From: an uncultured Candidatus Saccharibacteria bacterium
GTDB lineage: Bacteria > Patescibacteriota > Saccharimonadia > Saccharimonadales > UBA4665
Direction of reading: 5' to 3'
Assembly: GCA_964574245.1 (NCBI GenBank)
Contig: CAZNLV010000005.1
Span: 1 to 34,963 of the forward strand
DNA length: 34,963 bases
The position numbers and the translations under genes were made by a program. The notes under the pieces are model-generated. The model saw nothing but the letters and a program-made list of their open reading frames with translations, was not told the DNA's origin and searched no databases. Each line of letters starts with the position of its first letter. The first letter of the stretch is position 1. Below are positions 1-34,963 of the stretch, piece after piece.

Positions 1-15
1 AAATGTATGGTGACG

Positions 16-545
16 CTATTTTGCCTGCCAAGCAAATAGGGTGATGAGCAAAACTATCCCAAACAGAACCAACAATCCGATCATGAGCGTCTTAACCATA
101 AAGGCGATTGGGTTATGGCGTGTTACCGTAGCGCCTGTTGCCTCTGCCTCTTTCTCAATATTCGACAGGCCTGATTTACTGAACTGATAGGCACCAACCG
201 CAATACCCGGGCCGGCACTGCCTGTGGATAACAGCCCTGCGGCATATGCGAGATCTGCCGAGCCGCGTGAGTACAGGCGGTATTTCTTGCCCCCGATAGT
301 TACGAGAAGCATATTCATGATATGTTCGTATTTTTGAATTTCTTGTGGAGTAACAGAAAAAACCTGGCGATCATCTTTTCCCAGAAGTGTCAGGCGCTGT
401 TGCGGCCCTGTTGCGGCCCTGTTTTAATGCTAAGCATACCTGCTTCTTGACCAAAACTCCCTATACCTAGGGTGCCTAATAAACCAGTGGAAATAAAGAC
501 GGGAATGTTGTTTTGTGTGGTTGCTTGTGGATTGTCGTCATTCAT
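16..545 (-). pseudogene. Split small membrane-anchored protein. The fragments are 390..545 (MNDDNPQ...KTGPQQGRNSA*) and 16..318 (C-terminal TM helix). They fuse into one 172-codon ORF if one copy of the 11-bp repeat at 397..423 is removed.
   Basis: By hand translation, the minus-strand frame used by 16..318 is open upstream to 423 (NRAATGPQQRLTLLGKDDRQVFSVTPQEIQKYEHIMNML...). The 390..626 frame stops at 390-392, just inside the repeat. The two frames differ by 2 nt, which equals 11 mod 3. An internal ATG at 545 lies downstream of the glutaredoxin stop. Confidence 0.45.
397..423. repeat. 11-bp tandem repeat ctgttgcggcc, about 2.45 copies
   Basis: Read directly: ctgttgcggcc (397-407), ctgttgcggcc (408-418), ctgtt (419-423). 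Confidence 0.95.
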
Positions 546-582
546 AAGCCCATTGTAACAGACGGGGCATCCTCTGGTGAGA

Positions 583-825
583 CTATCGGTTGAGAACGGC
601 ATCGATGCGGGGACGGTCAAATCCAACGATAATTTCGCCGTTGATGTCGAGCACCGGTATACCCATCTGTCCGGATTTCTGGACTGCTTCTTCTGCGGCG
701 CTGCGGTCGCTATCGACGTTTTTTTCGGTGTATTTCACCCCGATTTTATCGAGGTATTGTTTGGCGGCGTGGCAAAACCCGCACCAATCTGCAGAGTAAA
801 TGGTGACCTTCGCTGTATCTGACAT
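583..825 (-). CDS. Glutaredoxin/NrdH-like small thiol-disulfide oxidoreductase (80 aa)
   Basis: MSDTAKVTIYSADWCGFCHAAKQYLDKIGVKYTEKNVD...GIPVLDINGEIIVGFD has a CxxC (CGFC) active site after beta-1 and the cis-Pro context (IPV) typical of the glutaredoxin fold. I chose the internal ATG at 825 because GAAAGGA lies about 9 nt upstream. The longer 870 start has no SD. Confidence 0.8.
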   Translation of the reverse strand: MSDTAKVTIYSADWCGFCHAAKQYLDKIGVKYTEKNVDSDRSAAEEAVQKSGQMGIPVLDINGEIIVGFDRPRIDAVLNR

Positions 826-852
826 GGTGGTATCCTTTCGCTTACTATACAA

Positions 853-881
853 AGTATAGCAAAGTTTCAACCAAAAATCAA
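853..881 (-). promoter_or_regulatory. Candidate sigma70-type promoter TTGATT-17-TATACT for the glutaredoxin-like gene
   Basis: Reverse complement of 876-881 is TTGATT and of 853-858 is TATACT, with a 17-nt spacer. The -10 lies about 28 nt upstream of the ATG at 825. Confidence 0.3.
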
Positions 882-961
882 TCGCATTACCAGTACACCA
901 ATATAGTAGGCTCGGACCTTTTTTGGCCGAGAGGACAAGTTCTACCGAGACTGAAAAAGGT

Positions 962-1681
962 TTATTGGTTGACGGGATTCAGGGGTGAATTAGGGGAAAG
1001 TGAAGCAATCTCTATGCCGCATTGGTTTGCCAACATAGCTATACGGGCAAGCATTTGTTGTCTGACTTCGTTCTTGTTCGTATCGCGTACGTTGTGATCG
1101 TGTCTATCAGAATCGTGGTCGTCACGACTACGTTTTTTCGCGAGTTCCAGAAATAGAAGAGGCTTGGGAGATTGCAGCGAAGTCACACCGGTAGCTACGC
1201 CGCTTTGATCGTCGAGCCAAAAGGGCCCATCCCCACTTGTAAGCCACGGTGCAAAACGGGGGTTGGAGCTGGGAACAAGATAGGTTTGTTGCTCAAGGAT
1301 GTTTCCGTTTGTCGTGAGGACGGAGAGTTCTCTGCGTGAAGGCGAAGGCCCTGCGCCCCGCCGTAGTGTCCGGTCGGTTGCAGCAAGCAGCCATCCTTCA
1401 CACAGGGCTTGGTCCTGAAAGGACAGAGGATGTCTAATCTGTCCGGTCTTCTGTAATACCCGGCGCGTGATGACTATGTCTGGTTTCATCCCAGCATTCT
1501 GAAGGGCTGGGGCTAATCGGCTAGCACCATAGAGTACCAAATCGGCGGAGATAGATCGTCCGGTATGCCCAAATAATCTACTGACGTCGTGAGGTTCCAT
1601 GCTTGCACCGCTATATCTGACAGCGTGTTGGAGTTGGGAGTAGATTGCTGCATAGGACTCAGATTTTCGTTGATTTGCCAT
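962..1681 (-). CDS. Hypothetical protein (239 aa), no family recognised
   Basis: Long ORF in an otherwise gene-dense region. It has a charged His/Asp-rich patch (KKRSRDDHDSDRHDHNVRD) near the C-terminus. There is no SD, and a TATATA-like hexamer lies 6 nt upstream of the ATG. Confidence 0.55.
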   Translation of the reverse strand: MANQRKSESYAAIYSQLQHAVRYSGASMEPHDVSRLFGHTGRSISADLVLYGASRLAPALQNAGMKPDIVITRRVLQKTGQIRHPLSFQDQALCEGWLLAATDRTLRRGAGPSPSRRELSVLTTNGNILEQQTYLVPSSNPRFAPWLTSGDGPFWLDDQSGVATGVTSLQSPKPLLFLELAKKRSRDDHDSDRHDHNVRDTNKNEVRQQMLARIAMLANQCGIEIASLSPNSPLNPVNQ

Positions 1682-1732
1682 AGTACATATATAAATAGCA
1701 TATATGTTACCTATTTACAAAAATATGAAATT

Positions 1733-3460
1733 CTACTCCCACTCGATGGTGCCGGGAGGTTTGGAGGTAATGTCGTAGACGACGCGGTTGATGCCGCGGA
1801 CCTCGCTGATGATGCGGCTGGATATTTTGGCTAGTAAATCATGCGGCAAGCGCGCCCAGTCGGCAGTCATGCCGTCGCTACTGCTCACGGCTCGCACGGC
1901 GCAGACCTGCTCGTACGTGCGACCATCGCCCATAACGCCGACGGATTTGATCGGCAGAAGTACGGCAAAAAATTGCCAGACCTTCTCACGACCTTCGCAC
2001 CGTCCGTCCTGCTTGCCAGCAGAGCTGTCAACACTGACAGCCTTATCAGCGTCTGCGCGTTTTTCCGCTGCGGTATTCACTTCACCGTATTCTGATACGG
2101 CTCGTTCCATTCCTCGCGGAGAAAACGCACATCCACCCGATGCGCAAAGTGCGTGAGATGTCTCGCTCTGGTAATAATCGATTTCCGTGCGCACGATGGC
2201 GTCGGCTTTTTGTAGGAGCTCGACACGCTCCTCTGTGACTGCGCCGATGATGCGTATGGCGAGACCCGGTCCTGGGAAGGGCTGCCGTTGCACGATTGAG
2301 GGCGGCAGGCCGAGCGCTGCACCGAGTTCACGGACTTCATCCTTGAAGAGGTCTCGGAGCGGTTCGATAAGCTTGAGGTGCATTTTCTCTGGAAGCCCGC
2401 CCACGTTATGATGGGATTTGATGGTGACGCTGGGACCGTTGACCGAGACGCTCTCGATCACGTCCGGGTAGAGCGTCCCCTGCACGAGGAAATCGGCGCC
2501 GCCAAGTTTTTTGGCTTCCGCTTGGAATATATCGATGAAAAGTCCACCGATGATTTTGCGTTTGGTTTCGGGATCTTCCACGCCGGCCAGTTTGGAGTAG
2601 AAGGTGTCGGCGGCGCGCACGGGTTTTACATTTAGGCCAACTTGTTTGTAGGCAGCGAGTACCTCGTCATATTCATCCGCTCTGAGCAAGCCGGTATCGA
2701 CGAATATGCACGTCTGCTGGTTGCCAATGGCGCGGTCGACGAGCGTGGCAGCAACAGAACTGTCTACGCCGCCGGATAGCGCACAGACCACTTTCGCGTC
2801 GCCGACAGTCTCTTGGATCTGGGCGATCTGGGCGTCAATAACGGCATCGGCGGCCCAGTCGCGGTGAAATCCACAGAGGTCAAAAAACCGTCCCAGAATA
2901 ACTTTGCCCTGCTTGCTATGCGCGACTTCGGGGTGAAACTGCAGCCCAAACAGGCCCATCTCGGGGTCTTCCATGGCGCATATGATACCGCCGCTTCTTG
3001 CGGTGACCATAAAACCGTCAGGGACCTTGGCGACATGATCACCGTGGCTCATCCAGATCGTGCTGCCCTCGGCGTCGCTCGCGAGGAGCTGCGAGCCTGC
3101 CTCGAGGAGCAGGGTCGCTTCGCCGTACTCGCGGGTTTTGCCTGGCTCAACTGTGCCGCCGAGGTTTAGGGCGAGTAGTTGCATGCCGTAGCAAATGCCG
3201 AGAAGTGGCACCTCTAGACTCAGTAGATCGGGGTTCAGCGCGGGCGCATCCTTTTCGTAGACGCTGCTTGGCCCGCCGGAGAGGACGACGCCCGTAGGGT
3301 TGTGCGCCTTGATGTCAGCGAGGCTTGCTCGAAACGGCAGGATGATACTATACACGCCCAGCTCGCGGGCTTTGCGTGCAATCAGCTGGGTATACTGGCT
3401 CCCGTAGTCGAGGATGACAAGTGTTTCTGGTTGTGATGGAGATGATTGTGGCATTAGCAA
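1733..3460 (-). CDS. guaA: GMP synthase (glutamine-hydrolysing), 575 aa
   Basis: GATase-1 catalytic triad context (LGICYGMQ, FHPEV), ATP-PPase P-loop SGGVDSS, and the conserved C-terminus KSVGVMGDGRTY...VVYDITSKPPGTIEWE. Confidence 0.97.
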   Translation of the reverse strand: MLMPQSSPSQPETLVILDYGSQYTQLIARKARELGVYSIILPFRASLADIKAHNPTGVVLSGGPSSVYEKDAPALNPDLLSLEVPLLGICYGMQLLALNLGGTVEPGKTREYGEATLLLEAGSQLLASDAEGSTIWMSHGDHVAKVPDGFMVTARSGGIICAMEDPEMGLFGLQFHPEVAHSKQGKVILGRFFDLCGFHRDWAADAVIDAQIAQIQETVGDAKVVCALSGGVDSSVAATLVDRAIGNQQTCIFVDTGLLRADEYDEVLAAYKQVGLNVKPVRAADTFYSKLAGVEDPETKRKIIGGLFIDIFQAEAKKLGGADFLVQGTLYPDVIESVSVNGPSVTIKSHHNVGGLPEKMHLKLIEPLRDLFKDEVRELGAALGLPPSIVQRQPFPGPGLAIRIIGAVTEERVELLQKADAIVRTEIDYYQSETSHALCASGGCAFSPRGMERAVSEYGEVNTAAEKRADADKAVSVDSSAGKQDGRCEGREKVWQFFAVLLPIKSVGVMGDGRTYEQVCAVRAVSSSDGMTADWARLPHDLLAKISSRIISEVRGINRVVYDITSKPPGTIEWE

Positions 3461-3546
3461 CTTCTCTCAGGATTGGACCCTAAATTTGAATCTCTACTAT
3501 CTACACAAACTCGAATATTCAATGGGCCAAATCCATGCAGCCTGCC

Positions 3547-3631
3547 ACCCTGAACTTGTTTCAGGGTCCATGCGCGAAGACGGTTGCTGATCTGAACTGA
3601 GGTATTGATTTCGAAGCGATTTCGGAATGAC
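3547..3631. repeat. Composite double-hairpin intergenic element, copy 1 (hairpin A, then B)
   Basis: Hairpin A is accctgaa-cttgt-ttcagggt (3547-3567). Hairpin B is atttcgaa-gcgat-ttcggaat (3608-3628), followed by gac. The same architecture occurs at 6883-6959 and, inverted, at 7885-7970. Confidence 0.8.
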
Positions 3632-3669
3632 TGCAGTGGAATGTGGCGCTCGGCGCTCGTATTTTTCAT

Positions 3670-4800
3670 CTACTGGTAGTTCCCCCCGTCGTTGGTGATG
3701 AAAAGATCATGCGGATGGCTTTCGTTCAGGCTCGCTTGGGTAATTTGCATAAACTGTGCCGTTTGCCAGAGCTCGTCTAGGTTTTTGGCGCCGACATAGT
3801 ACATGCCGCTCGTCATGCCGCCGACCCACTGGTCTATGAGGTTTTTGACGGTGCCGCTGCAGGGTACAAGCCCCTCGACCCCTTCGGCAATAAGTGTATC
3901 GCCACTGTAGTTTTTGCCATGGAATTCGTCCTCGCTACTGACTTCCATGCCTTTTTTCATCGCGGCGAGCGAACCCATGCCGCGGTACGATTTAAACGTA
4001 TATTCATCTGATCCGTCGAGGATACTGCGGAAACGTGAGGGCACCTGATCGGCCCGAAAACGATGGACTTCACCCGGCGACTCCTCGGTGGCGGCAAACA
4101 TGCGGCCCATCATGACTGTCGAGGCTCCGGCCGCCAGAGCTTTCAGGGCATCGCCAGAGTTTATGAGCCCGCCGTCGGCGATGACTGGTACTCCGGCTTT
4201 TTCTGCGATCGGCTTGATTTCGAGTAGCGCGCTCAGCTGTGGCACGCCCATACCAGAAACGATGCGGGTCGAACAAATAGCGCCCGGGCCCATCCCGACA
4301 CGCAGGCCATCTGCGCCAGCTTCTATGAGCGCTTTGGCGCCGTCTCCAGTAGCGATGGAGCCGGCGATGACCTCGACTTTGTACTGTTTCTTTATATATG
4401 ACAGCGTATCAATAACTTTTTTGGCGTAGCCATGGGCCGAATCGACGAGTATGACATCGACACCGGCCGCCATGAGGGCTTCGACGCGGGCTTCGTATCC
4501 GGCGCTACTACCGACCGCCGCACCGACGAGGTGCCCGGCATCTTTAACCTGTTTGACCTCTGCGGCCTGCTGCTCTACGGTGAGGTTGCGGTGGATGATA
4601 CCGACCCCGCCCTGCTCGGCGAGTGCGATCGCCAGTCGGGCTTCGGTGACCGTGTCCATAGGTGACGCAACAAAAGGCGCTTTGAGCGCCAAGTTTTTGG
4701 TCAGCTTAGTTTGTAATTGTATTTCTGAGCGGTCAAACCCCGAATATCCCGGTCGGAGCAAGACATCATTGAATGTGAGTGAAAGAGTAAATTGTTCCAT
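3670..4800 (-). CDS. guaB: IMP dehydrogenase lacking the CBS/Bateman subdomain (376 aa)
   Basis: LTFNDVLLRP start, catalytic loop GMGPGAICSTR, IADGG, and GSLAAM/YRGMGS. The roughly 110-aa CBS pair normally found between IIHRN...VK and VGAAVG is replaced by the short linker DAGH. Confidence 0.93.
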   Translation of the reverse strand: MEQFTLSLTFNDVLLRPGYSGFDRSEIQLQTKLTKNLALKAPFVASPMDTVTEARLAIALAEQGGVGIIHRNLTVEQQAAEVKQVKDAGHLVGAAVGSSAGYEARVEALMAAGVDVILVDSAHGYAKKVIDTLSYIKKQYKVEVIAGSIATGDGAKALIEAGADGLRVGMGPGAICSTRIVSGMGVPQLSALLEIKPIAEKAGVPVIADGGLINSGDALKALAAGASTVMMGRMFAATEESPGEVHRFRADQVPSRFRSILDGSDEYTFKSYRGMGSLAAMKKGMEVSSEDEFHGKNYSGDTLIAEGVEGLVPCSGTVKNLIDQWVGGMTSGMYYVGAKNLDELWQTAQFMQITQASLNESHPHDLFITNDGGNYQ

Positions 4801-4805
4801 GTCTC

Positions 4806-4833
4806 ATTCTACCGCAGGTATATAAAAAGTCAA
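4806..4833 (-). promoter_or_regulatory. Candidate promoter TTGACT-16-TAGAAT for guaB; the -10 ends 5 nt before the ATG (leaderless-type)
   Basis: Reverse complement of 4828-4833 is TTGACT and of 4806-4811 is TAGAAT. No SD lies between the -10 and the ATG at 4800. Confidence 0.45.
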
Positions 4834-5183
4834 AATGCTAGGAGGAATTCGAACTTCAGAGAAATCCTAGAGTAAGATAACACACAAACGAAGTTAACTT
4901 TCTCTCTGTAAATCTTTCATCCCAAGTGGATATGGTTATCTGCTCGTTACAAGTATACAGAGATCTGAGAGAGACATACGCAGGTATTTAAAGAACATTG
5001 CTTCGTGGGCAACAATCCTATAAAATAATTTTTCCATGTTCACACTGTTGCCGCACGAAATATTTACCGTTTCGCTTGGGTCCCCCTCGGACCCCACGCG
5101 ACAGACGGGGACTCCACACTTTAAGCGGGCGTAAACTTCTAAGTTTGTTGATTTTTTGGTTAACTTTTGTTGAACTTTTGAAT

Positions 5184-5483
5184 ATGAAAGTGATTGAATC
5201 AAATCCGAAACAGGTGCGTGAAATTGGGTTTCGTGAGCTGAGGCTCAAGGCTGATGATGTGATTGCAGGCGTCAAAGATGGTAATAGTTATATAGTGAAG
5301 CGTAACTCGCGGCCGCTGTTTCGGATCGTACCGCTCGAAGAAGAAGTGTGGGACACGGTGATTGATTTTACAGAAATTGACGCAAATGGGGTGGATGTTG
5401 ATACGGTGTTGACGGCAATGGATGAGCTGAGACACGAAAAGCCCAAGCGTTATGGCAGACAAACTAAAAAAGTTTCTCGCTAG
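5184..5483 (+). CDS. Type II antitoxin, Phd/YefM-like (99 aa)
   Basis: The N-terminal IGFRELRLKADDVIAGVKDGNSYIVKRNSRPLFRIVPLEEE matches the Phd/YefM pattern (Rxxlsevld.v..g..viItr.gkpvavlv). The gene overlaps the downstream toxin by 32 nt. The ORF-track start at 4998 was rejected as a non-coding extension. Confidence 0.7.
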   Translation: MKVIESNPKQVREIGFRELRLKADDVIAGVKDGNSYIVKRNSRPLFRIVPLEEEVWDTVIDFTEIDANGVDVDTVLTAMDELRHEKPKRYGRQTKKVSR

Positions 5484-5700
5484 GCTGAGCCGCAAAGAGC
5501 TTGAGCTAGTTGAAGCGCTGCTTCTGGATATTCGCAATGGTGAGGTAGCACATCTTGACTACAAGCCGCTCAAAGGCTACAAAGACAGGTTTCGTGTGCG
5601 CAAAGGACGGCTGCGGGTTATTTTTACTCGTAGCGCAACTGGCGTGGTGACCATTCGGCAGATTTCTTATCTCGACGAACAAACCTACCGGCAGATGTGA
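5452..5700 (+). CDS. Type II toxin, RelE/ParE superfamily (82 aa)
   Basis: PLKGYKDRFRVRKGRLRVIFTRSATGVVTIRQISYLDEQTY matches the RelE/ParE core (LkG....yRiRvGdyRiiy.i.....v.i..i.hR...Y). Size and gene order are typical. Confidence 0.75.
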   Translation: MADKLKKFLARLSRKELELVEALLLDIRNGEVAHLDYKPLKGYKDRFRVRKGRLRVIFTRSATGVVTIRQISYLDEQTYRQM

Positions 5701-5740
5701 TGCGCTGTGAGAAATATTACAAAAAAGTGTGGGTAACTCT

Positions 5741-5769
5741 TTACACCACTTCGGTCTCTCTGGTACAAT
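5741..5769 (+). promoter_or_regulatory. Candidate atp operon promoter TTACAC-17-(TGg)TACAAT
   Basis: ttacac at 5741-5746, a 17-nt spacer, and tacaat at 5764-5769 preceded by tgg (extended -10). The ATG of the atpZ-like gene is at 5781. Confidence 0.4.
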
Positions 5770-5780
5770 ATGCAAACGTA

Positions 5781-6044
5781 ATGGCGGATAGCATATCTCC
5801 CACGCCCGGGTCTAAGACGACGCGCTCCAAGAGCGCTATTGCTCCTGTGCTGCTCGATATGGCTGACACCACTTGGCGGATGTTTGTGCCGACTATCGGC
5901 TTGCTGCTCGTCGGCCGACATTTTGACGTGCAGTATGGCACGAAGCCTTGGCTGATGCTTGCCGGTGCCGTGCTTGGTTCGCTCGTTGCGGCCATGCTCA
6001 TTCGTAACCAGCTCAAAATGAAACGCGGAGGTGCCAGCACATGA
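5781..6044 (+). CDS. atpZ: AtpZ/AtpI-family small membrane protein of the ATP synthase operon (87 aa)
   Basis: Two TM segments carry the family-like motif VGRHFDVQYGTKPWLMLAGAVLGSLVA. The gene sits immediately upstream of atpB, with an ATGA stop/start overlap. Confidence 0.6.
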   Translation: MADSISPTPGSKTTRSKSAIAPVLLDMADTTWRMFVPTIGLLLVGRHFDVQYGTKPWLMLAGAVLGSLVAAMLIRNQLKMKRGGAST

Positions 6045-6862
6045 CACCTCATTTTTTTGCTATGGAAAAGATCGACATCGTCCTACCGACACAGCCTATC
6101 TTGCACCTAGGACCGCTACCTATCACAAACGCTATGCTACTCGGCGGTTTCAGCGTACTCATCGTGCTCGCGCTGTTTTTTTATACGGCAGGGATGGTCA
6201 AACGCGGTCGCACGAACCGACTTGTCGGTCTGGTCCAGTGGGCGTTTGAAGGCATGTACAAGGCCGTGTACGACATAGTGCCAGATCGGGCCATGGCCCG
6301 CAGTATTGCGCCGCTGGCCCTGACAATATTTTTTACTGTGCTCGTTTCCTACTGGGCAGACATATTGCCCGGTGTGGGGCATGCGGTGACATGGCATGGC
6401 CATGAGCTACTCCGCAGTATGCCGACCGACCTCAACTTTACGCTGGCCATCGCCATCATCGCCATGATTGCCGTGCAGTACTACGCCATCAAAACACACG
6501 GATTTCTGGGCAACGCTGGACGATATTTTGTAAACCCGCTCAAAAACCCCATCGGTTCGTTTGAGGGTTTTCTAGAATTGATCGGAGAGTTTAGCCGCCT
6601 CATTGCGCTCTGTCTGCGACTGTTTGGCAATGCATTTGCTGGGGCGGCTCTGCTAGCTATCGTTGCGGCTCTCGCCTCATATGCGGCTTCAGCGGTACTA
6701 CCCTTTTTCATGGCATTTGAGCTGTTCATCGGGTTTATTCAGGCCTATGTGTTTTATGTGCTGACGCTCATCTTTGCCAGCCTCGCGGTGTCTATCCACG
6801 GAGGCGACCACTCACCTGCTCATGACGGACGTAAGACCACCCAGGAGGTGCCTGCCGTCTAG
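6041..6862 (+). CDS. atpB: F0 ATP synthase subunit a
   Basis: Polytopic membrane protein with the conserved Arg motif LCLRLFGNAFAG and operon context. Confidence 0.92.
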   Translation: MTPHFFAMEKIDIVLPTQPILHLGPLPITNAMLLGGFSVLIVLALFFYTAGMVKRGRTNRLVGLVQWAFEGMYKAVYDIVPDRAMARSIAPLALTIFFTVLVSYWADILPGVGHAVTWHGHELLRSMPTDLNFTLAIAIIAMIAVQYYAIKTHGFLGNAGRYFVNPLKNPIGSFEGFLELIGEFSRLIALCLRLFGNAFAGAALLAIVAALASYAASAVLPFFMAFELFIGFIQAYVFYVLTLIFASLAVSIHGGDHSPAHDGRKTTQEVPAV

Positions 6863-6882
6863 ACATGAGTAAAAGATTGGTC

Positions 6883-6959
6883 ATCCTGAACTTGATTCAG
6901 GATCCCGCTCGGAGACATTGAGGTTTTCAAGCGAGATTCCGGGTCAAGCGCGGAATGAC
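6883..6959. repeat. Composite double-hairpin intergenic element, copy 2 (hairpin A, then B)
   Basis: Hairpin A is atcctgaa-cttga-ttcaggat (6883-6903). Hairpin B is attccggg-tcaag-cgcggaat (6936-6956), followed by gac. Confidence 0.8.
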
Positions 6960-7068
6960 ATGGCAAGCAAGCGCGAGAGCTGTCATCTCGATCGAAGCTA
7001 AAAGGTCTTACGAGGTGAAACCCCTCTCCGTACAATCAATCAACCAAGGTAAACAAGGAGAACTATCA

Positions 7069-7278
7069 ATGGAAAACATCGCATTTGCACTCGCCTATGC
7101 ACTACCAGCACTCGGTGCCGCTATGGGCGTCGGTTTGATCGGTAAGGGCGCCCTCGGTGCTGCCGGTCGCAACCCCGAAAAAATCGGTGAGCTCCGCACC
7201 CTCATGATCACCGCCATCGTCTTTGCTGACTCCCTAGCCATCATCGGTATCATCGTCGGCTTTTTGGCCAAGGGCTAG
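7069..7278 (+). CDS. atpE: F0 ATP synthase subunit c (69 aa)
   Basis: MENIAFALAYALPALGAAMGVGLIGKGALGAAGRNPE... has the Gly-rich helix 1, the RNPE loop and a helix-2 carboxylate (FADSLAI). AAGGAG lies at 7055-7060. The ORF-track start at 6955 would translate the repeat element. Confidence 0.93.
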   Translation: MENIAFALAYALPALGAAMGVGLIGKGALGAAGRNPEKIGELRTLMITAIVFADSLAIIGIIVGFLAKG

Positions 7279-7316
7279 AAGTAGTAGGTAGTTTATAGTT
7301 TTTAGTTTGTAGTAAG
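7276..7316. repeat. 7-bp tandem array TAGTNNN x5 following the atpE stop codon
   Basis: TAG occurs at 7276, 7282, 7289, 7296, 7303 and 7310. The units are tagtagg, tagttta, tagtttt, tagtttg and tagtaag. Confidence 0.85.
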
Positions 7317-7323
7317 GATACAT

Positions 7324-7872
7324 GTGACATATTTATTTACACAATTTGCGAGTGAGGCGGCCAACGCCGAAGCTACAAACCCCGTGAAGGCGCTGGGCAT
7401 AGACGCTAAACTGCTCGTGTTTCAGATTATTGCTTTTACGATTTTAGTATGGCTGCTCGGCAAATACGTTTTTCCCGTACTCATGAAAGCAGTCGATGAA
7501 CGCCAGCGAAAGATTGACGAAGGCAATGCTGCAGCACTCGAAGCCGCCAAAAATGCCGCTGAAAGCGAAGCTAAAATGGCCGAGATGCTGAAGAAAGCTC
7601 GGTCCGAAGCATCGGACATCGTCACCACGGCCAAGGAAGAAGCAGCAGGTTTGATCGCAAAGAGTGAGGAAAAATCAAAGGTACAAGCCGAACGCATCGT
7701 AGCAGCTGCACACGAGTCTATCGAAAAAGACGTGCTGGCCGCTCGAAAAGCCCTGCACAACGAAACCGTCGAGCTGGTCGCCCAAGCGACCGAAAAAGTG
7801 GTAGGCAAAAGCGTCTCAGATACGGTGGACAAAAAAATTATCATGGAATCTATAAAAGAGGTGCAGGCATGA
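7324..7872 (+). CDS. atpF: F0 ATP synthase subunit b (GTG start)
   Basis: An N-terminal TM helix (LLVFQIIAFTILVWLLGKYVF) is followed by a long Ala/Glu/Lys-rich coiled coil. Operon position fits, and AAGGA lies 6 nt upstream. Confidence 0.9.
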   Translation: MTYLFTQFASEAANAEATNPVKALGIDAKLLVFQIIAFTILVWLLGKYVFPVLMKAVDERQRKIDEGNAAALEAAKNAAESEAKMAEMLKKARSEASDIVTTAKEEAAGLIAKSEEKSKVQAERIVAAAHESIEKDVLAARKALHNETVELVAQATEKVVGKSVSDTVDKKIIMESIKEVQA

Positions 7873-7884
7873 GCGTCGCCTCCT

Positions 7885-7970
7885 GTCATTTCGAACGTGT
7901 TTCGGAATCCATACGTCTGCAAAGTCGTCCGGTTGTCGCCTCCGCATGGATCCTGAAACACGTTCAGGAT
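7885..7970. repeat. Composite double-hairpin intergenic element, copy 3, inverted orientation (hairpin B, then A)
   Basis: gtc, then hairpin B atttcgaa-cgtgt-ttcggaat (7888-7908). Hairpin A is atcctgaa-acacg-ttcaggat (7950-7970). In reverse complement, the flank after hairpin A reads ccatgcg, as in copy 1. Confidence 0.8.
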
Positions 7971-8005
7971 GGCGCAGTGACGAGTCTACGCGGAGGTTTC
8001 TGCTA

Positions 8006-8389
8006 ATGCACGGGAAGCTCAGCCGCCGCAAGCTCGCCCAGTACGTGGCCGAAAGGGTCCGCGAGGGTCAGGTTCCTGAAAGCGTTATTCAGGAAGTGGC
8101 AGCCTATCTCGTCGAAACAAGGCGTCTGCGTGAAATGCCGCTCGTCGTGCGTTCCATAGAAGATGCCCTAGCTGAGCGCGGCGTCGTGGTCGCAACGGTT
8201 ACCTCGGCGCGCCCGTTGACCACTACGCTGCGAGATGCCGTCAAAGCACAGGCTGGCGACGAAGAAGTATACTTGAGAGAGGTCGTAGACCCAAGCGTGA
8301 TTGGTGGTGTGCGTGTGCAAACCCCAGACGCATCGTATGACGGAACAGTGCAACATAAACTGCAGGCCTTACGCGCCGCGAAAGTATAG
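8006..8389 (+). CDS. atpH: F1 ATP synthase subunit delta (OSCP), short form (127 aa)
   Basis: C-terminal signature VDPSVIGGVRVQTPDASYDGTVQHKLQALR. GGAGG lies at 7992-7996, 9 nt upstream of the ATG at 8006. The ORF-track start at 7946 would translate the repeat element. Confidence 0.8.
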   Translation: MHGKLSRRKLAQYVAERVREGQVPESVIQEVAAYLVETRRLREMPLVVRSIEDALAERGVVVATVTSARPLTTTLRDAVKAQAGDEEVYLREVVDPSVIGGVRVQTPDASYDGTVQHKLQALRAAKV

Positions 8390-8401
8390 AAAGGAACGAC
8401 A

Positions 8402-9937
8402 GTGGCAGACATAGCAGTCACAGAAGTATCAAAAGGTCTCCGCGATGCGATTGCGCGGCTGGAGAGTGGTGAGAACATGGAATCAACGGGTGTTGTCACT
8501 CGTGTGGGTGACGGTGTTGCTTGGATTCATGGCCTGAGAGGCGCCGGATATGCCGAAGTACTCGAGATTCAGACCAAAAAGGGCGTCATCGAAGCGTTTG
8601 CCCTCAACCTCATGGAGGACGAAATTGGCGCCGTGCTGCTTGGAGATGACAAGAACGTCGTCGCGGGCGATGCGGTGAAGCTGAAAGGTGTTGTCTTGGA
8701 CGTCCCAGTTGGACCGGAGCTCCTTGGTAGGGTCGTCAACCCTCTGGGTCAACCACTCGACGGTGGCCCGGCTATCAAAACCAAAGAGACCGGCCTCGTT
8801 GAACGGGCCGCCATCGGTGTCATGGGCCGCAAAGGAGTTCATGAACCCCTTATGACGGGCATTGTCTCTATCGACGCTATGTTCCCGATTGGCCGGGGGC
8901 AGCGCGAGCTGATCATCGGTGACCGCCAGACGGGCAAAACGGCTATTGCACTTGATACGATGATCAACCAAGGCCGCCAGAAGACTGGCGTCGTCAATAT
9001 CTACGTTGCCATCGGTCAGAAGCTCAGTAAGGTGGCTCGTCTCGTCGAACGGCTCAAACAAGAAGGCGTCATGGACCAGACTATCGTAGTGGCGACCGGG
9101 CCGAGTGATCCGGCCTCCCTGCTCTATCTCGCACCGTATGCCGGTACGGCCATGGGTGAATGGTTCCGCGACAATGGCAAACACGCGCTCATTATCTACG
9201 ACGATCTGACCAAGCATGCGGTTGCCTACCGCCAGATGTCACTGTTGCTCCGTCGCCCACCGGGGCGAGAAGCTTTCCCGGGTGATGTGTTTTACCTGCA
9301 TTCGCGCCTGCTCGAGCGGTCAGCTAAGCTGAGCGATGATCTGGGCAATGGCTCATTGACGGCTTTACCTATCATCGAAACACAGGCCGGCGATATTAGC
9401 GCCTACATCCCGACGAATGTTATCTCTATCACCGACGGCCAGATTTTCATGGAAACAGACCTGTTTTATCAGGGTATTCGCCCGGCTATTTCAGCAGGCT
9501 TATCTGTTTCCCGTGTCGGTGGAGCTGCGCAGACCAAAACGGTCAAATCGGTTGCCGGTGGCCTGAAACTCGGTCTCAGCCAGTTCCGCGAGCTTGCCGC
9601 TTTCGCGCAGTTTGGCTCGGACCTCGACGAAGCTACCAAAAAACAGATCGAGCGCGGCCAACGCCTGACCGAACTACTCAAGCAGGCGCAGTACAGCCCA
9701 CTAAGCATCTGGGAGCAGACTGCCTCGATTTTTGCTGTCAACGAAGGTCATTTCGACAATGTCTCCCGTGAAAAAATCAAAGACGCTCAAGCGGCGTTGC
9801 TCGCTCGTCTTGCAAAAGAACACGGAAAAGAAATGGATGCACTGAATACAGGTGACGAAAAAGTTGAAACCGATAGTGCCATTGGCAAACTGCTGGCCAA
9901 AGTCGCCGAAGCAACCGCGAAAGGCTTTGAGGGATAA
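8402..9937 (+). CDS. atpA: F1 ATP synthase subunit alpha (GTG start)
   Basis: Walker A GDRQTGKT, plus [63 protein letters not shown] and ITDGQIF. Confidence 0.98.
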
Positions 9938-9943
9938 ATATGC

Positions 9944-9978
9944 GAGTCACGAGTCACGAGTCACGAGTCACGAGTAAT
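9944..9978. repeat. Heptad array (GAGTCAC)x4 plus GAGTAAT, left arm of the atpA-atpG spacer
   Basis: Read directly: four perfect gagtcac units at 9944-9971, then gagtaat. Confidence 0.95.
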
Positions 9979-10007
9979 ACGGAATTTATGGTCTGGCGAA
10001 GCCAGTC

Positions 10008-10035
10008 CTATCTCCTATCTCGTATCTCGTATCTC
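10008..10035. repeat. Heptad array CTATCTC x2 plus GTATCTC x2, right arm (an inverted, imperfect complement of the left arm)
   Basis: Read directly. The reverse complement is GAGATAS, which matches GAGTCAC at 5 of 7 positions per heptad. Confidence 0.9.
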
Positions 10036-10054
10036 GGCCTGAACGGAGTGCGGC

Positions 10055-10920
10055 ATGGCTAGTACTCGGCAGCTCAAAGGCCGGATTCGTTCGGTCAAAA
10101 GTACCAAGCAGATAACAAAAGCCATGCAAATGGTAGCGGCGAGCAAAATGCGCCGTGCGCAAGATGCTACAAAAGCGACGCAGGACTATACGCGTACCGC
10201 CAATGAACTGCTCGCTTACCTTTCGAGTCAAGGTGCTACGGACAAGCACCCGCTGTTCCAAAAACGACCGGTAAAAGGTCGACTCATCATCGTCATCGCT
10301 GCCGATAAAGGATTGGCTGGCGCTTACAATGCCAACGTCATGAAGGCGTACATCCAAGCCCTGCGTGACGACGACAAAAACGGCGTGCGCAACGAAACGA
10401 TCGCTGTGGGCCGCAAGGCATCTCAGTTCGTGACCCGGCTCAAAGATACCGAGATTTGCGGGACCTACACTGACCTCCCGGATCATCCGGAGGGGGCGGA
10501 GTTTTATGCCATTCTTACCACAGCTTGTGCGATGTTTCAGGAGGGTAAGGTCGACGCGGTTGACATCATTTACACCAAGTTTGTCAGCAGTATGACGCAG
10601 GTCGCAGCAACTGACCGGATTTTGCCCGCGGGCTTTGCCAAGGCAGATGTGACTGCTTTTGTGCGTGACGCTGTGTACGAGCCGAGCACTGACGTGGTTC
10701 TCGAGGGGGTTGCCCGCCGACTCGTGGGCGCAGAGATATTCCAAGCCCTGTTAGATGCTCGGGCCTCCGAGCACAGCATGCGCATGCTTGCCATGAAAAA
10801 CGCGACGGATAATGCCGGTGAGTTGGTAGATGATTTGACGCTCGAAATGAACAAGGCTCGTCAAGCAGCCATAACCCAAGAACTGGCGGAAATATCCGGC
10901 GGCGCCGAGGCCATGAAGTA

Positions 10921-10921
<1 letters not shown>
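10055..10921 (+). CDS. atpG: F1 ATP synthase subunit gamma
   Basis: N-terminus RIRSVKSTKQITKAMQMVAASKMRRAQ and C-terminus NKARQAAITQELAEISGGAEA. Confidence 0.96.
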
Positions 10922-12751
<1,830 letters not shown>

Positions 12752-12752
12752 G

Positions 12753-12801
12753 GAACATGAAGTATGCATCTAGAATCATGAATCATGACTTGCACCTCAT
12801 G
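12753..12801. repeat. Degenerate 7-bp array, consensus AATCATG, about 7 units, in the atpD-atpC spacer
   Basis: The units are gaacatg, aagtatg, catctag, aatcatg, aatcatg, acttgca and cctcatg. Confidence 0.75.
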
Positions 12802-12824
12802 CTTCAACGCAAAGAAGGGGCATT

Positions 12825-13250
12825 ATGCAGCTCCAATTAGTTACGCTATCTGGCTCCAAGTTTGACGAGGATGTGTATGAAGTTATCATCCCCACGGTTG
12901 ACGGTGAGATTGGGGTTTTCCCCGGCCATGAGCCACTCGTGACGCTGGCAAAAACCGGGGTTATACAGGTACGACTCAAAGCCACCGATACGTCGGAAAT
13001 GCTGGAGTATTTTGCCATCAGTGGCGGCGTAGTCGAGGTGAGTGGTGAACACGTAAAGATACTGGTGGACGAAGCTGATCACGGTGACGATATCGTGGAG
13101 GCAGAAAGCCAAGCGGCACTGGAGCGTGCGCTGAAACTGCGCGATGAGGCCACAGATCAAGTAGAGCTAGAAAAAGCTCATCAGCTCGTTGACCGCCATC
13201 TTGTGCGCATCAAAGTCGCTGACCTCCACCGTCGCCACCGAAGGGGCTAG
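12825..13250 (+). CDS. atpC: F1 ATP synthase subunit epsilon
   Basis: LVTLSGSKFDEDVYEVIIPTVDGEIGVFPGHEPLVTLAKTGVI is a typical epsilon N-terminal beta-sandwich, followed by a helical C-terminus. It is the last gene of the operon. Confidence 0.92.
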   Translation: MQLQLVTLSGSKFDEDVYEVIIPTVDGEIGVFPGHEPLVTLAKTGVIQVRLKATDTSEMLEYFAISGGVVEVSGEHVKILVDEADHGDDIVEAESQAALERALKLRDEATDQVELEKAHQLVDRHLVRIKVADLHRRHRRG

Positions 13251-13258
13251 GCGTAGTA

Positions 13259-13531
13259 CTACGCGGCGTTCGAAAGCGTATCTAATAATTCAGGATGATC
13301 ATTGGCAAGGTCAAGCAGTAGCATGTCGGTTGCGCAGCGTTCGCTTTGGTCTAAGTCGTCAGGAGCCATACGGGTGCTTTCAATTTGAACTCGTAACCGT
13401 TCTGCAGGAGCAAGCAGATACCAGTGCATAGTTGCCACTCGCTTTGCATGTGCAAAACCCCTGTCGTATATTTCACAGACCGTATCAAGAACTGTGTGTA
13501 CGGGGCCTTGCATTTTTTCGGGCATATTCAT
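13259..13531 (-). CDS. Hypothetical protein (90 aa)
   Basis: ORF only. I recognise no SD and no family. It is convergent with atpC. Confidence 0.3.
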   Translation of the reverse strand: MNMPEKMQGPVHTVLDTVCEIYDRGFAHAKRVATMHWYLLAPAERLRVQIESTRMAPDDLDQSERCATDMLLLDLANDHPELLDTLSNAA

Positions 13532-13589
13532 AGCCGAACAGTAACAGATTTATGTATCTTGAGCGATGATTATCCTCACAGCATGGCTG

Positions 13590-13618
13590 TTGCGTGATAT
13601 ATATCACACGCGTATAAT
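13590..13618 (+). promoter_or_regulatory. Promoter TTGCGT-17-TATAAT with a perfect 14-bp palindrome (GTGATATATATCAC) that overlaps the last 2 nt of the -35 and most of the spacer
   Basis: ttgcgt at 13590-13595, palindrome at 13594-13607, tataat at 13613-13618. It lies about 58 nt upstream of the ATG at 13676. Confidence 0.55.
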
Positions 13619-13675
13619 GAGTTTTACTACTAAGTCTCTTATAAAGTAATTAAGCAAATGAAAATAGGGTAACTG

Positions 13676-14629
13676 ATGAACATCCCAGCTAAAACAGCTG
13701 CGCGGCAAGAAGCGCAGCCTGACAGTATCAACCTAACAGTGATTGAGCGGATTGGCTTCGGTAAGGGCCAACTTCATGCGCTAGACCAATCAGCAGCTGA
13801 GCTGGAACAATTTGGCGAAACACTTACATCAAGCTTCCTTAAAAAAGTTACTGCCGGTGCTGCTGGCTGTTGCATGGACGGTCGGATTTGCAATCACACT
13901 GTCGCTGGTACGGCCCCTACTCTTGGGCCAAAATGCGCCGGTGGCCCTTTGCAGACAGCTTTCGCTGCTGCAGAGGTAATCGAAGGCTATTACGGGCATA
14001 AAAGCGGCGCTAGTTCTTCCGAAAGAATTGTCGAGGTTGGAGAAATATTGACGGTCCAAGGAATTATGATTGGCGGACACACGACGGACGGCGCGGTAGC
14101 AAATCACTTTATAAACCCTAAAACTGGCCAAGAACAAACCGGTTGCGGCGCTGAAGAAAAACATCCTGCGTCCACGCAGGCTATCGTGAAAAGAGATACG
14201 AACGTTGTAAAAACAGCCGATTTGCTCCTTGGCGCACACCAAGAACTACAAACAGTCACCTCGGAGACTCTAACTGCCAGAAATGCTGACTATAGCCCGA
14301 AAGCCATGCTTGAGGTCGTTCGTGCCCAAAATGGTGGCAAAAATACTGAAGTGCTTGAGGGCTCTCACGAAGAATTAGTCATTGTCTGGAATAAAGTACG
14401 CGGCTATACCATAGACCGTGATGAGCTGATTAGGCAAAGCGGTAAAGAAGTATTTATTATCGATGCTTGGTATATCGAGGATATTGCAAAAGCAATGGCC
14501 ATGGGCCGGCCTGACGCTAGTGAAATGTATAAAAAGGTTTTGCGTGCGGCCGTAGAGTACCAACTTGCGACTTACGGTGAACTAGGCGATGGATCTCATC
14601 CTGTGCTCGTACTGGAGAGTGCTGCCTAA
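13676..14629 (+). CDS. Hypothetical Cys/His protein (317 aa) with beta-carbonic-anhydrase-like CxDxR and GH..(C/D)G motifs
   Basis: AAGCCMDGR resembles the beta-CA motif C-x-D-x-R. IMIGGHTTDGAV resembles ..GH.dCGa. A GCGA follows 14 residues later. The rest of the protein is not recognised. Confidence 0.6.
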   Translation: MNIPAKTAARQEAQPDSINLTVIERIGFGKGQLHALDQSAAELEQFGETLTSSFLKKVTAGAAGCCMDGRICNHTVAGTAPTLGPKCAGGPLQTAFAAAEVIEGYYGHKSGASSSERIVEVGEILTVQGIMIGGHTTDGAVANHFINPKTGQEQTGCGAEEKHPASTQAIVKRDTNVVKTADLLLGAHQELQTVTSETLTARNADYSPKAMLEVVRAQNGGKNTEVLEGSHEELVIVWNKVRGYTIDRDELIRQSGKEVFIIDAWYIEDIAKAMAMGRPDASEMYKKVLRAAVEYQLATYGELGDGSHPVLVLESAA

Positions 14630-14701
14630 GGACGCCTCTTTACAAAACAGTGATATCTCTGTAAGCTTGGAGTATCACAAATAAAGTGGAGGAATATAAC
14701 T

Positions 14702-15490
14702 ATGTTTCGTAAAAATAAGCTCGCCATGGTTGTGAGTGAGTTTTTGGGTACCGGTGCGCTGGCGCTCACGGTGCTCGCAATGAGCCATTCGCAACTCGCA
14801 GTGCCGTATTTTGTCGCATCAGCCGCTGGTTTTACCTTGGTGCTGATGGTCGTTGCGCTTGCTGGCATCTCCGGCGCAGTGTTTAACCCGGCGCTCACTA
14901 TCGGGCTGTGGACTGTCCGCAAACTGCGAACTGTTCAAGCGCTCAGCTACATCGCGGCCCAGTTCGCGGGTGCAGCGGTGGCTTGGTATGTTTTTGCGTA
15001 CTTTACAAAACTGCAAGACGTCAAAAACACAGGCACGTTCGATATGCGTGTTATGTTTGCAGAGATGCTGGGTACATTCGTATTTGCGTTTTGTGTAGCG
15101 GCTGCCGTATACCAACGTTTGAGCCTTGGTCTCAAAGGCTTGATGATCGGCGGCGGCCTTGTAGCCGGCGCACTCGTTGCGTCACTTGGTTCCGCAGGCA
15201 TCTTAAACCCAGCGGTTGCATTCAGTCTCCATCAGTGGGGCTGGGGAACCTATGTGCTCGGTTCTATCGTGGGTGCTGTGATCGGGTTCTTTGTATACAG
15301 CTTGCTTTTTGTCGAGACCGAAGTTGCTGAGCTAGAAGAGGCAGAGACCGAACGACATGAGGTTGTGGAAGTGCCCGCAGAACGCCCTGTCGTTAAGGCA
15401 GTTGCTGCTCAGCGCACGAAGGCTGCGGCTCGGACAAAAGCTGCAACAAAATCCGCTCCAAAGAGCAGGACAGTTTCTAGGAAAAAATAA
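14702..15490 (+). CDS. MIP-family channel (aquaporin/glycerol facilitator-like) with a charged Lys/Ala-rich C-terminal tail
   Basis: Two NPA boxes (VFNPALTIG and ILNPAVAFS), a six-TM pattern, and GGAGG at 14688-14692. Confidence 0.9.
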   Translation: MFRKNKLAMVVSEFLGTGALALTVLAMSHSQLAVPYFVASAAGFTLVLMVVALAGISGAVFNPALTIGLWTVRKLRTVQALSYIAAQFAGAAVAWYVFAYFTKLQDVKNTGTFDMRVMFAEMLGTFVFAFCVAAAVYQRLSLGLKGLMIGGGLVAGALVASLGSAGILNPAVAFSLHQWGWGTYVLGSIVGAVIGFFVYSLLFVETEVAELEEAETERHEVVEVPAERPVVKAVAAQRTKAAARTKAATKSAPKSRTVSRKK

Positions 15491-15515
15491 CTACTAGAGT
15501 AGTTTAGTAGTTTTT

Positions 15516-15544
15516 AAAAAGCCGCCTGGAGGGGCGGCTTTTTT
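15516..15544. terminator. Bidirectional rho-independent terminator
   Basis: aaaaa-GCCGCC-tggagg-GGCGGC-tttttt: a GC stem flanked by an A-tract and a T-tract. It lies between the convergent MIP and helicase genes. Confidence 0.8.
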
Positions 15545-15718
15545 GCTTGTTGATGCTGCGCTGTTTTCGAAGCGCATTCCCCCTAGTATTGAGTGCTCGA
15601 CATTCTAAATGTGGACCGCGTGCATGCGCACAACCGCAGCGAAAATGTCGTGATTACTACGGCCTAGCGCCGCCAAAAGAGTACCGTTTCTTGTGCGGCT
15701 GACCGGTGTGCGGGCTAG

Positions 15719-18700
15719 CTACTGGGCGGAGCCGACCAGCGCATTTTCAAAAGCGCGCATGTCTTTGATGGTGTCACCATACGCAGATACGTCAGGTAAG
15801 CTGAGCGACATCACGGATTGCCACATGGCGCTGAGTAATGCTTTGACGTGATCCATTTCTTTTTCGGTAAACACTATGCGTATCTCTGTCGACCTGCCCT
15901 CGTCATTTGGTTCTACAAAAACGAGCTTGCCTTCCGGAACAGTATAGTCGCTGTACGAGTGCGATCCTTCGACGAGCAGTTTATAGCAGTACAATTGCAG
16001 CGTATTGCGACGGAGTTTGGTTGGGTCACTGCCGAGCCGTCCTGTCTTGTAGTCGACTACGCATATCTGTTTGGTGGGCGTATCAATCTGGAGTAGGTCG
16101 ATCTTGCCTCCCAAGTGAACATCACCACTGAAAACACCCTCATCCCGGAAGGATTTCTCGGCAACATTTCCAGCGACAAACTCATGGCCGTGCGCAAGGA
16201 GAAAGCTCTCAAGTGCAGAGTGGGCACGCGCAATCTGTATGCTCAGTTGCTCAGGAGTGAGCGGTTCGCGCATAAGGTAGCTTTCGGCACGCTTGACTAC
16301 CTGCGCCGTAGGGGGAACGGCGCCGCTCATATTGATACTATCTTGAACCCACTGCAACGCATCATGGATGGCATTGCCGAAACTAGCATCGACCACTGGT
16401 GCGCTCGGAAACCGCAAAATCGTACCGAGCAAAAAGCTTTCGGGTCCACCGTATTTTAGGTCAAGAAAATGAGTCAGATGAGTTGGGCTCAGTCGATACT
16501 TTTGTAGCCTGCCTTGGAGGAGCTCAGTGAGTGGAGCGGGGAGTGCGGTGTGTCTGTGCCGCCAATTGAGTCTCAGGGTCTCTATGTCTGGTTCCTCTGC
16601 TTCGCTCTCTAGAACCTCCCGGTAGCCTTCAGGCAATATACCGATGGACCTCTGCGTACCATCTGCGGCGATAATCTCGTTGAAATATTTTACCGGCTCG
16701 GTAGAGCGACCGCTGAATGTTTGGTGGTGGCTGCTGAGGTGTAGACCGTAGCGGGCTCTCGTCAGCGCGACATAGAGTAAACGCAGCCGTTCATCATCGC
16801 TGGAGCCAGCATGACGTATGTGAGCGAGGTTTGCGGGCAGAGTTAGTTTGTTGCCTATCCCGGCGGCTTTGCTCCCCCAGACACTGTCATCACAGGCAAT
16901 CAGAAAGACATGATCAAATTCAAGACCCTTGGCTTTATACACGGTCATGAGCGAGACAGCGTCGCTGGCCTGATTGTACGGGCTGGTATTGAGCATCGGT
17001 TGGTCGGCCTGCGCGTACGCTTGGGTGAAATGTATCAGATCAGCAAGCGTCAGTGCCCCACCTTCACTGGCCTGATGCTCGCGTAATTTTGTCCGGAGTA
17101 CGGTGAGCTGTGTGACGGTTTCGTACATGGTCTGCTCGCCGAGCGAATGAAAGTAATATTCTCGGAGCGGCGAGCGCACATCAGGCAGTGATCGGTCGTG
17201 TGTTTCGACATTGCTATTCCCGATGAGTGCGTCCAGCATGTATTCGAGGGGCTCCGTCTCAACTTTGACAGCGAGAGTTAGGATCAGCAGTGCGGCATGG
17301 CGAAATTCGCTGTCACCGAGGAGTAGTTCGGACCATGTTGTATGTCCATCGTTCGCTTTCCATGATATGTTCCAGATGTCTGCGGTTGAGAAATCCCAAA
17401 AGTCATAGCTGAGAACTTCGGGCCATAGGCTATCGGCGAGCGCATGATTGCTGGCGTGTAGGGCGAGAACGAGCTTGCTCATCGTGATCAGCTGCCGGAC
17501 GATCGGGGTCTGTAGAATGTCTTCTCGTTTCTCATACCGCACAGGGACATCTAGGTCATGGAGGTATGCGACAAGCGGCTCAAGATATTTATGTTTTGGG
17601 GCAAGTACGGCAATTCGACCGGGTGAAACCCCGGCTGCCAGCAAGTCGGCGATCTGACGGGCCGTAGCCGACCGCTCGGCGACGTCACTTTTGTAGCTGC
17701 GTCTCGCTAGCTGGACGGGCGGGAGACCAGATGAAACAGCATGAATATTTTTATGGATTTTGTCCAGCTGGTGCACCAGCCGGGCTTGAATCTGATCGCT
17801 TATCTGAGCGGCAGTTTCCAGAATTTCCGCCCGGGATCGGTAATTTTCCTCTAGTGATAGCACTTGGACCGCTGTGTACGCGTGGTAGAAATCGAGCATG
17901 TTGCTATACTGAGCTCCCTGAAAGGCATAAATGGCCTGATCGTCATCGCCAACCGCGAGAACATTTGGTTTGCCTTCGCTCACGGGATTATTAGTCAGGA
18001 GTTGGACAAGTTTGAACTGTGCGGCATTTGTGTCCTGAAATTCGTCGAGGAGTATAAACTGGTATTGTTCTTGGAGGGTAAACCGCAGATCGTCGTTGTG
18101 CTCGAGTACATCTATCGCCCGCACTATCATGTCGTCAAAATCGTACAGCCCCTCCGCAGTGAGGCGATTTTGGTAGCGCTCAAGTACATCGGCGAGAGCG
18201 GCTATTCGCCTCGACTCGAGTTCGCCAGCCAGTTTATATCGGTTTTCACTGTCTTTGACCAGCCATATATTTTTCCATTTGGTGAGTGGTGTGGTTTTGC
18301 CCTCTAGCTCGGCAGTCCCCATGGCACGCTCCAGCTCATCGGCCGCCAGTTTGTTTAGGGCGGTATACGTCGGGTGTACGTAGGTGGCGGTGTCTCCTGT
18401 CAAGGCTTCCGCTATGTTCTGGAACAGTGGTAGTGCGACGGTGAGCGTGCGGGGCAATGTTTTTGCGTACGGCTCGAGGATGGCTGCGATATCGTGCTGC
18501 GTTCTCCGGATCACTGCTATATTTTCTTTGGATAGTGCTCGGAGATCATCAGCCGTCAGCAGGCCTCGTTTGACTTCCGAAATCGTGCTCACCAAGTCAC
18601 CTAAGTGGTGTCGAACTTGCTTTAGGGGGCTTCGGTAGTCGGTGCTATCAATAATTTCTGCCAAAATTTGGCGCTTACCTAACTCATCGACAGGGCGTTC

Positions 18701-19045
18701 TAGCCTCAGATCGGTGAAATATTCCGGGTATCGATTGATGATGGTACTGCCAAACGCGTGATACGTCCCAATCTGCACGTCGTAGGCCGCCTGACCAATG
18801 AATGTCCCGAGACGCTCACGCATATTTCTCGCGCCGTTCTCAGTGAAAGTCAGACACAGTATATTGTGTGCGAGAGCATCAGTTACCTGCAGGATATTGG
18901 CGACGCGCGCACTGAGGAGCTGCGTCTTTCCGGTGCCCGGCCCGGCGATAACGAGTACGGGACCGTATACGGCATCGACGGCAGCTTTTTGGGCTGCATT
19001 TAAACGGTTGTATACGGCAGAAAATGATGTAGCTCTAGATGTCAT
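15719..19045 (-). CDS. UvrD/Rep-type SF1 helicase fused to a C-terminal PD-(D/E)XK (RecB-like) nuclease, 1108 aa
   Basis: Helicase motifs AGPGTGKT, ILLDEFQDTN, VGDDDQAIYAFQGA, LEENYRS, MTVYKAKGLEFDHVFL and YVALTRAR. The C-terminal nuclease motif is GGKIDLLQID...ICVVDYKTG. Confidence 0.9.
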   Translation of the reverse strand: MTSRATSFSAVYNRLNAAQKAAVDAVYGPVLVIAGPGTGKTQLLSARVANILQVTDALAHNILCLTFTENGARNMRERLGTFIGQAAYDVQIGTYHAFGSTIINRYPEYFTDLRLERPVDELGKRQILAEIIDSTDYRSPLKQVRHHLGDLVSTISEVKRGLLTADDLRALSKENIAVIRRTQHDIAAILEPYAKTLPRTLTVALPLFQNIAEALTGDTATYVHPTYTALNKLAADELERAMGTAELEGKTTPLTKWKNIWLVKDSENRYKLAGELESRRIAALADVLERYQNRLTAEGLYDFDDMIVRAIDVLEHNDDLRFTLQEQYQFILLDEFQDTNAAQFKLVQLLTNNPVSEGKPNVLAVGDDDQAIYAFQGAQYSNMLDFYHAYTAVQVLSLEENYRSRAEILETAAQISDQIQARLVHQLDKIHKNIHAVSSGLPPVQLARRSYKSDVAERSATARQIADLLAAGVSPGRIAVLAPKHKYLEPLVAYLHDLDVPVRYEKREDILQTPIVRQLITMSKLVLALHASNHALADSLWPEVLSYDFWDFSTADIWNISWKANDGHTTWSELLLGDSEFRHAALLILTLAVKVETEPLEYMLDALIGNSNVETHDRSLPDVRSPLREYYFHSLGEQTMYETVTQLTVLRTKLREHQASEGGALTLADLIHFTQAYAQADQPMLNTSPYNQASDAVSLMTVYKAKGLEFDHVFLIACDDSVWGSKAAGIGNKLTLPANLAHIRHAGSSDDERLRLLYVALTRARYGLHLSSHHQTFSGRSTEPVKYFNEIIAADGTQRSIGILPEGYREVLESEAEEPDIETLRLNWRHRHTALPAPLTELLQGRLQKYRLSPTHLTHFLDLKYGGPESFLLGTILRFPSAPVVDASFGNAIHDALQWVQDSINMSGAVPPTAQVVKRAESYLMREPLTPEQLSIQIARAHSALESFLLAHGHEFVAGNVAEKSFRDEGVFSGDVHLGGKIDLLQIDTPTKQICVVDYKTGRLGSDPTKLRRNTLQLYCYKLLVEGSHSYSDYTVPEGKLVFVEPNDEGRSTEIRIVFTEKEMDHVKALLSAMWQSVMSLSLPDVSAYGDTIKDMRAFENALVGSAQ

Positions 19046-19183
19046 AGCACTATTGTACCCTGTCTGCTTGGTGCGCGCATGCGTGAGTCTCGTGTAGCAG
19101 CCCCTAGAGAACTTAGACCCGAGATCTGCCGGTCGTGGAAGCTGAAGCTGACTCGGGCTGAGTGCGGTGTCGATGTGGGTGGC

Positions 19184-20401
19184 TTAGGACTCCCGAGCAC
19201 AGACGGGGCAGAGATCTTCGCGGTCAACTGTCGATGTCCATTGCTCCACACCCTCCCGGACGGACAGCAGCTGGGTAAATGCGCGCAGATCGGCGGCATT
19301 ACGAAACCACGATGCAATGCGCCCATGGATATGCACGTCTCCCCATAGCATCGACGCCCAGTTTGGTCCAACTGGGGTAATGTAGACTGGCTCCTTGGGT
19401 CGATAGGCAAGTTTTGGACGATTTTCGTGTTCGCACAAAAAGTTGTGTGCCACAAATTCAGCGTCGTACAGCGCAGTTTGCGCCATTCCGCTGTAGGGCG
19501 TCTCAGCATTGTCGCCTATCACGAAAACGTGTTTATCCCCTTCCATACGCAGAAATTCGTCGACGAGTACTTTTTTACGGCCGCTGAGGGCGAACTGTGA
19601 GTCGTTGAAGAAAGGATTATTGGCGACCCCCGCGGTCCAAACGATGGTGTGGCTGACGATCGGCTTGCCGGAAACGGTCAGTGCTTCGGCGCTCGCTCCT
19701 TCAACGCGTTTGCCGAGATACAGTTTCACGCCTAATTTCCTGAGGCGTTTTTCGATAGCTTTGCCCACTGCCTTTGGGAGCCGTGGCATAAGGTGTGGCA
19801 GACCTTCGACCAGATCGATGTGGATTGCCCGTCGTTTGATACTGTGTCGTTGCATAATATCTCGCATGTATACGCCGAGCGACCCAGCAAGCTCTATACC
19901 GGTGGGGCCGCCGCCAACAATGACGTAGTTTAGATCCGGCGCATCTTCGGCAATCAGGCGCGCGTGCAAATGTCGTTTGAAGCGCTCTGCCTCCTCAACG
20001 CTTTTGATACCGTAGCTGTTTTCTTGCAGCCCCGGTATACCAAAATAATTCGTCACTGATCCTAGTGCCAAAATGAGCTTGTCATAGGCAAATGGCGCCG
20101 CAATCCCATCAACTTTGAGCTCCTTTTTGGCCCGATCAAGCTGAGTGGCTTTGCCAAGTACTACGGTGACAGGGTCGTCGGCAAATATTTGCTCGAGCGG
20201 GATGGATGATTGTTCGCTCGTGCCACCTGTCGCTGTTTCGTACAATGTCGGATAGTAGATGAAGTCGGCTTTTTCGGAAATAAGCGTCACCTGTACGCTG
20301 TCTTGTTTGCCGAGTTCAAGCGCGGCCTTGACGCCCGCAAACCCGCCACCGACGATGAGTACATTTTGCCTAGGATTGGTTTTTCCATCTGACATATTCA
20401 C
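19184..20401 (-). CDS. ndh: Type II NADH dehydrogenase (NDH-2)
   Basis: Two Rossmann dinucleotide motifs (VLIVGGGFAGVKAA and YVIVGGGPTGIELA), the FVIGDNA motif, and a typical length of about 400 aa. Confidence 0.85.
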   Translation of the reverse strand: MNMSDGKTNPRQNVLIVGGGFAGVKAALELGKQDSVQVTLISEKADFIYYPTLYETATGGTSEQSSIPLEQIFADDPVTVVLGKATQLDRAKKELKVDGIAAPFAYDKLILALGSVTNYFGIPGLQENSYGIKSVEEAERFKRHLHARLIAEDAPDLNYVIVGGGPTGIELAGSLGVYMRDIMQRHSIKRRAIHIDLVEGLPHLMPRLPKAVGKAIEKRLRKLGVKLYLGKRVEGASAEALTVSGKPIVSHTIVWTAGVANNPFFNDSQFALSGRKKVLVDEFLRMEGDKHVFVIGDNAETPYSGMAQTALYDAEFVAHNFLCEHENRPKLAYRPKEPVYITPVGPNWASMLWGDVHIHGRIASWFRNAADLRAFTQLLSVREGVEQWTSTVDREDLCPVCARES

Positions 20402-20455
20402 CCCATTGTAGCAACAAGCGTAAGCCGAAACAAATAGATGGTTTGGTGCGCTAGG

Positions 20456-22222
20456 TTATGTTTCCCTACTCTGAGTAGCAAGGAATTTTTTTCGGTCGAG
20501 ATTGGAAAATATCGAGAGCCAAAGGCCGAAGAATAGCGGCAGGCCGATCCCAAAAAGCAGGAGGTTCCATGTGAGGCCGCTCATGCTATTTACCCTGTCT
20601 GTCGTACCAAAGCCGAACGCTAAGCCAATAATGATCATGCCATATACAACGTAACGAAAAAAGATTTCACGGCGCAATTTGCCCATCGCATACCATACCA
20701 GCGTAAGACAGTATCCGACCGTAAAGATCGCAAAGAGTGTAACGTATGCCAGTGGGTTGCCGAATTCGATCATATCGTCGGTTAGGTCACTGGGCAAACG
20801 GCAAGCAGCCCAAATAAGCAGCGCGCCTCCTGCTAGATTGGCCATGGCAGTAGCTGCCGTAAGGCATGCTCGAAACTTTTCGTTCAGGCTATTTCTGACG
20901 CCCGATGCCCGTGCCTTCCGCCTTGCCCAGCGTCCTATGATATACACCGCAAGCCCAACGCTTAGTATATGCGTGACCATGAGTATGCTGGTATATGGCT
21001 CAGGCGTATCGACGTCGTCATTTGTAAGGACTGCATTTACAACATTAAACACGATGTTGCCAGCGGCAATCATGCCATACGAAAAATCGCGGATAGCATC
21101 GCGTCGTTCAAAAGCCAAAAAGCAACCTCCGGCCAAGAGTATTGGCACAAGGTATGCCCACTGGTGCGCTGGCGTGTAATAGTACAGCGACACGTAATCG
21201 CCGGCTTTTTTTGCCAGAACGGGCGTGAAGGTCAGCCACAAAGAGATGCCTCCAAGCAAAGCGGGCGGCCAAGAATATATACGGTCGTGCAGCCATGTGT
21301 CGAGCCGTATCCAAAGATGTCTCGGGTTTGCTGCGCGCAGTCGTTCTTTACGGCGCAACAATGGCAAAAGAGCAGCGTAGCAAAGCGCCGTGAGAACAAG
21401 ACCAATACCATGCGCGTAACGGAGCACATCGGTATGCAGTACAAAACGGCCAATCGCCCAGGTGCCAATGAGCACCAGTCCGATACACAGCCACAACTCC
21501 CAAGATTTATAAAAAAATGACCATTCGGATTCACCGTGTCGTTTGCCTGTGCCGGTAAAACGTCGTTCGCTTTCAATGTACGTATACAGACCTTTTGTCA
21601 ACGGCTTCAACGGTTCGGAAATATGACGTAGTGTTGTTTGCTCAGATGAATGGAAAAGCAGGCTGTCTTTAGGAAAAATTTTCGGGATAATTGCAAAAGA
21701 ATTGGCTAGAATATCCGCCGTGTATCCACTGTCATCGGCTTGGCTCCAGTCCCAAGGATAGTCGGTGCTGGCGTATATTGATGCAACATTTTTCTGTGTG
21801 CGGTGAAGTAGGAGCTCGCTAGCGCATGGAATATCGTATCGTTTTGTGATTAGTACGGACAACTGGCCGCTCATGAGCATTTGACAATATGTGTATATTT
21901 CACCAGCGATATGTTTGGGGTTTGAAAATTCCAAATAATCAAACCAAAACACAAGGGTGTCCGTCAGGTATATAGACACACTTTCATCATCCCAGGTCAC
22001 AGAAAAAGGCAAGCTACCCTGCCGCTGTGGGTCAAAATGCCATACAACGACTTCGTTGCTGGGGTCATCGTCTTCGGCGCTGAAGTCTTCAACTGACCAA
22101 TATTTCTGGAGCGTGCTAGCAGCAACATGAGCGCTAAATATTTGGGCATATTTTGCCGCATCTAGGGCGGCGGTAGCCAACGTATCATCGTTCATTTCCT
22201 GTAATCGTATGCCTGCAGACAT
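20456..22222 (-). CDS. Hypothetical polytopic membrane protein (588 aa) with an N-terminal soluble domain of about 230 aa
   Basis: Long ORF. The C-terminal two thirds shows about 10 hydrophobic segments rich in Trp, Tyr and Arg. No family recognised. Confidence 0.6.
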   Translation of the reverse strand: MSAGIRLQEMNDDTLATAALDAAKYAQIFSAHVAASTLQKYWSVEDFSAEDDDPSNEVVVWHFDPQRQGSLPFSVTWDDESVSIYLTDTLVFWFDYLEFSNPKHIAGEIYTYCQMLMSGQLSVLITKRYDIPCASELLLHRTQKNVASIYASTDYPWDWSQADDSGYTADILANSFAIIPKIFPKDSLLFHSSEQTTLRHISEPLKPLTKGLYTYIESERRFTGTGKRHGESEWSFFYKSWELWLCIGLVLIGTWAIGRFVLHTDVLRYAHGIGLVLTALCYAALLPLLRRKERLRAANPRHLWIRLDTWLHDRIYSWPPALLGGISLWLTFTPVLAKKAGDYVSLYYYTPAHQWAYLVPILLAGGCFLAFERRDAIRDFSYGMIAAGNIVFNVVNAVLTNDDVDTPEPYTSILMVTHILSVGLAVYIIGRWARRKARASGVRNSLNEKFRACLTAATAMANLAGGALLIWAACRLPSDLTDDMIEFGNPLAYVTLFAIFTVGYCLTLVWYAMGKLRREIFFRYVVYGMIIIGLAFGFGTTDRVNSMSGLTWNLLLFGIGLPLFFGLWLSIFSNLDRKKFLATQSRET

Positions 22223-22333
22223 GCGGCGTCAAGCGGCGGCTGATTCGTTCGTCCAAAAACCGCACTTTTTGTCTCACGCCATCATGATGAACAGGTGCAT
22301 TTAATACATTTCGTGTGATAAGCTATAAGAAAT

Positions 22334-23998
22334 ATGGATGGGCTGAAAGAAAAATTGGCAGCGGCAGGTTTTTCAGGCGAACTTGACGACTCAATCGAAA
22401 CTCGTGATTTGTTTAGCCACGACGCCAGTATGTTTGAGCTGCGACCGCAGCTCGTGGCTTCGCCAAAAGATAGTGCGGACTTGCAGCGTTTGGTGCGCTT
22501 CGTAGCTGCCAACAAAAAATCGATGCCCGAGCTGTCACTCACCGGCCGTTCGGCTGGAACAGATATGGCCGGCGGAGCGATTAACGAATCGATTATTGTT
22601 GACTTTGCGCGGCATTTTACAAAAATTGGACCCATAACCGGCTTAAGCGGTACGGCCGAGCCCGGAGTTTTTTATAGAGATTTTGAGGCAGCGACCCTGA
22701 AGAAAGGTGTGCTCATGCCCTCGTATCCAGCGAGCCGCGATCTGTGTATGATCGGCGGGATCACGGCCAATAATTCGGGGGGCGAAAAATCGCTCGAATA
22801 CGGCAAAGTGGAAAAATTCGTGACTCATATGAAAGTAGTATTTGCAGACGGCAAAGAGTACGAGGTGCGTCCGCTGACCAAAAAACAACTTGAGTCCAAA
22901 ATCAGTCAAAACGACTATGAAGGAAAAATCTACAAACGTATCTACCGCTTGTGTGAAGACCACTACGACATAATCAAAGAAGCCCGACCACGAGTGAGCA
23001 AAAACAGCATGGGGTATGGGCTTTGGAATGTCTGGGACCGAGAAACAGGCATATTTGATCTCGGACAGCTGATCGTCGGCTCAGAGGGCACGCTCGGAAT
23101 GGTTACGGAAACGACCTTTCGGCTGGTGCCGCATCGTCCGCATTCTGGTCTATTGGTGCTCTTTCTCAAAAACATCAATCATTTAGGGGAGCTCATTCCG
23201 GCTGTTCTCAAACACAAACCAGCAACATTTGAGAGCTTTGATGACCAAACCCTGCTACTTTCACTCCGTTTTATGCCTGCTTTTTACAAGCGGCTGGGTC
23301 TCAAGAAATTTGTACATCTGCTCTGGAGTCTTTTGCCAGATGGGTTGCAGCTCCTACGCGGTGTGCCCAAGCTTATTCTCATGGTGGAGTTCAACGGCAA
23401 TACCGAGGAAGAGGTGCGCGAAAAGGTCCGTGCACTCCACCGTGATCTCGGTAAGTACAAAGCGCGGTACGAGATCAATGGCTACGAGGAAGATGCGAGC
23501 GAGGGCAAAAGCGAAAAGTTCTGGATCATGCGTCGATATAGTTTTCAGATACTGCGCAGCAAGGTCAAGGACAAGCATACGGCGCCGTACATCGATGACT
23601 TTGCCGTTCCTCCTGAACATCTGGCAAAATTTTTGCCGCAACTGCAAAAAATCATTCGGAAATACAAACTTTTTGCGACAATCGCCGGGCATATGGGAGA
23701 TGGTAATTTCCATGTCATACCTCTCATGAAAATCGAAGACGAAAAAGAGCGCAAAAAAATCGAGCCCTCCCAGCGAGAGGTTAATAACCTAGTGCTCAAG
23801 TACGGCGGCAGTCTCAGCGGTGAGCACAACGATGGTTTGGTGCGAGGTCCGTGGCTGGAGGCGCAGTTTGGTAAGCCCGTGCTTGCACTTTTTAAGGAAG
23901 TAAAAAAAACATTCGACCCTGATAATATCTTTAATCCACACAAAAAAACCGACGCTACTTGGGACTATTCTTTTTCACACATCCGCGAACATTTCTAG
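22334..23998 (+). CDS. FAD-binding oxidase/dehydrogenase (GlcD / D-lactate dehydrogenase-like, PCMH fold)
   Basis: The N-terminal FAD_binding_4 pattern (LVASPKDSADLQRLVRFVAANKKSM...LTGRSAGTDMAGG; GGITANNSGG; LIVGSEGTLGMVTE). The C-terminal FAD-oxidase_C pattern (AGHMGDGNFH..., GGSLSGEHNDGL, DPDNIFNP). Confidence 0.85.
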   Translation: MDGLKEKLAAAGFSGELDDSIETRDLFSHDASMFELRPQLVASPKDSADLQRLVRFVAANKKSMPELSLTGRSAGTDMAGGAINESIIVDFARHFTKIGPITGLSGTAEPGVFYRDFEAATLKKGVLMPSYPASRDLCMIGGITANNSGGEKSLEYGKVEKFVTHMKVVFADGKEYEVRPLTKKQLESKISQNDYEGKIYKRIYRLCEDHYDIIKEARPRVSKNSMGYGLWNVWDRETGIFDLGQLIVGSEGTLGMVTETTFRLVPHRPHSGLLVLFLKNINHLGELIPAVLKHKPATFESFDDQTLLLSLRFMPAFYKRLGLKKFVHLLWSLLPDGLQLLRGVPKLILMVEFNGNTEEEVREKVRALHRDLGKYKARYEINGYEEDASEGKSEKFWIMRRYSFQILRSKVKDKHTAPYIDDFAVPPEHLAKFLPQLQKIIRKYKLFATIAGHMGDGNFHVIPLMKIEDEKERKKIEPSQREVNNLVLKYGGSLSGEHNDGLVRGPWLEAQFGKPVLALFKEVKKTFDPDNIFNPHKKTDATWDYSFSHIREHF

Positions 23999-24002
23999 AT
24001 CT

Positions 24003-25028
24003 TCACGCTTCCTTGTGTAGCAAACACTGCCCTCCTAGGCCTGCCGCGTCCCGAGCGTCGTCCTGAAACGCTTCTAGGGCAGAAACAATAACAGCGTACA
24101 CTGCCTGTGCTTGTTCGGGAGCGTTTAGGGTGGACCAGCGGCTGCCTGCGCGATGACGTGCGACTATTTCAGCCTGTGCGCTATGAACCGAAGCATTTTT
24201 ATGTCCTGCTCGGTTGTCGTCGTTGATTTTCTCGCCCCAACGGCGGTAGACAGCTTGCAATCTCTCTGTCTGTCCGGGCTGCGAATGCAGGTATGAGACT
24301 ATCTGGCCTAGATCATTGCCAAACGCTGCCATTTGCGGGATAAGCGACAGTGCCTTTTTGGCCGCGATCTCCGCCGCTCGCAGTTTTACCGTCTCGGCCT
24401 CTTCGTCTCGTCCCAGTACCATGAGACCGGCGGATATGTCCCGTGCACTTGTCCACGTGACATCATCGTTGCCGAGCTCTTTCTGCATTAGGGTATAGAT
24501 TTCGCTCGGATCCGTCGGCGTGGTCGGCTCTATATATACGCGGGAATCAGTGTCACCACTGTCCTCTTCTTTCTCTACCAAGGTTTGGACGATAAAACCG
24601 ATCGTGAGTCGAAAATCCCCATCATGGCGTAGGCGAATCTCAATAGGTGACTCGGGATCAATTAGTTTCACCACTCCGCGTATATAGGCGTATACCGGCT
24701 GCGAAGCGCCGACAGCAGGGTCATCATCGGCAGGTGTGATAGCTGTGAATTTTTCGCGGGCTTGTTCAACGCTGTGTGCAAATCCCGGCAGGGTACTGCG
24801 AGCTGCCACTGCTCCAAGCGTCGCAAGTACTGTCTTCGGATCGGCAGTTTCGGCAAAAGTAGCGTAGGCACCGAGCGCATCATGAATAACACCGATGGCC
24901 GCGTGCCGTCCCTCGTGGGCTGTTCCCAGCGCCTTCTTTGCTGCGGCTACCGCAAGTTCTTGAGCTCGCAACGTGTCGAACGCCTCTTCCAACTGCGCCG
25001 CAGGATCGATTGCTTCAACGTTGGTCAT
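24003..25028 (-). CDS. Hypothetical acidic, Ala-rich protein (341 aa from the ATG at 25028)
   Basis: ORF only. I chose the internal start at 25028 because the 25226 start overlaps the start of cyoA (25189) and the cyo upstream region. No family recognised. Confidence 0.5.
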   Translation of the reverse strand: MTNVEAIDPAAQLEEAFDTLRAQELAVAAAKKALGTAHEGRHAAIGVIHDALGAYATFAETADPKTVLATLGAVAARSTLPGFAHSVEQAREKFTAITPADDDPAVGASQPVYAYIRGVVKLIDPESPIEIRLRHDGDFRLTIGFIVQTLVEKEEDSGDTDSRVYIEPTTPTDPSEIYTLMQKELGNDDVTWTSARDISAGLMVLGRDEEAETVKLRAAEIAAKKALSLIPQMAAFGNDLGQIVSYLHSQPGQTERLQAVYRRWGEKINDDNRAGHKNASVHSAQAEIVARHRAGSRWSTLNAPEQAQAVYAVIVSALEAFQDDARDAAGLGGQCLLHKEA

Positions 25029-25188
25029 GCTCACTATGATGGCCGGTTTGACCCTAGAGTGCAAGCAGTAGCATGTTCTCGGAGGCTTGTGTACAATAGA
25101 ACGTACGATGCAGAGAGGGCTACAAAGGCTGCGGGCACGGCAAAGCGGGGTGAAATTACCCTCTGTGCCGCGTGTGTCCCGGACGAAT

Positions 25189-26133
25189 ATGACATTGTTG
25201 TGGCTGCTCGGTTCGGTGCTGGTCATCGGTGTCCTTGTGTGGCTGTCTTGGGGTCACCCCTTTCCACTCATCCAAACACGCGGTGATATAGCGAATCGCC
25301 AGCGCGACCTACTTTTTTTCGCTACGCTACTCGCGCTTCTCGTGCTACTCCCTGTGTATTTTTTGATTTTTACGTTTGCGTGGCGATACCGCGCTGGCCA
25401 CCGCAAAGAATACAAACCAGAATGGGCCTCTCACAAAGGATATGAGGCGCTTTGGTGGGGCATACCGATCGCCATCATCAGCGTCCTTGCAGTCGTCACT
25501 TGGGTGACGTCGCATAGCCTCGATCCCTTTAAACCGATTGCTTCGCAGCAGAAACCGCTGCATATACAGGTGGTGGCACTGCAATGGAAATGGCTGTTTC
25601 TATATCCCGAGCAGCACGTCGCGAGCGTCAATGAGTTTGCGTTTCCCGTTGACCGTCCTGTCGAGCTTACCATCACCTCGGATGCACCAATGAACAGTTT
25701 CTGGCTGCCACAGCTGGCCGGACAGATCTATGCCATGAGCGGTATGTCTACCCAGCTCCATATACAAGCAAACGCTCGGGGCGACTACAAGGGCGTGTCG
25801 TCCAATATTAGTGGTAAGGGATTTGCGGATATGCGGTTTACGGCCCGAGCGATGAGTCGACCCGAGTATGGTGCGTGGCTTCTGCACGCAGTAGATACGG
25901 GTAACCGCATGGATATGACAGCGTATGAAAAACTCGCACAGCCGGGTGTTTCAAAAACCATGTTTTTCGGTCTTGATGACACCGGACTCTACGACCGGGT
26001 TATACTAAAATACATGGCCGGCAGCACTGAGCACACTCAAAATGGGATGAAACCGACAGATGCAGATCAGCCATCCCCGACGAAGAGTTCAGCGGATGAG
26101 GGTATGGACATGACACATATGGAGGGCATGTGA
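25189..26133 (+). CDS. cyoA: Cytochrome bo3-type ubiquinol oxidase subunit II
   Basis: LQWKWLFLYPEQHVASVNEFAFP...TSDAPMNSFWLPQLAGQIYAMSGMSTQLHIQANARGDYKGVSSNISGKGFADMRF parallels the E. coli CyoA quinol-oxidase-type domain, which has no CuA Cys/His ligands. The MDMTHMEGM tail is also CyoA-like. Confidence 0.92.
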   Translation: MTLLWLLGSVLVIGVLVWLSWGHPFPLIQTRGDIANRQRDLLFFATLLALLVLLPVYFLIFTFAWRYRAGHRKEYKPEWASHKGYEALWWGIPIAIISVLAVVTWVTSHSLDPFKPIASQQKPLHIQVVALQWKWLFLYPEQHVASVNEFAFPVDRPVELTITSDAPMNSFWLPQLAGQIYAMSGMSTQLHIQANARGDYKGVSSNISGKGFADMRFTARAMSRPEYGAWLLHAVDTGNRMDMTAYEKLAQPGVSKTMFFGLDDTGLYDRVILKYMAGSTEHTQNGMKPTDADQPSPTKSSADEGMDMTHMEGM

Positions 26134-26134
26134 G

Positions 26135-28114
26135 ATGATGCTCGCAAACCTTCTCGGGCAAATGGAATGGAGCTATTTCTGGCATGGCTGGGTGCAGTTC
26201 GGCGGTCAAGCTGGAACCGTCGGCGGGGCGCTGCTGGTTGCGGCATTGCTGACTTATTTTAAAAAATGGACGTGGCTATGGCGCGAGTGGTTGACGACAC
26301 AAGATGCCAAAAAAATTGGGGTCATGTACATCGTTGTCGCGACAGTGATGTTGCTGCGGGGTTTTGGCGACGCGGTGATGATGAAACTGCAACAGGCGAT
26401 AGCGAGCGGCCATTCCAGTGGTTTTCTGGACTCAGAGCATTTCCAGCAGATTTTTACGGCACACGGCACGATCATGATTTTCTTTGTGGCGATGGGCCTG
26501 ATGTTTGGCCTCATCAACTTGGTTCTGCCGCTTATGCTGGGGACCCGCGACGTGGCTTTTCCGACACTCAACTCTATCAGCTTTTATCTATATCTCGCGG
26601 GGGTGGTGCTGGTGAATCTATCGCTGGTATACGGAGAATTTGGCGCAGTCGGTTGGCTCGCTTACCCGCCGCTGTCAGAGCTGGCGTACAGTCCTGGACC
26701 GGGGGTTGACTATTGGCTATGGTCTATCCAGATTGCTGGGATCGGTTCGACGCTTTCGGGCATAAATTTCCTCGTGACCATTTTGAAGCTGCGTTGCAAA
26801 GGCATGACATTCATGAAAATGCCGATTTTTGCGTGGAGCGTGCTGGGTACTATGATGCTCGTTGTGGTCGTTTTCCCCATCCTGACAGCGACGCTTTTCA
26901 TGCTGTCGCTCGACCGCGCGATGGGTATGCACTTTTTTACCGCGGATCTCGGTGGAAACGCCATGATGTATATCAACCTTATCTGGGCATGGGGACACCC
27001 TGAGGTGTATATATTGGTGCTCCCAGCCTTTGGTATGTATAGCGAAATCGTGGCGACACTCAGCCGTAAGCGACTGTTTGGCTACACGAGTATGGTGTGG
27101 GCACTGATGGCGATAACCGTGTTGTCGTTTTTGGTCTGGGCTCATCATTTCTTTACCATGGGAGCCGGCGGCAATGTCAATGCTTTTTTCGGTATTATGA
27201 CGATGGTTATCGCTATACCGACCGGTGTCAAAGTCTTTAACTGGCTGTTTACGATGTACAAAGGGCGCATCGAGTTTATGACACCGATGTGGTGGTTCAT
27301 GGCGTTTGTGACGACATTTCTCATCGGGGGTGCGACGGGCGTGTTGCTCGCTGTGCCGGCCATCGATTTTCAGGTGCATAACAGCCTGTTTTTGGTGGCG
27401 CATTTCCACAATACTATCATCAGCGGTGTTGTCTTTGGCTATCTCGGAGGGATTGCGTACTGGTTTCCGAAGATTTTTGGGTTCCGCCTGCACGAGCGCC
27501 TTGGTAAAGCCGCGGTGACCTGCTGGGTTGTTGGGTTCCTTGTGACGTTTATCCCTATTTATATCCTCGGTTTTATGGGAGCTACGAGACGGCTAGATCA
27601 CTATGATCCGTCGCTTGGGTGGCAGGGGCTATTTATCGTCTCAGGAATTGGTACGATGATTATTGGGCTGGGCGTGGTGTTCCAGCTTTTACAGATCGGA
27701 GTCAGCATCTGGAAGCGGCATGAACTGCGCGACCAAACCGGCGACCCATGGGACGGCCGGACACTCGAGTGGTCAGTCCCCTCACCTGCCCCGCACTATA
27801 ACTTCGCTCGTCTGCCTGTCGTCACGACCCGTGACCCCTTCTGGGAGGCAAAACAGCAAGGAACTTCACTATACCCCAGTGAGTATACAGCATTTGAGTT
27901 ACCCAAAAATACAGGGCTGGGAGTGCTGGTGGGCGGCTTTGCCTGTGTGTTTGGTTTTGCGGTCATTTGGCACCTGTGGTGGCTGGCAGCCGTGGCGGTG
28001 GCGGGAGTGGTCTTTGTGCTCGTGCGGCGGACATTTGATGACGTGGTAGAGTATGAGGTGTCGGCGGCCGAAGCGAAGCGGCTCGACGCCCATGCGGGAA
28101 AGGCGGTTGTATGA
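26135..28114 (+). CDS. cyoB: Cytochrome bo3-type ubiquinol oxidase subunit I (heme-copper oxidase)
   Basis: WAWGHPEVYILVLPAFG, VWAHHFFTMG, and the heme-ligand region VAHFHNTII. About 14-15 TM segments, 659 aa. Confidence 0.97.
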   Translation: MMLANLLGQMEWSYFWHGWVQFGGQAGTVGGALLVAALLTYFKKWTWLWREWLTTQDAKKIGVMYIVVATVMLLRGFGDAVMMKLQQAIASGHSSGFLDSEHFQQIFTAHGTIMIFFVAMGLMFGLINLVLPLMLGTRDVAFPTLNSISFYLYLAGVVLVNLSLVYGEFGAVGWLAYPPLSELAYSPGPGVDYWLWSIQIAGIGSTLSGINFLVTILKLRCKGMTFMKMPIFAWSVLGTMMLVVVVFPILTATLFMLSLDRAMGMHFFTADLGGNAMMYINLIWAWGHPEVYILVLPAFGMYSEIVATLSRKRLFGYTSMVWALMAITVLSFLVWAHHFFTMGAGGNVNAFFGIMTMVIAIPTGVKVFNWLFTMYKGRIEFMTPMWWFMAFVTTFLIGGATGVLLAVPAIDFQVHNSLFLVAHFHNTIISGVVFGYLGGIAYWFPKIFGFRLHERLGKAAVTCWVVGFLVTFIPIYILGFMGATRRLDHYDPSLGWQGLFIVSGIGTMIIGLGVVFQLLQIGVSIWKRHELRDQTGDPWDGRTLEWSVPSPAPHYNFARLPVVTTRDPFWEAKQQGTSLYPSEYTAFELPKNTGLGVLVGGFACVFGFAVIWHLWWLAAVAVAGVVFVLVRRTFDDVVEYEVSAAEAKRLDAHAGKAVV

Positions 28115-28785
28115 GCCGGCTCAACACAGTGTCTCGGGCTCCCTTGACCCTGCATTCCGAACAAGATTTTAAGCCTCGTCCAGAACCGATACGCCACGCT
28201 AGAGAACATCCCCTCGCGGGAACGGGGACAAGCCAAAGCAAGGTTCAGCTCGGTTTTTGGATCTACCTCATGACGGACTGTATACTATTTGCGACGCTGT
28301 TCGCGACCTTTATGGTGCTGCGCGGGCAAACGGCGGGTGGCGTGAGTGGTACCGAGATATTTGATCTGCCCTATGTGTTTTTTGAAACGATCCTACTGCT
28401 ACTAAGCAGTTTTGCGAGTGGCCTCGCACTTTTGTCGGCGCATGCACGCAATAAAGCAGCAACGCTCAGTTGGTTGGCGGTCGTTGGTTTGTTCGGCGCG
28501 GCGTTTTTGGGTATGGAACTCTATGAATTTCATGGGTTGGTAGCCGAGGGGCACAACTGGAAGCAGAGTGCGTTTTTGTCCTCGTATTTTGGACTGGTGG
28601 GAACGCACGGGTTGCATATTTTCACGGGTCTCGTGTGGCTCGGCGCGAGCGCTCTCTACCTGAAATCGCGAGGGTTTTCACGGCGTTTCATGACCCGGTT
28701 ACAGCTCTTTACGATGTTTTGGCATTTTCTCGATCTCGTGTGGGTCGGTATATTTACCATAGTGTACCTATTGGGGGTTATGTGA
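28111..28785 (+). CDS. cyoC: Cytochrome bo3-type ubiquinol oxidase subunit III
   Basis: LGFWIYLMTDCILFATLFATFMVL is near-identical in pattern to E. coli CyoC. There is an ATGA overlap with cyoB. Confidence 0.93.
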   Translation: MSRLNTVSRAPLTLHSEQDFKPRPEPIRHAREHPLAGTGTSQSKVQLGFWIYLMTDCILFATLFATFMVLRGQTAGGVSGTEIFDLPYVFFETILLLLSSFASGLALLSAHARNKAATLSWLAVVGLFGAAFLGMELYEFHGLVAEGHNWKQSAFLSSYFGLVGTHGLHIFTGLVWLGASALYLKSRGFSRRFMTRLQLFTMFWHFLDLVWVGIFTIVYLLGVM

Positions 28786-29183
28786 TGAGTCGACGTGGAC
28801 GTATCGATAAGCTTCCTGACTTTCGTACCGCGAGTATCGCAGCGTATACGACTGGTTTTGTGCTGTCACTGACGCTCACCGTAGGGGCATTTGCGCTCGT
28901 GCAGGCGACACGGGCAGCAGGCGATATGTTTAGCCGAGGATTTTTGATCGGTGTACTCGCAGTCCTCGCGGCCACTCAGATGATCGTCCAAGTTTTGTTT
29001 TTCCTCCATTTGTCTCCCGAGCGCCGACGTCGCTTTGATGGCATCGCTCTGCTGTTTACGATATTTGCTGTTCTGTGCATTGTAGTTGGATCGATTTGGA
29101 TTATGGAAAACCTCAACTACAATATGATGCCACAGCACCAGACTGAGTATACCGAGCAGCACGAAGGTATTATGCGCCAGTGA
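28785..29183 (+). CDS. cyoD: Cytochrome bo3-type ubiquinol oxidase subunit IV
   Basis: Small 3-TM protein in the cyoD position (YTTGFVLSLTLTVGAF..., QVLFFLHL). The start overlaps the cyoC stop (TGATG). Confidence 0.8.
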   Translation: MSRRGRIDKLPDFRTASIAAYTTGFVLSLTLTVGAFALVQATRAAGDMFSRGFLIGVLAVLAATQMIVQVLFFLHLSPERRRRFDGIALLFTIFAVLCIVVGSIWIMENLNYNMMPQHQTEYTEQHEGIMRQ

Positions 29184-30040
29184 AGTTGAAGAACTTTCTC
29201 TTGGTCACAAAGCCGGGGATTGTCGTCGGTAATGTACTGGCGGTGTTCGGAGGGTTTTTGTACGCGGCCGGTGATGATGGTGTGCGGCTCGCAGCCCTTT
29301 TTGGCGTGACGGTGGGTGTACTCTTTGTGATTGCGGCGTCGTGTGTCGTCAATAACTACCTAGACCGTGGCATCGATAGTCGTATGCGGCGGACTGCCAA
29401 AAGGCCATCGGTGACAGGGGTTATCCCCTACCGAACTGCTATACTCTACGCCGCCATCATGTACGTGCTAGGATTTGGGCTTATGCTGTGGCAGACAAAT
29501 CTACTGACGGTAGCCATCGGTTTGTTTGGGGCGGTTTTTTATACGCTTGTCTATGGACTAGCGAAGCGGCGCACGCACTGGGGTACGTTGGTCGGAGCCC
29601 TGCCGGGAGCGACCCCACCACTCGCTGGGTACACGGCCGCAACTGGGCAGCTGGACCTAGCGGCGTGGTTGCTTTTTGCGGTCATGGTTTGCTGGCAGAT
29701 GCCTCATTTTTATGCCATTGGCGTCTTCCGGCTTGAAGATTACGAGGCGGCGCATGTACCCGTGCTCCCGGCGGTGAGAGGTCTGAGTAGGACAGTCTGG
29801 GAAATGCGTCTGTACGGGCTCCTTTTTGTCATCACCTGTTATGCGCTAGCCCGATGGGGCCATGCGGGCTTTATGTTTGGAACAGCCATGGTGCTTCTGG
29901 GGCTGTACTGGCTGCAACCGATGTTTAGTCCTCATTGGCGCGGCGAAACGGTAGCGACTGCTCGCACGGTGTTTAAACGTTCACTGCACGTTCTTTTTGG
30001 CCTCTGTTTTTTCCTCGCAATGTCACACGTTTTGCTGTAG
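29180..30040 (+). CDS. cyoE: Protoheme IX farnesyltransferase (heme O synthase), GTG start
   Basis: UbiA-family motifs NNYLDRGIDSRMRRTAKRP and YTLVYGLAKRRTHWGTLVGALPGATPPLAGY. GTGA overlap with cyoD. Confidence 0.93.
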   Translation: MKLKNFLLVTKPGIVVGNVLAVFGGFLYAAGDDGVRLAALFGVTVGVLFVIAASCVVNNYLDRGIDSRMRRTAKRPSVTGVIPYRTAILYAAIMYVLGFGLMLWQTNLLTVAIGLFGAVFYTLVYGLAKRRTHWGTLVGALPGATPPLAGYTAATGQLDLAAWLLFAVMVCWQMPHFYAIGVFRLEDYEAAHVPVLPAVRGLSRTVWEMRLYGLLFVITCYALARWGHAGFMFGTAMVLLGLYWLQPMFSPHWRGETVATARTVFKRSLHVLFGLCFFLAMSHVLL

Positions 30041-30044
30041 TACA

Positions 30045-30977
30045 ATGAGGGCTATGGTTTGGCAGAAAAGAAGTTGGCAATGGCTGGCTGCAGCGCTCGT
30101 TTTTTCGCTCGTTGTTGTCTGGTATATGGTCCAAAATCTCGGTCAACTACACCGAAGCATTGAGATCATCCAGAGGACACCAGTATCCGGGTATCTATTT
30201 GCCGCTCCTCTGTTGCTGCTCACGTTTGTGCTGGCGGCTTTTTCATATGGGTTTCTTGCGTTTCATCCCCTAAAATTTCTTGAACTTTTTACCGTAGAAC
30301 TAGCGGCTGCAGCCGTGAACCGAGTGGTACCATCTGGACTCGGGGGAGCGGGCCTGCACGGTCTTTACCTGCATAACCGCAGACACACGGTTGCTGAGGC
30401 TACGGCGGTCGTGAGTACCAATAACCTACTCGGCGCCCTCGTACATGTGTCTATATTGGGGGCGGTGCTGGCGCCCGTGGCGTCCCGTCATTTTCACTTC
30501 AGACTGGGTATAGAACAGAGGTGGTTTTTACTTGGATGTGGTGCGATTTGTATGATGCTGTTCGCTCTCTGGATCTTCCGACGGGTCGTATACCGCTTTG
30601 TGCGGAACGTGCTAGCAAGTCTGAGAACATACGAGCAGCAACCACACAGGCTGGTGTATGCGGCATTTTCGCTGCTCGCGCTCACGCTGACAAATTTAGT
30701 TATACTGCATCTTGTCGCCAGCAGTTACGGAGTATGGCTGGATGCACCAACACTACTGGTCATATATTCCGTCGGAGTACTGATGGGTGCGGTGGTACCG
30801 ACGCCCGGCGGTCTTGCGGGAGTTGAGGCGGGACTTACCGGCGGTTTTATGGCATTTGGCGTGGAGAGCACGAACGCTATTGCTCTCGCCCTCACCTTCC
30901 GCCTTCTTACGTACTGGCTTCCAATTATCCCCGGTTTGATAGCCCTTGTTGTCGCTCGTGCACACCGCTTACTCTAA
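30045..30977 (+). CDS. UPF0104 / LPG-synthase-TM (flippase-like) family membrane protein
   Basis: About 8 TM segments, with the family-typical VPTPGGLAGVEAGLTGGF and VPSGLGGAGLHGLY motifs. Confidence 0.65.
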   Translation: MRAMVWQKRSWQWLAAALVFSLVVVWYMVQNLGQLHRSIEIIQRTPVSGYLFAAPLLLLTFVLAAFSYGFLAFHPLKFLELFTVELAAAAVNRVVPSGLGGAGLHGLYLHNRRHTVAEATAVVSTNNLLGALVHVSILGAVLAPVASRHFHFRLGIEQRWFLLGCGAICMMLFALWIFRRVVYRFVRNVLASLRTYEQQPHRLVYAAFSLLALTLTNLVILHLVASSYGVWLDAPTLLVIYSVGVLMGAVVPTPGGLAGVEAGLTGGFMAFGVESTNAIALALTFRLLTYWLPIIPGLIALVVARAHRLL

Positions 30978-31162
30978 AGATTGTTCTACAGATCAAGCTG
31001 CCCGCTTCTGAGGCCACTCAGATTACTAGCTTATTCTATTTTGTACGGCTGTCTGTCAAGCTACCTTTTTCAGGCTCGGCTCAACGCATTTGGAAGATCA
31101 CGAATGTAGATAATCCGACACTCAAATGGTTCGTACTTGCGCCTATAGCCATTTGCCTCATC

Positions 31163-31342
31163 ATGAGTGCGTGGATGCTCGTATTCATGTGGTATATCGT
31201 CATTTTCGGGCTGTTTGGTATCTTCGTCATCCCGTTTCGGTTTCTAACCCGTAGCGGCCGCTACAACAGGCGTAGCAAGCTACAACACCGAGAATTGCTT
31301 GAAGCTATCCGTGACGGTAAAATGAACAAAACAGCCGAGTAA
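31163..31342 (+). CDS. Possible small 2-TM membrane protein (at least 59 aa; the true start is probably upstream and non-ATG)
   Basis: Hand translation gives MSAWMLVFMWYIVIFGLFGIFVIPFRFLTRSGRYNRRSKLQHRELLEAIRDGKMNKTAE*. The frame stays open and hydrophobic upstream (KWFVLAPIAICLI). It is below the 60-aa track cutoff. Confidence 0.35.
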   Translation: MSAWMLVFMWYIVIFGLFGIFVIPFRFLTRSGRYNRRSKLQHRELLEAIRDGKMNKTAE

Positions 31343-31352
31343 ACTCGTCTGG

Positions 31353-31381
31353 ACTTTGACTTTCTTTTAGAAAATCAAAGT
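31353..31381. terminator. AT-rich hairpin between convergent genes (possible bidirectional terminator)
   Basis: ACTTTGA-c-TTTC tttta GAAA-a-TCAAAGT, followed by attt. Confidence 0.35.
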
Positions 31382-31393
31382 ATTTGTCTAGAG

Positions 31394-32791
31394 CTACGGC
31401 TTAAGCATATCAGCGATTTGCTGCTTTGCGGCGTCAACCGTTTTTTGGTCGGGAATCATCACGTAGAGGGGCATTGAACCCATGCTGTAGGTTGGCGAGG
31501 TGGCGCCGGTACCATCGACATCTATCGAGGTTATCTGCCAGCCTTTCATATCATCAAGCTGCTTGTTGGCAAGCGTGGTAAGGGAGGCTTCGCTAACATT
31601 GGTTTGGACAGAGCCTTGGAGAGTGCTAAGAAGCGAATTGTAATGAACAATGTTACTTGGTTTACTGAGCTTGGCGATGATGGCTTCTATGACGCGTTGT
31701 TGGTTGCGACCACGTTCCCGGTCACCCGCTTCAAAGCTATAGCGCTCGCGCGAAAATTCAAGGGCTTGGGTGCTACTAAGAGTGTTGTACCCTTTTTTGT
31801 AGGATTTGAAATCATAATCTGAGTAGACGCTAATCGGCCCGATAGTATCGACGATTTTGATCAGTGACGAAAAGTTGAGTCGGATATAATATGGCACCTC
31901 AACACCGTACAAGTCCTCAATGGTTTGACGTGACATGTCGATACCATATACGCCGGCATGAGTTAGCTTGTCGCGGATGCCAGTTGTACCATGTAGCTGC
32001 ACGTAGTAATCGCGTGGCGTATTGACCAGCAAGATACTGCGCCGGTATGGGTTAACGGCTGCCAGGATATTGACGTCGCTGCGTGAGGCGCTGCCGATGT
32101 CGCCGTATGTATCGATGCCACTGATGTAAATAGCAAATGGTTTAGCAACGTCAGCGGTCGGCGTAGCGGAGTGCTGTTCTTTAACCATGAATGTCCCTAT
32201 GACTTCAATGCCCTGGTAAAAGTCGGGGTTATTCTCTTTCACGATACTTAGGCTAGCACTCCGCAAAGCAGCAATCTGTATGTCTTGATTTGTTACCAGA
32301 GACTCAAACAAGCTCGTCAGGTTTTTATAGTTCGAGGGTGTGGCGTCGGTTTTGCTAGAAAGTGCTTGTATAACGTCGCTATACTGCTGGTCGGTCTCGA
32401 CAACGCCGCAGGTTACGGCCGAGTCGAGCGAAGTGCCACTATCTTTTTTGGCGATGACGGAGTATTCGACATAGCTGACGCTGGCTTGTTGGATGCCACT
32501 CATGAAAGATGTCGTTTGGCGCATGGCCATATATACACCTACATTTAGGATGGTCGCCAGTAGTAATACAGCAGCGCTCATAAAAGCTACGCTACGGCGG
32601 TGAAGTTTCGCGCGCATCATAGCGATGCTCGCCGCTAGTATGATAGCCGTATAGAGTGGCAGCGCTATCCATAAGTAGCGGGATGGTATATAGCCCGCGG
32701 CCACTAGTGCGTAGGCAGCGGCTAGCAAAGAAATCAGCGCAAGGGCGCTGATGAAAATACGCAAGGTTGATAGAGCCTGGGGATGTTTCAT
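31394..32791 (-). CDS. LCP (LytR-CpsA-Psr) family cell-envelope polymer transferase
   Basis: N-terminal TM anchors, then the LCP core: ISGIDTYGD...SRSDVNILAAVNPYRRSILLVNTPRDYYV, KLTHAGVYG, and ALEFSRERYSFEAGDRERGRNQQRVIEAI. Confidence 0.88.
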   Translation of the reverse strand: MKHPQALSTLRIFISALALISLLAAAYALVAAGYIPSRYLWIALPLYTAIILAASIAMMRAKLHRRSVAFMSAAVLLLATILNVGVYMAMRQTTSFMSGIQQASVSYVEYSVIAKKDSGTSLDSAVTCGVVETDQQYSDVIQALSSKTDATPSNYKNLTSLFESLVTNQDIQIAALRSASLSIVKENNPDFYQGIEVIGTFMVKEQHSATPTADVAKPFAIYISGIDTYGDIGSASRSDVNILAAVNPYRRSILLVNTPRDYYVQLHGTTGIRDKLTHAGVYGIDMSRQTIEDLYGVEVPYYIRLNFSSLIKIVDTIGPISVYSDYDFKSYKKGYNTLSSTQALEFSRERYSFEAGDRERGRNQQRVIEAIIAKLSKPSNIVHYNSLLSTLQGSVQTNVSEASLTTLANKQLDDMKGWQITSIDVDGTGATSPTYSMGSMPLYVMIPDQKTVDAAKQQIADMLKP

Positions 32792-32811
32792 GACAATATT
32801 GTTTAGCTATT

Positions 32812-33258
32812 CTACAATTTCTCGGACTTTTTGTAAAATTTGGAGGACAGTGCTGCGTACACTACAACCCCTACGGCTGCGCCAGCGGTGTCGATTAGGA
32901 CGTCACGCACTTCACCACTACGGCCAGGTACAAACATTTGGTGTACCTCGTCTGTGCAGGCATATAGCATGGCTATGGCGATGCTTATGATTATCATTTT
33001 CTTTACACCTAGATCATATTCTTTGAGTAAGTTAAAAAGTAGAACCCCGAGTACAAAGTAAGCGCAAATGTGAGCAGCCTTCCGTACTAAAAAGGTCAGT
33101 AGGTCGGCTGGAGCACTGACCCCTATGGATTGTATGGTGCGAACGATCTCGTCGCTACGTGCTGAAGAAGTACCTGCGACTTCGCTGGACATAAGGAATA
33201 TGACTAGCATCCACACGGCTACAAAAATATATTTTATTGCGAGTCGTCGATTCACCAT
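32812..33258 (-). CDS. VanZ-family membrane protein
   Basis: LVRKAAHICAYFVLGVLLF and TDEVHQMFVPGRSGEVRDVLIDTAGAAVGV are VanZ hallmarks. I chose the start at 33258, just after the upstream stop at 33260-33262. Confidence 0.85.
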   Translation of the reverse strand: MVNRRLAIKYIFVAVWMLVIFLMSSEVAGTSSARSDEIVRTIQSIGVSAPADLLTFLVRKAAHICAYFVLGVLLFNLLKEYDLGVKKMIIISIAIAMLYACTDEVHQMFVPGRSGEVRDVLIDTAGAAVGVVVYAALSSKFYKKSEKL

Positions 33259-33259
33259 G

Positions 33260-34714
33260 CTACAACTTCTTCTCCTCGATCTCTTCGAAGATATGTTGCT
33301 CAGCCGCGAGAGGGTGTCGACGAGCAAGTAGTTTTGTTTTGATGACCCCGATGGTGGAGCGATTTAGCGCGATAGAGAGTACTAATGCAATGAGCGCATT
33401 CAGTATATTGAGCGTAGGATGATTGACATAGTACAAGGTAGACACGAGTACGAACGCAAATGTAAGTATTGCGAATAACATGTAGTCGTACGTAATATTT
33501 ACATATCTTTTCATGTCATGGTAGCGATAAATTGCCATACCGCCGTAGGCCACGGCGGTAGATATGGCAGCTGCCCATATACCGATGAACCAGATCAGAC
33601 CGAGATTCACCACCAAGTTAATTACGGCAGCAGCAATTGAAGTGTTCGTAACCTGTTTGGTAAGTTTTTTGGCGATGTAGATTGCTGAATAGAAACTGAC
33701 AACAGTATTAAATATTGTCCCCAGTATTAAAATTGGCAAATACAATAATGCCTCGCTATATTTTTCATTTACCAAGAAAGGAAAGATTATTGGCGTAGCG
33801 CTCATTACCAAAATGCCTAATGTGCTGAAGGCCCGAAGTGTCGTGTTTGCTACACTAGAAAAAAATTCATCCCGGTCGGGGTCATTTATGGCAAGTACAG
33901 CAGATTCACTCCAGGATGCATAAAATATGGAGCCGAAACTATTAGCGATGTTGGCAAATTTATTAGTCACGGCGTAGATTCCGTTTGCTGCGACGCCTAG
34001 CGCTATTGTAATTATTGTGCGGTCAGAGGCATTAAAGACCCACCATGAGATAGTGTTTGGTATAAGAGGTAAGGAGAACGCAAGAAGTTGCTTCTTAGTA
34101 GCACGATCGCGTGCCGTTAATTTAATCGAGTGGTGCGCTCCAATAACTATCGCCAAAACTATAGATGGCACGAGTATACCGAGAGCGATACCGAGCAACA
34201 TCCCGCCAGCGCCCATCTGCATGTGCAGCATAAAAACTAGATTTAGCACTACAGTCAGCAGTCCTTGCGCAATTCCAGTTATGGCAAAAGCTTTCGTCCG
34301 CCCTAGCCCGCGCGCAATTTGCAAAACCAAATCACCGAAAATAAATGAAGCAAAATAGAACGCCATGGTCGCCGCAAGTGGAATATCCATAAAGAGATTT
34401 GCAATAAAGTATATTGCCGCTATAGCTAACGATACAATCGCTGTAATTTCCACTGCATTAGTAATGACCTTGCGCTGAGCATCTTGGTCTGAGCGAACAT
34501 CAATCAGATAACGGAAAATTGCTTGCTGCACATTAAGCATGATTAATGGCGCAAACAAGCCTGCGTAGGTCATGATTAAGTCAGCGGTACCATATTCACC
34601 AGTTGACAGTGTCGCAGTATAAAGCGGCAGCATAAAAAACATGACTAATTGTGTAGAGATTCTACTAATTGCAATCAGCAGAGTATTTTTGGCTAGCGCG
34701 GCAGTTTTGCTCAT
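33260..34714 (-). CDS. Oligosaccharide/polysaccharide flippase (Wzx-like, MOP superfamily)
   Basis: 484 aa with about 12-14 TM segments. The N-terminus AKNTLLIAISRISTQLVMFFMLPLYT is typical of polysaccharide biosynthesis (Polysacc_synt) proteins. It sits in an envelope gene cluster. Confidence 0.8.
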   Translation of the reverse strand: MSKTAALAKNTLLIAISRISTQLVMFFMLPLYTATLSTGEYGTADLIMTYAGLFAPLIMLNVQQAIFRYLIDVRSDQDAQRKVITNAVEITAIVSLAIAAIYFIANLFMDIPLAATMAFYFASFIFGDLVLQIARGLGRTKAFAITGIAQGLLTVVLNLVFMLHMQMGAGGMLLGIALGILVPSIVLAIVIGAHHSIKLTARDRATKKQLLAFSLPLIPNTISWWVFNASDRTIITIALGVAANGIYAVTNKFANIANSFGSIFYASWSESAVLAINDPDRDEFFSSVANTTLRAFSTLGILVMSATPIIFPFLVNEKYSEALLYLPILILGTIFNTVVSFYSAIYIAKKLTKQVTNTSIAAAVINLVVNLGLIWFIGIWAAAISTAVAYGGMAIYRYHDMKRYVNITYDYMLFAILTFAFVLVSTLYYVNHPTLNILNALIALVLSIALNRSTIGVIKTKLLARRHPLAAEQHIFEEIEEKKL

Positions 34715-34717
34715 CTG

Positions 34718-34963
34718 CTACTTTCTCTTTATGCCTAGTGCTTCGTCTAGGAATTTGTGCGAGTATTCCTGCTGCCGCTTTAATTCCTTTATAAAACCAG
34801 TATAGTTGACTACCTCGTTCATTTTACTTTCAAACTGTGACAGGCTAACGATACGGTCAAACAGACCTAGCCTTTTCAGGAAGCCGGTCATGCGATCATC
34901 ATTTCCAGCCCGCATACCTTCATTTTCGAGTACTACAAAATTCTTGCGGTAAATAGTTGAGAA
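34718..34963 (-). CDS. C-terminal fragment of an unidentified protein; the reading frame runs off the window edge
   Basis: The frame is open from 34963 down to the TAG at 34718-34720 (FSTIYRKNFVVLENEGMRAGNDD...GIKRK*). The stop lies 3 nt before the flippase start, so the genes are probably in one operon. Confidence 0.5.
   Translation of the reverse strand, partial: FSTIYRKNFVVLENEGMRAGNDDRMTGFLKRLGLFDRIVSLSQFESKMNEVVNYTGFIKELKRQQEYSHKFLDEALGIKRK

Follow-up and report, generated by a model that had tools for sequence, protein, structure and literature searches.

We propose, with a probability of about 0.6, that the spacer between atpA and atpG is a gene-less, IVS-like insertion element with heptad arms that is kept open as a translational-coupling relay. 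The IVP (PF05635) cassette located 1 kb downstream is probably the cargo-bearing form of the same family. Members of this family fill the stop/start junctions of operons (atp, ribosomal proteins) and also occur in frame inside genes, and the atpA-atpG junction of related genomes is either free of any insert or occupied by a gene-less foldback, by a complete IVP cassette or by what remains of one. One species differs from the next in its heptad units, and paired arms as well as elements of the same genome change together. From this concerted change we infer a homogenisation at the DNA level that is somehow tied to IVP; the candidate processes are array slippage, templating across the palindrome, and events between copies, either conversion or re-insertion.

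The window, i.e., the whole stretch of 34,963 nt analysed here, is contig C5 of a 1.0-Mb genome (89 contigs, 51.5% GC) whose related records come from wastewater and sludge. It carries an atp operon with the gene order atpB-E-F-H-A-G-[IVP]-D-C. The initial annotation had divided the spacer into (GAGTCAC)x4+GAGTAAT, a 29-nt core and (STATCTC)x4, and all of its coordinates proved right. At a finer scale, GAGTCAC x4 occupies positions 9944-9971 and GAGTAAT positions 9972-9978; TRF reported CGAGTCA x4.7 with 100% matches for the left arm and x4.0 with 95% matches for the right arm. On the 3' side of the right arm, a small hairpin at 10037-10054 presents the atpG Shine-Dalgarno box (example CGACCGGAGGUCG). 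Equivalents of this hairpin were observed in L002-L018, and it is kept in most of the foldback-bearing species.

Searches against Rfam returned no match at the gathering score across the window, rRNA families included. No terminator-like site (GC stem plus T-run) was found on the + strand between 9700 and 11500, and no promoter-like site was found in the spacer. Elsewhere in the operon, RNA-type and other contigs join position ~6904 to 7946 with 16-17 other letters between (region 6902-7946), a joint that probably corresponds to a repeated double-hairpin element of the atpB-atpE and atpF-atpH spacers and not to splicing.

Features of the atpA-atpG junction and of related heptad elements. Positions are those of the window unless another contig is named.
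Feature	Position	Strand	Remarks
Heptad array TAGTTTN	7289..7313	+	atpE-atpF spacer
atpA stop codon TAA	9935..9937	+	GAG GGA are the last atpA codons
atpA-atpG spacer	9938-10054		117 nt
Mini-ORF, 40 codons + TAG (MRVTSHESRVTSNTEFMVWRSQSYLLSRISYLGLNGVRHG)	9940..10062	+	covers the entire foldback
Spacer left arm	9943..9978	+	(CGAGTCA) x4.7, GAGTAAT at end
Spacer core, 29 nt	9979..10007	+	GC mini-hairpin ctggc-gaa-gccag at 9993-10005
Spacer right arm	10008..10036	+	CTATCTC x2, GTATCTC x2; heptads span 10008-10035
atpG Shine-Dalgarno box GGAG	10045..10048	+	ATG 6 nt further on
atpG, ATP synthase gamma subunit	10055..10921	+	PF00231, E 1e-87; ATG at 10055
IVP gene, PF05635, four-helix bundle	10921..11322	+	probable cargo-bearing sister element of the spacer
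IVP cassette right arm (GTCGTGACTCGTAACTCGTGTCTAGTACCTCG)	11309..11340	+	near-perfect complement of the spacer left arm
Heptad array GAATCAT	12766..12788	+	atpD-atpC spacer
Other in-gene arrays or foldbacks	C30:8882-8967, C79:1766-1795, C69:1866-1897, C1:25657-25859, C8:10264-10297		

The junction had been described as an apparently empty site. Instead, it holds a conserved, well-formed foldback that is crossed by one ORF in 13/13 species. In the window, this mini-ORF (peptide MRVTSHESRVTSNTEF...) begins 2 nt beyond the stop of atpA and runs, stop codon included, to 7 nt inside atpG (ATGGCTAG). A Shine-Dalgarno-like box, GAGG, lies in the last atpA codons, 7 nt upstream of the mini-ORF ATG; judging from the sequences, this box would serve atpG directly in insertion-free relatives. 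The equivalent ORF of the 13 congeners has 32-42 codons and is the sole open frame in each. Its ATG overlaps the atpA stop or follows it by 0-6 nt (TAATG in 7 species). The ORF terminates on the atpG ATG (TAATG) in some species and 7 nt inside atpG (ATGGCTAG) in the others. Shuffled spacers yielded such an ORF in 7-22% of the trials (~0.15 per species), which gives a product of 8e-12 over 13 species. However, since the species are related, 13/13 amounts to fewer than 13 independent events, and with ~5 independent unit families the conservation of the ORF has a p of ~1e-4.

Relay ORFs of the form TAATG...TAATG or ATGA cover other foldbacks of the genome, two on C4 and one on C45, and gene-less foldbacks that lack a relay ORF exist at rplJ-rplL and atpE-atpF. 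The IVP cassette opens like the mini-ORF: the IVP ATG overlaps the atpG stop (TAATG), and the left arm (10927-10962) is translated as the N-terminus of IVP, whose stop lies inside the right arm. Furthermore, the mini-ORF and IVP read their left arms in the same frame (VTSHESRVTS..F..W vs ....W), and no Pfam-scale similarity of the mini-ORF to IVP was detected. In the RNA-type data, one low-depth contig covers positions 9890-10077.

Taken together with the position of the GAGG box and of an ATG 2 nt past the atpA stop, the insert would begin at the old initiation site of atpG. Ribosomes leaving atpA would then translate the foldback, melt its stem and terminate on the atpG start, and the insertion may have been tolerated because such a relay preserves translational coupling. 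By analogy with rRNA IVS, an untranslated stem may be cut by RNase III.

To compare the junction between genomes, we use the 19 congeners with data, 13 of which have the same foldback design at atpA-atpG in spacers of 96-131 nt. In their common plan, ~4 tandem units precede a GC mini-hairpin at the core position, and ~4 tandem units of partly complementary sequence follow it, before a short segment with the Shine-Dalgarno box. The unit differs by species (CGAGTCA, AAGAGNY, ATGAATC, AGTATCT, GTAGCAT, GAATGAC-GTATGG), with at least five unit families. When 9 spacers were aligned with MAFFT, RNAalifold yielded no consensus structure, since the heptad registers are not alignable by sequence, and co-variation of the arms was tested instead by comparing duplex energies of cognate and non-cognate arms. 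Cognate duplexes had a mean of -21.1 kcal/mol vs -12.9 kcal/mol for non-cognate ones (permutation p ~1e-5), and the cognate assignment ranked 1 of 120 permutations when one representative per unit family was used. These results indicate that the left and right arms co-vary.

Outside this group, the atpA-atpG spacer measures 0-15 nt in most Saccharibacteria, indicating that the element is a derived insertion. At the same junction, L209 (MAG contig CAZOOQ010000008.1; atpG 74% identical) carries an intact IVP cassette. Its IVP is 67% identical to that of the window and is the closest relative found for it, whereas the atpG-atpD IVPs of nearer relatives are 48-56% identical. The congener G024 retains at atpA-atpG a remnant of the last IVP helix (45 bits, 51% identity by BLASTP vs the window IVP); Pfam scans of the remnant peptides gave no match. 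At atpG-atpD, IVP cassettes were found in no fewer than 9 genomes, and the same junction of G016 retains the arms together with an IVP 3' remnant. At atpD-atpC, an IVP cassette is found in G014 and G011, and a gene-less foldback in G023. In the IVP-less G024 and G019, the orthologous junctions are either free of an insert (2-9 nt) or filled with remnants that are of similar length but not periodic.

Non-heptad sequence of 160-660 nt was also observed at atpA-atpG in L007, L013 and L016 and at atpG-atpD in L002, L003, L010, L011 and L016; these inserts contain small non-IVP ORFs, e.g., 75 aa in L007. A second, weak atpG-like match (23-25% identity) lies at C37:7287-7895 and recurs in almost all genomes of the order; it may represent the stalk subunit of a further ATPase of the rotary or secretion type.

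Folding of the spacer bore out the pairing of its arms but not an exceptional structure. The arms are 5/7 complementary per unit and form, as terminal inverted repeats, an extended stem of 5-bp ACGAG:CUCGU blocks with 2x2 loops between them, and the duplex of the spacer's own arms reaches -24.6 kcal/mol. Taken alone, this copy is not a striking hairpin, as its fold (-37.6 kcal/mol) has a z of only -1.4 vs shuffles and the complement score of its arms, 16, remains below the 99th percentile of the genome null (18). Spacers of relatives fold more strongly, with z down to -5.2. A stronger duplex of -41.4 kcal/mol joins the left arm of the spacer to the right arm of the cassette (9943-9975 with 11309-11340, 1.33 kb apart). 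This pairing exceeds the own arm pairs of both elements and would enclose atpG and IVP; it could affect RNA folding or recombination. Summed fold energies showed no strand asymmetry (-432 kcal/mol for the + strand, -448 kcal/mol for the - strand), and the argument from such an asymmetry for a structure acting at the RNA level was dropped.

The genome-wide count that the initial annotation had called for revealed a strong excess of period-7 arrays: 57 arrays of at least 3 units have period 7, compared with 5, 3, 0 and 1 for periods 8, 9, 10 and 11, respectively. Most are 4.3-5 units long, and the unit families include GAGTCAA, GTAGTTT, CTCTTAA, AGGTTAT and TTGATCA. Well-formed inverted pairs lie in the ribosomal-protein region of C4 (four pairs), before rplL (C16) and before rpsB (C44), and a pair before purE on C45 has the opposite orientation. 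Several contigs begin or end in long perfect arrays of 7.7-8.6 units (C18:1-55, C22:13002-13055, C49:6183-6241 and C81:1-55), and C18 begins with (ACTCGTG)x8, the complement of the spacer unit. Since arrays break the assembly, the numbers of arrays and IVP genes in this MAG are lower bounds. Heptad arrays thus split short-read assemblies, and they also inflate ORF calls. In four DNA metagenomes, contigs break at the (CGAGTCA)n array, whose depth is 7-40 times that of its flanks. No presence/absence joint was found at the locus in these four metagenomes, which differ only by SNPs, e.g., 10015 C>G.

Elements of the same design also lie inside genes. The GTPase gene der (C40:1413-1553) contains an in-frame foldback of 141 nt composed of arms, a GC mini-hairpin and arms. 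At this site, 0 nt is found in 14 of 25 congeners; in the remaining ones, inserts of 39-210 nt keep the frame and are periodic in some cases and decayed in others. This pattern of presence and absence indicates that the elements are insertions and that they are read through inside genes. In the right arm of der, precisely the would-be in-frame TGA triplets are lost. The host genes of in-frame elements comprise der, an M1 aminopeptidase, an AlaRS-like gene, a helicase and a methyltransferase.

A Pfam-model search detected three PF05635 genes in the genome (C5:10921, C12 and C2), compared with one by tblastn, and inverted heptad arms, built of a different unit for each gene, flank all three. The left arm of the spacer had been noted to match that of the cassette down to the terminal unit, and our alignment confirmed it: 30 of 36 positions agree (CGAGTCA vs CGAGCCA), terminal CACGAGTAWTA included, with a score of 42 vs a shuffle maximum of 24. 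The likeness claimed for the right arm held in part, as its score of 25 equals the shuffle maximum, but it emerged from the comparison between genomes. In the 7 genomes that have both elements, permutation of own-genome vs other-genome arms showed that the spacer arms are closer to the cassette arms of their own genome (p = 0.007 for the left arm and 0.001 for the right arm). Other arrays of the GAGTCA type match the left arm as well or better (C18:1-55, score 66; C40, score 46). In L008, the order of variant units is repeated between spacer and cassette, and the gene-less hairpin before rplL on C16 has the TTGATCA unit and a 15-nt string in common with the left arm of the cassette on C2.

The own-genome match of the arms, together with the L209 cassette at atpA-atpG, upholds the earlier proposal of one architecture that occurs with and without cargo. 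The related claim of an occupied and an unoccupied site holds between genomes, where L209 has a cassette, G024 a remnant and others 0-15 nt, but not within populations, since the polymorphism in cargo seen among relatives had no counterpart in the four metagenomes. Compared with the IVP cassettes, the spacer has paired arms of ~4-5 heptads around a core, the unit family of the resident cassette and a site that is IVP-occupied in a relative; its only ORF has 40 codons and it contains no IVP ORF.

We observed that the density of arrays and the number of IVP genes are strongly correlated (Spearman rho 0.91, p = 3e-4) across 10 genomes sampled at 98 kb to 1 Mb each, with kinship ignored. Arrays number 0-0.6 per 100 kb, which equals the background level of periods 8-9, where the genome has 0-1 IVP genes, and 5.7-21.7 per 100 kb where it has 3-12. 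The contrast recurs inside one subclade, in which G003 and G015 are high and G004 and G024 low, and the heptad foldback family was met only in IVP-bearing genomes. Since the IVP-less G024 and G019 hold nothing or non-periodic remnants, these observations suggest that active maintenance of the periodicity is confined to genomes with IVP genes.

Tentatively, and with a likelihood that we place clearly below even, the IVP (S23p/Avd-like) proteins might be trans-acting partners of the heptad arrays. Each IVP would bind and propagate or homogenise its own 7-nt 'dialect', perhaps with one heptad per subunit of a pentamer, a number suggested by the array length of 4.3-5 units. Gene-less foldbacks would be non-autonomous copies that stay periodic as long as an IVP gene is present and decay after its loss, and the elements would persist in operons as translatable mini-ORFs that relay ribosomes at stop/start junctions. 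To our knowledge, no enzymatic activity is known for IVP. A link to the DGR/Avd system was rejected: no reverse transcriptase was found in the genome, making a mechanism of the DGR type unlikely.

Several observations count against the insertion-element reading, namely the weak fold and the 5/7 complementarity of the arms in this copy, and the fact that other arrays of the genome match the left arm more closely than the cassette arm. Neither a transposase nor a clear target-site duplication was identified; TAATG flanks some copies on either side (C4, L008) but not the spacer copy. We therefore weighed this reading against other explanations. The spacer could be the footprint of a former IVP cassette that lost its gene by internal deletion or excision and left its arms behind. 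Such an origin is rather improbable, although it is compatible with an insertion element that acts as a relay. It would account for the intact cassette of L209 at the very junction, with an IVP closer to that of the window than those at atpG-atpD, for the IVP 3' remnants of G024 at atpA-atpG and of G016 (with arms) at atpG-atpD, and for the reading frame of the left arm that the mini-ORF shares with IVP. However, comparison of the core with the interior of IVP gave no significant match (p = 0.08 for the window cassette and 0.9 for L209), and its derivation from IVP coding sequence was rejected on these values. Moreover, the core is a well-formed central palindrome common to close relatives and not ragged like the remnants of G016 and G024, and occupied and empty forms do not coexist in the four metagenomes. 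The term 'excised' used in the initial annotation is thus not supported.

A dedicated RNA element of the atp operon, serving as an RNase III site or as a 3' stabiliser that sets the alpha:gamma ratio with incidental heptads, seems to us unlikely, slightly more so than a footprint. It agrees with the conserved position in 13 congeners, the co-variation of the arms, the presence of similar hairpins in other highly expressed operons and the RNase III gene that is present in the genome. RNase III also cuts the stem of the Coxiella IVS, which is partly made of heptamers (PMC4990558), and mRNAs at Correia elements (PMC10969869). Nevertheless, most Saccharibacteria, with spacers of 0-15 nt, do not need such a signal, and the same elements occur in frame within der and other genes and in the opposite orientation at C45. 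The lack of asymmetry between strands, the decay in IVP-less lineages and the stem of this copy, whose breaks after every 5 bp suit RNase III badly, further disfavour the processing or stability signal between atp cistrons that had been offered as an alternative. Finally, we consider it highly improbable that the arrays are ordinary slippage microsatellites whose likeness to the cassette is a coincidence in a GAGTCA-rich genome. The left arm does have matches as good as the cassette arm among other arrays of the genome, and the complementarity of the arms in this copy is within the null range. Yet array lengths cluster tightly, unlike those expected of free-running slippage, and this explanation was largely refuted by the absence of arrays from IVP-less congeners, by the arm tests (co-variation over 5 unit families and genome-specific match between spacer and cassette) and by the conservation of the ORF in 13/13 species.

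The insertion-element reading places the spacer close to several known systems. The IVS of 23S rRNA (Coxiella burnetii helix 45, Leptospira, Salmonella) occur with or without an S23p/IVP ORF, and the stem of the Coxiella IVS contains tandem heptamers, GACAGAT x2-3, in strain-dependent number (PMC4990558). Like them, the family described here consists of foldbacks with terminal inverted repeats, has ORF-bearing and ORF-less forms and carries a PF05635 ORF. Unlike the 23S IVS, which reside in rRNA helix 9, 25 or 45, the spacer lies in an mRNA between the atpA stop and the atpG start, its arms are made wholly of 4-5 heptads, and the gene-less form is a short ORF coupled to both neighbours. Correia/NEMIS and ERIC elements (PMC10969869) are likewise foldbacks of ~100-150 nt that lie between genes, become part of the transcribed mRNAs and differ in presence among relatives. 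In contrast to such MITE-like repeats, only the architecture is conserved here while the unit changes by genome, and a four-helix-bundle gene is associated instead of a cognate transposase, none being known here. Sister copies in frame in housekeeping genes, read as protein loops, recall the Rickettsia palindromic elements (RPE; PMC10969869); RPE belong to another phylum, and the arms here are periodic heptads. Tandem heptamers of unknown function are also found in Cyanobacteria (STRR), Beggiatoaceae and Bacteroidetes (TAACTGA) (PMC4679880). As with STRR and TAACTGA, the period-7 arrays described here are abundant between genes, also in ribosomal-protein operons, and have strain-specific units. 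However, they form inverted pairs around a core or a gene and are linked to IVP, a link unmentioned in PMC4679880.

Heptamer repeats, IVS elements, in-frame palindromic elements (RPE) and MITEs cut by RNase III are already known. In the searchable literature, heptamers adjoining an S23p ORF were noted only in the Coxiella paper (PMC4990558), and we found no description there of a quantitative link between IVP and heptad arrays, of the alternation of a cassette and a gene-less foldback at one operon junction, of the concerted change of arm units within a genome or of a conserved relay ORF.

The role of the proteins encoded by 23S IVS (PF05635) and the abundance of tandem 7-base repeats in some bacteria are two puzzles that are ~30 years old. 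Both appear as one system in tiny CPR genomes, where the density of the repeats follows the number of IVP genes and the repeats decay without IVP. Furthermore, the gene-less form suggests how an essential coupled operon can bear a hairpin of 100 nt, namely through an ORF that would hand ribosomes over from atpA to atpG.
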